A stretch of DNA of 64,000 nucleotides from Candidatus Micrarchaeota archaeon (GTDB lineage Archaea > Micrarchaeota > Micrarchaeia > Micrarchaeales > CABMGC01), in contig JAJZOD010000003.1 of assembly GCA_021852055.1 (NCBI GenBank), positions 82,846 through 146,845 of the forward strand, read 5' to 3'. The notes beneath the pieces are model-generated. The model ran no database searches, was not told the DNA's origin, and saw only the letters and a program-made list of their open reading frames with translations. Made by a program: the position numbers and the translations under genes. Position 1 is the first letter of the stretch. Each line of letters begins with the position of its first letter. Below are positions 1-64,000 of the stretch, one piece after another.

Positions 1-1
1 A

Positions 2-3000
2 GGAACAGGCAGCACCAGCAGCGTAACAACAGGAGACCTTCAGAACGGCCTTGAAGGACCGGTGCCTCCAAATGCAACCAGCAACAATTCTACAGTCAAA
101 GTGCAGCTCCAGTACTCTGCAAGTTCGCCATCAATAACAGCAACATACGAAGCAAGCACAGGCAATGTGATAGTAACGGGCAGCGGCTTCACCCCCGGGG
201 GCTCGGTCAGCATATCAGTCAGCTCCACATCCGGCACAAGCCTTGCAACTGTAAGCACAACAGCCAGCTCTGCTGGCGATATTAACTCTCAGATACCTGT
301 GTCATCTTACAGCGTAGGCAACCTCGATATCTCCGCAATAGACGTGAAAACGTTTGCATTTAGCAACACCGCAGAGGTTTCTATTACCAGCTCTCCTCCT
401 TCCTCGTTAAGCATAACAGCAACATACGAAGCAAGCACAGGCAATGTGATAGTAACGGGCAGCGGCTTCACACCCGGAGGCTCGGTCTCACTTGCATTCA
501 ATATTAACCACCAGATAGGCAGTACGACGACATACACAACTACTGCGGATTCAAGTGGTGGCATAAACTTCCAAGAGCCTGCTGCAAAACAGCCAACTGC
601 TTATATCTATTACATCGAAGCTACTGATGTACAAACAGGAAGCACAAGTGCAGAAGCGTCGGTAAATGTGCCGGCAATAGTCATACCAACAATGTCACTA
701 ACTGCATCTTATGACGCTGCTGCTGGCACTATCTCAGTCAGCGGCTCCGGCTTCACTCCCGGAGGCGCGGTGAATGTGCAGTTGTTCCTGAGCAGCTCCA
801 ACAGCTTCGTGAGCAGCGTCGCTGCAGTTGCAGGCTCAGATGGAGACTTCACAACTTCAATAAACGTAAACAGCCAGGAAACAAGCGCAATAACGTACTA
901 CGTCATGGCTACAAATAAAGACACAAATGCTGCAGCAAAAAGCGGCTCGGTCACAGTGCCTGCTGCTGCCCAAAACCCAGAGAACATAAACGCAGTATAT
1001 AACGAGCAACTTGGTGCAGTGGTTGTCACAGGCTCCGGCTTCAACATCAACACCAAAGTAACAGTAAGCTGCGTTGTATTATACGGCACTAACCCTGCTC
1101 CATCCTCTGTCTCAGATGCATGCACTGCAACTACACAGTCAAATGCCACAGGCGGCATAAATGTTACCCTTCCTCCAATGAGTCCATCGCCAAACTATTA
1201 CATATACGAGAACATATACGCGTTGGAGATAAACAGCCAGGGTGTATCGTTCGGTCCCGGAGCCTCAACACACATTACAATACCACAAAGGAGCGCAGGA
1301 ACAACTGCTTTGATAAAGCTTGAGAATACCAATGCAAACGGCATCTGCTCCAATGTATCCTGCTTCCAGCTTACATACAGCCAGCCAAGCCAGCTCAGCA
1401 GCCTGCAGCTGCAGGACATAGCTGCATCGCCGAGCGGCCAGCAGGTCTATATTACCGGACAGTTCGCAAGCGGCATATACGTAATGAGTGGCAATGATCT
1501 CTCGCTGCAATCAACAATCCCTCTCACGTTCTCTGCAAGTTCCGGCACTACAACGAATATTGGCAGCATAACTCCGGCTAATCTGAACATTACATACTGG
1601 CTTGCAAACAACGGGCTCTACAACCAGTCTATCTCTTTCACAAAGCCTGGCAGCCAGTACATAACTGGAGGCTCCGGCTTCGACCAGGCATATTTCCACC
1701 ACCCGCTCGGCATAGCTGATGTGAATGGGTACCTATACGTGCTTGACGACTGGAAGGGTATAGTAAGCAGCTCGGATGCAAATGCAAACAGCGGCACCTC
1801 TACAAGCGGTATATTCTTCAATATAGTAATGCTAAGGGTCCTAAACTCAACAGGCTCAAACGTGCCTATACAGCCTACATTCTTCAATGACATGTACAAC
1901 AATATCGCCTGCACGCCTACTGGCTACCTTGCAACCCACCAGAACACCTGCATACCAAGCACAACCCTACAGAATGTAAAGAACAGCGACTGGTGCACAG
2001 TCAACGAGCAAACAGGCCAGGCGTGCTCCATAGCGCCCATATCAGGTTCGTGCACTTTCTCATCGTTAGGCAGTGCAATAGCAGGCAGTTTCACCGGTGG
2101 TGGAGTCAACTATGCAGAGTACCAGTGCATAAGCACGGGCTCCCTTTCATCAAATTACACCTCGCTTGCTACAGGTTCAGGCTCATACAACAAAAACGTA
2201 TATCCCCCTTATGGCTGGGTAATTTCTGCAAACATAACCGGCGTAAGCAACGGAGCCGTAGGCCAGTCCTATAGCTTATGCTCGTCATTCAGCTGCACGA
2301 AGAATCCGACACAGCTTCTAGGCGGGGCAAACTCCTACCTGGAGGGATATGCGCCTGTAGGTCCACAGCTGCGTGCAGTCGGAAGCTGCAGCAGAGCAGG
2401 GGAATGCAACGCCTTTGAAACAATCTACAGCCCTGGCTTCTCAGTCAACTACAACAACACTGCTGTTATACTGTTCCCCAATTCAACAAACAGCAACAGC
2501 GCCCATGGGACAGATGAAGGCTTAGACAACTGGGGCGAGATACTCATCGCAAACATAAACTGGCAGAACTATACTAACTTGTTTTCGGGAATCACCAACT
2601 ATACCTGTTATGTAAAAGGCGAGGAGAACGGCAATCAGAATGTCTGCGGCGGAAAGTTTGTGAACGACCACTACTATTACACGTACAACAGCCTAGTCGA
2701 CAGCTTTACTGCGCCGATATACCTGCTTGGAGATCCGTTCAAGTATTACGAGAATCTTGGAACATCGCCTGTTCTGGGCTTTGCAAACCAGTTCTACTCA
2801 ACATACAACAACGGCAACCAGGGTTCTGGTTCCGGTTCGCCGCAAAGCCAGATATCTTCACAGTGCACGCAGCAGGTCCAGTCCGGTAGCATACCGACGG
2901 CATGCCTGGGGGCCAGCGGAACGCCTCCTACCCCAAGCCTGTCCGGCCTAAGCCTTGGCACTACAACTGGCCAGCTCGCAGTACCAATACTTTCTACGCC

Positions 3001-4738
3001 TCTGCTTCAGAGCAGCGTCAGCGGCGTAGTTCTTGTACCTTACACATACAGTGGTACTCTTGTGCAGAACTGGAGGGACTTCCAGCTCTTGTTCGGCGGA
3101 TACGGATGCCCCGGAAGCCTGCCCGACTGGCCTACAGTTACAACAAACAAGATAGAGTACACTTATCAGGAAGTGCCTGTATCGTCGAAGCCTACTCCTC
3201 TGGCAGCAAACATAGAGGGCGGCGATACATACATCGGTTATAGGGACGCGCTGGGCAGCGACATATACATGCCGAACCTGTCGGATTTTGGCGTATCGCT
3301 GCCTCCGCAGGTCCTGTTCAATGTGTCGAGCAACAGGGTTTTCGGAAACATATACATAAACCTGACAAACAACAAGACTACAAACAAACAGACGCTGCTT
3401 AATGCCACTGAAAGGCTCGAATACGTAGTGAATACATACAGCATAGGGCAGTACATGAAATTCCAGAGCATAAGCTCTGTGCCAGTAGGCCCATATTACG
3501 GCACACAGTACGCTGCAAGGCTTCAGAACAAGCCTAGTACCAATATAGCAACAGGCTTAAACTACACCCAGCTGCCTTCCGGAGGCTCTGGTTTTGTCTA
3601 TCTTAACCTTTTCAATATCTATAAGCAGTTTGTCTGGCAGAGCCCTCTAAACCTCTATATAAACAGCACAGCCCAGGGCCTGCCTTATGGGTACAGGCGC
3701 CTGATTTATGTATATCAGGACAGGTTCAACAACACCATATTCATGCCATTGGACGCTGACATAGCTAAGTTCACTGTCATCAACATGAGCGTAATCCCGA
3801 GCATAAACCCGACAAATGCAAACCAGACAACACTGCAGATAAACGGCACTGTAGGCTACTACCAGTTCAGCAACAACGGCCTTGTGTTCGAGCCGCTTAC
3901 GGGCAACAGCCTGTACCTATACTACAACACCAATCTCAATTATATTGATTATCCTCCGACTACAGATGCGTTCCATGCAACTGCGTGCGCCTTCGGTTCT
4001 CCTGTAAACAAATTCATCCAGACCCTCACATGCAACCTTGCAAATCCTATAAATTCACCGCAATCTGCAACTGCCAATATAGTGACATACAGCCCGCAGT
4101 ACAATGCACAGGGCGCATGCAACCCAGCAAACGTACTTCTGCCTCCAGTAAATTACAACTGCAATGTGTACAACAGCGGCAAGCAGTGCAGTACAGGCCC
4201 TTACGGCCAGCGCGAATACTGCGTAGGGCTGGATTCACAGGGCGATGGCATATGCACCAGCCAGGTGGGTCTTATAGGCGTAGTGCCTACAAATGCGCTT
4301 GGGTACTTCTCGACAAATATAGTGGCTTGCGGAATAGCCGATGTAAACATACAGGCAAACTTCTATGGCTCGCCGCCTCCGGAGCCTGTCAATGCCACAC
4401 AAGCGCCTTTGGGCATGGCTGCAAATGTCGCAATTCCAGATACGGGCGTGCCTCTGCCAGGGACAAACTTCCAGCACCCTACGCAGATCACATTCCCTGT
4501 TGACAACTACACATGGCTGAACAATGACACCATAGTACAGGCCCAGATAGGCCTTTGGGAGCTAGCTTACGGCGACATTCAGGCCCTCGAGGTTATAGGG
4601 CTGATTTCGTTAGTCGGTGCTGTAATAGCCGCAAAGCTCATATTAGAGTCCCGAAGCAAAACCAGAAGGAAAAGCGTTAAAAATAGAATAAGAAAACCAG
4701 AGAGAACAAGCCATAGAAACCGTAGAAACAATAAATAA
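2..4738 (+). CDS. Giant surface (S-layer/adhesin-like) protein, 5'-truncated by the window edge. Has tandem Ig/IPT-like domains, an NHL-like segment and a C-terminal TM anchor with a basic tail
   Basis: The reading frame is open from nt 2 with no upstream stop. The motif TGSGFTPGG recurs four times in the first ~350 aa. Composition is N/S/T/G/Y/C-rich with many N-x-S/T sequons. The C-terminus LISLVGAVIAAKLIL is followed by RSKTRRKSVKNRIRK. Confidence 0.8.
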   Translation, partial: GTGSTSSVTTGDLQNGLEGPVPPNATSNNSTVKVQLQYSASSPSITATYEASTGNVIVTGSGFTPGGSVSISVSSTSGTSLATVSTTASSAGDINSQIPVSSYSVGNLDISAIDVKTFAFSNTAEVSITSSPPSSLSITATYEASTGNVIVTGSGFTPGGSVSLAFNINHQIGSTTTYTTTADSSGGINFQEPAAKQPTAYIYYIEATDVQTGSTSAEASVNVPAIVIPTMSLTASYDAAAGTISVSGSGFTPGGAVNVQLFLSSSNSFVSSVAAVAGSDGDFTTSINVNSQETSAITYYVMATNKDTNAAAKSGSVTVPAAAQNPENINAVYNEQLGAVVVTGSGFNINTKVTVSCVVLYGTNPAPSSVSDACTATTQSNATGGINVTLPPMSPSPNYYIYENIYALEINSQGVSFGPGASTHITIPQRSAGTTALIKLENTNANGICSNVSCFQLTYSQPSQLSSLQLQDIAASPSGQQVYITGQFASGIYVMSGNDLSLQSTIPLTFSASSGTTTNIGSITPANLNITYWLANNGLYNQSISFTKPGSQYITGGSGFDQAYFHHPLGIADVNGYLYVLDDWKGIVSSSDANANSGTSTSGIFFNIVMLRVLNSTGSNVPIQPTFFNDMYNNIACTPTGYLATHQNTCIPSTTLQNVKNSDWCTVNEQTGQACSIAPISGSCTFSSLGSAIAGSFTGGGVNYAEYQCISTGSLSSNYTSLATGSGSYNKNVYPPYGWVISANITGVSNGAVGQSYSLCSSFSCTKNPTQLLGGANSYLEGYAPVGPQLRAVGSCSRAGECNAFETIYSPGFSVNYNNTAVILFPNSTNSNSAHGTDEGLDNWGEILIANINWQNYTNLFSGITNYTCYVKGEENGNQNVCGGKFVNDHYYYTYNSLVDSFTAPIYLLGDPFKYYENLGTSPVLGFANQFYSTYNNGNQGSGSGSPQSQISSQCTQQVQSGSIPTACLGASGTPPTPSLSGLSLGTTTGQLAVPILSTPLLQSSVSGVVLVPYTYSGTLVQNWRDFQLLFGGYGCPGSLPDWPTVTTNKIEYTYQEVPVSSKPTPLAANIEGGDTYIGYRDALGSDIYMPNLSDFGVSLPPQVLFNVSSNRVFGNIYINLTNNKTTNKQTLLNATERLEYVVNTYSIGQYMKFQSISSVPVGPYYGTQYAARLQNKPSTNIATGLNYTQLPSGGSGFVYLNLFNIYKQFVWQSPLNLYINSTAQGLPYGYRRLIYVYQDRFNNTIFMPLDADIAKFTVINMSVIPSINPTNANQTTLQINGTVGYYQFSNNGLVFEPLTGNSLYLYYNTNLNYIDYPPTTDAFHATACAFGSPVNKFIQTLTCNLANPINSPQSATANIVTYSPQYNAQGACNPANVLLPPVNYNCNVYNSGKQCSTGPYGQREYCVGLDSQGDGICTSQVGLIGVVPTNALGYFSTNIVACGIADVNIQANFYGSPPPEPVNATQAPLGMAANVAIPDTGVPLPGTNFQHPTQITFPVDNYTWLNNDTIVQAQIGLWELAYGDIQALEVIGLISLVGAVIAAKLILESRSKTRRKSVKNRIRKPERTSHRNRRNNK
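134..486 (+). repeat. Two near-identical 74-bp segments (134-207 and 413-486) spaced 279 bp (93 codons) apart inside the surface-protein gene
   Basis: A 59-nt core (ataacagcaacatacgaagcaagcacaggcaatgtgatagtaacgggcagcggcttcac) is identical in both copies and there are 2 mismatches in the next 15 nt. Both encode SITATYEASTGNVIVTGSGFTPGGSVS. Confidence 0.9.
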
Positions 4739-4771
4739 ACAAAAGCCTGTTCCTAACCCTGCGACGGACGT

Positions 4772-4897
4772 TTAACTCTCATCGTCGTCGACGTCTTCGT
4801 CCCAGTCCTCTTCATCGTCGCCTTCCTCATCCTCATCGAAGTCGTCATCGTCTTCGTCTGCAGGTTTCATTTTTGTCTTTGTATCCTTATCTGCCAT
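4772..4897 (-). CDS. Candidate 41-aa extremely acidic small protein (MADKDTKTKMKPADEDDDDFDEDEEGDDEEDWDEDVDDDES)
   Basis: ATG at 4897-4895 and TAA at 4774-4772. A GTGAT Shine-Dalgarno-like motif lies 4 nt upstream of the ATG. The plus-strand frame over the same bases has no start codon. The ORF is too short for the ORF track. Confidence 0.35.
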   Translation of the reverse strand: MADKDTKTKMKPADEDDDDFDEDEEGDDEEDWDEDVDDDES

Positions 4898-5049
4898 ATT
4901 ATCACAGCTTTAAGCCTTTAGGCAAATACCTAATATCAGAAAACTATTTAAATGTATTTGTCAACTTTGGCTTTAGTGCGATATGCGCCCAATCCGGCAT
5001 CCAAGCAAACATCTATTTAGTTATTTCCAGCATTTGATATTGCGATAGA

Positions 5050-5955
5050 ATGGCAGCCAAACCACAAGCCGTATCAACAAGTGGGCACTCAAGGAGGAAT
5101 ACGATAGCAATAATACTGGTGGCGCTGTCAGTTTTTGTAGGATTGTACATAATAACAAAGTATACTGGCTTTGCGCCAAGCACAAATTCGCAGGAGATAG
5201 CGCTCAGCGCAATAATAGGCATACTCGGCATTGAAGTTCTGGGATTTATAATCTATATGTACATGAAGGGGTCATTAAAGGAGGAGGAAGCCAGCACGCT
5301 GAGGAATCTTTTCCGTATAATAGGCTACACTATTCTTGTAATATTCCTGTTCTCGCTGCTTTCAATAAACATCACTGGCCTGCTGCTGACAACGGGCTTT
5401 CTCGGCATAGTACTGGGTCTTGCAGCCCAGTCAACGCTCTCAAACTTTATCTCAGGAGTGTATCTGCTTTCAAGCAAGGCATTCGAACCAGGAGACAGGG
5501 TTGTAATACACACCTGGCAGTATACAATGCAGCCGCAGAGCTACCCACATGACAAATTTGTTCCTGGCTTTTCCGGGAAGATCAAGAACATCGGGCTTTT
5601 GTATACAGAGCTCACCAACGATGAAAGTGTACCTGTCTACATGCCAAACAGCATAGCAGCAAGCGCCCTCATACTCAACTACGGCCGCGCAAAGGAGGAG
5701 TTTGTAAACTTATTGTTTGACATGCCTGTATCAGTGCCATTTGAAAATGTCAAGAAGCGCATACAGGAAGTCCTCAAATCTAAGAAGGTGACTAATTACA
5801 AGATAAATATGGAGTACCTGCATAATGACATATATGTTGTAACTGTACGCATGGAGTGCGAGTTTCAGGACAGGAGGCAGCTCCGCTCGGAAATATACCA
5901 GAAGATAGTCACCGACATCCAGCGCAGCCCAAAAAGGCATGATAAAAAGCAATAA
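5050..5955 (+). CDS. Small-conductance mechanosensitive channel (MscS family)
   Basis: N-terminal TM helices plus the pore-helix-like motif GLAAQSTLSNFISGVYLLSSKAFEPGDRV. Confidence 0.8.
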   Translation: MAAKPQAVSTSGHSRRNTIAIILVALSVFVGLYIITKYTGFAPSTNSQEIALSAIIGILGIEVLGFIIYMYMKGSLKEEEASTLRNLFRIIGYTILVIFLFSLLSINITGLLLTTGFLGIVLGLAAQSTLSNFISGVYLLSSKAFEPGDRVVIHTWQYTMQPQSYPHDKFVPGFSGKIKNIGLLYTELTNDESVPVYMPNSIAASALILNYGRAKEEFVNLLFDMPVSVPFENVKKRIQEVLKSKKVTNYKINMEYLHNDIYVVTVRMECEFQDRRQLRSEIYQKIVTDIQRSPKRHDKKQ

Positions 5956-5997
5956 GCAGGATTTAATATCTTTGCAGCTTATTACTAAGCTTGTCAT

Positions 5998-6109
5998 GGG
6001 CTCGTAGCGCAGTGGCAGCGCGCCCGCTTTGCAAAACTTCTTGGAAAGAAGTTTTATCAAGAAGAACCAGAAAAGCGGAAGGTCGCGGGTTCGAATCCCG
6101 CCGAGTCCA
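5998..6109 (+). tRNA. tRNA-Ala(UGC) with a 40-nt intron at the canonical 37/38 position (intron 6034-6073). CCA is not encoded
   Basis: Manual cloverleaf. Acceptor GGGCTCG/CGAGTCC includes the G3:U70 Ala identity pair. D arm GCGC-AGTGGCA-GCGC. Anticodon arm CCCGC-TTTGCA[intron]A-GCGGA, with a C27-A43 mismatch. Variable loop AGGTC. T arm GCGGG-TTCGAAT-CCCGC. Discriminator A. Confidence 0.85.
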
Positions 6110-6142
6110 TAAAACTTCTTGGGAAGAAGTTTTATCAAGAAG
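6033..6142 (+). repeat. 32-nt hairpin-containing repeat, once inside the tRNA-Ala intron (6033-6064) and again immediately 3' of the tRNA (6111-6142)
   Basis: aaaacttcttggaaagaagttttatcaagaag versus aaaacttcttgggaagaagttttatcaagaag, with one substitution in the hairpin loop. The 10-bp stem is AAAACTTCTT/AAGAAGTTTT. Confidence 0.9.
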
Positions 6143-6176
6143 CTGAAGGAAATTTAAGTGACAAACGCGCAAGCGG

Positions 6177-6210
6177 GTCTGGGTGCGATTGCGGTTTCAA
6201 AGCCGAATCC
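6177..6210 (+). repeat. Left copy of a 34-bp perfect direct repeat (gtctgggtgcgattgcggtttcaaagccgaatcc)
   Basis: Identical to 10724-10757. The 3' part gccgaatcc resembles the tRNA-Ala T-loop/stem segment ttcgaatcc. Confidence 0.9.
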
Positions 6211-6309
6211 CATCCCCAATTTTTTACTGTGGTATTTGTTCTTTAGTAATGAACAATAGTGTTCATTGGTAATGAAAACATTTAAATATCTTAGGCTCTA
6301 AATGAAATC

Positions 6310-7530
6310 ATGATACTAAAAGAAACACTTAGACAGATAGTCAAAGCTCAGAGGAAAGACTTAGAATCGTTCAGCTACGGGGTAGAAAGGGAAGAGTTGA
6401 ATGAGATAAAACTCAATATGCATTACGCATTGATACTATCAGGTATAAGGCGATGTGGTAAGAGTACTCTACTTCACCAATTGCTTAAAAAGCTTCCAAA
6501 TTTCTATTATCTAAACTTTGAGGACACACGGCTAGATAGCTTTCAAGTTGAGGATTTCGAAAAGTTAGATGAAATCTTCAAGGAAGATTACGGTGAATCC
6601 GAATATTATCTTTTCGATGAAATACAGAATATTTATAAATGGGAGCTTTTTGTAAGATCCAGACTAGACAAACAGAAGAAATTTATTATTACAGGCTCTA
6701 ACGCTTCACTTTTAAGTAAGGAGCTTGGTACTAGACTCACGGGCAGACACATCAACATGGAACTGTTTCCATTCTCCTTTATGGAGTCGCTTTCTATGAC
6801 TAAGGTAAAGGCAAGCGCAACTTCATTCTCAGAATACTTAAGAAGCGGAGGGTTTCCAGAATATCTGAGATATAAAAAACAAGAAATACTGCGCGAGTTA
6901 TTAACAGACATAATACAAAGAGATATTATAGTAAGACACAAATTGCGCGATTCTAAAACAGTAAAGACACTTGCGTTATATCTGCTTAGTAACACGGGCA
7001 ACGAGTTTTCATATAATAACCTTAAGAAGATGTTCAATCTGGGATCAGTGAATACCGCAATAGCATTTGTTTCTTATTTTGAGGACAGCTACCTTCTATT
7101 TACTGTGCCAAAGTTTGATTACTCGCTTAAAAAACAGATAGTTAATGCCAAAAAAGTATATTCTATAGATAATGGTCTTTCTACCTCAAATTCAGCTTCG
7201 TTCTCTTCAGATTTAGGAAGGATGTTAGAAAATTCTGTATTCTTGCATCTTCGTAGGAAATATAAAGAAATATTCTACTTCAAAGGAAAAAGAGAATGCG
7301 ATTTCTTAGTAAAGGAGCAAAGCAAGATAAAAATGGCAATACAAGTCTCGTATGAGCTAAACGAAGGAAACAAACAGAGAGAATTTGACGGACTTCTTGA
7401 AGCTATAAAAAAGTTTGATTTGGCAGAAGGATTAATACTTACATTTGATCAAGAAGACAAATTCGAGATTGAGGGAAAACACATAATAGCAAAACCGGTT
7501 TGGAAATGGATGCTAGAAAGCAATTTGTAG
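6310..7530 (+). CDS. AAA-superfamily ATPase of the AAA_14/DUF4143 type
   Basis: Walker A motif SGIRRCGKST and Walker B-like motif YYLFDEIQ. Length (~400 aa) and a C-terminal region (ECDFLV) are typical of the archaeal DUF4143 ATPase family. Confidence 0.75.
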   Translation: MILKETLRQIVKAQRKDLESFSYGVEREELNEIKLNMHYALILSGIRRCGKSTLLHQLLKKLPNFYYLNFEDTRLDSFQVEDFEKLDEIFKEDYGESEYYLFDEIQNIYKWELFVRSRLDKQKKFIITGSNASLLSKELGTRLTGRHINMELFPFSFMESLSMTKVKASATSFSEYLRSGGFPEYLRYKKQEILRELLTDIIQRDIIVRHKLRDSKTVKTLALYLLSNTGNEFSYNNLKKMFNLGSVNTAIAFVSYFEDSYLLFTVPKFDYSLKKQIVNAKKVYSIDNGLSTSNSASFSSDLGRMLENSVFLHLRRKYKEIFYFKGKRECDFLVKEQSKIKMAIQVSYELNEGNKQREFDGLLEAIKKFDLAEGLILTFDQEDKFEIEGKHIIAKPVWKWMLESNL

Positions 7531-7791
7531 TGTATGAAAGTGAAAAAAGAGATTAAAATTGTTTTGCCTATAAGTCCGTGTTCAAAAGAAATATCTCCAA
7601 TTTGGATTTTACCGAGTACACAAACCTTTTTGGAAATGTTTGGCGAAAACACTGGGTGCGGTTACAGCTAGATTTACACCGTATCTGTTTATATTTCTAA
7701 ACGCGGTGTAATCTGTGTGCGAAGACACAGATGTTCGCATTTTCCGAAATATGATCTACGGTGTCTTGAATGGCTAGAAAAATAGACGACA

Positions 7792-7853
7792 GGGCTCGTG
7801 AGCGCGTTCCGTTCGCAACAGAAAGGTCGCGGGTGCGATCCCCGCCGAGTCCA
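7792..7853 (+). pseudogene. Decayed 62-nt copy of tRNA-Ala. Both acceptor strands and the T arm are kept, while the D and anticodon arms are deleted
   Basis: GGGCTCGTGAGCGC...TTCGCAACAGAAAGGTCGCGGGTGCGATCCCCGCCGAGTCCA aligns to both ends of the 5998-6109 gene and keeps the last bases of its intron (CAGAA). It is followed by a third copy of the trailer hairpin (7855-7876). Confidence 0.75.
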
Positions 7854-7878
7854 TAAAACTTCTTAAAAAGAAGTTTAT

Positions 7879-8511
7879 TCAATATGGATTACTTAGTTTG
7901 CCAGAATCTGCCAAAAGCTTATATTTTTTTACAAAATTAAGTACAGATTTGGAAGTGTGCTTATCATACACCTTTAGGTATTTGTGCACTTTTTTGATTT
8001 CTATGGACCGCAAAAGTCCATCATAGTTCTGAGGAGGTAACTTTACTTTGTAATAGAACAGGTCTATTAACGTCTTCTCTGGATCTGAAACTGGCAATTT
8101 TAACACACCGTAATTTATTATATCAAACCCAAAAAAGTATCTTGTTGGCATATGGTGCACAAATATAACATCTTTAGGATCGTCGAATATTGTCGTACGG
8201 TTTGAACGTATTTTTTTTATTGTGAGTATTTCTGGTCTAGAATTCTGTATCCAAAGATCCCTTAATGTTAGTGCAGATAGCAACCCATAATAAAAAGGTG
8301 TATACGCAAACCCCGATACCATATCATTCTTTTTAAATGTATATACGCTTTTTTTCAATGAATACAAATCACCATTACTTTTCATGTATGATAAGATTCT
8401 CGTAAGATTTGATGATTTTATCCTCTTATTGCTGAAGTATAGTCTAAGGTCTCTGTGTGTGAAAACTGGATAATCTGAAAAATGCCTGGTTATTTCATTA
8501 ACTATTGTCAT
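7879..8511 (-). CDS. abiEi: AbiEi-like antitoxin/transcriptional regulator (COG5340-type, N-terminal wHTH)
   Basis: The N-terminal pattern ...PVFTHRDLRLYF...LTRILSYMKSNGDLYSLKKSVYTF and the C-terminal pattern ...LPVSDPEKTLIDLFYY are typical of AbiEi. It overlaps the adjacent nucleotidyltransferase gene by 14 nt. Confidence 0.65.
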   Translation of the reverse strand: MTIVNEITRHFSDYPVFTHRDLRLYFSNKRIKSSNLTRILSYMKSNGDLYSLKKSVYTFKKNDMVSGFAYTPFYYGLLSALTLRDLWIQNSRPEILTIKKIRSNRTTIFDDPKDVIFVHHMPTRYFFGFDIINYGVLKLPVSDPEKTLIDLFYYKVKLPPQNYDGLLRSIEIKKVHKYLKVYDKHTSKSVLNFVKKYKLLADSGKLSNPY

Positions 8512-9187
8512 TTATCCACTCCTTAAGTCTGTTTATCATTAGTTCAAACGATGGCGGCAGACCTGTTATTATCAAGTGATCCAGACTTGAGATATCTGAA
8601 GGGGGATTATTTTCTATCTTGGCAACCAGATTCTTTATTTTTTTAACAGTTTTATGGTCAGCCTTTTTTATTAACGAAACCAAATACCACATGTCATATA
8701 AGTCATGGGCTTCTGGATGCTTGAAGCCATCCTCATCATTAAGCTTATCTTCATATGCTACTATTTTCTCCTCCAATAAATCTACTGGGCTAAGAGATAG
8801 TACCACAATTTTGCTTTCATCAATCTTTGAATAGTCAGCGTGTATGCCTTTCTTATACTTAAAATTTATATCGATCTTCATTTTTGTGCCAACTAATTCG
8901 ACAATAAAATGCATTGTGTCATTTGACCTGCTGTATCCTTTTTCCTTAATCACAAACCCATTTTCTTGCAGAAACTTAGAAACTGCTCGGTATTCTTGCA
9001 TCTTTTCCGAAACTGTTTTCACTTTCATATAAAAATCAAGATCCCTCGAAAATCTGTTCCCTGAATAGCAACGCCATATTGCTGTTCCACCATGAAACAC
9101 GAGATTCGTATATCTACTGTATAATATCTCAATTAGTATATCTTCAAGTTTTGCTTTTTCAACTTGTGCTGGGTCTCTTAAGTTCAT
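8498..9187 (-). CDS. abiEii: AbiEii/AbiGii-family nucleotidyltransferase toxin (type IV TA / abortive infection)
   Basis: Motif FHGGTAIWRCYSGNRFSRDLDFY matches the family signature GGTAL..Y...RFS.DLDF. Size is 229 aa. Confidence 0.75.
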   Translation of the reverse strand: MNLRDPAQVEKAKLEDILIEILYSRYTNLVFHGGTAIWRCYSGNRFSRDLDFYMKVKTVSEKMQEYRAVSKFLQENGFVIKEKGYSRSNDTMHFIVELVGTKMKIDINFKYKKGIHADYSKIDESKIVVLSLSPVDLLEEKIVAYEDKLNDEDGFKHPEAHDLYDMWYLVSLIKKADHKTVKKIKNLVAKIENNPPSDISSLDHLIITGLPPSFELMINRLKEWINDNS

Positions 9188-9208
9188 AATATCATTAACT
9201 ACACTTTA

Positions 9209-9224
9209 TTACATATTTATGTAA
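9209..9224. promoter_or_regulatory. Perfect 16-bp palindrome TTACATATTTATGTAA 22-37 nt upstream of the abiEii start. Candidate autoregulatory operator overlapping the promoter
   Basis: The inverted repeat is read directly from the sequence. AbiEi proteins are known to autoregulate through promoter inverted repeats. Confidence 0.35.
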
Positions 9225-9281
9225 TAATATACATTTATATAACTGTATGTTAAAACAAACCGTTGTAGCTTTATCCGAAAG

Positions 9282-9712
9282 TCATAGACAACTTAAGAAT
9301 ATTATACCCAGTAGGACTTTTTTGATATAATGTTCGCCAATAAGTTTCGTCTTTCCGTATAGCGTTGGTGGGTCTTGATTTACACCGAGTGTAGAAATAT
9401 ATAGTACCTTAGAATTAATCATGTTTGCAGCCGTAACCACGTTTTTGGTTCCTTCAGAATTAATTGCGAGGGCACTTTTAGGATATTCTTCACATACTTT
9501 CCTACTTGGAATTGCAGCAGCATGTATAGTTAATTCCGGCCTTATGGTTAAGAAAGCTTGAACAACCGCTTCCTTATTAGTAATGTCCAGTTCTATTAAT
9601 TCATTGAATAATTTGTTTTTCTGAAATGTGCCAATTAATTCATAGTGCTTGCTTAGGTTCGTGAATATGCTTGCGCCTACATACCCGTTGCTCCTGTAAC
9701 TAAGATCTTCAT
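9282..9712 (-). pseudogene. Frameshifted and 3'-truncated NAD-dependent sugar reductase/epimerase (RmlD / dTDP-4-dehydrorhamnose reductase-like)
   Basis: The minus strand reads MKILVTGATGM* and then, after a -1 shift, GYVGASIFTNLSKHYELIGTFQ...IHAAAIPSRKVCEEYP...STLGVNQDPPTLYGKTKLIGEHYIKK. This contains a Rossmann GxxGxxG and a YxxxK. It ends after ~140 aa, against ~280 aa expected. Confidence 0.7.
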
Positions 9713-9713
9713 T

Positions 9714-10574
9714 CTAAAACTTTGTTTGATTTATATCTATGACAATTGGTGCGTGGTCACTCGGAGGCTCAAGGTTTTCTATAGGGACGCGCTCTTCTTT
9801 GTCTACCCATATCCGATCTACCAGACCTAGAATACCTTTGTCACCTAGGACTAAATCGAAACGCAGACCTTCGTCACGGTTAAATCCATCACGCATGTAA
9901 GGCCACCATGTGAAAACACGCTCTTGGGTTTTTGTTCGGAGTATGTCTTGAAGCCGTGTTCCTTGAAGTCTCTTTAGCCAAGCTCTTTCTTCTGGAGTAC
10001 AATGGATCCGGTCCTTAAGTCCTTCTGGATCCCATACGTCGCAATCGTCTGGAGCAACATTAAAATCACCCACAATAAGAAGAGGAGGAGTTCGAGGGAG
10101 ATGTTGCAGCCAATCTCCAAAAGTTTCCATCCAACGGCCTTTAAGCAGGAATTTATCGCTAGTTCTGTCGTCTCCGTTTATCACATAAGCATTAACCAAT
10201 CGCACTCCTCCAATACACGCCGATATTACTCTGGCTTCATCAGACGCAGGATCTTTTGGAAAACCACGCAAAACTTCAGAAAACTCTAGATTATTTTTCA
10301 TTTCATCCACCGTGGAAAGCTTGCTTTTAGGAAAAGCCGTTAAATTGTGTTGTTTAGCTTGACCACGAATCAGGATTGCCACACCATTATAGCTAGTTTG
10401 GCCGTAAAGTATTGAATAGTAACCTGCAGTGCTCAATTGGGCTTCAGGAAAATCTTTGTTAGCTACCTTAGTTTCTTGCAAGCACACCACGTCCGGTCTA
10501 TGGCGTTTGACTAAGGCCAAAAACCTAGGTAGTCGTGCTCGGATAGAATTTACATTCCAAGAGATAATGCGCAT
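9714..10574 (-). CDS. xth: Exodeoxyribonuclease III (AP endonuclease, EEP fold)
   Basis: MRIISWNVNSIRARL...VVCLQETK...GDFNVAP...SDHAP, the full ExoIII motif set. Confidence 0.9.
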   Translation of the reverse strand: MRIISWNVNSIRARLPRFLALVKRHRPDVVCLQETKVANKDFPEAQLSTAGYYSILYGQTSYNGVAILIRGQAKQHNLTAFPKSKLSTVDEMKNNLEFSEVLRGFPKDPASDEARVISACIGGVRLVNAYVINGDDRTSDKFLLKGRWMETFGDWLQHLPRTPPLLIVGDFNVAPDDCDVWDPEGLKDRIHCTPEERAWLKRLQGTRLQDILRTKTQERVFTWWPYMRDGFNRDEGLRFDLVLGDKGILGLVDRIWVDKEERVPIENLEPPSDHAPIVIDINQTKF

Positions 10575-10723
10575 AAGTAGTATTTGTAGTAATTATTTAT
10601 TAAAAGGGTGGTGCCGAATCCCGCGTCTTCATATGCATGGGCTAGACATGACCCTGCTCACCCATTTTTCTTCCGATTTCCTTACTGATGTATCTAAAGC
10701 AACGTATTTTACAAGTTTGAAAA

Positions 10724-10757
10724 GTCTGGGTGCGATTGCGGTTTCAAAGCCGAATCC
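10724..10757 (+). repeat. Right copy of the 34-bp perfect direct repeat
   Basis: Identical to 6177-6210. Another fragment, gccgaatcccgcg (10613-10625), resembles the tRNA-Ala T-arm 3' half. Confidence 0.9.
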
Positions 10758-10838
10758 GAAACATCTATAAAAAGTCCCTGTTGCCATATAAGGGTTTAAA
10801 TACTCGTTGAACCTAATTAATGGTTGATAGGTGATAAG

Positions 10839-11015
10839 ATGTCCAAAAAATTTGCATGCAAGGATATAGGTATATCGTGTGGTTTTGAAGCACGTGCAGG
10901 CTCTGAAGCAGATCTGATGAAGAAGATAGCTGCTCATGCCAAAAAAGCGCATAACATGTCTGAGATAGACTCAGCTACAATGGCAAAAGTAAAAGCAGCT
11001 ATAAAAGAAGCCTAA
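10839..11015 (+). CDS. DUF1059-family small protein
   Basis: MSKKFACKDIGISCGFEA... The ATG at 10839 is preceded by AGGTGAT. The ORF-track start at 10824 is a TTG. Confidence 0.6.
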   Translation: MSKKFACKDIGISCGFEARAGSEADLMKKIAAHAKKAHNMSEIDSATMAKVKAAIKEA

Positions 11016-11120
11016 AGTTGCAAAGCATGCGTCAAAGTAAGCGGTATGCTGCAATACCACAGATATGATTTTAGTGTTAGCTTGGCCTTTCTTATTCAAT
11101 TAAAATGTTCAAAATCAGTT

Positions 11121-11669
11121 TTACATCTTTGAGAATGTAAGCATGTAATGCGTTCCGATGTTCTGCTTCTTAATGAGATTGAACCTTTGTTTCTCCATCT
11201 TTTCTATTACATCTTCTTCGGAGAATCTTATCTTAACCGGAGGCCCAAATGCAGTTTCCTCCTTCTTCCAGTCAAGGTCTATAAACTTGCCATTCTTCTT
11301 CAGAACCCTGCCTATCTCACTTTCATATCCCAATGGAACATCATGGAATGAGTTTGCTGCAAACACAAAATCCATACTGCTGTCTTTAAACGGCAATCTG
11401 TCACGCGGCGCTTTGATTATCTTTATGTTTTCGAGCCCTGCCAGGTTTGTGTTCATTGCTGCTATTGCGTTATCAGACACATCAACGCAGTACAGGTTCT
11501 TGGCATAGCCTCCGAGTATTCTTGAGAACCTTCCGCCTCCTGCCCCCAAGTCTATGCCGTCCAAAAGACTGATATACTCCTTATCATCTTTTATTGCGTC
11601 TATGAACTGTTTTTCTACTTCTGTAACCTTCAAAAAATTATGCATGTGCATGTTTCCGCCGTTGTCCAT
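11121..11669 (-). CDS. Class I SAM-dependent methyltransferase
   Basis: Motif I is DLGAGGGRFS and there is a downstream acidic loop CVDVSD. Confidence 0.75.
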   Translation of the reverse strand: MDNGGNMHMHNFLKVTEVEKQFIDAIKDDKEYISLLDGIDLGAGGGRFSRILGGYAKNLYCVDVSDNAIAAMNTNLAGLENIKIIKAPRDRLPFKDSSMDFVFAANSFHDVPLGYESEIGRVLKKNGKFIDLDWKKEETAFGPPVKIRFSEEDVIEKMEKQRFNLIKKQNIGTHYMLTFSKM

Positions 11670-11729
11670 GAAATCACTATAATGCTATTACATATGCAAA
11701 GAAATAAAATAACGGACCTCTAATTTACT

Positions 11730-12248
11730 ATGGATGATTTTATGAGCATAGGCATTGGAAAGGATGCGCCAAAGAAGGTTAACGCCTTTATAGAGATACC
11801 AAAAGGGAGCAATGTCAAGTATGAGCTTGATGAGGAAACCCAGATGATAAAGGTAGACAGGATACTCCATACCTCTATGGTATATCCATACAACTACGGG
11901 TTTGTTGCAGGTACAAAAGGAGAAGACGGCGACCCGCTTGATATAATGGTGATAAGCACAGCACCGTTTGCAACTGGCACGTTTGTTGCTGCAAAACCAA
12001 TAGGAAACCTGCTTATGAAGGATGAGGAAGGCATAGATACAAAGGTTATTGCAGTGCCTACTGAAAAGGTGGACCCTGATTTTGGAAAGATTAATGACAT
12101 ATCAGAGCTCGGAGAACACACAAAGAACATGATATCGCACTTCTTCTCCTATTACAAGAGCCTTGAACCTGGCAAGTGGGCTGAAGTATCTGGCTGGGAA
12201 GGTGCAGAAAAGGCACAGGCACTCATCAAGAAGTCGGCAAAAGGCTGA
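11730..12248 (+). CDS. ppa: Inorganic pyrophosphatase (family I)
   Basis: FIEIPKGSNVKYELD...YPYNYGF...GEDGDPLD...DEEGIDTKVIAV. Confidence 0.9.
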   Translation: MDDFMSIGIGKDAPKKVNAFIEIPKGSNVKYELDEETQMIKVDRILHTSMVYPYNYGFVAGTKGEDGDPLDIMVISTAPFATGTFVAAKPIGNLLMKDEEGIDTKVIAVPTEKVDPDFGKINDISELGEHTKNMISHFFSYYKSLEPGKWAEVSGWEGAEKAQALIKKSAKG

Positions 12249-13034
12249 TTACCTTACTGAGAAAGGACCTGCGGGCAGATGCTGCATGATATAATCTACA
12301 TCATCATATCCGAGCTTTTTTGCTATAAGCTTGGCTGCATCGGATTTCTTCATCTTGCCAAGAGATATGCCAACAAAATCATTTATTCCGCGGTTTTCAC
12401 AGGCTGTGAGCGGTGCAATGCATGCAACCTTGCGCTTCTTGCCTTCTGCGCCAAGCTCTTCCATGAAAGCGCACAACCCTAAGGGCGTATTCTTGTACCA
12501 TTCACGCTCGCCTTTCAGTACGAAACTGCCCTTTCCTAATGATCCTGAGTTTCTTGACTTTGTAACCTGCCCGCGATCCAGTGCGTATACATCTACAGTG
12601 GTCTGCGAGTTGTCCCACGCTTTTGAAAACGATGCTGAAAGCTGTGCGGCTTCCTCCCTGTCTTTCCTGCCTGAACCCTTTCCGTCCTTAAGTATTACAA
12701 CCGAGGCGCCGAATATATCTGCATGGAAGAACAGGTCCGCTTCTGCGAAGTGCTTTGAGTTCAGCTCCTCGTTCTGGTCTGCGCTCCTTCCCCCTATAGC
12801 TAGAAGCCCAGAGCTTGTGAAGAACCAGTTGAACTTCTCGAACCACTCCCTCCTCTCCAAGGTCTTCATCTTTTTCTGCTTCTCCTGCTGCTCCTCTACC
12901 TTTGCAAATTTCGCCTTAAGCTCTTCAGCAGACAACCGCGCTCCCTCTGCCTTAGCCTTTGCTTTTTTTGATTTCTCAAAATACGATTGTGCGTTCTCCT
13001 GCGCACTCTTAGTGAAGTCTATTACAACATCCAT
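12249..13034 (-). CDS. NFACT-R/DUF814 domain protein (Rqc2/Tae2-related RNA-binding domain)
   Basis: N-terminal coiled coil, then ADLFFHADIFGASVVILKDG, which is typical of DUF814. Confidence 0.55.
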   Translation of the reverse strand: MDVVIDFTKSAQENAQSYFEKSKKAKAKAEGARLSAEELKAKFAKVEEQQEKQKKMKTLERREWFEKFNWFFTSSGLLAIGGRSADQNEELNSKHFAEADLFFHADIFGASVVILKDGKGSGRKDREEAAQLSASFSKAWDNSQTTVDVYALDRGQVTKSRNSGSLGKGSFVLKGEREWYKNTPLGLCAFMEELGAEGKKRKVACIAPLTACENRGINDFVGISLGKMKKSDAAKLIAKKLGYDDVDYIMQHLPAGPFSVR

Positions 13035-13053
13035 GCCCCTGCCCAGATGGGAG

Positions 13054-13254
13054 TCATGCCACGACTCCTATTATGATAGATATTACAAATCCAACTATAC
13101 CGAGAAGTATAGTTCCCAAAAGCACAACCTTCATGGTTCTCATGAATGCATCTGTTCCGGGTTTGTAGCTTACGCTCATCACGTGCTTTGAATTGGATAT
13201 AAAGCCCCTCAGGCGCTGAATTATGTTGATGTTCATAATACAACCAATACGCAT
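13054..13254 (-). CDS. secE: Protein translocase subunit SecE/Sec61-gamma. The true start is possibly the internal Met at 13236
   Basis: ...SYKPGTDAFMRTMKVVLLGTILLGIVGFVISIIIGVV has a single C-terminal TM helix. It sits immediately downstream of ftsZ, as in many archaea. Confidence 0.7.
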   Translation of the reverse strand: MRIGCIMNINIIQRLRGFISNSKHVMSVSYKPGTDAFMRTMKVVLLGTILLGIVGFVISIIIGVVA

Positions 13255-13310
13255 TGACTATAATATACTTGGCAGCTAGCATTAAAAAGGCTTTCTATAC
13301 AGTTGCGTTA

Positions 13311-14399
13311 TTATTCACTGTCATCAAAAATCTTGTCAAGGTCAAGATCTCCGGAGCCGCTGCCGCCTTTTCTTAAATTCAGATTCGAATAGTCTGCAAA
13401 TTCTACGCCGCCCATTACAACCATGACCTTGACTGCGCTTTTCTGCATTGATGCATCAATGCGGGCGCCCCATTTCATCATGGCGTCCTCACTTATCCTC
13501 CCTGCAACCTCCTGGAATACCTTCTCTGCCTCGCGTAGCGTTAGGTCTTCTCCTCCCACTATGTTTACAAGGGCTTTTTTAGCTTTAGACAAGTCTACAT
13601 CAAGAAGCGGAGAGTTAAGCGTATTGTTTATGGCTATGGATGCCCTGTCGCTTGTTTGCGTCGAGTTCGCCTCGCCTATGCCTATCACTGCATAGCCGGA
13701 GTCCTTGAGAACACTCCTGAGGTCGGCAAAATCAAGGTTGACCATGCCTGGTTTGGTGACCATCTCAACGATGCCTTTTGTTGCGTTTGCAAGCACTTCG
13801 TCGCTTATCCTGAAGGCCATATTGAGCGGCAGGTCAGGGGCTACAGCCAGCAACTTGTCATTAGGTATTATTATTGTAGTATCTGTTACCCTTTTTAATT
13901 TTGAAAGGCCCTCAAGCGCATTACGCATGCGTGCCTTGCCTTCGCTTGAGAACGGGAGCGTTACAATGGCAACTGTAAGTGCGCCTGCCTCTTTCGCCTC
14001 ATGCGCTATTATGGGTGCAGAGCCGGTCCCTGTGCCACCTCCAAGCCCGCATGTTATAAACACAAGCTGCGAGCTTTCAAGCACATGGCGTATCTCATCC
14101 TTGCTCTCTACGGCAGACTCCTCACCCATTTTCGGATCAGAGCCTGCTCCAAGGCCTTTTGATACCCTCTTTCCTATAAGCACCTTCCTGTTTGAACGCG
14201 TTTTTGCAAGATGCGATGCATCTGTGTTCATGGCTATAAGCGTAGTGCCATCTATGTTGAGCTCTGATACCCTTGATATGGTGTTCGAGCCGCTCCCTCC
14301 GGCACCTACTATGCATATCTTCGGCTTGGCAGACTCTATAAACTTGAGAAGCTCTTCATCATCCTGTGATATCACTGCATTGCTAATTACATCAGACAT
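13311..14399 (-). CDS. ftsZ: Cell division GTPase FtsZ
   Basis: Tubulin signature GGGTGTGSAP, plus NTDA and VGAGGSGSN motifs. Confidence 0.95.
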   Translation of the reverse strand: MSDVISNAVISQDDEELLKFIESAKPKICIVGAGGSGSNTISRVSELNIDGTTLIAMNTDASHLAKTRSNRKVLIGKRVSKGLGAGSDPKMGEESAVESKDEIRHVLESSQLVFITCGLGGGTGTGSAPIIAHEAKEAGALTVAIVTLPFSSEGKARMRNALEGLSKLKRVTDTTIIIPNDKLLAVAPDLPLNMAFRISDEVLANATKGIVEMVTKPGMVNLDFADLRSVLKDSGYAVIGIGEANSTQTSDRASIAINNTLNSPLLDVDLSKAKKALVNIVGGEDLTLREAEKVFQEVAGRISEDAMMKWGARIDASMQKSAVKVMVVMGGVEFADYSNLNLRKGGSGSGDLDLDKIFDDSE

Positions 14400-14501
14400 T
14401 TCGTCGCCCTGTTAATATTTATTAGCAAAAACATAAAAAGATTGCTGACAACGGCGTGCCTCCTCTATAATAGCAATTAATAGCAATTCGCATGACTGCA
14501 T

Positions 14502-15116
14502 TCATGGCGGACTTATGAGGTGCGACGATATGGCTGCGCTGCCTATGTAGCCTGCAAGAAGGCTTGCAAATAAGAGCACTATCCAGAAAAGCGCAATAAG
14601 AATGTACCAGCCTATCCAGGGATTCTTCTTAAGCCCTGGAAGGCGCTCGACTACAAGTGCAACAGGATATGAAAGAATGCCGGTAACTCCATACAAGAAG
14701 TATAAGCCAAGCAACGCCATCGGCGCGCTTGTCAAGCCTATGCCATATCCCTCTATGCCATATATGATTACCATCACGCCTACAAGCAGGCCGAGGAAGC
14801 CTACATACTCAAGCCTGACGTTGTATCTTACAGACAGCGCAAATCCCATCAGGAGTATGCCGAACGAGATAAACGGGTCGTAGAATAATATGTTGTAGCT
14901 GCCTGGAAGTGGCCATGTGAACTGGCCCCACAAGCCCACAATCAGCATATACGCCCCTATCAAGCCCAGCGGAACGCCTGCACTGCGCAGATAAACCCCA
15001 AAATCTTTTTTGTTTTTCCTGTAAGCCATATACACCGATGATATCGTATAAAGCAGGATGAAGCCGGCAAAGCTGAGCATGAACAGCGAGTATGCAAGGT
15101 TGTCTATAAATGCCAT
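14502..15116 (-). CDS. Integral membrane protein (about 6 TM helices, possibly DUF981-like)
   Basis: Hydrophobic helices run throughout. No catalytic motif recognised. Confidence 0.5.
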   Translation of the reverse strand: MAFIDNLAYSLFMLSFAGFILLYTISSVYMAYRKNKKDFGVYLRSAGVPLGLIGAYMLIVGLWGQFTWPLPGSYNILFYDPFISFGILLMGFALSVRYNVRLEYVGFLGLLVGVMVIIYGIEGYGIGLTSAPMALLGLYFLYGVTGILSYPVALVVERLPGLKKNPWIGWYILIALFWIVLLFASLLAGYIGSAAISSHLISPP

Positions 15117-15270
15117 ATCCTCTGATTTATGATTAATCAGATATATTTATAACTTTTATGGTATGCAGTTCTATGCCTTTCCGAAACTCGGCTACGCTGC
15201 ATCATCTGCAAATTTATGTAAATTTACGCAGTGTTTATTAATTTTAACATGTAAAGACGTATGATAAATC

Positions 15271-16332
15271 ATGGATATTGATGAGCGGATAGAGATAATA
15301 CGCTCCGAACCTACCGAGGAGATAGTTACTGACCAGGATCTGAGAACAGTGCTTGAAACAAAAGCGCATCCTAAACATTACATTGGCTTTGAGATAAGCG
15401 GCATGCTGCACATAGGCCATGTGCTTGTGGTCGGTAAGAAGATAAACGACCTTGAAAAGGCAGGTGTGCAGACCCAGATACTCATAGCAGACTGGCACAC
15501 TGTGGCGAACCAGAAGCTCGGCGGAGACTGGGAGCGCATTAAAAAAGCTGCCGAGTTTTACAAGAGAGTGTTCAGTTTTGTGTGCCCGAACTCAAAGATT
15601 ATACTCGGCTCTGATCTTTACCACAACAACAACGAGTACTGGAAGGATGTCATGAAAATTTCAGCAAAGACAACCATGGCCCGGGCCACGCGCACTCTCA
15701 TAATTCAGGGCCGGAGCGAGAAGGACACGCTTCATGTGTCGCAGTACATTTATCCTATGATGCAGGTTGCCGACATAAAGGCGCTCGATGTAGACATATC
15801 GCATGCTGGAATGGATCAGCGCAAGGTCCATATGCTTGCGCGCGAGGTGTTCGGAGAGCTGCATGACAAGCGGCCGCTTGCGCTGTTGCATACGCATCTG
15901 CTGCAGTCGCTTCTCGAGCCTCAGAAACTGAACGAGAGCGCGACAAAAGAGGAGATAGCAACTGCAATGAAGATGAGCAAATCAAAGCCAGGCTCCGGAA
16001 TAAACATCCTTGCAGGAAAGGAAGAGATCAAGCGCATAATCTCCGGAGGCTGGTGTCCTGAGGGTGTCACAGAAGGCAATCCGATACTGGGCCTGTGCAG
16101 GTATGTAATATTCCCCCACCTCAAGACAATGAAGATAGAGCGCAGCAGCAAATACGGCGGCGACATCGAATTTTCATCCTACAGGGACCTAGAAGAGTAC
16201 TTCGCCGGGAAGAAGCTGCATCCTGCTGATCTTAAAAGTGCTGTCGCATCGTCCATGATTAAGATTATCTCCCCAATATCTGACAGGTTCTCCGGAGAAA
16301 AAGAGGAGCTGGGGCGCCTTTTTGCTGTCTGA
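15271..16332 (+). CDS. tyrS: Tyrosyl-tRNA synthetase (class I)
   Basis: HIGH motif (LHIGH), KMSKS motif, and GMDQRKVHMLARE matching archaeal TyrRS GMEQRKIHMLARE. Confidence 0.8.
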   Translation: MDIDERIEIIRSEPTEEIVTDQDLRTVLETKAHPKHYIGFEISGMLHIGHVLVVGKKINDLEKAGVQTQILIADWHTVANQKLGGDWERIKKAAEFYKRVFSFVCPNSKIILGSDLYHNNNEYWKDVMKISAKTTMARATRTLIIQGRSEKDTLHVSQYIYPMMQVADIKALDVDISHAGMDQRKVHMLAREVFGELHDKRPLALLHTHLLQSLLEPQKLNESATKEEIATAMKMSKSKPGSGINILAGKEEIKRIISGGWCPEGVTEGNPILGLCRYVIFPHLKTMKIERSSKYGGDIEFSSYRDLEEYFAGKKLHPADLKSAVASSMIKIISPISDRFSGEKEELGRLFAV

Positions 16333-16384
16333 TGCCTCGCATTTATTTTAGCAGTCATCTGCTTCTCGCAGTGCAAATTACATT

Positions 16385-16585
16385 AATGTGCAAGCCTGGC
16401 AGCATATCCAAAAGCCAAGTGCAGGCAGGAAAAGGCACGCCGGGATTGGGACTTTCACAACCTTTAGTTTTAATCAAACTTTCCCTAAAAGCCTGTTTTG
16501 AACCCAAAAGGCCCGAAGGCCACCAGATCTCGAGTTTCGCCGCGCACACTGGCGCGATACCTGGTTCTGCCATCCCGGCTCAAGA
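16385..16585 (-). ncRNA. Candidate structured non-coding RNA of unknown class. Strand is tentative
   Basis: The gap between tyrS and the next gene is 311 nt with no credible ORF. Minus-strand structures are a GGCC-UUCG-GGCC hairpin (16510-16521), a CGCGC/GCGCG hairpin (16541-16556), a 7-bp helix ACCAGGU/AUCUGGU (16559-16565 with 16522-16528) and a long-range 8-bp helix GCCGGGAU/AUCCCGGC (16572-16579 with 16439-16446). Confidence 0.3.
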
Positions 16586-16643
16586 ATAATTGGCAAACAA
16601 ACCTTATTAATCTTGTCTTGGCGTATCTTTAGACTGTGCGGAT

Positions 16644-18092
16644 ATGAAGAAAAACGTAAGCAGGACAAATAGGACAAATGCCTTAGATGCTATAATAATC
16701 ATCATTCTGCTGATACTTCCTATAATGACTTTCTATGCCATACTTAGCATACAAGGGCCCTCATGGGATATTACTGCAAGATACCTGAATGGGAAGACGC
16801 TGCTTAATTTTATAGCCGGCGGAGCACACAAAGGAAATGCATTTGCTGGCGAGTACTCAAACAATCTTGCTTATTATTTCGAGCCTTACCGTGAACCGCT
16901 GAGCACGCCTATATTTGCGGTTATTGATGCAGTCTCTTCGGATTCTATCCTTGTTTATATAATCCTGATTTTTGTGGCTTATGCTGCAGTTGTGTGGAGG
17001 CTCGGAAAGGAGCTCAATATAGACACAGTAACCATCCTTGCAGCCATGACTGGACCATACGCTGTATTTTTCTTTTTTGTGCCGAACGGTGGCGAGGGGC
17101 TCGCAGTCATATTCGTGATTCTTGGTATCATATACCTCCTCAAAAAGAATCCAGTATCCGGCCTGTTCTTCGGCATCGCAGTGCTCGGAAAGTATCCTGC
17201 ACTAATACTTCTGCCTATACTTATTTTGCTGTGGAATAAGAAGAAGTTTGCCATAGCAGCCATCCTTGCTGCTGCTCCTATCGTGGCATGGGGTGTTATA
17301 GACTGGGGGCTCTATGGCGTGCCATTCTACAGTTATCTTGCATCAATATCCTATGCAAATGTTGCCTCTGCGCCATCTTATATAAGCTGGTCAGCAGTCA
17401 TCGGTGTTATTGCCTACCCTGTTGTGTTCGCATGCATTGGCATTGCCGCAATTTTTGCCTGCAGAAAGCGCATAAGCCTGTTCTTCAATTATAAAAGCTA
17501 TATAAATTACAAAGCAAAGGTATTTGCCGTATTAGTTGTGCTTTCGCTGCTGGGTTATGCTGCAATACTTCCGCATAATAATGCATTCACGCAGGCGAGG
17601 TATGGTTTCCTGCTGGCAGCAGCGCTCATGGCTTCCTCTGCAGTTATAATGGGGCGGGCCGTCCTCACAGTTTACAAGGTCAAATACGCTGCAGCAGCAT
17701 TTGCCATTGCAGTACTTTTGGGTTATCTCGTGTATTCGTCATTTATTCTCAATACAGCCCAGCTTAAATATTATAATCCAGGAAACAAAGCAAGCATATA
17801 TGCTTATTCTGAAAACGTACTCAGCAGTTTCGGCTTCAATAATTGCAGGGTAGTCTCAAATGCATGGATACCAATGCTGTATTCGGGTTACGATGCATAC
17901 TCCCCATACATATTTTATGGTGATATGGAGCAAGAGCACTACCCTGTTGTAGTATTCAACTACACTGGAGTGTCAATGGGCAGCACCAGGTACCTGCCGC
18001 TTCTAAAAAACGACACTAAAGCGTATTCCGGAGCCAACTTTACGATTTATCTACCAAAAGAGGCATCATGCTACAACTACACCGAACAATAA
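16644..18092 (+). CDS. Polytopic membrane protein, possible GT-C-type glycosyltransferase
   Basis: More than 10 predicted TM helices followed by a C-terminal soluble tail. It lies adjacent to a processive GT2. Assignment rests on architecture only. Confidence 0.4.
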   Translation: MKKNVSRTNRTNALDAIIIIILLILPIMTFYAILSIQGPSWDITARYLNGKTLLNFIAGGAHKGNAFAGEYSNNLAYYFEPYREPLSTPIFAVIDAVSSDSILVYIILIFVAYAAVVWRLGKELNIDTVTILAAMTGPYAVFFFFVPNGGEGLAVIFVILGIIYLLKKNPVSGLFFGIAVLGKYPALILLPILILLWNKKKFAIAAILAAAPIVAWGVIDWGLYGVPFYSYLASISYANVASAPSYISWSAVIGVIAYPVVFACIGIAAIFACRKRISLFFNYKSYINYKAKVFAVLVVLSLLGYAAILPHNNAFTQARYGFLLAAALMASSAVIMGRAVLTVYKVKYAAAAFAIAVLLGYLVYSSFILNTAQLKYYNPGNKASIYAYSENVLSSFGFNNCRVVSNAWIPMLYSGYDAYSPYIFYGDMEQEHYPVVVFNYTGVSMGSTRYLPLLKNDTKAYSGANFTIYLPKEASCYNYTEQ

Positions 18093-18188
18093 AAACAGCC
18101 AAATTTTACGGCTGCATAACACACAGCTGCACAGGATTTACGCTGCAGCATCCGCATTCCTTCTGCAGGCAATGCCAATATATTTATA

Positions 18189-19823
18189 TTGTTGGATAAT
18201 AAGATTTATCTGAAGCCGATACTGGCTAAAATTAAGCCTACTGATACCATGAAGAACATAAACGCTGACTACATAACACGCCTGTTTTCAGTTGTGCTAT
18301 TCGCATTCCTTACAATATTCGGGGCATTTTTCTTTGTATATCTTGTTATATACGCGCACAGCCTTTACAGCTACCTGCTCGCATTCTCATATCTTATTTT
18401 AATGCTGATATCCGGCTTCTTCAACATATTCACTGCATATGCATATTACCGCTCTTACTTCTATTACAAGTATCTTGACGGTATAAAGAGAAAAATTTCA
18501 TATTCTGCAGATAAAAAAAGCGTGCAAAACAAACCAAGCGTTGCAATAGTAATGTCAACTTTCAATGAAGACACCTCAGTAGTTAAAAGAAACCTCCAAC
18601 GTCTTCTTAAATTAAATTACCCTAAGGAAAAGCTGGCCTTTTATCTGCTTGATGATTCTACCGAGCCTACAATAATAACAGAGATGCGCAGTTTCTGCGG
18701 GAAGTTAGGCATAAAATACATACACCGGCAAAAAAGGCGCGCATACAAGGCCGGCGCGCTGAATAATATGCTCAAGTACTCAAAAGAAGACCTGATAGCC
18801 TACTTCGATTATGATGAGTATCTTGTAAACTTGAACTTTGTGCAGGATCTCGTGCCATATTTTGCAGACAAAAAGCTTACCTACATACAGACGGAGAAAA
18901 GCTACGCAAAGGGCAACTTCTTCTCAGACACAGTCGCACTTATAGACGGCTTCTTTTTCAAGTTCGTCCAGCCGGCAAGGGCTCTTGATAATACGGCAAT
19001 ATTTGCAGGTTCGTGCGGTATTATACGCAGGAAGCATCTGGTCGCAATGAAAGGATTTCCCGAATACATAACAGAAGACTCCTTCTTCAGTTTTGAGACT
19101 GATATGAACGGCTACAAAAGCCTTTATCTACCAAAGGTATACGCATTGGGCAAGCCAATAACAACATTTACTGAACTGGTCAGGCAGCAGTGGAGGTATA
19201 ATTACGGCGGAACCCAGTTTATAAGTTACTTTGCCGAAAGGCTGCGCCACAGAAACAAAGAGCGAAAGGTCTCAAGGCTTTCGATAGTGGATTACGCAAT
19301 GCACGGCTTCGGCTTAAACTATATATCGGTCATAGCAATAATATTTACTATCTTCTCCATACTGGTAACATTTTCACAGCTTCCTATAGTGAGTGTCAGC
19401 ATAAGCCAGCTGTTTCAGCCAAGCCTCATAAACCTTGATTTGGAGATATTCGGCATGGGTGTACTGTTTGCGTCTGTGTTAATGCCGATGATGCTCACAA
19501 AGATATACTTCGGTTCGTTCAAAAAAGGCATAATGTTCTTCTTCCTAACGTTTGCCCTGGTATTCGTACGGGCCAAGGCAGCCGCTGCAGCCGTATTCAA
19601 GACAAGCAGGAAGATAGTATGGGATAAAGATTCAATTAACGGAAACTACGGAAAGTTTGTATATGCATTTAGAAACTCATTGGCTGAATCGTCTTTCTCC
19701 CTCATATTAATGCTTCTGGGCGCTATGGCCATGGTAATAGGCAACCTGTTCGGCGGCTTCTGGCTTCTGTGGTATGCTGCCCTATACCTGATGACACCGT
19801 TAATGTTCTATAAATACGGCTGA
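18189..19823 (+). CDS. Membrane-embedded processive family-2 glycosyltransferase (cellulose/chitin-synthase-like)
   Basis: VAIVMSTFNE, DDST, an FDYDEY acidic motif, the QxxRW signature (RQQWRY) and flanking TM helices. The 18189 start is TTG and the first ATG is at 18249. Confidence 0.75.
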   Translation: MLDNKIYLKPILAKIKPTDTMKNINADYITRLFSVVLFAFLTIFGAFFFVYLVIYAHSLYSYLLAFSYLILMLISGFFNIFTAYAYYRSYFYYKYLDGIKRKISYSADKKSVQNKPSVAIVMSTFNEDTSVVKRNLQRLLKLNYPKEKLAFYLLDDSTEPTIITEMRSFCGKLGIKYIHRQKRRAYKAGALNNMLKYSKEDLIAYFDYDEYLVNLNFVQDLVPYFADKKLTYIQTEKSYAKGNFFSDTVALIDGFFFKFVQPARALDNTAIFAGSCGIIRRKHLVAMKGFPEYITEDSFFSFETDMNGYKSLYLPKVYALGKPITTFTELVRQQWRYNYGGTQFISYFAERLRHRNKERKVSRLSIVDYAMHGFGLNYISVIAIIFTIFSILVTFSQLPIVSVSISQLFQPSLINLDLEIFGMGVLFASVLMPMMLTKIYFGSFKKGIMFFFLTFALVFVRAKAAAAAVFKTSRKIVWDKDSINGNYGKFVYAFRNSLAESSFSLILMLLGAMAMVIGNLFGGFWLLWYAALYLMTPLMFYKYG

Positions 19824-19832
19824 GGCTGTGTT

Positions 19833-20147
19833 ATGCTATACATCAAACTGTACGAAACAGAAAAAGGAAGCATAGTAGCCCTGTGCGATGAAGGTCTTCT
19901 GGGGAAGAAGTACACAGACAAGCGCACCGGTGCAGAGCTTGATCTTAATAAGTACTCGGACTTTTATAAAGGCGACCTTGTCAATGCAGAGGAGGCAAAG
20001 CGAATAGTCTCACAAGAGTACATCTATTCTGCAAATGTGGTCGGCAATGAATCCGTAAGCCTTATGGTCGATGTTGGCCTTGCAGCAAGTGATGAGATAA
20101 AAATTATCGCCAAAGTCCCCTCTCTCCATATATATCGCCTGCTGTAA
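19833..20147 (+). CDS. DUF424-family protein
   Basis: MLYIKLYETEKGSIVALCDEGLLGKKY... matches the DUF424 pattern. The last 9 codons lie within the 37-bp repeat. Confidence 0.55.
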   Translation: MLYIKLYETEKGSIVALCDEGLLGKKYTDKRTGAELDLNKYSDFYKGDLVNAEEAKRIVSQEYIYSANVVGNESVSLMVDVGLAASDEIKIIAKVPSLHIYRLL

Positions 20148-20152
20148 TTATG
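20116..20152 (+). repeat. Left copy of a 37-bp imperfect direct repeat (exact 23-bp core atatatcgcctgctgtaattatg at 20130-20152)
   Basis: Aligns with 23706-23742 at a constant offset of 3590 nt with 3 mismatches. It covers the DUF424 C-terminal codons PSLHIYRLL and the stop codon. Confidence 0.9.
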
Positions 20153-20366
20153 CCTTAGCCTTTCACTGCGCTGGGTCAAAGTAGCTTTGACATAATAATT
20201 TAGTAAGAGTTTAAGATTGCTACGGGCAAATTTTGTCATTCGATGACAATCATCAGGAAACTGCAAAACGCACGAAAATTCTGCCGTCGAAGCCGTAAAA
20301 TTTTTGAACTGTTACGCGCTCACGGAAACCTTATTATCCTTTGCTATCTGAGAATAAAACAGTAAG

Positions 20367-21107
20367 GTGTTAGATATGGCAGACATAGGAAGAGTGAAGA
20401 CCGGAATACCGGGATTCGATGAACTTGTGGAAGGCGGAATACCAAACGGCAGTTTCGTAGTCGTGACTGGCGGCCCCGGAACAGGCAAGACGATACTTGG
20501 CCTGCAGTTCCTCGAGAATGGGATAAACCAGTACAAAGAGAAGGGAATTTTCATCAGTGTAGAGCAGTCGAAACCAGAGATACTCCGCCAGGCAGGGCAG
20601 TTCGGCTGGAACCTTGGGAAGATGGAGAAGGAAGGGAATCTTCGCATAATAATCCTAAGCACGCGCGACCTCTTCGATGCCTCAGAGGTCGAGAAGGTGA
20701 TATCCGCTATAAGGGAGGACCACTACTCAAGGGTCGTTATCGACAGCATCACCTCGTTCGTGATGACACCGCCGTCTCCCTCGACTGTAACACATAGCAT
20801 ATCCAACAAACAGGATGTCGGTGCTTTCGGCGAGCTGAGACGCGCCAGTGCAGCGATGCTCATAGACAGGATAAAGACAAGCGGAGTTACTGCATTGGGC
20901 CTTGCACAAAAGGTGGACGGCATGCCAGGATTGACAGCCGACACAATAAGCGAGTTCAAGGGCGACGGGCTGGTAATGTTATCCATTGTGGAAACAGGAG
21001 GAGATGTAAGTCGCATCCTGAAGGTGCTTAAGATGAGGAGTTCGAACAATGATCTTAATACCAAAAAATTCTCCATCAAGAAGGGCACCGGGATTGTTAT
21101 AGAATAG
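20367..21107 (+). CDS. Single-domain KaiC/RadA-like (RecA-superfamily) ATPase
   Basis: IPGFDELVEGGIPNGSFVVVTGGPGTGKT (Walker A) and VVIDSI (Walker B). Size is 246 aa. Confidence 0.85.
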   Translation: MLDMADIGRVKTGIPGFDELVEGGIPNGSFVVVTGGPGTGKTILGLQFLENGINQYKEKGIFISVEQSKPEILRQAGQFGWNLGKMEKEGNLRIIILSTRDLFDASEVEKVISAIREDHYSRVVIDSITSFVMTPPSPSTVTHSISNKQDVGAFGELRRASAAMLIDRIKTSGVTALGLAQKVDGMPGLTADTISEFKGDGLVMLSIVETGGDVSRILKVLKMRSSNNDLNTKKFSIKKGTGIVIE

Positions 21108-21119
21108 AGTGTTGTCTAG

Positions 21120-22238
21120 ATGCCTGCACTGGATAGGGTTAAAGATTTCTTTATAAAAAACATCTTGATACCTAAAGTATTCCGAATAGATATCCCAGGG
21201 TATGTGGCAGGCAAGTTTTATACGATAGAAGGGCAGTCGGTATTTGTAAGAAATGTTTTTGTTCCAGAAACGTTCTTCATTAAATTGGAGCATCTGGTGA
21301 TAAAAGAGATGGGTGCGGAAGGTGTGATTCAGTTATACCGCATCGGGAAGCAGTTTGGATACAGATTCTCACAGACGAACAGATTTCCACTGGACAATCC
21401 TGCCAAGGCTATTGTACTGGTTGCAAGCTTCTTTGAAACCTTATACGCAGATTCAATAAAATCCAAAGTAGATATACCTAACAAGATACTAGTACTGGAT
21501 ACTAAAGGATTAGTCATAACCCGAGAAAATGGCGGAGGTTACATTCTCACAATCGGCGGCTGTGCAGGAATCTGGGGTTATTTAGTGGGGGATTACTCTG
21601 TCGAGTGTTCTTCACGAAAGATAGGGAATGAAGAATACGAGTTGGTAAGTGCCGCTCCCAGCGTATTGGAGAAGGAACATCTTGATATTGTACGCTGTAT
21701 TGAGAAGCCGCAGAAGTTAAATGTAACAAGTTACAATTTATATAATCAGCCCCCTCTGGAGATTTCTGAAACGGCCCCCACCATAGATAAACTCATGACC
21801 GAGTCAGGCGTAATCTCTTATAAAGGAGGGAGGCTGCATTTATCAGTGTCAAATGTTAGATTTATTCCGATAGAGATATCCTTGCTGTCAGAAGTAAGCA
21901 TCCTTCCGGCAAAATTTGTTTCTAAGGCGGCTTATGATTCCTTCTACGAAATTGGTAAAAATACAACCAAACAGAAGGATCCATACTTGTTCATAGCTGA
22001 ATTGTTAACTGCATTTGGATTTGGAATAGTGGATGTCATAGTAAAAAAGAATAGCAGAGTCTTCAACATGAGAGGCTATCCCTATCTCACGGAAGCTTAT
22101 AAAAACACGGATTTCTCTTTCATAACAAGCATTTTGCGCGGATTTTTGGATGGAAATACACTGGAGACCCATTCTGCAGTTGGTGTATCCTCAAAAATAT
22201 CTGGTAACATGTTTATACTTACAATAGAGATTAAATGA
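21120..22238 (+). CDS. Uncharacterised 372-aa protein with two V4R-like (4-vinyl-reductase / hydrocarbon-binding) halves
   Basis: The N-terminal half reads ...VPETFFIKLEHLVIKEMGAEGVIQLYRIGKQFGYRF...GGCAGIWGYLVG. The C-terminal half reads ...FIPIEISLL...AAYDSFYEIGKN...ELLTAFGFG. This is pattern resemblance only. It starts 12 nt after kaiC-like and overlaps the next gene by ATGA. Confidence 0.4.
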   Translation: MPALDRVKDFFIKNILIPKVFRIDIPGYVAGKFYTIEGQSVFVRNVFVPETFFIKLEHLVIKEMGAEGVIQLYRIGKQFGYRFSQTNRFPLDNPAKAIVLVASFFETLYADSIKSKVDIPNKILVLDTKGLVITRENGGGYILTIGGCAGIWGYLVGDYSVECSSRKIGNEEYELVSAAPSVLEKEHLDIVRCIEKPQKLNVTSYNLYNQPPLEISETAPTIDKLMTESGVISYKGGRLHLSVSNVRFIPIEISLLSEVSILPAKFVSKAAYDSFYEIGKNTTKQKDPYLFIAELLTAFGFGIVDVIVKKNSRVFNMRGYPYLTEAYKNTDFSFITSILRGFLDGNTLETHSAVGVSSKISGNMFILTIEIK

Positions 22239-23107
22239 ATAACAGACTAAAAGGCGTAAGAGAGGCATTCAATCTACCAATATTGTTAGTTGTGGTTCCA
22301 ACAGTTGCATTAGGCTTTCTCGCAGGAGGATCTACAAACATTCTCCTTCTGCTCGACTCTTTAGCTTTGATTGTGCTGATGAGCATCAGTGCGAATGTAA
22401 TAAACAACTATGCGGATTGGGATATAGACATAATGAATAGGAAACGCAATATTATGCACGAAACATGGCGTCGGAACGAGCTTTTGGCGTTTTACCTTAT
22501 TCTGTTAGTTGTACTCTTTGTGATTGCCTTCCTGTCAAATGCAAGCATGTATCTTTGGATAACGGTAGTCTTACTGGTTATTCTTGGTATATGCTATTCA
22601 ATCACCATCAGACTGAAGAACATTGTCCCGCTGAATTACATTGCAATAGCCGGTGCGTATGGTTTCCTGTCTTTTTACATGGGCTTTTTCGCATCTTCTT
22701 TCTCTTCATCCAAGTTCTGGTTGTGGATACCGGTGCCACTGTTCCTATTTGCAATGGATTTGGGGTATTCAATAACTAAGGATTACAGTGATGTGATTGG
22801 GGATAAGGCATACGGCAAGAAAACGCTACCTCTGGTAATAGGAAAATCCGAATCCGTGAAGGTGCAAACGGTAATTATTACAATTGCGTATGTGTTTTTG
22901 TTCCTGTTAATACTATTTGGCAAGTTGAGTTATGCATTTTCAGTTCTATTTCTGTCTTATCTATTTGCACTTTATATACTCTGGCAAACCAGATCTACAG
23001 ATAACAATAAGCTCCTTCGAAATGCACATCTTGAGGCTCAGCTTAATGGATTGTTAGCAAGATTCATAATGATTACGATACTTTTACTTGCTCTTGCGGA
23101 AATCTAG
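22235..23107 (+). CDS. UbiA-family aromatic/isoprenoid prenyltransferase (about 8-9 TM helices)
   Basis: First Asp-rich motif NNYADWDID. Second motif KDYSDVIGDKAYGKKTLP. Confidence 0.8.
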   Translation: MNNRLKGVREAFNLPILLVVVPTVALGFLAGGSTNILLLLDSLALIVLMSISANVINNYADWDIDIMNRKRNIMHETWRRNELLAFYLILLVVLFVIAFLSNASMYLWITVVLLVILGICYSITIRLKNIVPLNYIAIAGAYGFLSFYMGFFASSFSSSKFWLWIPVPLFLFAMDLGYSITKDYSDVIGDKAYGKKTLPLVIGKSESVKVQTVIITIAYVFLFLLILFGKLSYAFSVLFLSYLFALYILWQTRSTDNNKLLRNAHLEAQLNGLLARFIMITILLLALAEI

Positions 23108-23249
23108 CTCTGCACGGTTTCACTACTTGTAGTTATTTGGGGGTCAGGTAAATCTCCTCCGGCAAGACTCTCTGCCTCGAAAGATGCAAACCCCACTATA
23201 AGCGGTTGGGAGATTTCTCCGCACTAAATTAATTGGTCTGTTGATAGTC

Positions 23250-23700
23250 CTAAGTTATTTCAACTGAAGGGCATCGTAGCAGTGCTGTTTATCTGATTCC
23301 TATTTTCAATCACGATGGCTTTGTTTTCATATTGCCATAATGCTGTATAGGTTTCCTACGCTTTCTTTCACTGTCGTTCCAATACCTTCGTTTAGTACCA
23401 CAAACACAAGTTGTGTGTTTACCCTCTTCGCCTTATCCACTCCCTTCTCCAACTCTTCTCTCATCGCATTCGTCTGTCATTCGTAAATGGTCAGACTGCC
23501 AGTATCCTATGCTATCCTCCTCCTTGCTTTTATCGCGCCAACATGAACCAGTTCTTATCCAAATCGACAAACGCGAAATTACCTTTATCCTGCACCATGA
23601 GAATCGCCTTGCGCATAGGTCTTTGTGCTCCTCGCCTACTGCGAGAACTCCCATCTTGCGATCATGCGGTCGGGATCTATCACGTTAAGTCTCTTCACCG
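23250..23700 (-). pseudogene. Frame-disrupted gene remnant(s) of unknown family at the right end of the insertion
   Basis: Minus-strand fragments in three frames are separated by stops: MRKAILMVQDKGNFAFVDLDKNWFMLAR*, ...NAMREELEKGVDKAKRVNTQLVFVVLNEGIGTTVKESVGNLYSIMAI* and ENKAIVIENRNQINSTATMPFS*. Confidence 0.3.
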
Positions 23701-23705
23701 TCAAT

Positions 23706-23742
23706 TTCCCTCCCTCCACATATATCGCCTGCTGTAATTATG
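23706..23742 (+). repeat. Right copy of the 37-bp imperfect direct repeat
   Basis: See 20116-20152. It lies about 50 nt from the convergent NAC gene stop. Confidence 0.9.
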
Positions 23743-23793
23743 TCTTCTGCCCAGGCTATACGCTACAATGGGTCAAAAAATATCGGCAAGGCA

Positions 23794-24138
23794 TCATGAA
23801 AGCTTTAGTATAGCATCGGCTATGTTCCCACGAGCTTCCTCGAGTGCCTTTCTGGATTTTTCTTCATCTGCGCCTGTTTTCTCCATAACTATCTTTACAT
23901 CGTCCTCGCTTATTTCTACTGCAACCTTGTCTACGTGGCTTACAGAACCGCCTGTTATACTGAACGTTGTTGTGCCCTGCACTTCTATAAGCGTTACCGA
24001 AGGGCCCTCTATAACTATATCGCCGTCAGCACTGCTTATGGTTACCTTGTCTGCGGGTATCTCCGTGCTCTTCATGCCCATGCTGTCCATCATCCTCTTC
24101 AGCGCCCTAGGGTCCATATTAGGCATCATAAAAATCAC
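23794..24138 (-). CDS. nac: Nascent polypeptide-associated complex protein (archaeal NAC, NAC + UBA domains)
   Basis: NMDPRALKRMMDSMGMK...VIEGPSVTLIEVQG...EDDVKIVMEKTGADEEKSRKALEEARGNIADAI. Confidence 0.85.
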   Translation of the reverse strand: MIFMMPNMDPRALKRMMDSMGMKSTEIPADKVTISSADGDIVIEGPSVTLIEVQGTTTFSITGGSVSHVDKVAVEISEDDVKIVMEKTGADEEKSRKALEEARGNIADAILKLS

Positions 24139-24185
24139 TACATTAATTCCTATTTATTGTGCATCTACAATTATAAATAAGTTGT

Positions 24186-24491
24186 TTGCCTGTTATATAC
24201 ATGCGGGAAAACATCGGCAAGGCGAGCTTCAAGGTGCCTAAGGGAAAGCTGATTACTGCAAAGGTTGTTTACGGAAGCGAAATAAAGAGGGTTGAACTTA
24301 CAGGCGATTTTTTTATACATCCAGAAGAAGGTCTGTCTGTGATAGAGTCTTCAATTGAAGGAATGCCGTCCAATGCCCCTGAGGAAGATGTAGCTGCAGA
24401 AGTACAGTCTGCAATGGACGCAAACATGGTTCAGGCTATAGGGATAGATGCTTCTTCAGTTGCAAAGGTTGTAAAAAAGGCTATGGCATGA
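24186..24491 (+). CDS. lplB: Lipoate-protein ligase C-terminal-domain subunit (LplB-type, stand-alone)
   Basis: A 101-aa protein overlapping the lplA start by 4 nt. The pattern KVPKGKLITAKV...I..V.LTGDFFIHPEE is typical of the LplA C-terminal domain. Confidence 0.65.
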   Translation: MPVIYMRENIGKASFKVPKGKLITAKVVYGSEIKRVELTGDFFIHPEEGLSVIESSIEGMPSNAPEEDVAAEVQSAMDANMVQAIGIDASSVAKVVKKAMA

Positions 24492-25231
24492 AATGGCGCG
24501 TAATAAGCCTAGAAGAGCACGATGCTTTTTCCAACATGGCTATAGACGAGACTATTATGGCGCGGATTGCAAATAAGGAGGCCCACCCGACAATCCGGTT
24601 CTACACCTGGGAGCCCGGTGCTGTTTCAATAGGCAGATTTCAGAGCATGGCCGATGAAGTAAATCTCGAAAGGTGCAGGTCCCTCGGCATAGATTATGTG
24701 AGGCGCATAACAGGCGGAGGAGCTGTGTATCATTCCCATGGCGGCGAGATAACCTACAGCCTGATAGCGCCAGAGAAGCTTTTCAGCAAAGGCATACGGG
24801 AAAGCTACATGGAGATATGCTCTTATGTAATAAAAGGGCTCGAGGTTCTCGGAATCCATGCGGATTTCGCTCCGATAAACGATATATTAGTCAATGGCAG
24901 GAAGATATCTGGCAGTGCGCAAACAAGACGCCAGGGCGTACTGCTGCAGCACGGCACAATCCTTTACAAGCTAGATATACACGAAATGTTTTCCCTTCTT
25001 AACGTGAGCAGCGAGAAGATCTCCGACAAAGCTATAAAAAGCGCCGAGGACAGGGTCACATGCGTAAGCGATATTGCCGATGTCAGCCTTGAAGGGCTCT
25101 ACAAAGCCCTTTTATCAGGCTTTACCTCCGGCATAGACTATGAAATATCTAACCTTAGTAAGCAGGAGATTGATGATGCATCAGACCTCTCTGCATCGTA
25201 TAAAAGCGCGCAATGGAACATGATGCGATAG
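24488..25231 (+). CDS. lplA: Lipoate-protein ligase A catalytic subunit
   Basis: RRITGGGAVYH and GRKISGSAQ (catalytic Lys), within a BPL/LPL catalytic domain. Confidence 0.85.
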   Translation: MKWRVISLEEHDAFSNMAIDETIMARIANKEAHPTIRFYTWEPGAVSIGRFQSMADEVNLERCRSLGIDYVRRITGGGAVYHSHGGEITYSLIAPEKLFSKGIRESYMEICSYVIKGLEVLGIHADFAPINDILVNGRKISGSAQTRRQGVLLQHGTILYKLDIHEMFSLLNVSSEKISDKAIKSAEDRVTCVSDIADVSLEGLYKALLSGFTSGIDYEISNLSKQEIDDASDLSASYKSAQWNMMR

Positions 25232-25296
25232 GCTGCCTGCGCGGTGTTGAATTTCGATTCTATATAACTGCACGTTTCAGATAAACATACGCATAG

Positions 25297-26307
25297 CTAA
25301 GCTTTTTTGATGTCGCTTTCAACCATCAGCTTCACAAGCTCCTCAAATGTGGTTTTAGGCTTCCATCCCAGCAGCCGTTTTGCCTTGCTGTAATCAGCGA
25401 GCATATTGTCGGCTTCAAGAGGCCTGAAGAACTTGCTGCTCACGCTTACTACCTCCCTGCCGTTGTAAAATCCCTTTTCGTTCATGTCATTGCCTTTCCA
25501 TTCTATGTTCATGCCGGCAACTTCAAAAGCGCCTTCAACAAAGTCCCTTACTGTATGCAGCACGCCTGTTCCAAGTACAAAATCATCTGGCTCCTTCTGC
25601 TGCATCATCAGCCACATGCCTTCAACATAATCCTTTGCATATCCCCAGTCTTTTCTTGCATTCATGTTGCCAAGTTCGAGTACCTCCCTGCTGCCATTAT
25701 GCATCCTTGCAGCTGCAAGGCTTATCTTTCTTGTGACGAATTCCGGCCCGCGCACCTCGCTCTCATGGTTGAAAAGTATTCCATTAGCTCCAAAGATTCC
25801 GTAAGCCTCGCGGTAATTCTTAGTAAGCCAGTAACCTGCAAGCTTGCTTATGGCGTAAGGGCTCCTTGGGTGAAATGGCGTGCTCTCATCCTGCGGGACC
25901 TTCTCTGCAGTGCCATAAAGTTCGCTTGTCCCAGCAAAATAAAACCTGCTTTTAGGAGAAACCTCCTTTACAGCATTTACTATGTTCAGCGTACCTATTA
26001 TGTTGGTTTCAAGCGTAGCCTGCGGATTATGGAAGCTGTAGCCTACGAAGCTCTGCGCTGCGAGGTGGTATATCTCATCCGGTTCAGTGGCCTTGATGAC
26101 GTTGTTTATGAACTGTGCATCCGTCACATCACCGTGCTCCAGCTTTATCCTCTGGACAGTCTCGCGCGGCAGCATTTCAAGAGTTCCGAGCCGCATGTCC
26201 CTGTTCCTTCTGACTATGCCTGTAACGTCATAGCCCTTATCAAGCAGAAACTGCGCCATGAAGTATCCGTCCTGGCCTGTTATCCCTGTAACTAAAGCTT
26301 TTTTCAT
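25297..26307 (-). CDS. gmd: GDP-mannose 4,6-dehydratase
   Basis: MKKALVTGITGQDGYFMAQFLLDKGYDVTGIVRR...SELYG...YAISK...NHESE.RG. Confidence 0.9.
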   Translation of the reverse strand: MKKALVTGITGQDGYFMAQFLLDKGYDVTGIVRRNRDMRLGTLEMLPRETVQRIKLEHGDVTDAQFINNVIKATEPDEIYHLAAQSFVGYSFHNPQATLETNIIGTLNIVNAVKEVSPKSRFYFAGTSELYGTAEKVPQDESTPFHPRSPYAISKLAGYWLTKNYREAYGIFGANGILFNHESEVRGPEFVTRKISLAAARMHNGSREVLELGNMNARKDWGYAKDYVEGMWLMMQQKEPDDFVLGTGVLHTVRDFVEGAFEVAGMNIEWKGNDMNEKGFYNGREVVSVSSKFFRPLEADNMLADYSKAKRLLGWKPKTTFEELVKLMVESDIKKA

Positions 26308-26497
26308 GATATCCCTTAAATTATTGTATATAATTCCTAATATATAAGTTTTAGGATATGTATTCTATTAACATCCATAATTATTATAATTTGCGTGGAT
26401 GCGTGATAAGGCGTGCTACGGGCGCTGCCCTTGGGATAAGAGCGTAATTACCTATTTTTGTATGTGTCGCCTCATTTTAGGTTCAGCGGCAATACAT

Positions 26498-27616
26498 CTA
26501 TCGAAGAAGTTTTTTGTAGAATCTTCCAACATCCTGAATATAAAATGCCTCAAGGTTCTCCTTGTTTCTTATATACCTGCCTTTATCCCTGCTTCTTATT
26601 ATCTCAAGCGCTTTCTTTGCCATATCCTTTTCAGGCACAACTACGCACATGCTCTTCGCCTCATCGGATATCGGCGAGCCTTCCGGAATGAGAACCGGTG
26701 TGCCGACTGCAAGACTCTCAAGCGTTATTATGCTTAGCCCTTCTCTCTCAGACATATGCAACAGCAGCGAGGATCCTGCAAGTTTGTCGTAAAGCCTTGC
26801 CTTGTCTTTGTAAAACCCAGCAACACTAACATTCCTCTCCAGTGAAAGGCCTCTTATGTCGCGTTCTATGCTTTTCTTCTCAACGCCATCGCCTATTATC
26901 AGGCCTTTTACGCTGCTGTCCATTTTGATTATATCAGACATTATCCTGAGCCATTTGTCAATCCTCTTCTCCTTGATGAATCTGCCGGAGAAAATTACCA
27001 CTTTTTCACGTGCAGTGCCCCCTGCATGTTTTGCCTCAAGCTCTTTTCTGTCTAATATCGGTGCAAACACCAATATGCTACCTGCAGGTATGCCTCTTTC
27101 TTTCAAGGTATCCGCTATCCTTCCAAAATCTGCTATGTACCTGGCGGAATTTGATTTTATAAGAATATCCGAGTACCATCCTGCAATGCGCCCAAGTACC
27201 GGCCCGAGATAATCAACCCAATACCTTCTATCCCATACCTCGTCAAATCTTACCACCAGCTTGCATCTTCTGGCAAGCCTGTAGGTTCGTATGCCCAGCA
27301 GGTGCAGCACAGGAAACTCGTCTGTTATTATTGCATCGAACTTATACCTGAAAATGTTCATCGCATACAACGAAAACACAACCGCTTCACGTACCGAGCG
27401 CCTGCCGTGCCTGTATACATTTGTTTCACTTGCATCTCCATACGCGTGATATCTTACCCCGTTGTGCACGAACTCGCTCTGCATTCCAGGCCATTTAAGC
27501 GTGAAGAAGTGCACTTCATGCTCCTTTGCGAGCTCCTCTGCCTCGATGGCCATTATGTGTTCTATGCCTCCTTTATGCCATGGATACGGCACATCGTAGA
27601 CGAATGCTATTTTCAT
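26498..27616 (-). CDS. Glycosyltransferase, GT4 (group 1) family
   Basis: GT-B architecture with the C-terminal EGLSIITLESLAVGTPVL E-x7-E-type motif. Confidence 0.75.
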   Translation of the reverse strand: MKIAFVYDVPYPWHKGGIEHIMAIEAEELAKEHEVHFFTLKWPGMQSEFVHNGVRYHAYGDASETNVYRHGRRSVREAVVFSLYAMNIFRYKFDAIITDEFPVLHLLGIRTYRLARRCKLVVRFDEVWDRRYWVDYLGPVLGRIAGWYSDILIKSNSARYIADFGRIADTLKERGIPAGSILVFAPILDRKELEAKHAGGTAREKVVIFSGRFIKEKRIDKWLRIMSDIIKMDSSVKGLIIGDGVEKKSIERDIRGLSLERNVSVAGFYKDKARLYDKLAGSSLLLHMSEREGLSIITLESLAVGTPVLIPEGSPISDEAKSMCVVVPEKDMAKKALEIIRSRDKGRYIRNKENLEAFYIQDVGRFYKKLLR

Positions 27617-27690
27617 TAATTATCCCCTTCAAGCCCTAACCATCAATTCCCTGTTTTTTGACTTTCCATGTTCCACTTTTAGAAATAACC

Positions 27691-27724
27691 ACATACTTTG
27701 ATCTATAACATACTTTGATCTATA
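27691..27724. repeat. Perfect tandem duplication, 2 x 17 bp (acatactttgatctata), upstream of the GT4 gene
   Basis: Read directly: 27691-27707 equals 27708-27724. Confidence 0.9.
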
Positions 27725-27739
27725 TGCATATTTAACTAG

Positions 27740-28273
27740 TCACTTATGGCCTATCCTCTCTAAGACGAAATCCACGCGCTTCGATACCGGTAGCTTGGGT
27801 ATGGATACAACATTATACCCTGATTCTATATACGCCTCTTTCATAAACTCGGAAAGCCTGGAAGCTACGCTGAAAGGCTCCTTCCTCTCGGAATCAGTTG
27901 CATAAATCTCCTTCCATGGTTCTGTAAAGAATACTTCCTTACTGAAGCGGTACTTGCTTATGGCTTCAGATATGCCCTCAAGCACAGGCACTCCGGAGTG
28001 TTTCAGGTAGCCAATATTATCCACGAAGCTCCTGTCAAGGAACCATGTCCCGTCCTTTGCTGCAAGGTACTGTTTGACCTGCCTGTCCAAAAGCAGTTTG
28101 TTGAATGCCAAAATATCGCGCCATGGCAGAGCAGGGCTGTCAATCTCTATAAGCTCCTTTATGAGCAAACGGCTCTCTTCAGGCAGGCACCTGAATCCGC
28201 GCCTCTCAAGTTCTGTTATTATTGAAGTTTTGCCGCCTCCTGGCGCTCCTGTTATTACAAAAACATTTTTCAT
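27740..28273 (-). CDS. P-loop ATPase / nucleotide-kinase-like protein (AAA_28-type)
   Basis: MKNVFVITGAPGGGKTS is a Walker A motif at the N-terminus. Size is 177 aa. Confidence 0.6.
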   Translation of the reverse strand: MKNVFVITGAPGGGKTSIITELERRGFRCLPEESRLLIKELIEIDSPALPWRDILAFNKLLLDRQVKQYLAAKDGTWFLDRSFVDNIGYLKHSGVPVLEGISEAISKYRFSKEVFFTEPWKEIYATDSERKEPFSVASRLSEFMKEAYIESGYNVVSIPKLPVSKRVDFVLERIGHK

Positions 28274-28280
28274 CGCATCC

Positions 28281-29537
28281 TCATGTGCCTGTTTTCCAGC
28301 TTGACAGATACTCTATCTGCTCTTCTGTAAGCTTGTCTATAGAGATTCCCATAGCTTCAAGTTGCAGCCTAGAGATGTCATCATCAATGCTTTCCGGAAG
28401 GAGCACAACTTCTGCACCTAGTTTGCCCTTGTTTTTAACAAGGTATTCGCATGCAAGCGCCTGCCCTGCAAAGCTTGTTGCCATGACTTCGCTTGGATGC
28501 CCTTCTGCAGCTGCAAGGTTCACCAATCTGCCTTCCCCACACACATAGATCTTCCTGTCACCGAGTCCGTATTCATGGAAGTTTGGGCGTATCTGCCTTT
28601 TGCTGAAGTCTTTCAGCGATGCCATGTCTATTTCAACATCAAAATGTCCCGAATTTGCAAGTATTGCGCCGTCTTTCATCTTTTTCATATGCTCAAGGCG
28701 TATAACATTCTTGTCTCCTGTGACTGTCACGAATATGTCTCCCAGGCCTGCCGCGTCATCCATCTTCATCACCCTGAACCCGTCAAGTGCCGCCTGGAGC
28801 GCCTTGAAGTTGTCTACCTCTGTAACTATGACGTTCGCGCCCATGCCTTTGGCCCGCAGTGACACTCCCTTGCCGCAGCTCCCGTAACCTGCTACCACAA
28901 AGGTTTTGCCTGATATGAGGGTTGCGCTTGCGCGGATCAGGCCGTCGAGCGTTGACTGCCCTGTGCCATAATAATTATCAAGGAGATGTTTTGTCTTGTT
29001 GTCGTTTACTGCAATCACTGGATACTTCAGTGCATCTGCCTTCTTCATTGAATGAAGCCTTATTATCCCTGTGGTAGTTTCTTCGCATCCGCCTATTATC
29101 GAGCTTATCTGGCTAGGATACTTCTCATGAATCCTTGTTACTAGGTCGCAGCCGTCGTCTATTGTAATTGTTGGTTTTTCCGATATGACTTTATCCAAAT
29201 ATCTGTAATAATCCTCTACACTCTCCCCCCTGTAACCGTAGACCTTGACTCCTTCCTCGGCCAGGGCCGCAGCCACGTCATCCTGCGTTGAGAGCGGGTT
29301 GCAGCTTGCTATTGCCACATCCGCTCCTCCAGCGCGCAGAGCCTTTACGAGCACCGCAGTTTCCTTTGTAAGGTGGAGCGCCATGCCTACTGTCATGCCT
29401 TTGAACGGCCTCTCCTTCGAAAATCTATCCCTGATCTTGGTCACTATCTCCATGCGTTTTTCAGCGAGCTCTATGTTGAGCCTGCCCTGTTCTGCCAGCT
29501 TAAGGTCTTTTACTTCGTATGTGCTGCCTTTGTCCAT
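28281..29537 (-). CDS. ahcY: Adenosylhomocysteinase
   Basis: 418 aa, with VAGYGSCGKG NAD-binding loop, DDGCDL and HFDVEID motifs. Confidence 0.9.
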   Translation of the reverse strand: MDKGSTYEVKDLKLAEQGRLNIELAEKRMEIVTKIRDRFSKERPFKGMTVGMALHLTKETAVLVKALRAGGADVAIASCNPLSTQDDVAAALAEEGVKVYGYRGESVEDYYRYLDKVISEKPTITIDDGCDLVTRIHEKYPSQISSIIGGCEETTTGIIRLHSMKKADALKYPVIAVNDNKTKHLLDNYYGTGQSTLDGLIRASATLISGKTFVVAGYGSCGKGVSLRAKGMGANVIVTEVDNFKALQAALDGFRVMKMDDAAGLGDIFVTVTGDKNVIRLEHMKKMKDGAILANSGHFDVEIDMASLKDFSKRQIRPNFHEYGLGDRKIYVCGEGRLVNLAAAEGHPSEVMATSFAGQALACEYLVKNKGKLGAEVVLLPESIDDDISRLQLEAMGISIDKLTEEQIEYLSSWKTGT

Positions 29538-29589
29538 ATAATCACATAAATATATACATTTTATAAGGTATCAAATCAATGTCTGTCGA

Positions 29590-30312
29590 TTATGTTTTCC
29601 TAAGTTTTGCATAATACTCGGACGCTTTTAGCAACGAATCAAAGCTTCCAACATCAGACCAGAAGCCCTCTACCATGACAACTCTCAAAAGTCCATCATT
29701 CATATACTCTTTGTTCACGTCAGTGAGTTCTAGTTCACCTCTTGGGCTTTCCTTAAGCTGCCTTATGCGCTTAAAAACGTCGTTGGGGTAAATGTATAAT
29801 CCCGTAAGAACAAATTTTGATTTTGGATTCTCTGGCTTCTCTTCAATACTTATGACTTTATCATCCTTATCAAGCTCAACGACGCCAAACAACGATGGAT
29901 TATCGCTTTCTTTTACAAATATATACGCATACTTATCGGTGAAAGCTCCCCCTGGAATCTCTGCGGAGCTAAATACATTATCGGCAAGTATCACAACTAC
30001 TTTCTCTTTTCCAAAGAATTCTTCTGTCTGCAACAGTGCATGGGCAGTACCGCGGGGTTTGTTTTGCACCCTATACGTTAATGTAAGTTCCGGTCTCGCG
30101 TATACCTCGAGAAATCTTATAAAATCCTCAAGATGATCCTCACCTGTGACTATACAGACATTATCCACGCCGGATTTCTTGAGCGTATCCAACGGATATG
30201 TCACCATTGGTCTATCAAATACAGGAAGCAAACTCTTGTTAGTTACATATGTAAGCGGTCGTAGCCGTTTGCCCTCGCCTCCGGCAAGTATGGTACCCCT
30301 TCTGTTTGCCAA
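29590..30312 (-). CDS. Sugar-1-phosphate nucleotidylyltransferase (short form, RmlA/GlmU-N-like)
   Basis: ILAGGEGKRLRPLT signature. Confidence 0.8.
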   Translation of the reverse strand: MANRRGTILAGGEGKRLRPLTYVTNKSLLPVFDRPMVTYPLDTLKKSGVDNVCIVTGEDHLEDFIRFLEVYARPELTLTYRVQNKPRGTAHALLQTEEFFGKEKVVVILADNVFSSAEIPGGAFTDKYAYIFVKESDNPSLFGVVELDKDDKVISIEEKPENPKSKFVLTGLYIYPNDVFKRIRQLKESPRGELELTDVNKEYMNDGLLRVVMVEGFWSDVGSFDSLLKASEYYAKLRKT

Positions 30313-30392
30313 AAAACTACCTAATATATTATTACAGGCAAGATATTAAAGTGCTTTGCATGAATAAATAATCTGTCAAAATTTGTGATGTA

Positions 30393-31436
30393 ATGCAGAA
30401 ACTCTCTGTGCTCATAATGACTCGGAATAATACCAAGACAGCTATAAATCTAATTGAAGATCTGAAAGACATTGCAGACGAGTTTGTAATTATAGAAAGC
30501 AGTGAAGGAAAAGATAAAAATCTAATAAAGAAATATTCCTTAAAAAACAGAAAAGTCAGTATATACGATTCAGTAGCCCTTGGATATCAAGATCCATTGC
30601 GCATGTATGGTCTTAGCAAATGCGAAAACGAATGGGTTCTTCATCTGGATGTTGACGAGAGACTTTCATCTAGCCTAAAAACGGGACTTAAAAGTATGAT
30701 AAACACTCAAAAAGTGAGTGCATTCTCATTCAGAAGATACGAACACGTAGAAAACAATAACCATCGCAGGACTTCATTCTTCACTTGGCAGGTGCGTTTG
30801 TTTAAAAAGAGCAAGATAGTTTTCCATGGATTAATACACGAAGCCCCAATTATAAACGGCCATATCTATTATATAAAAGACAAAGAAAAATATGTCGAAC
30901 ATGTAGAAGAGTTCAAGGTATCCGGCCCGAGAGAGTATTCAATAATGCACAAGCTGGATAGATTATCCTATGCGGCATATAATGATGCCATGTTGGAATA
31001 CTTGGCAAAATTTACAAAAACTGACAAGAAGAAAATCAAAAAAACATTTGCAGGTAGAGTACTTATATCCCTAATTCTACTATATGAGCGGATAACCTTA
31101 AAGAAATATGACAAAGAGATAAGTAATTTTGACTATTTTTTTTATAATCTATTCAAGAGCGTAGGATACGCTATTATGATGAAAAGCCCTATGGCATTTA
31201 TAAGATCTTTCGAAAATGCAACATACGAGTCCCGGCGCATAAAAGAATGGAGGCGCGAGCCCGATGCCAAAGAACTATTTGAGTTATCTAAAATTATACG
31301 AAAAATCGGGATAATAAAGTTTCTAAATCTAGATAAGGAGGAAACTGTAAAAATAATATACAACAAATACAAAGGCAAAAAACAGGGGATATCCTTATTA
31401 CTTCATCTCCTTATTGAACAATATAAAAAACAATAA
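30393..31436 (+). CDS. Glycosyltransferase family 2 with a helical C-terminal extension
   Basis: LSVLIMTRNN... and an LDVDERL (DxD-like) motif. Confidence 0.65.
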   Translation: MQKLSVLIMTRNNTKTAINLIEDLKDIADEFVIIESSEGKDKNLIKKYSLKNRKVSIYDSVALGYQDPLRMYGLSKCENEWVLHLDVDERLSSSLKTGLKSMINTQKVSAFSFRRYEHVENNNHRRTSFFTWQVRLFKKSKIVFHGLIHEAPIINGHIYYIKDKEKYVEHVEEFKVSGPREYSIMHKLDRLSYAAYNDAMLEYLAKFTKTDKKKIKKTFAGRVLISLILLYERITLKKYDKEISNFDYFFYNLFKSVGYAIMMKSPMAFIRSFENATYESRRIKEWRREPDAKELFELSKIIRKIGIIKFLNLDKEETVKIIYNKYKGKKQGISLLLHLLIEQYKKQ

Positions 31437-31452
31437 AACAAACTTAGTAAAA

Positions 31453-32424
31453 TCAATTCAAAGAATGCAATGTCATTTCAGACCCCTTTTTTCTATATAT
31501 ATTATAGCCTTCAAAAATAGCCCGAAAGGTGACGCTAACTCTCCACAAGATTCTATCTTTGAGTCTAAGGCTTGATAATTTTCTTTGCCGGGTACTGCTC
31601 TCTATTGAGAAAATTGCGCTGAATAATATTATAAGTAGCGCCTCAAATCTCTTTACAAAACCAAAATTCTTGAAGATAAAATAAACCCAGTTTTTCTGGT
31701 TATTCTCAAAAAACCTGTCTCGTGCGCTCTTCTTCGGAGAATTGACATGCGTATAACCCTCCAAATGTGTCAGACTTACTCTGCCATCATACATTACTGA
31801 AAAACCGCTCTTCCTTGCTCTCACACAATAATCCGTATCCTCAAATCCAAATTTTAAATTTTCATCAAACAATCCAATTTTGTTTATGAGTTCCTTTTTC
31901 AATAAACACATAGCTGCAGTAGACGCCTCCACTTCTTCAATTTTATTATACTGACCTTTATCGATTTCACCCCTACCCCTGCTTCTGGGAGCAATGCCTA
32001 TTATCCCTCCTGCTTGTTGTATCCTACCTGTCGGATAACGCAGTTTGCACGTAAGTATTCCACAATGCTTATGACTTTCTGCTGTAACTACAAGTTCTCT
32101 CAACCAGTTCTTATTTTCAGCAAAAACGTCATTGCTAAAAAGAACCACGTAATCTGGGTTGTATTTGTGTATAGCATAAAAAATGCCCTTGTTGTTGACG
32201 TACGAAAAGTTATATACATTATTCTCTAACCGTAATAAATCACATTTTGCAGATTTTATGACTCGGAGTGAATCATCAGTAGAGCCATTGTCAACAACTA
32301 TAATTTTAAGATTGTTGTAATTTGTCTGTAGCAATCTTTTAAGGCTCTCCTGCAATATCCCTTTTCCGTTGAATTTCCTTTCCATGCCGTTATAGTTCAG
32401 CAAGATTATGGCGACTCTCTTCAT
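31453..32424 (-). CDS. Glycosyltransferase family 2
   Basis: VAIILLNYNG...VVDNGSTDDS...FGFEDTDYC. Confidence 0.8.
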   Translation of the reverse strand: MKRVAIILLNYNGMERKFNGKGILQESLKRLLQTNYNNLKIIVVDNGSTDDSLRVIKSAKCDLLRLENNVYNFSYVNNKGIFYAIHKYNPDYVVLFSNDVFAENKNWLRELVVTAESHKHCGILTCKLRYPTGRIQQAGGIIGIAPRSRGRGEIDKGQYNKIEEVEASTAAMCLLKKELINKIGLFDENLKFGFEDTDYCVRARKSGFSVMYDGRVSLTHLEGYTHVNSPKKSARDRFFENNQKNWVYFIFKNFGFVKRFEALLIILFSAIFSIESSTRQRKLSSLRLKDRILWRVSVTFRAIFEGYNIYRKKGSEMTLHSLN

Positions 32425-32495
32425 TATATCGTTACTGATTCTTCGCTAACATTTAAATATTTGGTAAGTCATCTATAAGTAAGTACGGTATAATT

Positions 32496-33752
32496 ATGGT
32501 CATAGCTAAAGAGATAAGTAGCTGTAGGATCTGTGGCTCAAAGGCACTTATAAGAATATTGTCGCTGGGCAACCAATGCGTTACTAACTTTCTCGATAAT
32601 TCAAACGAAGAGGTATACAAAGCACCCTTAGAGCTTGTATTATGTGATCCAAAATCCGGTGGGTGCGGTTTGCTGCAATTGAAGCACACATTTGATCATG
32701 ATCTATTATACAAAAAGTATTGGTATCAATCCGGCATAAGTACTACGATGGTCAGGGCGTTGTCCAATATAGTTGAAAGTGCAGAAGACATAGTAGTTCT
32801 AAAACCTAATGATATAGTCCTTGATATCGGGTCTAATGATGGTACCCTTCTAAAGCAGTATAAAAACAACGGAATAATTCGTATAGGGTTTGAGCCATCA
32901 AATCTGTGGCAGATAAGCAACAACGATGGCATAGAAGTAATCCACAATTACTTCAATTCAGCTGATTTTAATAGCCGATTCCCCTACAAGAAAGCAAAAA
33001 TTATCACAAGCATAGCTATGTTCTACGATTTGGAGAATCCCAGTCTGTTTGTTGAAAATATTAAAGAGTGCCTAGATTCTGACGGCTTATGGATTATACA
33101 GATGAATTATCTTGGCCTAATGTTAGAAAACAACACCTTTGATAATATAAGCCACGAGCATCTTGAATACTATTCTCTCGGAACGCTTGAGTATTTATTG
33201 AAAGCGCATAATCTTTCGGTGAAAGATGTATTGTTGAATGATGTCAATGGAGGCAGTTTTAGAATATATGTGACTCACAGCTCTTCCAAGCTTAGATTTC
33301 CTGAAGGGTCAGAATCCCGTATTACTGCCCAGAGAGAATACGAACGCTCTGCAGGATTCAATAATCCAGAGTCATATCACAAGTTTGCTGAGCGTATTAA
33401 AAACATCAAGAACCAACTTCTGCAATTTCTCAACTCTGAGAAGAATAATGGCAAGATCTCATATATTTATGGGGCGTCGACTCGTGGCCTTGTCCTTCTC
33501 CAATTCTGCGGTATAGATAATAAGCTAATAAAGTTCGCAACCGACAAGAATTCAGAAAAGTGGGGAAAATATATAGCAGGTACCGGTATTAAAATATTGC
33601 CAATTGATGAATATAGAAAAAATAAACCCGACTATTTATTGGTTTTGCCATATCAGTTTATAGACGAAATAGCCGAACAGGAAGCCAATTTTCTAGACGA
33701 TGGTGGGAAACTCTTAATAGCAATACCCTCACTAAAGATAATAAGTAAGTAG
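32496..33752 (+). CDS. NDP-hexose C-methyltransferase-like enzyme (N-terminal Zn ribbon + SAM MTase + C-terminal C-MTase domain)
   Basis: CRICGSKALIRILSLGNQ (Zn ribbon), LDIGSNDG (motif I), 418-aa architecture of the TylC3/Coq-like sugar C-methyltransferases. Confidence 0.65.
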   Translation: MVIAKEISSCRICGSKALIRILSLGNQCVTNFLDNSNEEVYKAPLELVLCDPKSGGCGLLQLKHTFDHDLLYKKYWYQSGISTTMVRALSNIVESAEDIVVLKPNDIVLDIGSNDGTLLKQYKNNGIIRIGFEPSNLWQISNNDGIEVIHNYFNSADFNSRFPYKKAKIITSIAMFYDLENPSLFVENIKECLDSDGLWIIQMNYLGLMLENNTFDNISHEHLEYYSLGTLEYLLKAHNLSVKDVLLNDVNGGSFRIYVTHSSSKLRFPEGSESRITAQREYERSAGFNNPESYHKFAERIKNIKNQLLQFLNSEKNNGKISYIYGASTRGLVLLQFCGIDNKLIKFATDKNSEKWGKYIAGTGIKILPIDEYRKNKPDYLLVLPYQFIDEIAEQEANFLDDGGKLLIAIPSLKIISK

Positions 33753-33762
33753 TTGATACTTT

Positions 33763-34731
33763 ATGAAAAAGATTTTGATAACTGGTGTAACAGGCTTCAT
33801 AGGCAGCAATCTGGCCAAGAATCTCACTATGCGTGGCTATGAAGTTATCGGTATAACCAAGTATTCATCGAGCAGGGACTCTGGGGCTCTTGCAGGATAT
33901 CTTGATGGTGTAAAAGTACTTACCTGTGATATAACTGATTTCCATTCCGTTTATCAAACTATCAGAAGCGTAAATCCGGATGCTGTAATACACCTGGCAG
34001 CACTCAGTGCTGTACACGGTTCATTCGAGAAGCCGATATTTTATACGCAGACGAACCTAATCGGCACTATGAACATAGTGCACAGCATTCTTGATCTTCC
34101 AGACTTCAAGTCAAAGAAATTATTATTCGCTTCCTCCGCGTTAGTTTACGGGATACAAGAAAATAAGGCAATAAATGAAGAAACTCCTCTGCTCCCGCTG
34201 AATCCATATTCTCTAACCAAAGCAACAATGGATTTATACTTAAGAAACATTAACAAAATATATGGGCTGAAAACTACCTCTATACGATTTGCTAATACCT
34301 ACGGGAGAACACTGAACAACGAGTTCTTTATAGAACATACCATATCCTCAATGCTGAAAAATGAGAAGATATACTTGGGCAATCCTGATACTGTAAAAGA
34401 TTATATGTACGTTTCTGATCATGTCAATATATACATAAATGCCTTAGAAAGCGACAAAGCAGGGGGAGAAGCATTCAATGCAGGAACCGGTGTGGGTGTA
34501 ACAAATAAAGAAATAGTATTCAAGCTTGCTGATATAATAGGCTATGATAAGGGCAATATCATACTCGGTCAGTTTCCTCCAGGATATCCTAGCAGACCAC
34601 AAGCTGCAAACGAACCATTTATAATACTTGACATAACAAAATCAAAAAGAATGTTAGGTTGGGATCCGAGGGTAAGCCTTGACGAAGGTCTCAAAATGTG
34701 CGTCAAGTTTTGGAAAGAGAGAATAAAGTGA
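33763..34731 (+). CDS. NAD-dependent nucleotide-sugar epimerase/dehydratase/reductase (extended SDR)
   Basis: ITGVTGFIGSNL and the catalytic YSLTK (YxxxK). Confidence 0.85.
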   Translation: MKKILITGVTGFIGSNLAKNLTMRGYEVIGITKYSSSRDSGALAGYLDGVKVLTCDITDFHSVYQTIRSVNPDAVIHLAALSAVHGSFEKPIFYTQTNLIGTMNIVHSILDLPDFKSKKLLFASSALVYGIQENKAINEETPLLPLNPYSLTKATMDLYLRNINKIYGLKTTSIRFANTYGRTLNNEFFIEHTISSMLKNEKIYLGNPDTVKDYMYVSDHVNIYINALESDKAGGEAFNAGTGVGVTNKEIVFKLADIIGYDKGNIILGQFPPGYPSRPQAANEPFIILDITKSKRMLGWDPRVSLDEGLKMCVKFWKERIK

Positions 34732-34733
34732 AA

Positions 34734-35450
34734 CTAAATCTGCATCCACGTCTGTGGTATTTTTTCAGCCTCCTTCACGTCCTTCGGTGTGTTAATGCTT
34801 ATCCATTCCTCATCTCCTGAAATCATTTTGCCTTTTATCTTTCCGCTATTTATCAATTCAGCAAATGTTGTATTCTCTATGGATCCGCTGCTTGGTATAA
34901 AATCTATTATTTTCTTATCGAATATGTAAACGCCTATGCTTATCGGTATGGCATTAAGTTTCTTTCCATACTCAAAGCTTGTTACTGTATTTGAAGAATC
35001 GAATTTGACTACGCTGAATCTACATGGGAACGGTGACAAAGCCATGGTGACTATCGGCTTATATTTAAAATATAGTGCTTTCATATTCTCAAGATTAAGG
35101 TTTGTTAGTTCATCTCCATTCATTGCAACAAACGCATCATCTTTCACAAACCGTTTTATTGCAAGTCCAAAAGCCTCAGCGGTACCTCCCTCTATAGTAT
35201 GTTCGCTTATGTCGACTTCTAATCCGAAGTTGTCGTTCTCCTTCATATACTCGTAAATTTTTTCTTTTTTGTATGACACCCCCAAGACCAAATGCGTTAT
35301 ACCATATTTCTTGAGCCATCTAATTATCCAATAAAGGAGTGGTTTTCCACTGACTTCTACGAGTGTTTTCGGCATGTCTTTTGTGAGCGGGGCAAGTCTG
35401 GATCCTTCACCACCAACTATTACGACTGCTGTTCTTATCTCAAAAATCAT
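34734..35450 (-). CDS. Sugar-phosphate nucleotidylyltransferase
   Basis: VVIVGGEGSRLAPLTKDMPKTLVEV. Confidence 0.8.
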   Translation of the reverse strand: MIFEIRTAVVIVGGEGSRLAPLTKDMPKTLVEVSGKPLLYWIIRWLKKYGITHLVLGVSYKKEKIYEYMKENDNFGLEVDISEHTIEGGTAEAFGLAIKRFVKDDAFVAMNGDELTNLNLENMKALYFKYKPIVTMALSPFPCRFSVVKFDSSNTVTSFEYGKKLNAIPISIGVYIFDKKIIDFIPSSGSIENTTFAELINSGKIKGKMISGDEEWISINTPKDVKEAEKIPQTWMQI

Positions 35451-36528
35451 GACAAATCGCCTTGATTATTCTAATACCAGCCTTTCCATCTCCAAAAGGC
35501 ATACCCCAGTCTGTATTCTTCCTTAACATTTTTGTTCCAAATTTATTTATTAGTTTTGGATTTGTTCCTACAAGTGCATTAGAGCCAACTTCGATAGTTT
35601 CTGGTCTTTCCGTATCGTCCCTCAAAGTTATGCATGGCACTTTGAGTATGCATGCTTCCTCCTGCAGACCACCTGAGTCAGTTAATATAAGACTTGCATT
35701 TGCTTCAAGTTGTAAGAATTCGATGTACCCTACTGGCTCTATGGTTTTTATGCATTCTGGCAACTTCAGCCTTAATCTACTGATCATCTTTAACGTCCTA
35801 GGATGTGCTGGAAACACTATTGGCATCTTAACATTTTTATGCAGAAGCGTAATGCCCTTCAGTATACTGCTAAGTCGTTTCTTGTTATCAACGTTCTCCT
35901 GTCTATGCATTGTCAGGAGCATGTAATTTTTTCTGACTAATTCTAGCTCTCTCAATGCAGACGCACGCCTTTTAGCGATTTTTATGTTATTAAGTACCGC
36001 ATCTACTACTGTGTTTCCTGTTACAAGGATCTTCTTAGGATCTATACCTTCTTTGATAAGTTGTCGCCTTGCATTCTTCGTAGGCGCAAATAGATAGTCG
36101 GATATGTGATCCACTAATATCCTATTGAGCTCCTCTGGCATATACCTATTAAAGCTCCTTATCCCTGCCTCTACGTGACCTATTCTTATGTGGAGCTTTC
36201 CGGCAGCCAGTGAAGCTGCGAGCACTGTATTCGTATCACCTTGCACCAAAACAACATCTGGTTTCTCCTTCATTAATACCTGTTCTATTTTTACTAACAT
36301 CCTGCCTGTCTGGTCTCCCTGAGTACCGGATCCTATCTTCAAGTTGTATTTTGGCTTTTTAAGCCCAAGTTCCTTGAAGAATATACCATCCATATTATAT
36401 GAATAATGTTGCCCTGTATGCAGCACGAAGTGGTTCAATCTCTGCTTAACTAACTCTTTTATTATAGGGCTCATTTTTACTATCTCTGGTCTTGTACCAA
36501 CAACTATGCAAACTTTCATACCATCCAT
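35440..36528 (-). CDS. wecB: UDP-N-acetylglucosamine 2-epimerase (non-hydrolysing)
   Basis: VGTRPEIVKMSPI...VQGDTNT...HVEAGIRSF...SDSGGLQEE. Confidence 0.9.
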   Translation of the reverse strand: MDGMKVCIVVGTRPEIVKMSPIIKELVKQRLNHFVLHTGQHYSYNMDGIFFKELGLKKPKYNLKIGSGTQGDQTGRMLVKIEQVLMKEKPDVVLVQGDTNTVLAASLAAGKLHIRIGHVEAGIRSFNRYMPEELNRILVDHISDYLFAPTKNARRQLIKEGIDPKKILVTGNTVVDAVLNNIKIAKRRASALRELELVRKNYMLLTMHRQENVDNKKRLSSILKGITLLHKNVKMPIVFPAHPRTLKMISRLRLKLPECIKTIEPVGYIEFLQLEANASLILTDSGGLQEEACILKVPCITLRDDTERPETIEVGSNALVGTNPKLINKFGTKMLRKNTDWGMPFGDGKAGIRIIKAICHDF

Positions 36529-37599
36529 CTACAATATTGATTTATATGCCTGTATGGTCTTCTTTGCTACAGAGTCCCATGTGAAGTTCTCAAGTATGTG
36601 ATTCTGAAGCTTGTCACTTCTTGGACGTTCATACGCAGCTACTATAGCCTTTCTTATGCTACTTATGCTGTAAGGATCAAGATAGTCTGCAAATTTGCCG
36701 AAGTATTCGTCTGTGCCACCTATTTTTGTTATTGCAATGTTCGCACCGGCAAGGCCTCCTTCAAGTGCCGAGAGACCCGGAGTCTCATAATAACTTGGCA
36801 AAACAACCACCTTTGCGGCCTTATAAGCGGACTTAAGCAATCGTGAAGCATGATCCATAGGTCCTATGAACTTGACCTTCTTATTCGAAATGGCCTTACA
36901 TGATTTGTAATATGCCTCTTCCGCCACAGAACCTACTATCACGAGTTCCGTGTCGAGTCCTGAAGTCTCAAACGCCTTTATCAGCTTTAACAGGTTCTTC
37001 CTCCGTTCGATTCTTCCAACAAACAGTATGAAGTTCTCAATACCAAACTTCCTCCTGAATAACTCCCTATTTCCATCTTTGAATTCATTATCTACCCCAT
37101 TCGGGACAACTGAAAATCTATTGTGCCTTATATCAAAAACGCTCTTTATAATTTTTCTCTCTTCATCGGTATTTGGGAGCACCATATCACTGGTCTCGAA
37201 CAGAAGTTTCAGATATGATGGTCCGTACATTGGTATGCTGTTACCTATTCTTATTGCCATCTTGTTTATCGGGTTTATCTTGAGCACATTCAATGCGCGT
37301 GTTTTGTATACTGGAAGCCAGAAAACCGAAGACACAACGACCTTTGTGTTCTTCTTCGCCTGTTCAGCCAGCGAGTAAGCATCCATGGGGAAAACAGACG
37401 GAGCAAATATATGCAAAATATCATATTTGGAAATATCCTTTACACGCTTATCCAAGAGTTTTACGTTTACTCCTAGTTTCTTCAAGCTCTCTATGGTTCT
37501 CTCAGCCTGTACATCGCCACCTCCAATCATATTAAAGGAGTATGATTTCGTAGCTACAAGAACATTCATAGATACACGCAATTCAAATTTGTTGTGCAA
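36529..37599 (-). CDS. Glycosyltransferase, GT4 family
   Basis: GT-B fold pattern, with C-terminal ...VVLPSYYETPGLSALEGGLAGANI. Confidence 0.75.
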   Translation of the reverse strand: MHNKFELRVSMNVLVATKSYSFNMIGGGDVQAERTIESLKKLGVNVKLLDKRVKDISKYDILHIFAPSVFPMDAYSLAEQAKKNTKVVVSSVFWLPVYKTRALNVLKINPINKMAIRIGNSIPMYGPSYLKLLFETSDMVLPNTDEERKIIKSVFDIRHNRFSVVPNGVDNEFKDGNRELFRRKFGIENFILFVGRIERRKNLLKLIKAFETSGLDTELVIVGSVAEEAYYKSCKAISNKKVKFIGPMDHASRLLKSAYKAAKVVVLPSYYETPGLSALEGGLAGANIAITKIGGTDEYFGKFADYLDPYSISSIRKAIVAAYERPRSDKLQNHILENFTWDSVAKKTIQAYKSIL

Positions 37600-37713
37600 G
37601 ATTATAATTTATACTCTTTCAACAGTTCCTTATAAATCCCTATCCTAAATATTGATAGCTGCAGATACCGAGCACCATAAGTTATTAGATTCTACTTTTC
37701 TAATACCTTTGAT

Positions 37714-38778
37714 ATGATGAGAGTTGCTTTTTTAGGGCTTAAAGGAGAGTTTGATCCGGAACAAAATGGAATATCGCATCGATACACCAGAGAACTTTAC
37801 TCAAGCGTATCAAAAGCAAAATTCAAGAACAAAGATGTGCAAATAGACGCTGTGGAAATACCACTAAACCCAATTCTAGGGGCAGGTTTATCGTTTTTTG
37901 CAAATACTCTTATCAAAAACTTTGAAGGATACGACATTATACACAATATAAACTTCAAGCCTTGCATTCCTATTCTAAAAAGGAAAGCGGTATTTCTAAC
38001 AACCGCCCTTGATTTTCAACCTCTGCTTTACCCAGATCTAAAGCGGAAATTTAGTGTGAATCTTAAGACCTGGCTTTGGATGCGATTGGTAGTCGAGTTC
38101 GGTCTTAAAATGGCACTAAAATCAGACTACATGATAACGATATCAACGCAAACAAAGGAAGAAGCAATAATCTTGGGATATGACAAGAATAAAATTTTTG
38201 TTGTAAATATCGGGATAAGTCCAAAGTTTATAAGGACTCCAATAAAAAGTAACAAAAATAAGAAGTTTCTTGTGGGATATATCGGTAGCTTTGCACCACA
38301 CAAGAACACGATAATGTCTATAGCTGCATTTAAAAAAATACCTGACAAAGATATGCGCTTTGAAATTTGGGGGCATTCAAAATACTGGTATGAAACACTT
38401 AAAAAAAGCGCAAGCGATGATAAACGTATAGTATTCAAGGGCTTCGCTCCAGAAAAAGATATAGTTAGCATATACGACTCGTTCGATGTTTATATTCATC
38501 CTGTTCTACACTGTGGGTTTGAAATGGAGATTCTAGAAGCGCAGGCACGTGGACTTCCGGTCGTGATATACAAAAAAGGAAAAGTCCCAAAGGAAGTGCG
38601 AAAATATTGTCTAGAAGCAGAAGATGTTGATCAAATGGCCAAGATTCTTATAGATTTGAAGGAAAATGGTTACAGCGAGAAGCTAAGAAAAGAAGCCATG
38701 TTATATGCAAGAAGCTTTACCTGGGAAAAATGTGCGAATGAGACAATAAACGTTTATAGAAAGATAATAAATCATTAA
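37714..38778 (+). CDS. Glycosyltransferase, GT4 family
   Basis: C-terminal ...YIHPVLHCGFEMEILEAQARGLPVV (E-x7-E). Confidence 0.7.
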   Translation: MMRVAFLGLKGEFDPEQNGISHRYTRELYSSVSKAKFKNKDVQIDAVEIPLNPILGAGLSFFANTLIKNFEGYDIIHNINFKPCIPILKRKAVFLTTALDFQPLLYPDLKRKFSVNLKTWLWMRLVVEFGLKMALKSDYMITISTQTKEEAIILGYDKNKIFVVNIGISPKFIRTPIKSNKNKKFLVGYIGSFAPHKNTIMSIAAFKKIPDKDMRFEIWGHSKYWYETLKKSASDDKRIVFKGFAPEKDIVSIYDSFDVYIHPVLHCGFEMEILEAQARGLPVVIYKKGKVPKEVRKYCLEAEDVDQMAKILIDLKENGYSEKLRKEAMLYARSFTWEKCANETINVYRKIINH

Positions 38779-38811
38779 AGCAATATATACATTGCTTATG
38801 TCAGTGGTTAA

Positions 38812-39993
38812 ATGGAGAGAATATATATCGGGGTCGGAGATCTGCAACTCACAAGAGAGGATAAGGATGCAGTGAACAAAGTACTAGATAGTAATAGACT
38901 ATCATACGGGCCTGTATCAAAAGAGTTTGAAAGAGAATTTGCCAAATTTCACGACTCTAAATTTGCGATATTTACTAATAGTGGGACTAGTTCGTTGCAT
39001 ATCGCACTTGCAGCACTGAAAGAGAAATACAATTGGGAATCCGGCGATGAAGTCATAGTTCCTGCAGTAACGTTCATCGCTACCTCTAATGTAGTTCTTC
39101 ACAACAACATGATGCCTGTATTTGTTGATGTTGAAGAAAATACATTTAATATAGATCCTCAGAAGATTGAAGAAGCCATAACTTCTAAAACAAGAGCAAT
39201 AATTCCAGTACATCTTTTGGGACTTCCCGCAGATATGGATCCTATATTAAAAATAGCCAAAAAGTACAATCTTCATGTAATAGAAGATTCCGCAGAGACA
39301 ATGTTTGCTAAGTATAAAGGAAAAACAGTTGGTTCTTTCGGAGATATAGGCTGTTTTTCCACTTATATCGCGCACTACATAGTTACTGGCGTGGGCGGAC
39401 TTAATACGACTTCAGATCCCCAGATCGCAACAATGTTACGAAGTCTAATGAATCACGGAAGGGACTCAATATACATAAGTATAGATGATGATAATATTGA
39501 TGACGAGGAAAAATTCAAGGAGGTAATAAGCAAGAGATTCAAGTTTGTTACTTTAGGGCATAGTTTTAGATCTACGGAGATTGAAGCAGCTCTTGGCCTT
39601 TCCCAACTAAAAAGAAAAGACCAGATAATAACTAGGAGGAAGTATGTCGCCGCAAGATATCTCAAAGGCCTCGAAGATCTATCTGAGCATCTTCAATTCC
39701 AGCAAACGCCTCTGGACAGAGAGAATGTTTATATGCTCTTCGGGATAGTGCTAAAAGATGGTGATAAGACTGAACTCATTAACTATCTTGAAGAAAATAA
39801 TATTGAGACAAGAGATCTCCTGCCGCTGTTGAACCAACCAGTCTACAAACGGATCTTTGGTGACAAAGAGAACGATTATCCAGTCGCTAAGAAACTAAAT
39901 AGAAGCGGATTTTATATCGGATGTCATCAATATTTGAGCGATGAAGACATAGACTACGTAATCAATAAGTTCCATCAGTTCTTCAAAAGGTAA
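38812..39993 (+). CDS. DegT/DnrJ/EryC1/StrS-fold PLP/PMP enzyme with His in place of the Schiff-base Lys (ColD/E1-like sugar 3-dehydratase candidate)
   Basis: GDEVIVPAVTFIATSN, IIPVHLLG and EDSAETMFA motifs. The canonical FSF...K..T.GEGG reads FSTYIAHYIVTGVGG here. Confidence 0.7.
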   Translation: MERIYIGVGDLQLTREDKDAVNKVLDSNRLSYGPVSKEFEREFAKFHDSKFAIFTNSGTSSLHIALAALKEKYNWESGDEVIVPAVTFIATSNVVLHNNMMPVFVDVEENTFNIDPQKIEEAITSKTRAIIPVHLLGLPADMDPILKIAKKYNLHVIEDSAETMFAKYKGKTVGSFGDIGCFSTYIAHYIVTGVGGLNTTSDPQIATMLRSLMNHGRDSIYISIDDDNIDDEEKFKEVISKRFKFVTLGHSFRSTEIEAALGLSQLKRKDQIITRRKYVAARYLKGLEDLSEHLQFQQTPLDRENVYMLFGIVLKDGDKTELINYLEENNIETRDLLPLLNQPVYKRIFGDKENDYPVAKKLNRSGFYIGCHQYLSDEDIDYVINKFHQFFKR

Positions 39994-39997
39994 GCGT

Positions 39998-41299
39998 ATG
40001 CAACCAAAAAGAGAACTTGCGGTTATATGGTTCGGTCCTATATACGGGACCGGAGGCTACAGTTCAGTTTCAAGGGCCTATATAATGGGTTTGATTAAGG
40101 CAGGCGTAAAAATAAAAGTCTTGAACTACGGAGACAACGAAAAGGACAAACTGAGCACTAAAGTCCGGAAAACTCTTGAGAGCCACGAGGGCACTGTGAT
40201 AAGAAACTACGATAAAAAGATTCTAGTCCTTCATCAGACCCCAGATAACGCATCGGGAATAACCTTTAGCGGGATTGATTATACGATATGTTTGACTATA
40301 TTCGAAACAGACAAGATTCCTAAAAACTGGGTAGGCATATGTAACAGCAAACGGATTAACGAGGTATGGGTCCCAACTAAATTTAATATAGAAACCTTCT
40401 CAGAATCAGGTGTAAAGAAAGAAAAACTTAGGATTCTACATTATGGATTAGATGCAAGCAAGTACAAGCCAAAGTCATTATCACAGAATAAAGTCTTTCG
40501 CATACTTTACATAGCAGATTTGACTGAAAGGAAAAACATACCGCTGCTGATAAAAGCATTTAACGAGGAGTTTTGCGGCAAAGAAAATATCGAGCTTTTT
40601 TTGCATATAACTAGCAACAATGTCTTGGCTATTGAAGAATTTGTCAAGATCAATGCGGAACAAATAGAAAGCAGCCACATAACACTAAGCACACAAAAAT
40701 TATCCGAGAAAAAGATACACGAACTAATAAAGTCAGCAGACCTTTACATTTCTGTAGATCGGGCGAACGGTTGGGGGATGCCTTGCATGGAAGCGATGGC
40801 TATGGGGGGCTTAGCCGCTACAGTGAATTGGAGTGGATCTACAGAGTTTATGGATAAAACAAATAGCCTCCTGCTAAATCCAAATAGACTTGAAAGAGCA
40901 AGTCCTGAATCAACGCTCACAAGCCCTTTATACATAGGACACAAGTGGGCGCATGTTGAAATTGGCGAAATTAGGAGAGTCTTAAGATATGCGCATGCTA
41001 ATTATAATAAAACCAAGGATATCAGAAAGAAAGCATTAAACGACATAAAAACGAGGTTTAGCTCAGATATTGTAACAAAAGAGATGATACGCGCACTGAA
41101 CTCTGTAGATGTCTCCAATAAAGCTGGATGTGATATGGTGTTAAAACCCTATTCTAAAAACAAAATAGGCTTAAACGCTGTAAGAAATAACTTCAGATTC
41201 AACCTAAATTACTTATTAGAGTATCATTCAGCTAGATTCTTTCTTAGGACGATAAATTCTATAAAAACGAAAGCAATCAAAATACTGAGCCCCAAATAA
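39998..41299 (+). CDS. Glycosyltransferase, GT4-like
   Basis: GT-B pattern with ...YISVDRANGWGMPCMEAMAMGGLAA. Confidence 0.6.
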   Translation: MQPKRELAVIWFGPIYGTGGYSSVSRAYIMGLIKAGVKIKVLNYGDNEKDKLSTKVRKTLESHEGTVIRNYDKKILVLHQTPDNASGITFSGIDYTICLTIFETDKIPKNWVGICNSKRINEVWVPTKFNIETFSESGVKKEKLRILHYGLDASKYKPKSLSQNKVFRILYIADLTERKNIPLLIKAFNEEFCGKENIELFLHITSNNVLAIEEFVKINAEQIESSHITLSTQKLSEKKIHELIKSADLYISVDRANGWGMPCMEAMAMGGLAATVNWSGSTEFMDKTNSLLLNPNRLERASPESTLTSPLYIGHKWAHVEIGEIRRVLRYAHANYNKTKDIRKKALNDIKTRFSSDIVTKEMIRALNSVDVSNKAGCDMVLKPYSKNKIGLNAVRNNFRFNLNYLLEYHSARFFLRTINSIKTKAIKILSPK

Positions 41300-41340
41300 C
41301 TAAAAAAGGCAGTGCCTTCTTCCCTCTGTGCCTACGTTAC

Positions 41341-42258
41341 TTATTTGGGAAGGTGCTGTGATTCAGTTTCGAGTGTAAACCCTTCATTCCCAGCGCACAA
41401 TACTCTGGGCTTTTTGTCCCTTAGGATTACGAAGCCGCTGCATACCTGCATGGGCTTTCCCAGCCTTATTTTGTAGTCGTTGCCGTTCTTCGATATCTTA
41501 CACGGAGCCACTCCGAACCCGGACACCATGGTATACTGTGTGTCTTCAGAGAACTCTCCCCCCAATGGATTGAATGAAAGCTTCGCTGTAAGCTCTTCAA
41601 CCATGCCGATGCGCTCCTTCGCGAGCACCTCGCCCTTCTCAACTTCTTTTTCGTCAATGCCCTTCACAGCCAGGCCAACCCTTGCGCCTGCAGTAGCGCT
41701 GTCGCAGTCCTCATCCTGCACCTGTATCGAGCGCACCTGCAGCCTCTTCCCGTGCTGTGTGACAAGCTCGTCATGTTTCTTAATCACGCCGCTCAAGGCT
41801 ATTCCCAGCAGTACAGTCCCAACCCCTTTAACCGGAAATGACTTGTCTACATCTATTACTGGATCTCCGGAAGCGCTCTTCGCCTGCGCAATTGTATCAA
41901 GCTTCTGGAGGATATCCTCCTTTTCTACAAGCTCATAATCAAGGCCTAGTTTGCCTACGATGCCTGACACGTCATTTTCTTTTGTAATAAGAACTCTCTT
42001 CTTCAGCAGTGAAGCTGCGATTACCGCCTCGCCGAATGTTGAATCAAGATTTTTAGTGCTTATCACTGCGACATCGCATACTGTGAGTATCTCTCCTATG
42101 GCGTAGAACTTCTCCTCCAGATTTGAGGGCGCGAGTATGGTTAGCACAGTCTCGCCTTCGCGCCTATTGTAAAAAGTTATGCCGTTCACGCTGCCTTTTT
42201 TCCCAAGCCATGATGCGAGCTCAGGATCATTAGGCACAGCGGCAACCAAGTATCTCAT
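41341..42258 (-). CDS. EF-Tu/SelB-like protein with a degenerate G domain (keeps the beta-barrel domain 2)
   Basis: The domain-2-like segment is FPVKGVGTVLLGIALSGVIKKHDEL...GKRLQVRSIQVQDEDCDSATAGARVGLAVKGI. The N-terminus lacks GxxxxGK[ST], DxxG and NKxD. Confidence 0.55.
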   Translation of the reverse strand: MRYLVAAVPNDPELASWLGKKGSVNGITFYNRREGETVLTILAPSNLEEKFYAIGEILTVCDVAVISTKNLDSTFGEAVIAASLLKKRVLITKENDVSGIVGKLGLDYELVEKEDILQKLDTIAQAKSASGDPVIDVDKSFPVKGVGTVLLGIALSGVIKKHDELVTQHGKRLQVRSIQVQDEDCDSATAGARVGLAVKGIDEKEVEKGEVLAKERIGMVEELTAKLSFNPLGGEFSEDTQYTMVSGFGVAPCKISKNGNDYKIRLGKPMQVCSGFVILRDKKPRVLCAGNEGFTLETESQHLPK

Positions 42259-42318
42259 ATACTGCTTATTTATGCAAAGAAGGTTTATAATTCCACTGCA
42301 GCGCGCCTATGCTCTGCC

Positions 42319-43515
42319 TCAGAATGTCCTGTATTTACCAAGCGCTATATTGTTTGTAAACTCTCCTATATTGTCTAGAAATCCATCTGCAATGTACGCA
42401 GCTTTAGGTCTGAGCGCTTCAAACTCCTTCTTGCCTGCTACTATGTTGATATTAAGGTTGTGCGGCTCGCTTATAGGCTTGCCTATCTGCGACAATATTG
42501 CAATATCGCACTCCTTAATGCCAGGATACTCTGATGTAATCTGCTTTGCGAGCTCTGTTGCAAGTATGTTGTATATCTTTCCTATGTGGCTTACTGGATT
42601 CTTTCCTGCAGCAGCCTCAAGGCTCATGTGCCTGAACGGGGTTATGAGGCCATTCACCCTGTTTCCTCTGCCAACGGAGCCATCATCGCCTGCCTCGCAG
42701 CTAAGCCCTGTTTTGGTTATATACACTTCCCCACCCTCTTCCGGATCTCCAGTATTAATGTGCACCTTCACTATTTTGTTGGTTGACTTGCGCGCATTTT
42801 TTATTATATCCTGCGCTATCTTCGCCTTGTATGCTTTGTACTCTTCCAGATCCTTCACATTCTTCGCTACAAAGGCTATCGCAACAGTAAGCGTTATTGC
42901 GTCATTCTCACGCATGCCCATTACCTTTATGTCCTCGCCTACTGCAGGAACCTTTTTTTTGTATTCTTTCGAGTTCAGGTAGTTCTCTGTTGCAAGAACC
43001 AGCCTTTCTGTATCAGTAAACGGCGCAAATCCTATGCCGAATGATGTGTCGTTTGCCAGCGGCACCTTGCTGCCCCTGCTGAAAATGTGCCCAAGATCTG
43101 CGCTACCTTCAGCTACCTTGGGCCGTATCAACACTTCGTCATCGACTTCCAGGAACCTCGTATTCTCTTTAAGGTACTTCCTGGCAGTCTCCTCTGCAAT
43201 GCCGTTCACGTCAATCTCGCGGCCGTTTGTGCCCCTGGATGCCCTGCCGGTTACTATAACTTCTATCCTTTTTGTTATGATCCCGTGTCCGAAACCCACC
43301 CTTGATGCACCGCCTATTATGAGACCCTTGTCAACATTATGGTGCAGTATTGACCCAAACTCTTCAATATACCTTTTTGATAGTGAAACACTTGTTGCAT
43401 CAACAATTCCATCTATAAGGCTGTCAGGATGCCCAAGCCCCTTCCTCTCTACATATTCGGTGCCCTGTTCGCTAACCGGAACCACATCAAGCCTGCCTAC
43501 TGATATATTCGACAT
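42319..43515 (-). CDS. mat: Archaeal-type S-adenosylmethionine synthetase
   Basis: ERKGLGHPDSLIDGI, and the ~400-aa length of archaeal MAT. Confidence 0.9.
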   Translation of the reverse strand: MSNISVGRLDVVPVSEQGTEYVERKGLGHPDSLIDGIVDATSVSLSKRYIEEFGSILHHNVDKGLIIGGASRVGFGHGIITKRIEVIVTGRASRGTNGREIDVNGIAEETARKYLKENTRFLEVDDEVLIRPKVAEGSADLGHIFSRGSKVPLANDTSFGIGFAPFTDTERLVLATENYLNSKEYKKKVPAVGEDIKVMGMRENDAITLTVAIAFVAKNVKDLEEYKAYKAKIAQDIIKNARKSTNKIVKVHINTGDPEEGGEVYITKTGLSCEAGDDGSVGRGNRVNGLITPFRHMSLEAAAGKNPVSHIGKIYNILATELAKQITSEYPGIKECDIAILSQIGKPISEPHNLNINIVAGKKEFEALRPKAAYIADGFLDNIGEFTNNIALGKYRTF

Positions 43516-43648
43516 GTTTATACCCGCTTTTTCTTAAGTTGCGTTAAGGTCTGTTTTGAACAGGAAGCTATATAAATACTTTTATCTTATAATAAATACA
43601 TTAATAAAAATTACTATTGGTAATATATAAAATCAATAATGTGGCATT

Positions 43649-44245
43649 ATGCATACTCAGATTGAAAGCCTGGAGTCTGTTTCCTCTGCTATACGCACCG
43701 GCCGGAAAGCAGCGGGGCTGAGCCAGGGCGAGCTTGCAAAGAGATGCGGCCTTAGCCAAAGCATGATATCAAGGCTGGAAGGCGATATCAAAAAACTCAA
43801 TCCAAGCTATGCCGTAGTATATGGTGTATTTTGCAGATTGTCAGATGCAATTGCGTCCTCGGACAAGCAGAGCATGCTGATGAAAACCGCAGCAGAGGTA
43901 ATGCACCGCAACGTAGTAGTTCTAGATGTCCACGACAGCATAGACAAAGCTATACGCATAATAAAAAACCATGACTTCGCTTATATACCTGTAGTTGACG
44001 GCACCGGTGCAGTTGTCGGGACAGTGTACCAAAAAGACTTGCTTGACATAGCAACCCAAAAAACAGGCACGGTTTCAAAGATAGAGGTAAACAGCATAAT
44101 TGCGCCGCCGCTGCCGCAGATAGACGGTAATACACGCGTGGCATCCATCAAGCCGCTTCTTGAGGCTTTCGGCTCTGTGCTGGTCATGCGCCGTGGCAGG
44201 CTCATAGGCATAATAACTGCATATGATGTGCTGCAGCTTTTCTAA
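43649..44245 (+). CDS. XRE-type HTH + CBS-pair regulator
   Basis: LSQGELAKRCGLSQSMISRLE (HTH), followed by two CBS motifs. Confidence 0.75.
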   Translation: MHTQIESLESVSSAIRTGRKAAGLSQGELAKRCGLSQSMISRLEGDIKKLNPSYAVVYGVFCRLSDAIASSDKQSMLMKTAAEVMHRNVVVLDVHDSIDKAIRIIKNHDFAYIPVVDGTGAVVGTVYQKDLLDIATQKTGTVSKIEVNSIIAPPLPQIDGNTRVASIKPLLEAFGSVLVMRRGRLIGIITAYDVLQLF

Positions 44246-44287
44246 ATGCACTAATGTGTGGAAGCTAAGGCATCAAAAGTAGCGCTT

Positions 44288-45331
44288 TCAAAGTTTAAAT
44301 GCGGCAGCCACAAGTATAGGGAATATTATGGATGCCTCGCCCCATACCTTTACGTCAGTTTTGCCTGCTGATGCCTTGCCCCAGCTTTTGGCTTCCTCGG
44401 TATTTGCACCTGCATTGCTGCCCTCCTCTTCATGCCCTGTATTTATGTAAACAGTGTAATCTGCGCCTTCCCTAAGCATCATCGCATTCATTATATGGTG
44501 CTTCGGGACACTGCCTCCAAGTATTATGGCTCCTGTCTTTTCGGCATTTAGGACGGCATCATAAATAACCTCCACCTCCCTGCACAGGTCTATGTCAAAT
44601 TCCCTGTGCTTCTTTCTGAAGAAGTAAATATGGTCGCCTATGGCGCCATCGGCAAGTGGCACGCACAGGAGCGGTATCTTATTTTTATAAGCCCAGTATG
44701 TAAAGCTCTGCTCCTTGTTATCCACGTTCTCCATAGCCCTGCCTATCTCCTCTACAAATTCAATGCTGTTGCATGCTCTGCCTGTTGTTTTCTGCCTTGC
44801 ATACGCAGCCTCAAGAGGAGTTTCCATGAACTTCTCAAACCAGATGTACCTCTCATTGGGTACGAATATGTTCCCGCTCCTGTTTACTCCCTTTTCCCTT
44901 AAAAAAGCTCCATCTGCATCAAATGATCCGTGCAGGAAACTGCCGTGGGTCTTTATAATATCTTCTTCAAGGCCTCCAGTAGTTGTTACAAGGAAGTGCA
45001 CAAGCCTGTTCTTTACCAGATACGTAATTACGTCGCGCAGGCCGCTGGTTGTTATGTTTGACGTAAACCCTAAGAAGATCATTGCATTGTTCCTGCGCAT
45101 CTCCTTTACAAGGTCTATCGCCACGGCAAGGTTTGTTGCCTGGAAACCTGTGCCTTTATATGCTGCAAAAAACTCCCTGATGTCGAATTCCCCCTCGAAA
45201 TCGTAACCCTGTACCTTCCCTGAGCCAAGCTCAACGCTCTTCTTGAACAGCGATTTCTTGGGATCTATCTCTTTAATATAACCACTAATTGAAGACGCTG
45301 GCATAGCAGCGTGCAGCTCTCGTTCATACAT
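44288..45331 (-). CDS. dhys: Deoxyhypusine synthase
   Basis: 347 aa with FLGFTSN..TSGLRD, GGLEEDIIK and ILGGSVPKHH patterns. Confidence 0.85.
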   Translation of the reverse strand: MYERELHAAMPASSISGYIKEIDPKKSLFKKSVELGSGKVQGYDFEGEFDIREFFAAYKGTGFQATNLAVAIDLVKEMRRNNAMIFLGFTSNITTSGLRDVITYLVKNRLVHFLVTTTGGLEEDIIKTHGSFLHGSFDADGAFLREKGVNRSGNIFVPNERYIWFEKFMETPLEAAYARQKTTGRACNSIEFVEEIGRAMENVDNKEQSFTYWAYKNKIPLLCVPLADGAIGDHIYFFRKKHREFDIDLCREVEVIYDAVLNAEKTGAIILGGSVPKHHIMNAMMLREGADYTVYINTGHEEEGSNAGANTEEAKSWGKASAGKTDVKVWGEASIIFPILVAAAFKL

Positions 45332-45360
45332 CAGCTTTACAGATATAAAAAGTATGCTGT

Positions 45361-45897
45361 TCAGCAGCTGAGGAGTGAAATTACATTGTAGCCATGCAGC
45401 TTGCTTCGGCCATCTAAAGCCTTTAGTTCAACAACAAAAGCCATTCCTGCGACAACGCCTCCGGCCTTTTCAACAAGCCTTGCAGCTGCAAGCGCAGTGC
45501 CCCCAGTTGCAAGAAGGTCGTCAACTATGAGTATAGCGCTCCCTTTTTCTAAAGCATCAGTATGAATGTCAAGCGCTGCTGAGCCGTACTCTAGCGAGTA
45601 CTCCTCGGATATTACGCTGTAAGGCAGCTTGCCTTTCTTTCTTGCAGGTATAAAGCCCTTCCCAAGCCTGTAAGCAAGCGCGCTTCCAAAGATGAAACCC
45701 CTTGCCTCTATCCCAATCACATAATCAAAATGCATGCCTGATACTGATTTAACTAACATCTCCACCGATTTCTTGAAAGCACCCCCGTCTTTGAGCAAAG
45801 GCGTAACGTCCTTGAATATTATGCCCTGCTTTGGGTAGTCCTTTATGTCGCGTATCCTGCTGAGCAGTTCATCTGCGTTGTTTCTGCTTATCGACAT
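45361..45897 (-). CDS. apt: Adenine phosphoribosyltransferase
   Basis: PRPP-binding loop ILIVDDLLATGGT, plus DYPKQGIIFKDVTPLL. Confidence 0.9.
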   Translation of the reverse strand: MSISRNNADELLSRIRDIKDYPKQGIIFKDVTPLLKDGGAFKKSVEMLVKSVSGMHFDYVIGIEARGFIFGSALAYRLGKGFIPARKKGKLPYSVISEEYSLEYGSAALDIHTDALEKGSAILIVDDLLATGGTALAAARLVEKAGGVVAGMAFVVELKALDGRSKLHGYNVISLLSC

Positions 45898-45974
45898 TTC
45901 GAAACGCCACTTTAAGCTATTTATACCTATTCATATAAACTTTACTATATAAATATGCTGTAAGGCAGATTATT

Positions 45975-46673
45975 ATGGCCGCAAGAAACGTCCCGAAGTC
46001 AATTGCACTTATACCAGATGGCAACAGGCGCTGGGCACGTGCTCATGCCTTCTCAATGTTTCAGGGTTACAGTTTGGGAGTCAAGAAGTTCATAGAGTTT
46101 TCAGAATGGTGCAAGGAGTACGGAATAAACAGTATAGCCGTATGGGCATTTTCAACAGAAAACTTCTCAAGGGACAGCCGCGAGGTGAAGACGCTGTTCA
46201 GCATATATACACGCATGGCAAAGGACAAGAGCATATTAAAAAGGCTGCACAAGAACCGGACCAGGCTGCGGATTTTAGGCAACAAAAAGATGCTTCCTAA
46301 GGATTTACTCAGTGCGCTACAGAAGATAGAGCGCGAGACCAGGGTGTACAAGGACAGGGTAATAAACATGCTTCTCGGTTACGGCGGCAAGGACGACATA
46401 CTGCATGCTGTCAGAATGTTATCAAAAGCGCCAGTCGAAGCAAAGCAGATAAACGAGGCATTTTTCAGGAAGTTTCTTATCACCAACGCAATGCCCGAGA
46501 TTGACCTTGTAATACGCACATCAGGAGAACAGCGATTATCCGGTCTGCTGCCCTGGCAGACAAGTTATTCTGAGCTTTACTTCACAAAGAAGCTCTGGCC
46601 TGACTTTACTAAAAAGGACCTGGATGCGGCGCTCTTAGATTACAATGAAAGGCAGCGCCGTTTCGGAAGGTAA
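45975..46673 (+). CDS. uppS: cis-Prenyltransferase (undecaprenyl/dolichyl diphosphate synthase)
   Basis: IPDGNRRWA...FSTENF.R...IRTSGEQRLS. Confidence 0.9.
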   Translation: MAARNVPKSIALIPDGNRRWARAHAFSMFQGYSLGVKKFIEFSEWCKEYGINSIAVWAFSTENFSRDSREVKTLFSIYTRMAKDKSILKRLHKNRTRLRILGNKKMLPKDLLSALQKIERETRVYKDRVINMLLGYGGKDDILHAVRMLSKAPVEAKQINEAFFRKFLITNAMPEIDLVIRTSGEQRLSGLLPWQTSYSELYFTKKLWPDFTKKDLDAALLDYNERQRRFGR

Positions 46674-46681
46674 GTGTTTCG

Positions 46682-48526
46682 ATGCCTGATGGAAGACGGG
46701 ACGTTACCCATTTTACCAGATATTTCAGATTAGATGCTCCAAAGGCACAGTATCTTGCGCTTGTTATAATTCTTCTTGGAATCATTGCTGGCATAGCGAT
46801 GGAGCTTATTCTCCATTCAACATACAGCCAAGGCACTGCGCTTTCAATCATATACGGCGCCAGTTCAGGAATAGTTGTCATATCGCTGCCTGCAATACTC
46901 ACAGCCCTGCTTTTAAAAGGAATGCGACGAAAGCTTAAGCTCAAACACAGCTTTGTCGCAGTGCTTGCCATAACAACAGTGTACTGCCTATTTCTTATTA
47001 TAATGTCAGCAGTTTTCAGGTTTACCCATAACTATGCCCTTGCATATCTTGTGCTTCTGCTCAGCAATGCAGGCATATACGGATACTGGTTCATGATAAA
47101 TCGCGTTGTGCTAAATCAACGGAAGAGCCAGGTGCTTACTGCTGCAGTACAACCCATGCTTAATATACTCCTGTATCTGCCTGCTAGCCCATATCTTCTT
47201 GCAATTCAGATACCTGTAAATGTACTGCTAATCAAACTTTGGGCTGGGATGCTGGTGTTTATGTTTTGCGGTTATGCCATTCTCTATGTAATGGACAGGC
47301 CTGCAAAGCGCCAGCTAAATTTTAGCGGGGTTGATCTTATGTCCAGCATGATACATCAGTGGCTTTATGACGCTAATATAAGCAAAAGCAATGATGCACT
47401 TGAAGGCTCCGGAGTCAAAAGGGACGTTCCTGTGCAGATGCTTTCGATCTTCAGCAATGGCACTCCGAAAGCTGTTTTCGTCAAGCCTGAGATACATTAT
47501 GGGCCCATAAAAGGCGTAGGCGGCAGTGCAGCTACAGAGTACATCGGAGCAGGCATACTATGCGAGGGCGCGGTGCCCTTTGTAATGCACGGCCTTGTTA
47601 ACATAGAGGACAATCCCATAAGCAACAGCCAGATACCGCAAATATCAAAGGCAGTCGCAAAAAGCCTAGGAGCTCAGCGCACAAAAGCATCAGCTGCGTA
47701 CGGTTCCATAGGCACCGGCAGCTCCGGCCCGTGCACTGCCACAGCCATCCGTGTAAATGATTCATGCATAGTAGTACTTACCAAGGCGCCTATGATAACA
47801 GAAGATATAAACAGGGATGTCGGTATAAGCTTTACCGAGATTGCAAAAGGCTATGTCAAGAATGCCATAGTAATAGATGCACACAACTCTAGATTCGAGT
47901 CTGCACCTGCCGATGAGCTTCTAGGCGTATACAAGGACAGCAAGTACGTGGCCATGTATAAAAATGCCATAACATCTGCAATGAAGTCTGTGTCAACAGG
48001 CAGGCAGCAGCGCCTTATGTTTGGCAGTGCATCGGCGCCGACTGAGAGCAAGCCCAAAGCCAGGGACATCGGCAACGGCCCTCTTAGCGCATGCGTGTTT
48101 GCATACGGCAGGAAGCGCTTCTGCATGGTTTATTTTGATGCAAACAACATGCTACCCAGTTTCCGCTCTGAAGTTCTGAAACACATAAAAAACAAGTTCG
48201 GAATAGATGCCGAGCTGTGCACTACCGATACACACGCAGTAAACACGCTATCGCTTCCTGCAAGCAATGTCTTGGGGAGGGAGACAAGGCCGAGTGCGGT
48301 GTTGCCCGTGATAGATGCACTTATAACAAAATCGCTGTCCTGCATGAAACCTGTGCATGCGTCATATTCAGAGCCTACACTTAAAAATTTCAAGGTGTGG
48401 GGCAAAGGGTCCGAAGATCTTATGATAAAGGTAAGCCGTGATGTGATCCATACTGGAAAGCGAAGGCTGCCTCTGATAATAACGGGATTCTTCATACTTG
48501 CAATGTGGATAATATACGTGGCGTGA
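46682..48526 (+). CDS. Large membrane protein (N-terminal multi-TM region, soluble domain, C-terminal TM helix), possibly DUF2070 family
   Basis: Architecture only. It starts 9 nt after uppS, and the next gene starts 2 nt after it ends. Confidence 0.45.
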   Translation: MPDGRRDVTHFTRYFRLDAPKAQYLALVIILLGIIAGIAMELILHSTYSQGTALSIIYGASSGIVVISLPAILTALLLKGMRRKLKLKHSFVAVLAITTVYCLFLIIMSAVFRFTHNYALAYLVLLLSNAGIYGYWFMINRVVLNQRKSQVLTAAVQPMLNILLYLPASPYLLAIQIPVNVLLIKLWAGMLVFMFCGYAILYVMDRPAKRQLNFSGVDLMSSMIHQWLYDANISKSNDALEGSGVKRDVPVQMLSIFSNGTPKAVFVKPEIHYGPIKGVGGSAATEYIGAGILCEGAVPFVMHGLVNIEDNPISNSQIPQISKAVAKSLGAQRTKASAAYGSIGTGSSGPCTATAIRVNDSCIVVLTKAPMITEDINRDVGISFTEIAKGYVKNAIVIDAHNSRFESAPADELLGVYKDSKYVAMYKNAITSAMKSVSTGRQQRLMFGSASAPTESKPKARDIGNGPLSACVFAYGRKRFCMVYFDANNMLPSFRSEVLKHIKNKFGIDAELCTTDTHAVNTLSLPASNVLGRETRPSAVLPVIDALITKSLSCMKPVHASYSEPTLKNFKVWGKGSEDLMIKVSRDVIHTGKRRLPLIITGFFILAMWIIYVA

Positions 48527-48527
48527 C

Positions 48528-49445
48528 ATGGCATATACAACAATAATACTTTACATAATTGCGCTTGCCTTAGTAGCGTACAAGGCTGTGTCAGTAAAGG
48601 ACACAAAGGAGCTCCTGCTGTTCATGGCGTTACTTGTTGCATCGTGGCTGCTTTTCAATTACGAAGGCTATTCAGCAATCACGACGACCCTTCTAAGCGG
48701 CTTTATAATATTCAATGCCATTACCTCATTCTACGGCAAGGCATGGGGCAGCGCATTGCTTCTCCTTGCTGCATACTACCTTTTTGCAACTTGGGGAATA
48801 AGCACAGGCATTGTCCTTCAATCTGCAGTTATAGGTGCACTGAGCACCACGCGCATGTATTCCAAATCCAAGCACAGAAAAGCAGAGGCTAAAGTTGAGA
48901 ATATGCGCAACATCTTTCAGATAGCTGCCGGAATATTTTTCATACTGCTATTTATATTTGTACAGCAGCAGTACGCATCGATACTGCTTCTGCTCGTATT
49001 CATGGCCGGCGTAGCCATAAGCAACTATACAATGAGCTCCAAAAACGGCGGCGTGTTCGATGTCCTCTCGCGTATGGAGCGGGAAGGCTTCGATTTCGGG
49101 CATGGCGCATTTTGGCTCGGGGTAGGTGCGCTTTTTGCTGCAGCATTCCTTAATGCGAATATGGTGCTTGTTGTGTTTTCTGCAATATTCTTCGGGGACT
49201 CATTTTCTACAATACTAGGGGTGCACTACGGCCATGTAAAACTGCCGTACAACAAAAAGAAAAGCGTGATAGGCACTGCCTCATATTTTGCCATAGTGCT
49301 TCTAATGTCATTTCCTATACTCTCCTACTTGGCATTGCCTGTTGCTGCTCTCGCTGCACTAGTTGAAAGCCTGCCGATACCTCTGGATGACAACTTTGAT
49401 GTTTCACTTGTGCTTTCAATAATTCTGCAGCTATTTTTGGTATAG
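48528..49445 (+). CDS. Polyprenol (dolichol) kinase / CTP-dependent CdsA-superfamily membrane enzyme
   Basis: FFGDSFSTILGVHYGHVKLPYNKKKSVIGTASYF matches the GDxxAxxxGxxxG...K.S.EG motif of dolichol kinase/CdsA. Confidence 0.6.
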   Translation: MAYTTIILYIIALALVAYKAVSVKDTKELLLFMALLVASWLLFNYEGYSAITTTLLSGFIIFNAITSFYGKAWGSALLLLAAYYLFATWGISTGIVLQSAVIGALSTTRMYSKSKHRKAEAKVENMRNIFQIAAGIFFILLFIFVQQQYASILLLLVFMAGVAISNYTMSSKNGGVFDVLSRMEREGFDFGHGAFWLGVGALFAAAFLNANMVLVVFSAIFFGDSFSTILGVHYGHVKLPYNKKKSVIGTASYFAIVLLMSFPILSYLALPVAALAALVESLPIPLDDNFDVSLVLSIILQLFLV

Positions 49446-49478
49446 AAAAGCACATCAGCAACGGTTACATCCAGTGCA

Positions 49479-49501
49479 TTTATTTCAGAGCCTGAAATAA
49501 A
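49479..49501. terminator. 10-bp-stem hairpin with T-rich arms between convergent genes. Possible bidirectional terminator
   Basis: TTTATTTCAG-agc-CTGAAATAAA gives an oligo-T run on both strands (TTTATTT on plus, TTTTTATTT on minus). Confidence 0.3.
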
Positions 49502-49611
49502 AACAACGTTCTGCCTTGGATATGTGACTGATCCATAATGTTTACTGGCAGAAGCAAAACAAGAAAATAATAAGGCATATGCCTGCAACCAGCATCTGTG
49601 ATGGAATGCAG

Positions 49612-50130
49612 CTACACTCTCCTCCCGCGCCTTCCGCCGGGCCTCTTTGTAGTGTCTGTAGGCATCGGTGTAACGTCCTCTATGCTCCCTATTCTGAAGC
49701 CTGATCTCGCAAGCGCTCTTACTACTGCCTGTGCTCCATGCCCGGGCGTTTTAGAATTATGGCCTCCGGGCGCCCTTATTTTAATATTTATGTGTGTGAC
49801 TCCTTTTTCTATTGCTGTTGCAGCAACCTTATACGCAGCCTGCGTTGCCGCATACGGCGAACCCTCTTCGTGATCTGTATCTACAACCATACCTCCGCTG
49901 CCTATGGCTATAGTTTCAGCTCCCGACAAGTCTGTAAGCGTTATTATTGTGTTGTTTTTGCTTGAGTATATGTGCGCAACGCCCCATCTCGTGCCTTTCT
50001 GTTTGTACTTCTCCTGCGCAGCCGCAACAACATTCTCGTAAGACACTTCGCTCTTTTTGGTCTGCTGCTGCTCCGTCTTTCCTTGTTTTTCTGTCTTTTT
50101 CTGTTTCGGTGCGCCTTTTTCTTTCGCCAT
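49612..50130 (-). CDS. rps11: 30S ribosomal protein S11 with a ~45-aa Lys/Gln-rich N-terminal extension
   Basis: [20 protein letters not shown]...[23 protein letters not shown]. Confidence 0.9.
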
Positions 50131-50139
50131 TAAATCACA

Positions 50140-50709
50140 TCATGCTCCAGTAACTGCCTCCCCTGTTTCTGCGTGCGCAGTATTGTGCTCTGCAGTCTGT
50201 GCCTGTGTTTCTGGGGCCGCCTGCTGCACGAACTCTATCTTAATCGGTTTGTAATATGATATCTCGCTTTCTTCGTCCCTTTTTACTATGTATCCAGGAC
50301 TTCTTACCTTTCTGCCATTTATGGCTATAAATCCGTGCGCTACAAGCTGCCTTGACTGCCTAAGGGTCTTTGCCATGCCTTTCCTGTAAACAACAGTCTG
50401 CAGCCTTCGTTCAAGAAGCGCTTCAGGCTTTATTACAAGTATGTCGTCAAATGCCGCACCGTCGCTGACTATGCCTTGCCTCGCAAGCCTTGCTACTATA
50501 TCCTTTCCTACGTTGTCAGCGGCACTGCCTGAAAGCACATCCCTGATGTGCCTTCTTATGCGCCGTATCTCGCTCGCTGCTTTCCACAGTTCGCCTAAAT
50601 TCTTAAGTCCGTAATTATCGCGCAGTTTGTGCTCCTCCTCTATTCTCTGCTTGTTCCACATGGCCGATGGCCTTTCGTATTTCTTCCTTGTTCTTTTAGG
50701 CGATCCCAT
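50140..50709 (-). CDS. rps4: 30S ribosomal protein S4 with a C-terminal low-complexity tail
   Basis: MGSPKRTRKKYERP... plus an S4 RNA-binding domain (LQTVVYRKGMAKTLRQSRQLVAHGFIAINGRKV). Confidence 0.9.
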   Translation of the reverse strand: MGSPKRTRKKYERPSAMWNKQRIEEEHKLRDNYGLKNLGELWKAASEIRRIRRHIRDVLSGSAADNVGKDIVARLARQGIVSDGAAFDDILVIKPEALLERRLQTVVYRKGMAKTLRQSRQLVAHGFIAINGRKVRSPGYIVKRDEESEISYYKPIKIEFVQQAAPETQAQTAEHNTAHAETGEAVTGA

Positions 50710-50713
50710 TTAC

Positions 50714-51343
50714 TCACTTTGACTCTTTTGCCGAAGCTGCAGCAGGTGCAGCCGCTGCAGGCTTGGCCTCTTCAGAAGGGCCTTTTGCCTGCTTAAGCCC
50801 TGCTCCCTTGCCCTTATCCTCAGCTTTTCCTGGCACTGCAGGCTGTTGTGCTGATTTCTTCATAACTCCGATAGTGGTTCCTGTCCTGCCAGTGTTTCTC
50901 GTGCGCTGTCCTCTTGCGCGCTGGCCGTACTGGTGCCTTGTCCCGATCCACGTCTGTGTTTTTATGCCCATGTCTATATCCTGCCTTGTTTTCACTATTA
51001 AATCTGTTCCTGCAACGTGCATATCCATCCCTGTCTCCAGGTCTCTGCGTCTGTTGAGCATATAAGCAGGCACACCTGACTTTGCCGGCTCTTTTATCAA
51101 ACCTTCAAGCTGTGCAACCTGCGTATCAGAAAGCGCACCGAGCTTGGTATCTTCAGGCACATTGTATGTGGCAGCGTAGCCTTTTGCAATAGCGCTCGCC
51201 ATGTTGTATCCTATGCCTTTTATCTGCATAAGTCCGCGCATGACGTTGTAGTTGCCGTTTATGTCGCGCCCTGCCATTCTAATTATGCTTGACTCTACCT
51301 TCTCTCTCTTCTGCTCCTTGCCTTTCTGTTCTTTATTATCCAT
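50714..51343 (-). CDS. rps13: 30S ribosomal protein S13 (start re-assigned to Met22 of the ORF-track model) with an Ala/Lys/Pro-rich C-terminal tail
   Basis: IIRMAGRDINGNYNVMRGLMQIKGIGYNMA... The upstream 21 codons of the ORF-track model overlap a tRNA-Ser 3' exon and intron. A TATA box lies between the tRNA and the ATG at 51343. Confidence 0.85.
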   Translation of the reverse strand: MDNKEQKGKEQKREKVESSIIRMAGRDINGNYNVMRGLMQIKGIGYNMASAIAKGYAATYNVPEDTKLGALSDTQVAQLEGLIKEPAKSGVPAYMLNRRRDLETGMDMHVAGTDLIVKTRQDIDMGIKTQTWIGTRHQYGQRARGQRTRNTGRTGTTIGVMKKSAQQPAVPGKAEDKGKGAGLKQAKGPSEEAKPAAAAPAAASAKESK

Positions 51344-51358
51344 TATTGCACCAATGCC

Positions 51359-51367
51359 TTTTATAAA
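51359..51367 (-). promoter_or_regulatory. TATA box (TTTATAAAA on the minus strand) about 16-24 nt upstream of the rps13 ATG, implying a leaderless or near-leaderless transcript
   Basis: Read directly from the sequence. It sits immediately 3' of the tRNA-Ser discriminator base. Confidence 0.5.
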
Positions 51368-51496
51368 CGCCAGGGCTGGGATTTCCACAAACTTCTGCAT
51401 ATGCAAAAGTCCATTTTGAACCCAGGTGGCTCATAGAGCCATACGCTTCCGGGTATGTTTCCAGGCGTACGCATTACCGGATTCTGCCACCCTGGC
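51368..51496 (-). tRNA. tRNA-Ser(GGA), class II, with two introns: 11 nt at 37/38 (51448-51458) and ~33 nt inside the T-loop (about 51382-51414)
   Basis: Manual parse: GCCAGGG-TG-GCA[GAATCCGGTAA]TGC-G-TACGC-CTGGAA[ACATACCCGGA]A-GCGTA. The variable arm is T-GGCTC-TAT-GAGCC-AC. The T arm is CTGGG-TTCAAA[ATGG..hairpin..GGAAA]T-CCCAG. Then CCCTGGC-G. All four stems are fully complementary once the inserts are removed, and the mature length is 85 nt. Confidence 0.75.
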
Positions 51497-52136
51497 AAGT
51501 TCATCTATTAATTATACTTCTCAATATTTAAAAGTACGTATGTTAGTATTGACCCTAATTATATGTGACATCCTCCCACTGATAAATCGTGTGGGCTTCT
51601 CAAGTGAAACATGAATATAAAATTATCTGCAAAAAGGTATATATATGTTTGTAACTGTTTGCAACAAAATCTTATTATACGGCGGGACACGTCGAAATCT
51701 ACGATCAGGGAGATTTTGTAAGACCTCAATTCCATGAGGCAATTTTTGCTGAACTGAGAGCATACCACGTGAAACATGGTTTGATGCCATTTTCTCCAGA
51801 ATGGAAAAAGGGAATTTTCCTAGATGAAGATTCGTCTAATGATTCTAGGCTACTATTTATACAGTTCGCTTTCATCCCACCTATAAATGATGTGTGATTT
51901 CCAGCTCACTTTGTTAAATCTTACTTTTGCCGTCTCTGCCAAAAATTCTAGCATCTAAACGGTCTTGTTGTGCTGCTTGATAATACCTCCTCTTCCTATT
52001 TCACTCAGTTTCCCAGCCTTTTTGGCAGATTCGGAGTTTTTAACAAGTTCTTCCAGTGCATCTAATAAGATGTTGTTAAATGCATATTAAATAAATTAAA
52101 ATAAAAAACAATAAAAAGATAACACAGTCCGCAGTA

Positions 52137-52316
52137 CTAATTTCTTTGCTCTATTGCTGCTGCCAACTGCTCCTCCTTAAGGTCTGCACACACGTTGCAT
52201 GACGCAACATGTTCCTTTGCCTTGGCAATGACTTCCTCCCTTGCATCAGATGCAAACTGGAAGTCGCAGTTCTTTCCTGCTTTCCTCGCGGAAAAGCTGT
52301 ATTTTCCTTCTGTCAT
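52137..52316 (-). CDS. DUF1059-family small protein (second paralog in the window)
   Basis: MTEGKYSFSARKAGKNCDFQF...AKEHVASCNVCADL. The ORF-track start at 52343 is a TTG and the first ATG is at 52316. Confidence 0.55.
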   Translation of the reverse strand: MTEGKYSFSARKAGKNCDFQFASDAREEVIAKAKEHVASCNVCADLKEEQLAAAIEQRN

Positions 52317-52357
52317 TTCATCACTATCCTGCTTTTGTTGCAAATGTTATTTATAAT

Positions 52358-52397
52358 ATATGAAATAATTTCATATGTAAAGTAAACATATGTTTAC
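52358..52397. promoter_or_regulatory. Two perfect palindromes in the divergent DUF1059/arsR intergenic region. Candidate ArsR-family operators
   Basis: ATATGAAAT-A-ATTTCATAT (52358-52376) and GTAAACATATGTTTAC (52382-52397). Confidence 0.4.
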
Positions 52398-52495
52398 GCA
52401 GATAAACGAAATGCATGCTGCAAAACGCCTGCAAACATAACCTTTTTAGCTATTATCAAATAAGTATTTACTGGAATCTATCCGGAGCTGTTTAA

Positions 52496-52906
52496 ATGAA
52501 AGACATTGCAACTTTATTTTCAGATGCTTTTGGCAGCAAAAGCCGGTTCAAGATTCTGGATGTTCTTGCTAGCAGGCAGTACTCGGTAAACGACATAGCG
52601 CGTATCTCCGGCCTAAGCCAAACTAACGTTTCGCATAATCTCCGACTGCTATCTGACTACAAGATAGTCAACCAGAAGGTAATCGGGAAATCACACATAT
52701 ATTACATAAATGACAACCTAGAAGGATTTGTGGTGTCTGTGCTAAAAAATGCCAAAAAGCACGAAAAAGCGCTCAAGACTACTGCCATACTGGCGTTTGC
52801 CGTGGTCCTTGCGACAAAGCCCTTACTTACTCATGAGGTCGGCACATTTACCTATCAGTCTTCGTTTAGCCTTTTCAGTACATTCAGGCTAATTCTGTTC
52901 AACTGA
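52496..52906 (+). CDS. ArsR/SmtB-family wHTH regulator with a hydrophobic C-terminal segment
   Basis: RFKILDVLASRQYSVNDIARISGLSQTNVSHNLRLLSDYKIV. Confidence 0.8.
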   Translation: MKDIATLFSDAFGSKSRFKILDVLASRQYSVNDIARISGLSQTNVSHNLRLLSDYKIVNQKVIGKSHIYYINDNLEGFVVSVLKNAKKHEKALKTTAILAFAVVLATKPLLTHEVGTFTYQSSFSLFSTFRLILFN

Positions 52907-52971
52907 CCTCTTTTAGCTTTATGCATCTTATTTAGCTTAGCTATTTATTCTTTTAAGTATTATAGCGATTT

Positions 52972-55368
52972 ATGGATCGCAGCCATTATACGAATATGAG
53001 CGCGGGCGAGGTTTTCAGGGAACTTCAGTCAGGGAAAAACGGCTTGTCAGAAAAGGAAGCGGAGAAAAGGCTTTTGGAATCCGGATATAATGAAATAAGC
53101 GATGCAAAACAGAGTGCTGTGCTGAAATTCATAAGCAAGCTTTACGGTCCTGTGCCTCTATTGTTGTGGGCGGTCCTAATCCTATCCTATGCACTGGGGC
53201 ACTTCAAGGATTTCGTCGTTGTTCTGGTGCTGCTGATATTCAACGCCACAGTAGGCTTTTTGGAGGAGCACAAAGCAGACCATTCCATAGAGATGCTCAA
53301 AAAACGGCTGAGCACAAACGCGAGGGTTCTGCGCTCCGGTTCCTGGGTGTCAATACCATCCAAATTTCTTGTAAAAGGCGATGTCATAAGGGTGCGCATG
53401 GGCGATGTAATCCCTGCAGACCTTAAAATTCTTGAATTAGAGGCACTCCAGGTAGATGAGTCTGCGCTTACAGGGGAATCGCTTCCTGTGCGCAAACAAG
53501 CGGGCAATATAGCATATGAAGGATCAGCAGTAAAAGCAGGCGAAGCTACCTGCATGGTAATCGCAACGGGCAACAGCACATTTTACGGGAAGACGGCTGC
53601 ACTTGTAAAGATTGCAAAGCCGAAGCCCCATCTCGAAAAGGTAATACTCAAGATAGTGAAGTACCTAATAATTGCGGATTCGGTAATCATCGCAGTAATG
53701 TTTATCTTCGGCATAATCCTGTTTAACGTAAGCCTTTCGACACTGCTGCCTCTTCTGCTTGTCGTCCTTATAGCCTCTGTCCCTGTAGCATTGCCTGCTG
53801 CATTCACCGTGTCCATGGCTCTTGGCACAGAGTATCTTGCAAAGCATTCAATACTTGTCAGGAAGCTTGATTCTATCGAAGGTGCAGCTACGGCAAATGT
53901 GCTGTGCCTAGATAAGACAGGCACGCTGACAGAGAACAGGATAGTTGTAAAAGATATAGTTACGTTTGGCTGCAGTGAAGACGACGTAATAATGTACGCT
54001 GCCGAAGCCTCGCGTGCAGAAGACAATGACGTCATAGACAATGCAATATTAAAATTTGCAACAGAGAAGAAAATCAGGATAAGCAGGCAGCTGTCGTTCA
54101 GCCCTTTTGATCCCTCAACAAAAAGAACCGAGGCAAAAATCACCGGCGGCGGATATCTTGTGACAAAAGGCGCCACCATAGCTGTCGGCAGGCTGTGTAA
54201 ATTAAGCAGGACCGAGCGGGCTGATTTTGAAGGTGCAGTGGAACGGTTGTCGAAGCAGGGCTTCAGAAGCCTCGCCGTAGCAACTACGCACAACAACCGC
54301 AACAAATACAAGCTTGTAGGCATAGTGGCACTATATGATCCACCACGAAAGGATGCAAGGCTTTTCATAAACGAGCTTGAAAAGCTGGGAGTGAAGACAA
54401 AGATGCTCACGGGCGACAATATTGCAGTAGCAAACCAGATGGCATATGAACTGGGATTTAAGGGCAGTATAGTGGCAATGAGCGACATCAAAAAACTAAA
54501 TGACAAGCAGCTGTTCAAAGCCGTAGAGGAGGCAGACGGATTCGCAGACATATACCCGTCCGACAAGTACAACATAGTAAAGGCGCTCCAGAATAACGGC
54601 CTTTCTGTAGGTATGACTGGCGACGGAATAAATGATGCCCCTGCACTAAAGCAGGCAGAGGTAGGCATTGCAGTTTCCAATGCCACTGACGTGGCAAAAA
54701 GTGCAGCCGCACTTGTGCTCACTAAAAATGGCATAGGTGTCATAGCCGAAGCCGTAAAAGAGAGCCGGAGAACGTTTGAGCGTATGATGACTTATACCCT
54801 TGCAAAAGTAGTAAAGGTATTTCAGATAATCGGCACCATAGCCGTCATTTTCATAGCTTTGCATGGCTTTATAGCCATAACTCCATTCCTGCTAATACTT
54901 CTGATATTTACAAATGACATTGTAAACATTGCCATCTCTACAGATAATGCCAATTATTCAAAGAGCCCAGATGTGTGGAACATAAAATCCATAGTGTACT
55001 CCTCTGCAATAATCGGAGTCCTACTTCTTATAGAGACTCTCGGCGTAGCCCACGCCTATCTGTACCAGCTGGGCCTCACTGCAGCAGGGTTTCAGACCGC
55101 CATGTTCCTCTTTCTAGATGTTTCAGACAAATTCACAGTATTCAATGTCAGAAGCAGGAGGTATTTTTGGGATATAAAACCGAGCAGGGCGCTTTTAGTC
55201 TCGTCAATTTCTGGAGCTGCAGCAGGCATACTGATATCCTATTACGGAATACTCGTCCAAGGCATAAGCCTCCAGGCCATAACACTTATACTTATATCTG
55301 CTGGATTGTTTTTCATAATAAATGATTATGTGAAATCCCTGGTATTCAAAAAGCTTGGAATATACTGA
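52972..55368 (+). CDS. P-type ATPase, plasma-membrane H+/cation-pump-like (P3A-like)
   Basis: CLDKTGTLT phosphorylation site, TGES, MLTGD and MTGDGINDAPALKQAEVGIAV motifs. 798 aa. Confidence 0.85.
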   Translation: MDRSHYTNMSAGEVFRELQSGKNGLSEKEAEKRLLESGYNEISDAKQSAVLKFISKLYGPVPLLLWAVLILSYALGHFKDFVVVLVLLIFNATVGFLEEHKADHSIEMLKKRLSTNARVLRSGSWVSIPSKFLVKGDVIRVRMGDVIPADLKILELEALQVDESALTGESLPVRKQAGNIAYEGSAVKAGEATCMVIATGNSTFYGKTAALVKIAKPKPHLEKVILKIVKYLIIADSVIIAVMFIFGIILFNVSLSTLLPLLLVVLIASVPVALPAAFTVSMALGTEYLAKHSILVRKLDSIEGAATANVLCLDKTGTLTENRIVVKDIVTFGCSEDDVIMYAAEASRAEDNDVIDNAILKFATEKKIRISRQLSFSPFDPSTKRTEAKITGGGYLVTKGATIAVGRLCKLSRTERADFEGAVERLSKQGFRSLAVATTHNNRNKYKLVGIVALYDPPRKDARLFINELEKLGVKTKMLTGDNIAVANQMAYELGFKGSIVAMSDIKKLNDKQLFKAVEEADGFADIYPSDKYNIVKALQNNGLSVGMTGDGINDAPALKQAEVGIAVSNATDVAKSAAALVLTKNGIGVIAEAVKESRRTFERMMTYTLAKVVKVFQIIGTIAVIFIALHGFIAITPFLLILLIFTNDIVNIAISTDNANYSKSPDVWNIKSIVYSSAIIGVLLLIETLGVAHAYLYQLGLTAAGFQTAMFLFLDVSDKFTVFNVRSRRYFWDIKPSRALLVSSISGAAAGILISYYGILVQGISLQAITLILISAGLFFIINDYVKSLVFKKLGIY

Positions 55369-55400
55369 ATACTACTGAATATTAAAGGCGCGGCCTGGCA

Positions 55401-56651
55401 CTATTTCTGTTGCTTATTTTTGAGTAGAATCGGATACAGAAGCCCGCCAAACATCTGGATCAGCCCTCCAACAAACAACGGCAGAGGCAGTGCAGCCTCT
55501 ATGAGATATCCGCTAAGGCCGCTACTAGTCTGTGCGAAGTTCAATGCAAGGTTCTGCACGCTTGTAGCAGTGCCGTAATCCTCTCTGTCCAGGCCGTTAA
55601 TGCTTACTGTGCTTATAGAAGAGGATCCAAAACCCGATATAAATGACCTGCATGAATACAGCAATGAAGCCAGAAAAAGCAGAGGCAGGAAAACCATGAT
55701 TCCGTAATACTGCATTGCAAACACAACTCCGAGTAATATAAGAAAAGCGCCGTTTAGAAATCTAGTAAGCGATGCTATCCTGATCATCATCGTGCCTTTT
55801 ACATACCTTCTTGAAAGGTACGACCCAAGAAGCGTGGCCAGGTATGCCGGTATGTATATTATGCCTATATACAGTGCAGTTGTCTGCTCTGTCAGTTTGA
55901 ATGCAATCGCAAAAAGAAGAGGCAAAAGCGGCAGCGATATTCCAAGTGCAGAGCCGCTGATTGCGTTGAGAACTACGATTTTCGACATATACCTGAAGCT
56001 TACTCCCTTCATCACCTTTGTAGATTTTACCGGCGTAGGTGCTTCTTCCAGGAAAATAAGGCTTATGAGCGAGACCATGATAAAAACCGCAGCAACGCCG
56101 AATAGCACCCTGAAAGCGGCGACAGTACCTACATATGGTTGTATATATGACTGACTTACAAGAACCAAAGCGCCTATTATGCTCGCTACAGAAGCAGCCA
56201 TTACAAGCACGCTGAATTTTCTTACCCTTATGTTGTTATCAGGATAGTTCCTTGCAATCAGTGCAGTCATGCCTGGGGAGAATGTGCCGCGCATGCCTCC
56301 TGCAATGCCTCCTATGCCGGCTATAATCACGCCAAGGGTTACAATGGCTGTGTTCGGCGTCGCAAAAAGCAGCATCGAGCCGACAAGCGGCGGAATTTCT
56401 CCTAGTATGAGCGCTTTTCTGTAGCCGTGCCTGTCCCCAAAGGTTCCAAGGCTTATTGAAAGCACAGCAGAGAAGACCATAACTCCCGCATATATTATTC
56501 CTATGCTTGTTATGCTGATATGAATGCTGTTCAAGTATATCGGTGCAGCCAGTGTCATGAATATCAGGGCAACGCTCCTGAATATCCGCGAGTACAAAAG
56601 AAACTTAAATCCGAAATCCTTTTTCATAGAAACACTGTCAAGTAAAGCCAA
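55401..56651 (-). CDS. Major facilitator superfamily transporter
   Basis: About 12 TM helices, with a GDRHGYRK-type loop between TM2 and TM3. Confidence 0.75.
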   Translation of the reverse strand: MALLDSVSMKKDFGFKFLLYSRIFRSVALIFMTLAAPIYLNSIHISITSIGIIYAGVMVFSAVLSISLGTFGDRHGYRKALILGEIPPLVGSMLLFATPNTAIVTLGVIIAGIGGIAGGMRGTFSPGMTALIARNYPDNNIRVRKFSVLVMAASVASIIGALVLVSQSYIQPYVGTVAAFRVLFGVAAVFIMVSLISLIFLEEAPTPVKSTKVMKGVSFRYMSKIVVLNAISGSALGISLPLLPLLFAIAFKLTEQTTALYIGIIYIPAYLATLLGSYLSRRYVKGTMMIRIASLTRFLNGAFLILLGVVFAMQYYGIMVFLPLLFLASLLYSCRSFISGFGSSSISTVSINGLDREDYGTATSVQNLALNFAQTSSGLSGYLIEAALPLPLFVGGLIQMFGGLLYPILLKNKQQK

Positions 56652-56683
56652 ATAAGACTGTCAAATAAAGCATTAAATGCAAT

Positions 56684-56758
56684 CGGGCCCGGTGGGATTT
56701 GAACCCACGACTTAAAGGTTAAAAGCCTTCCACTCTAGCCAAGCTGAGTTACGGACCC
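56684..56758 (-). tRNA. tRNA-Lys(UUU), intronless, 75 nt
   Basis: GGGTCCG-TA-ACTC-AGCTTGGCTA-GAGT-G-GAAGG-CTTTTAA-CCTTT-AAGTC-GTGGG-TTCAAAT-CCCAC-CGGGCCC-G. Confidence 0.9.
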
Positions 56759-56806
56759 ATTTTTATAGTTTTTATAGTAGTTCTGACTGACTTAATATAA
56801 AATCCT

Positions 56807-57811
56807 TTACTTTTTTTCAGATGTAAAGCCATTTTTTATATGGTCTATTATATTCTGCACCGCAGCGTCAAGATTTGCGATTTTTTTACCATATGCGCCT
56901 GCAGCACACGGATGCCCGCCTCCTGTTCCATTTATAATATCCCCTACCTCATTCATTATCCTGCCGAGATTTATAGACAGCTCCTTGTCAAGCGGAGATC
57001 TGAGCCTTGCGGATATTGTCACCTCCTTTTCTTTTAAGGACCAGAATACTGATGCGTCAGCGCCTATCCTGAGAGCAATCTCAGCCGAAGTATTTGCCTG
57101 GAATTTAGCCTCTCCATATAAAAGCAGGTATCTGCCGCATTCATCGATTCTCGCAGAGAACAGGTCCTTCATTATCCTGCTTCTTATATCTGGAGATGCG
57201 GCCATGTGCTCAGTGCTCACTATCTCTGTATAAATTTTGCCTGACACTTCAAGAAGCTCAGATATCTGCCTGAACATGAGTGGATTCGAGTTCTGAAAAT
57301 CAGCAGAGTCAGATACGATGCCGCTTATTAGAATCTGCGCTGTTTGCTTGCTTATCCTTGTGCCGCTTGATTTTAATACGTCGCATACAATACTAGAAGC
57401 TGAGTTGTACTCCTCGCTGTTGAATACCCTTATCTTGTTGCCGTATTCCGGCTGCTCCGGCAGCGCATGATGGTCTATGAACAGCACCTCGCCGCTGAAA
57501 TTCATGAGCTTCTCCTCAAACCTGCCCATTATCTCAAACCTGTTTGCATCAGACACTATCACAAGGTCTATACCTTCAGGAAACACCGAATCTATTTCAA
57601 TGTCGTATGCTGCATCCTGCAGCATCTTCTTTGCGTTGTTTGTTATATAGTCTGGCGCCATTATGACTGATTTTGGAAAAAGCTGTGAAAGTCCGACAGC
57701 AGAAGCCACTCCGTCCCTATCTCCTATGCTGTGGAATGTCAGCAAGATGTTTTTTTCTTTGCTTTTCCAGAGAAATTCCAGAAGGTCACTATATGACAGG
57801 AAGCCATACAC
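56807..57811 (-). CDS. DHH/DHHA1 phosphoesterase (RecJ/NrnA-like)
   Basis: DRDGVAS, VSDAN, FIDHH and GGGHPCAAGA motifs. Confidence 0.8.
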   Translation of the reverse strand: MYGFLSYSDLLEFLWKSKEKNILLTFHSIGDRDGVASAVGLSQLFPKSVIMAPDYITNNAKKMLQDAAYDIEIDSVFPEGIDLVIVSDANRFEIMGRFEEKLMNFSGEVLFIDHHALPEQPEYGNKIRVFNSEEYNSASSIVCDVLKSSGTRISKQTAQILISGIVSDSADFQNSNPLMFRQISELLEVSGKIYTEIVSTEHMAASPDIRSRIMKDLFSARIDECGRYLLLYGEAKFQANTSAEIALRIGADASVFWSLKEKEVTISARLRSPLDKELSINLGRIMNEVGDIINGTGGGHPCAAGAYGKKIANLDAAVQNIIDHIKNGFTSEKK

Positions 57812-57815
57812 TCTC

Positions 57816-58169
57816 TCACTGCTGTTTGTACAGCTGCGTAAGCTTTTCGTTGAGCTGCTTCTCCCTTGCCTTTACTTCAGTATACTGCTTATTGAAAGAC
57901 TGGAGTCTTGCAGTTGTAAGCGAGTATCTGTCCTCTATGTCAGCCAACGCCTTCTCCTTTGTCGTTTCAACTATCACGCCACCTATGCTAAAGTAGACCT
58001 TTCCCGAAGCCTTTCCAAGCTCCTCCTTTGCTTTTTCCATCTCTGCTTTCTGCGCCTGAAATTGCTCTAGCTGTATAGCAAGAGTACGTAGCTGTTCCTG
58101 CGTTGACTGGTAGTCTCTCAGGAGTTTTTCTACTTCCTGTTCTGGTTGTGGTATCCCTGGCTGTGCCAT
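57816..58169 (-). CDS. pfdB: Prefoldin beta subunit
   Basis: 117-aa coiled-coil/beta-hairpin/coiled-coil layout, with ...GKVYFSIGGVIVETTKEKA... Confidence 0.8.
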   Translation of the reverse strand: MAQPGIPQPEQEVEKLLRDYQSTQEQLRTLAIQLEQFQAQKAEMEKAKEELGKASGKVYFSIGGVIVETTKEKALADIEDRYSLTTARLQSFNKQYTEVKAREKQLNEKLTQLYKQQ

Positions 58170-58233
58170 AATATCATCATTTAACTATAACCGCAAAATG
58201 CTAATAACTTAACGATTACGGGATGCATAATTA

Positions 58234-58446
58234 TCAATGCGTATCCTGCGGCCTACTTATCGCAAACCTGTTGTGAATTCTATGCAATTTACGGCATTCT
58301 CTATGCAGCATGTGTATTTCAGCTGCCAATGCCTGCGGCACATCTGGCAGTACCGTTTCAAAAAATTCACTACGTTGCTCTCTAATCATATTCTTCAATT
58401 CCGAATACATTTTCTTAATCTTGCCGCTTCTATTCATCATAAGCAC
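58234..58446 (-). CDS. Hypothetical 70-aa helical basic protein
   Basis: ORF only. It lies between pth2 and pfdB on the same strand and no family was recognised. Confidence 0.35.
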   Translation of the reverse strand: MLMMNRSGKIKKMYSELKNMIREQRSEFFETVLPDVPQALAAEIHMLHRECRKLHRIHNRFAISRPQDTH

Positions 58447-58526
58447 AGTTTATTTAACAAATTAAACAGAACCAACAGAACCCATATATAATTATTTATT
58501 AATCTACGTTAATCTATAATTTAAAT

Positions 58527-58886
58527 CTAAAGCAGCTTCAATGCTGATGTGAAAAAGTCTATCTCCTTTGCTTTCCACGGGCCTACTCCGAGTGCTGTTA
58601 CTGTGCCGGGTGGCACCTGCGTAAGCCCTGCGTCTGTCACGAGTGCGCACGGAAACCCTTTATACTTGAATGCTTCATTCAGCTTCCTCAATGCCTTTTC
58701 ATCATTGACTTTAAGCACTATTTTTTTCTCTCCCGAGGCAAGCCACTCCTTTGCTACGCCTTTGTCTATTTTCTCCGCTTCAAAATAACTCATTAAAGAT
58801 GCGTGCGCTACCTGTGCTGCAAGTTTTCCAGTGCCCAGGTCAAGATCCTTCCTTACTATTATTGCCTGTTTTATCTCATCTGCCAT
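58527..58886 (-). CDS. pth2: Peptidyl-tRNA hydrolase, archaeal Pth2 type
   Basis: MADEIKQAIIVRKDLDLGTGKLAAQVAHAS...DAGLTQVPPGTVTALG. The start was moved to the Met preceding the conserved core. Confidence 0.85.
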   Translation of the reverse strand: MADEIKQAIIVRKDLDLGTGKLAAQVAHASLMSYFEAEKIDKGVAKEWLASGEKKIVLKVNDEKALRKLNEAFKYKGFPCALVTDAGLTQVPPGTVTALGVGPWKAKEIDFFTSALKLL

Positions 58887-58963
58887 AAGAAGCCACCTCT
58901 TGAAAATCCACAATCAAAGACCATGACGCCACCACAGAGCAAAGAGCAATTATAATATTGTAT

Positions 58964-59016
58964 TTATAAATACTCTAATTATAAATACTCTAATTATAAA
59001 TACTCTAATACTCTAA
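58964..59016. repeat. Tandem repeat of 3 x 15 bp (ttataaatactctaa) plus a partial unit, each carrying a TATA-like TTATAAAT, between divergent pth2 and priS
   Basis: Perfect copies at 58964-58978, 58979-58993 and 58994-59008. The partial unit tactctaa is at 59009-59016. Confidence 0.9.
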
Positions 59017-59040
59017 AATATAAATCATTGCAGTGATTCA

Positions 59041-60213
59041 TTGGAGCTTACTCGTGAGCAGGGATACACGGCAGCCTTGAAACTCTTCAGCGAATACTAT
59101 CAAAAGCAGGACGCATCCACGCTGTCTCCCGGCAAAACAAACATGCGCGAATTCGGCATAGGAGACTTTGAGCGTAAGATAAAATTCAGGCACATGGAGT
59201 TCAAGGATAATTCCGAGCTCAAAAACTATCTCTCTACAAAAACGCCTGCGTTTGTCTCCTGTTCAACTGCATACTACGCACATCCAAGTTTCAGGCCGAT
59301 GGAAAACAAGGGCTGGCTAGGCTCAGAACTTGTATTTGATATAGATGCTACAGACATCCGTTTGGATTGCCAAAAATCGCATGGAACTTCCTGGGTCTGC
59401 GACAACTGCCTTACAAAAGCCAAAGAGGAGACCATAAAACTTATAGACGAGTTCCTTGTGCCGGATTTCGGATTTTCAAAGAGCGATATAAAAATAAACT
59501 TCAGCGGCAACAGGGGCTATCACATCCACATAGACAATGAGTCAGTCCTTAATCTTGACTCAAATGCAAGAAAGGAGATAAGCAGCTATATAACTGGCGC
59601 AGGGATAAGCTTCGACGATTTCTTCAATACAGAAGAGATAGGTGGCGGGAAGCGGATTAAACGGCTTACTGGCCCAAAGCCTTCAGACCCGGGGTGGCGC
59701 GGAAAGATAGCAAGAAACGTAATAAAGGACATGGAAAAAGGGCCTGAATACCTTATTTCAACTGGGATAGATAAAAAGACAGCAAGAAACCTATACAACA
59801 AAAGGGCGCTGATAGAGATGGGAATCAACAACGGCAACTGGGATATAGTGTATATAAAGGACAAGGCCCAGTTCTGGTCCGAAGTTATAAAAAATCGTGC
59901 AGTTGCCCAATCTGATAAGATAGATGAGAACGTGACAAACGATACCGGACATATGATACGCTTACCAGGCACAATACACGGCGGCACAGGCCTGCTTTCA
60001 AAACGCGTGAGCATGAGCGAGCTGCAATCTTTTGATCCCATGTCGGATGCCATAGCTCTTCATGGGGAGACGATTAAAGTAAAGGCAAATGCAAGAAACA
60101 TCCTTATCATGAAAGGCGAAAGCTTCGGGCCGTTCTCAGATGAGGTTGCAGATCTGCCTGTTTACGCTGCCATGTACCTCTTCTTAAAAGGAGCTGCGGT
60201 GTTGTCTGCATAA
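59041..60213 (+). CDS. priS: DNA primase small (catalytic) subunit PriS
   Basis: ELVFDIDA, SGNRGYHIH and a Zn-knuckle CQKSHGTSWVCDNC. The TTG start is preceded by GTGAT. Confidence 0.9.
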   Translation: MELTREQGYTAALKLFSEYYQKQDASTLSPGKTNMREFGIGDFERKIKFRHMEFKDNSELKNYLSTKTPAFVSCSTAYYAHPSFRPMENKGWLGSELVFDIDATDIRLDCQKSHGTSWVCDNCLTKAKEETIKLIDEFLVPDFGFSKSDIKINFSGNRGYHIHIDNESVLNLDSNARKEISSYITGAGISFDDFFNTEEIGGGKRIKRLTGPKPSDPGWRGKIARNVIKDMEKGPEYLISTGIDKKTARNLYNKRALIEMGINNGNWDIVYIKDKAQFWSEVIKNRAVAQSDKIDENVTNDTGHMIRLPGTIHGGTGLLSKRVSMSELQSFDPMSDAIALHGETIKVKANARNILIMKGESFGPFSDEVADLPVYAAMYLFLKGAAVLSA

Positions 60214-60427
60214 CCAAACATACGCATGTTCTGCTCTTCTGCAGTGTTTTGATCGCTATAACTGCTTTGTTGCTCGGTTGGCGATAGATATATAAATTAA
60301 TTATGCTAATATTCTACCTATATTCTAAGCAAGAGTGCCTCCAATTTTGGAGGAAGCGTTATCCATTCTGGCGTAGCGTACTTCAGAATATCCACGTTCA
60401 GCAATGCACGGCATTAACGGTATTTCA

Positions 60428-61006
60428 ATGGGCGCATATAAATACATAAAAGAGAACTTCCAGAAGGAGTACAGCGAGCGCAGCGAGCTGTACAGGAGCA
60501 ATGTATCTGCCTGGAGAAAAGACGCGGCAGTTGTCAGGCTTGAAGCGCCTACAAACATTGCGCGCGCGCGCGAACTCGGATACCGCGCAAAGCCAGGCGT
60601 AATAATCGCCAGGGTAAGGACGTCCAAAGGCATGTCAAAAAGAATAAAACCGCGAGGCGGCAGAAAACCCTCAAAAAGCGGACGTTTCTTCTCATACGTA
60701 AAATCACTGCAGTCAGTTGCTGAAGATCGCGCTGCGAGGAGGTACTCCAATGCAGAAGTGCTAAATTCATATTATATAGGAGAAGACGGAAAATACAAGT
60801 TCTTTGATGTTATTCTATTGGACAGGTCACACAGCGCCATAACAAGCGATCCCATATACAACGGCATAATAAACTCCAAAGGCAGGTCGTTCAGGGGGCT
60901 TACAAGCTCAGGCCTCAAGCATCGTGGCATAAGGTACAAAGGCAGGGGCGCTATAAACAACAGACCAAGCGTCAGGGCTTCACACAGAGGAGTAAAAGTA
61001 ATATGA
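60428..61006 (+). CDS. rpl15e: 50S ribosomal protein L15e
   Basis: MGAYKYIKENFQKEY...RLEAPTNIARARELGYRAKPGVIIARVRT. Confidence 0.9.
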   Translation: MGAYKYIKENFQKEYSERSELYRSNVSAWRKDAAVVRLEAPTNIARARELGYRAKPGVIIARVRTSKGMSKRIKPRGGRKPSKSGRFFSYVKSLQSVAEDRAARRYSNAEVLNSYYIGEDGKYKFFDVILLDRSHSAITSDPIYNGIINSKGRSFRGLTSSGLKHRGIRYKGRGAINNRPSVRASHRGVKVI

Positions 61007-61030
61007 GTTTGAGCTATAAGGTATGATTTT

Positions 61031-61303
61031 ATGTTTAATTCATCTATATCAATAAATGCCGGCCATGAAATTGACTATTCAAAAATAGTAGGCAGAAAGC
61101 TCTCCTACACCAATGCAGAAGCAGAGATGCACGCAGCAAAGGACGGCATAAAGATAGATTTTGTTGCAGATGATGCAAAATCGCTTCTAAGTTCAATGGG
61201 TAGCGTAATAAAACAGTTGACAATAGTTGAGAATACGCTTGCAATAGCAGAAAAGCTTGAAAAATCTGCGCCGCACAAAACTGAAAAAAGGGCTGTTAAA
61301 TGA
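61031..61303 (+). CDS. Small protein, possibly a KEOPS Pcc1-like subunit
   Basis: 90 aa. ...DGIKIDFVADDAKSLLSSMGSVIKQLTIVENTL resembles the Pcc1 pattern (..I.F.A.D...LRA..NS.......). Confidence 0.4.
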   Translation: MFNSSISINAGHEIDYSKIVGRKLSYTNAEAEMHAAKDGIKIDFVADDAKSLLSSMGSVIKQLTIVENTLAIAEKLEKSAPHKTEKRAVK

Positions 61304-62256
61304 GAAAAGGATCTTTAGAGTATTGGCCGCACAGGCGTGCGAAAAAACTGATGCCGAGGGTCAGAAGCGCACTGCAGACACAAGAAAAAAGCATGCTCGG
61401 ATTTGTAGCTTTCAAGGCAGGCATGACACATGTAATGATGATTGATGACACTGAAGGTCCTGCAAAGGGCACCGAGGTTGCGCGTGCAGTTACAGTCCTA
61501 GAAGTGCCAAAAGTACAGATTTACGGAATACGGCTTTATAGCATGGGCTACTCCTATAAACATTCTGCAGGCGAAATATATGATTCTGCAGCTGCAGCAA
61601 AAGTGGGCATAAAAACCATAAAGAATAATGACATTTCACAGTTCAAATCAAAACCAGATAAGCTTCATGATGTAACGCTGCTTGCGTTCCTAGATCCTGC
61701 AGCTTTGGGTTTCGGAAACAAGCGCGTTATGAGATTTGAGGTTCCTGTAGGCGGCAAAGACAGCGCAGAGAAACTTTCCTTTGCAGAAGGCGTTCTTGGG
61801 AAAGAGGTAAAGATATCAGAGTTCATAAAGCCAGGGGATTATATTGATGTAACAAGCATAAGCAAAGGCAAGGGCTGGGCTGGGGTCATAAAACGTTTCG
61901 GTGTTTCAAGGCAGTATAGAAAAGCTACAGGAAAAGTGCGGCACGTAGGAACTCTCGGAGCATGGCACCCTCCAAAGGTAATGTTCGGAGTGCCTCATTC
62001 GGGCCATATGGGCTACAACTACCGTACAGAGATAAACAAAAGAGTGCTTAAGGTCGGCACAAATGCTGATGCAGCGGCAATAAACATAAAAGGCGGATTT
62101 CTAGGATACGGCTTAATAAAGAATGATTATATACTTATAGACGGATCAATACCAGGAGTCGCAAAGCGCCTTGTTAGGATAAGGAAGGCGATAAGAAATA
62201 ACTGGGCAGTAAAGCAGCCGCAGCTAAACTACGTGTCTCTTGAGTCTAAACAGTGA
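61300..62256 (+). CDS. rpl3: 50S ribosomal protein L3
   Basis: GSLEYWPHRRA...FKAGMTHV...SKGKGWAGVIKRFG. Confidence 0.95.
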   Translation: MRKGSLEYWPHRRAKKLMPRVRSALQTQEKSMLGFVAFKAGMTHVMMIDDTEGPAKGTEVARAVTVLEVPKVQIYGIRLYSMGYSYKHSAGEIYDSAAAAKVGIKTIKNNDISQFKSKPDKLHDVTLLAFLDPAALGFGNKRVMRFEVPVGGKDSAEKLSFAEGVLGKEVKISEFIKPGDYIDVTSISKGKGWAGVIKRFGVSRQYRKATGKVRHVGTLGAWHPPKVMFGVPHSGHMGYNYRTEINKRVLKVGTNADAAAINIKGGFLGYGLIKNDYILIDGSIPGVAKRLVRIRKAIRNNWAVKQPQLNYVSLESKQ

Positions 62257-62261
62257 TATTT

Positions 62262-63074
62262 ATGGAAGTCAAAGAAGCAGATGTGTACGCAATCGATGGC
62301 AGCGTTGCAGGAAAGATGACGTTGCCAGGCACATTTTCAAAGGAGTTCAGGAAGGACATTGTTCTCCGTGCAATACTCAGCGAACAGAGCGCAATCTACC
62401 AGCCACAGGGTCACAGCGTTATGGCCGGATTCAATACCACTGCAATATATGTAGGTAAATATTCTGGTTACCGCAGAGGCAGGCACATGGGAATTGCGAT
62501 TAGACCTAGGCAGAAACTAGGTGGAGGTGCCATGGGCGATGTACGCAGGATACCTTCAAGCGTTAAAGGCCACCGTGCGCATCCCCATAAGATAGAAAAG
62601 AGGATTACGGAGCAGATGAACAGGCGCGAATATATCCTTGCAATTGAATCGGCTATCGGCGCATCGACAAACACTGAAGCCATATCTCAAAAACATGTTA
62701 TTGAAAAGCGCGGCACTCCGTTTATAGTAGAGGACAAAATAGAACAGGTAAACAAGACAAAGGATCTTATAAAAATACTTGGTGCACTTGGAATATCGAA
62801 AGATATGGAGAGATCGCATAAGCCGCATCTGAGAAAAGGGGCTGCAAGGAAATCATCAAAGCGGCACTTCAGGAACAGCGTGCTCATAGTAGCCAAGAAT
62901 GCGCATAACATAACCAAGGCAGGCAGGAATATAGCTGGTGTTGATGTGTGCAGCATAAATTCCCTGACGGTTTCAAAATTATCACCAGGCGCGCTTCCGC
63001 GGCTGATGCTTTGGAGCAAGAGCGCAGTTGAAGGCGTAGAGCAGGAACTCAAAAAACAAGAGGTAAGTAAGTGA
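62262..63074 (+). CDS. rpl4: 50S ribosomal protein L4
   Basis: ...QPQGHSVMAGFNTTA...GRHMGIAIRPR... The ATG at 62262 is preceded by AGTGAT. Confidence 0.9.
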   Translation: MEVKEADVYAIDGSVAGKMTLPGTFSKEFRKDIVLRAILSEQSAIYQPQGHSVMAGFNTTAIYVGKYSGYRRGRHMGIAIRPRQKLGGGAMGDVRRIPSSVKGHRAHPHKIEKRITEQMNRREYILAIESAIGASTNTEAISQKHVIEKRGTPFIVEDKIEQVNKTKDLIKILGALGISKDMERSHKPHLRKGAARKSSKRHFRNSVLIVAKNAHNITKAGRNIAGVDVCSINSLTVSKLSPGALPRLMLWSKSAVEGVEQELKKQEVSK

Positions 63075-63325
63075 ACAACCTACTGCAGTATCCGATAGCA
63101 ACAGAAAAGGCATTAAACATGGCAGAGAGAGGCAACACTATAATATACGTTGTGAATTTCAACGCAGCCAAAAAGGACATAAAGAAGGAGTTTGAGGATA
63201 CGTTCAAGGTAAAAGTCGAACGCGTCAATACTGTAATAATGCCAGAGAACGTCAAGAGAGCGTATATAAAACTGAAGAAAGAGTATCTGGCTGGAGACAT
63301 AGCAAAGAGGCTGAAACTAGTATAA
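63071..63325 (+). CDS. rpl23: 50S ribosomal protein L23
   Basis: LQYPIATEKALNMAERGNTIIYVVNFNAAKKDIKKEFEDTFKVKVERVNT. Confidence 0.9.
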   Translation: MNNLLQYPIATEKALNMAERGNTIIYVVNFNAAKKDIKKEFEDTFKVKVERVNTVIMPENVKRAYIKLKKEYLAGDIAKRLKLV

Positions 63326-63333
63326 GTGATTAA

Positions 63334-64000
63334 ATGGGAAAAAGACTTAAGCAGCAAAGAAGAGGAAAGGGCAGCAATGCATACCGGAAACCTCCAAACC
63401 GCTTCAAAGCTGATGTCATGTTTACAAACAGGCCTGGCAAATATATCGGTGAGGTAATAGAATTCATAGATGACCCAGGGCATACGGCTCCGCTTATGCG
63501 GATACGATATGATGATTACACCGAGAACATACTCATAGCGCCAGAAGGCATAAAAATCGGCGACAAGATACAGGAAGGTACGGGCGCTTCACTATCCTTG
63601 GGTAGTGTGCTGCGGCTCGGCGACATACCAGACGGCACGCCGATATACAATATAGAGTCAAAGCCAGGCGATGGCGGCAAGCTTACGCGCGCAGCAGGCA
63701 GCTATGCAACAGTAGCAGTGCATTCAGGCAATACTGTTACTGTTTTATTGCCTTCCAAACATTCAATGGATTTTAGCAATGCATGCAGGGCCGAGATAGG
63801 TGCTGTAGCAGGAGGAGGAGCAAAAGCAAAGCCCATAATGAAAGCAGGAAAGAATTTCTACATAAAGCATGCAGTAAACAGGACATGGCCTACAAACCGC
63901 GGAGTAAAGTCAAATCCTGTGGACCACCCATTCGGAGGCAAGCAGCATCACAAGGGAGCATCAAGCATGACTTCCAGAAATGCACCTCCTGGAGCGAAGG
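63334..64000 (+). CDS. rpl2: 50S ribosomal protein L2, 3'-truncated by the window edge
   Basis: MGKRLKQQRRGKGS...GKLTRAAGSYATV...NPVDHPFGGKQHHKG. The frame is open to nt 64000. Confidence 0.95.
   Translation, partial: MGKRLKQQRRGKGSNAYRKPPNRFKADVMFTNRPGKYIGEVIEFIDDPGHTAPLMRIRYDDYTENILIAPEGIKIGDKIQEGTGASLSLGSVLRLGDIPDGTPIYNIESKPGDGGKLTRAAGSYATVAVHSGNTVTVLLPSKHSMDFSNACRAEIGAVAGGGAKAKPIMKAGKNFYIKHAVNRTWPTNRGVKSNPVDHPFGGKQHHKGASSMTSRNAPPGAK

Follow-up and report, generated by a model that had tools for sequence, protein, structure and literature searches.

Upstream of the gene for ribosomal protein S13 (rps13), the analysed stretch of 64,000 nucleotides (hereafter, the window) contains 129 nucleotides that can be read in two ways: as a tRNA gene disrupted by two introns, one of them in the T-loop, or as the beginning of a longer S13 protein. 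The question is which of these readings is correct. The structure of the locus and its conservation among relatives point, with high probability, to a functional tRNA-Ser(GGA) gene with two bulge-helix-bulge (BHB) introns in the genome of an archaeon of the phylum Micrarchaeota (DPANN).

Anatomy of the tRNA-Ser(GGA) gene and its introns

The unannotated gene for the pre-tRNA-Ser(GGA) (129 nt; 51496-51368, minus strand) lies just upstream of the S13 gene. From 51496 to 51368, its exons and introns read, in alternation, GCCAGGGTGGCAGAATCCGGTAATGCGTACGCCTGGAA-ACATACCCGGA-AGCGTATGGCTCTATGAGCCACCTGGGTTCAAA-ATGGACTTTTGCATATGCAGAAGTTTGTGGAAA-TCCCAGCCCTGGCG. Exon 1 (51459..51496, minus) comprises the 5' strand of the acceptor stem, the D arm, and the 5' strand of the anticodon stem, followed by the loop bases C32 U33 G34 G35 A36 A37. 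Exon 2 (51415..51447, minus) provides A38, the 3' strand of the anticodon stem, the variable arm, and the 5' strand of the T stem, together with the T-loop bases U54-A59 (TTCAAA). Exon 3 (51368..51381, minus) contributes U60, the 3' strands of the T stem and the acceptor stem, and the discriminator G73; CCA is not encoded at the end of the gene.

When the 11 nt after position 37 and the 33 nt in the T-loop are taken out, ARAGORN calls an 85-nt class II tRNA-Ser(gga), which bears out the claim of the initial annotation that a class II tRNA-Ser(GGA) with two inserts is encoded on the minus strand; the class II cloverleaf appears only after both inserts have been removed. The stems listed in that annotation are all present and fully paired, namely the acceptor stem (GCCAGGG/CCCTGGC), the anticodon stem (TACGC/GCGTA), the T stem (CTGGG/CCCAG), and the five base pairs (GGCTC/GAGCC) of the variable arm (GGCTC-TAT-GAGCC), so that a long variable arm is found together with the serine anticodon GGA. 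In its unspliced form, the gene is called neither by ARAGORN, whose sole call in the 64-kb window is a tRNA-Lys, nor by Rfam at the gathering score, which returns three tRNA-like matches in the window, none of them at this locus. At a permissive threshold, the Rfam model reaches 19 bits here (gathering score 29), with the 3' half modelled wrongly.

The unspliced 129-mer folds with -56.6 kcal/mol (z = -4.9 against shuffled sequences), and this minimum free energy (MFE) structure already contains the acceptor, D, anticodon, variable, and T stems as well as the hairpin of the T-loop intron; the cloverleaf as a whole, with the two splice motifs formed, has an energy of -52.4 kcal/mol, compared with the MFE of -56.6 kcal/mol. 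A generic scan for an acceptor stem combined with a T arm that carries a T-loop insert yielded one spurious, AT-rich match (63155-63273). Because 0.7 matches per 64 kb are expected by chance, the pattern alone is unconvincing, and the scan was not used as stand-alone evidence. The gene is nevertheless far beyond chance expectation, because its whole architecture is kept, with covariation, in 65 other genomes (see "Conservation of the introns and the start of S13").

The T-loop insert (intron 2; 33 nt; 51382..51414, minus) forms a strict hBHBh' motif at position 59/60, with two 3-nt bulges, a 4-bp helix between them, and flanking helices h and h'. Helix h is the T stem; helix H pairs U54 U55 C56 A57 with UGGA (51387-51384, positions -6 to -3 of the intron); A58 A59↓A and AA↓U60 form the two bulges (arrows, cut sites); and the inner helix h' consists of 11 bp (51413-51403 with 51398-51388; UGGACUUUUGC/GCAGAAGUUUG, four of the pairs G-U) that close an AUAU loop (51402-51399). 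The hairpin ACTTTTGC-ATAT-GCAGAAGT described in the initial annotation is contained in this helix, which the G-U pairs extend to 11 bp. The same annotation had called the T-loop junction ambiguous. This holds as far as the letters are concerned, since runs of A make the sites 56/57 to 59/60 equivalent by sequence, but the geometry of the motif, in agreement with the relatives, settles the site as 59/60, because only there do both cuts fall two bases into a 3-nt bulge. For the isolated T arm, the BHB conformer has -17.8 kcal/mol versus an MFE of -20.4 kcal/mol. It counts against the motif that, in the minimum-energy fold of the T arm, the hairpin gains one pair and the 4-bp helix H is not formed.

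The insert in the anticodon loop (intron 1; 11 nt, ACATACCCGGA; 51448..51458, minus) occupies the canonical position 37/38 and forms a relaxed hBH (bulge-helix-loop) motif, that is, one bulge and a 4-bp helix with the other site in a loop. Its helix H comprises C32:G, the mismatch U33.C, G34:C, and G35:C; on the 3' side, the bulge reads GA↓A38, and on the 5' side, the cut falls into a loop of 7 nt; there is no inner helix. Also here, a run of A in the window renders 36/37, 37/38, and 38/39 indistinguishable by sequence; the position 37/38 follows from those relatives in which the first base of the intron is T and the last one is C. It counts against this register that a slipped one with a 2-nt bulge is thermodynamically favoured in the window (-8.8 vs. 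-3.5 kcal/mol).

Relatives and the probable transcription unit

A search of species-representative genomes with an S13 profile yielded 80 loci, of which 70 are labelled as Micrarchaeota or one of their sub-taxa and only two as Marsarchaeota. The labels of the S13 homologues comprise Micrarchaeota, Micrarchaeia, and Parvarchaeum, but also Marsarchaeota. The exact S4 and S11 sequences of the window occur in public MAG data, where the identical S4 protein (NCBI MCL5008344.1) is labelled Candidatus Marsarchaeota. Because of the labels of its S13 homologues, the organism is placed among the Micrarchaeota (DPANN), and the "Marsarchaeota" label at NCBI looks like a misassignment. The tRNA exons are present on the strand of S13 in 64 of the 80 loci, and the contig encoding one S13 homologue (P0007) adds one more; these 65 Micrarchaeota loci and the window form the set of 66 sequences used for comparison, in which the tRNA is usually located 10-52 nt upstream of S13.

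In the window, rps13 with its corrected start at ATG 51343 (MDNKEQKGKEQK...; 50714..51343, minus; 209 aa plus stop) encodes a protein with a C-terminal tail rich in Ala, Lys, and Pro. It is followed in the presumed tRNA-Ser/S13 unit by rps4 (50709-50140, minus) and rps11 (50130-49612, minus); the order S13-S4-S11 is the same in a close relative (L081). A TATA-like box (TTTTAAATA; 51525..51533, minus) lies 29-37 nt upstream of the mature 5' end of the tRNA and is preceded by a purine-rich, BRE-like stretch. In 61 distinct orthologous upstream regions, columns -32..-29 are 92-97% A/T (consensus near TTTTTAAA), a purine-rich stretch precedes the A/T box, and a second A/T patch is present at -14 to -10; for 49 of these regions, the sequence that best resembles TTTAAATA begins between -37 and -30. 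This suggests that TTTTAAATA represents the BRE/TATA promoter of the tRNA-Ser/S13 unit. A T at position -1 in 87% of the loci had also brought a leaderless, strictly spaced tRNA promoter of the kind found in Nanoarchaeum into consideration; the idea was dropped because the TATA box varies in position within a range of 8 nt and is placed differently in the other tRNA genes of the window.

The spacer between tRNA and S13 (24 nt, TTTATAAAAGGCATTGGTGCAATA; 51344..51367, minus) contains a GGTG (51352-51349) five bases before the ATG, which is read as a Shine-Dalgarno motif; in the relatives, GGTG likewise recurs at a distance of 5 nt, or occasionally 6-7 nt, from the ATG. Many of them have a spacer of only 10-12 nt between tRNA and ATG (e.g., G/TTGGTGTTTAC ATG), which leaves no room for an independent promoter of S13. 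Together, the conserved GGTG and these short spacers suggest that S13 is co-transcribed with the tRNA from the conserved promoter upstream of the latter, which is also the more economical reading.

The initial annotation had instead assigned to S13 a TATA box of its own. The box is indeed present (TTTATAAAA, 51367-51359), it fits the archaeal TATA consensus, and L081, a close relative, has a comparable TTTATAT after its tRNA. A separate rps13 promoter at this position, giving rise to an mRNA with a short leader or none, is nonetheless unlikely. The centre of TTTATAAAA lies about 20 nt from the ATG, compared with the usual spacing of about 26 nt for archaeal TATA boxes, and a transcript started from it would be without the conserved GGTG at -9..-6. 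Moreover, TTTATA after the tRNA is restricted to the window and L081, whereas other relatives have TTTTATG or TTTTAAG at this position, or no room for such a box (10-12-nt spacers beginning with TTGGTG), so that the proposed promoter role does not find support in conservation.

Conservation of the introns and the start of S13

The anticodon-loop intron is present in all 66 sequences. In each of the 63 orthologues that were parsed, it is an insert of 11-18 nt ending in CCNGNN↓A. Almost all of them retain the pairs C32:G, G34:C, and G35:C, with NN↓A38 as the 3' bulge; the base facing U33 varies freely (mismatch in 44/63), and the inner 4-11 nt are unstructured. The intron at 59/60, with a length of 13-43 nt, is present in 57 of the 66 sequences (including the window), whereas the other nine have an intact TTCAAAT loop. 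Its register, set by hand and checked on 56 intron-bearing sequences (the window and 55 loci), is strongly conserved: all four H pairs are formed in 54 of the 56, with AA↓N and NA↓T as bulges. By contrast, the inner hairpin is represented by 20 distinct stems, such as TAAACC/GGTTTA, GCA/TGC, TGGCTCTGC/GCAGAGCTA, and GCATAT/ATATGC. In one locus (L002), U55 is replaced by C and its intron partner by G, a compensation within helix H itself. The contig of P0007 carries introns of 13 nt and 26 nt at the same two sites.

Covariation supports the same structure. Among 39 distinct T-arm sequences, 95.5% of the cells are paired, compared with 27-56% after shifting the partners by one to three columns; double-sided changes occur in 6 of the 12 pairs, all three h' pairs tested covary, and the observed covariation was matched in none of 500 shuffles. 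Pair 49:65 of the T stem changes from C:G to U:A in 16 of the 39 sequences. A MAFFT alignment of 17 full pre-tRNAs, evaluated with the cloverleaf and both BHB motifs, shows 93.1% pairing versus 24-50% for slid partners; 11 pairs covary, among them all six h' pairs tested, and compensatory changes are found also in the variable arm and the anticodon stem. RNAalifold, run without structural input, recovered the intron hairpin with its compensatory changes. It also proposed a long-range helix between D-loop and T arm (columns 13-20 with 77-84), which was rejected as an artefact of the energy model because it conflicts with the cloverleaf and shows no compensatory change, with three single-sided substitutions to G-U only. 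Taken together, the strict BHB motif at 59/60 and its covariation in the relatives substantiate the non-canonical T-loop intron postulated from the window.

These data also bear on the possibility that the locus is a tRNA pseudogene, in which an ancestral tRNA-Ser suffered an insertion into its T-loop that is not removed, while a functional copy resides elsewhere. Such a reading would agree with the silence of the standard tRNA finders. However, the insert occupies one and the same site in 57 of 66 sequences, keeps its BHB register, and shows compensatory changes in its hairpin; all stems are perfect, and the exons are 86-97% conserved (identity of exon 1 in about 60 Micrarchaeota loci). The five orthologues without a T-loop intron that were scanned with the Rfam tRNA model reach 41-47 bits at the predicted coordinates; the two intron-bearing orthologues scanned with the same model (L001 and L004) were missed. 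A second Ser(GGA) gene, whose existence the initial annotation had linked to a pseudogene, was looked for with ARAGORN, Rfam, and the generic structural scan, and none is present within the window. Conservation, register, covariation, and the intron-less orthologues together exclude chance and render a pseudogene very unlikely.

The window encodes a second tRNA-Ser, with the anticodon CGA and introns at 30/31 and 59/60, which indicates that the genome routinely carries genes of this type. The T-loop introns of Ser(GGA) and Ser(CGA) show only weak similarity (best z = 3.1 against shuffles), and a common origin of the two is therefore not concluded.

The tRNA gene had been masked by the S13 model of the open reading frame track. 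The initial annotation had placed the start of this model inside the T-loop intron, and both starts of the long reading frame, TTG 51406 as given in the list of open reading frames and ATG 51400, are indeed located inside intron 2 (51414-51382); the latter is used by a public database protein (P0004, 228 aa) that is identical to the protein of the window read from ATG 51400. If this model of 228-230 aa were correct, S13 would possess a genuine N-terminal extension of 21 aa (including the peptide MQKFVEIPALAFIKGIGAI) that overlaps or replaces the tRNA. Although the frame is open, this is extremely improbable. In the alignment of homologues, the Met at 51343 (MDNKEQK...) coincides with the start of most sequences, so that the N-terminus common to the orthologues begins here; it is followed by a stretch rich in K and E and then by the conserved SIIRMAGRDING, whereas the residues before this Met are not conserved. 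The 21-aa extension is confined to P0004, which has the same sequence, and, in another frame, to P0007. The extension of P0007 is unrelated and results from translating the adjacent tRNA-Ser gene in a different frame (with GGAAATCCCAGCCCTGGCG giving GNPSPGV), as confirmed on the contig. In addition, the Pfam S13 domain covers only residues 41-173 of the 228-aa model, and the codons of the extension consist of bases of exon 3 and the intron that are constrained by RNA pairing. The restriction of the extension to P0004 and to a protein that includes a translated tRNA corroborates the claim that it is false and that S13 starts at Met 51343; judged by the alignment, the long S13 model is an ORF-calling artefact in which half of intron 2 and then exon 3 are read as codons.

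That the T-loop insert is retained as an extra arm of the tRNA, or removed without a BHB endonuclease, is hardly credible, given that conservation falls exactly on the elements of the BHB motif (the 4-bp helix involving U54-A57, the 3-nt bulges, and a hairpin of variable sequence), that the length of the insert ranges from 13 to 43 nt while nine lineages without it keep TTCAAAT, and that its retention would destroy the interaction between T-loop and D-loop, an established element of tRNA structure.

Processing, known systems, and age of the T-loop intron

For the functional tRNA-Ser(GGA) gene, the following course of expression can be proposed. The conserved TATA/BRE promoter, which lies some 30 nt before the tRNA, would give rise to a transcript that extends into rps13-rps4-rps11, and the pre-tRNA would be released from the mRNA by end processing of the RNase P and RNase Z types. 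A tRNA splicing endonuclease, by analogy with that of ARMAN-2, would release both introns by cutting after the second base of each 3-nt bulge; an RtcB-type ligase would join the three exons, and CCA would be added. The product would be a class II tRNA of 85 nt whose T-loop has the normal sequence UUCAAAU; translation of S13 would begin at ATG 51343, behind the GGTG Shine-Dalgarno motif.

Genes for EndA, the ligase, or RNase P are not located within the window, and none of its 58 open reading frames matches a splicing-endonuclease family of Pfam (e.g., PF01974 and PF02778). Likewise, tblastn searches with the EndA of ARMAN-2 (segments taken from PDB entry 4fz2) and of M. jannaschii (a sequence validated against PDB entry 1a79 with 371 bits) gave no match in the window or the loci. 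In a database search with ARMAN-2 EndA, the best 120 matches are three-unit proteins of 368-406 aa (mostly 383-391 aa) with 54-62% identity to the query (one with 88%), and those with a name are mostly labelled Micrarchaeota; none of the EndA accessions MCL4380968, MCL5106392, MCL4372215, and MCL5404889 is near the S4 accession MCL5008344. It was in Micrarchaeota that the epsilon2 endonuclease was discovered, and the ARMAN-2 enzyme cuts, in vitro, both a strict intron at 37/38 and a relaxed hBH intron at 59/60 (PMC3239211); its broad specificity has been accounted for by structural studies (PMC3488258, PMC12397907). From its lineage, we infer an epsilon2-type enzyme also for the present genome. 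The initial annotation had argued that the T-loop intron requires an endonuclease of relaxed specificity and is informative about the lineage. The lineage argument holds, in that the organism belongs to the Micrarchaeota, from which the epsilon2 endonuclease is known, but the need for a broad specificity rests equally on the anticodon-loop intron, because it is the latter that has the relaxed motif, whereas the motif of the T-loop intron is strict.

The closest precedent is ARMAN-2 (Candidatus Micrarchaeum acidiphilum), the founding genome of Micrarchaeota, in which 56% of the tRNA genes are disrupted and several non-canonical positions, 59/60 among them, carry introns (Fujishima et al. 2011, PMC3239211). 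Examples are the pre-tRNA-Pro(GGG), whose two introns, located at 53/54 and 59/60, are of the strict-BHB form, and the pre-tRNA-Cys(GCA), with a 13-nt hBH intron at 59/60 (PMC3239211). The present gene resembles these cases in its phylum, the 59/60 site, the presence of several introns in one tRNA, the mixture of strict and relaxed motifs, and its invisibility to ordinary tRNA finders; moreover, three-unit EndA homologues are widespread among its relatives. It differs in the identity of the tRNA (Ser(GGA)) and the combination of sites (37/38 and 59/60), in that the intron at the canonical site is relaxed and that in the T-loop strict, and in its location next to rps13, where it had been overwritten by an S13 call.

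Multi-intron tRNA genes have reportedly been described also from Thermoproteales and other archaea with an (alpha-beta)2 EndA by Sugahara, Fujishima, and co-workers (summarised in PMC3239211). With these genes, which contain up to three introns each, the present one shares BHB introns at non-canonical sites, including the T-loop, and probably the association with endonucleases of broad specificity, but the lineage is a different one, and the enzyme is of the (alpha-beta)2 type there and presumably of the epsilon2 type here. In haloarchaea, a tRNA-Ser that is not known to have a T-loop intron heads the rpoD/S13 operon, in which S13-S4-S11 continues into rpoD. Both arrangements have tRNA-Ser, S13, S4, and S11 on one strand and are probably co-transcribed, but the gene described here has a T-loop intron, and its cluster stops after S11.

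The introns of Thermoproteales have been suggested to be of recent origin, by transposition (work cited in PMC3239211). By contrast, the 59/60 intron of tRNA-Ser(GGA) is common to most of the phylum and has clade-specific lengths: 13 nt in one clade, 16-17 nt in several, and 22-38 nt in the clade of the window. In a neighbour-joining tree of S13, which is only indicative since the marker is short, the intron appears in almost every clade, and the nine genes without it form three groups. This distribution fits better with an old intron and few losses than with repeated recent gains. It is possible, albeit doubtful, that the intron was already present in the ancestor of most Micrarchaeota and has since been inherited vertically, with few losses and under selection for its retention, rather than inserted recently. 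One conceivable reason for its retention is that it splits the T arm and the 3' end of the tRNA, which integrases use as attachment sites; another is that it orders the processing of the tRNA-S13 co-transcript. If ancient, it would be among the oldest documented non-canonical tRNA introns and would run counter to the notion of such introns as young elements that transpose.

In 2011, introns at 59/60, the presence of several introns within a single tRNA, and the endonuclease responsible for cutting them had already been published for ARMAN-2. What the present locus adds is the case of Ser(GGA), its conservation and covariation across the phylum, the swapped assignment of motifs to sites (strict at the non-canonical site, relaxed at the canonical one), and the consequences for the annotation of S13. 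It reveals no new mechanism but extends the observation in ARMAN-2 to a phylum-wide example supported by covariation, and provides material for studying the gain, retention, and loss of tRNA introns and their co-evolution with the epsilon2 endonuclease. For public MAGs of this lineage, it corrects an annotation that is missing a probably essential tRNA-Ser(GGA) and equips S13 with 19-21 spurious N-terminal residues. Among the four complete tRNA genes in the window, two were missed by both ARAGORN and Rfam and a third by ARAGORN; routine finders thus overlook such genes in these genomes, which inflates the apparent incompleteness of the tRNA sets in DPANN genomes.

Disrupted tRNA genes and the 59/60 site

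The window contains a second disrupted tRNA-Ser gene, a class II tRNA-Ser(CGA) on the minus strand (16438-16579) that carries two inserts. The first is a 13-nt sequence (TGTGCGCGGCGAA, 16548-16536) located within the anticodon stem at position 30/31; the second comprises 45 nt (16496-16452) and lies in the T-loop at position 59/60. The unspliced gene was not detected in ARAGORN and Rfam scans of the window; after in-silico removal of both inserts, ARAGORN called an 84-nt tRNA, Ser(cga). The insert at 30/31 is compatible with a relaxed bulge-helix-bulge motif, in which the central helix H is formed by C25 G26 C27 C28 and GGCG, and the 3' bulge reads AA|A31.

Another Micrarchaeota MAG encodes a tRNA-Lys(UUU) (locus L076, 3556-3654, plus strand) with a 24-nt intron at 59/60 in strict register (TTCAAA|ATGCGGGTATCCTCCGCATGAAAT|T), which indicates that this site is in use also in other tRNAs of Micrarchaeota. 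The tRNA-Ser(GGA) genes upstream of S13 in two related MAGs (loci L042 and L074) have the anticodon loop CCGGAGA, with C33 in place of the near-universal U33, and are otherwise intact, including both introns.

Duplicated sequences around tRNA-Ala

A tRNA-Ala(UGC) gene with the base pair G3:U70 (5998-6109, plus strand) was missed by the ARAGORN scan of the window, although it is detected by Rfam. Its anticodon loop is interrupted by an intron of approximately 40 nt, of which a 31-nt part (AAACTTCTTGGAAAGAAGTTTTATCAAGAAG, 6034-6064) recurs as a near-exact copy (30 of the 31 bases) directly 3' of the gene (6112-6142).

Further along the plus strand, the region at 7792-7875 comprises a tRNA-Ala-like fragment of 65 nt, which consists of the 5' strand of the acceptor, the T arm, and the 3' strand of the acceptor but lacks the anticodon arm; after it, the AACTTCTT...AGAAGTT hairpin appears in a third copy. 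No TATA box was seen upstream of the fragment. A gene encoding an AAA_14/DUF4143 ATPase (6310-7530) is located between the intact tRNA-Ala and the fragment, and an AbiEii toxin gene (8498-9187) just past the latter. In appearance, the fragment resembles a duplicated attachment site left by an integrated element that has since decayed.

Ribosomal cluster and taxonomic label

In many archaea, the S13-S4-S11 cluster is followed by rpoD. No rpoD is present after the cluster in the window (49445-49612) or in the related locus L081 (3386-3435); the cluster stops at a membrane-protein gene of convergent orientation in the window, and a DUF192 gene comes next in L081. In the clade of the window, S13 ends in a C-terminal tail of approximately 45 aa with a high content of Ala, Lys, and Pro (50714-50850 in the window; …AKPAAAAPAAASAKESK). 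The S13 alignment documents that this tail varies in length, and that many other S13 proteins of Micrarchaeota lack it.

The MAG that contains the window and several of its relatives are named Candidatus Marsarchaeota at NCBI (database homologs P0001, P0009, P0026, P0047, P0124, and P0173). Judging from the sequences, this label is probably a taxonomic mislabel: S13 and the tRNA splicing endonuclease EndA of MAGs labeled Marsarchaeota group among sequences of Micrarchaeota, and one EndA with this label shares 88% identity with that of ARMAN-2, a micrarchaeotal genome.
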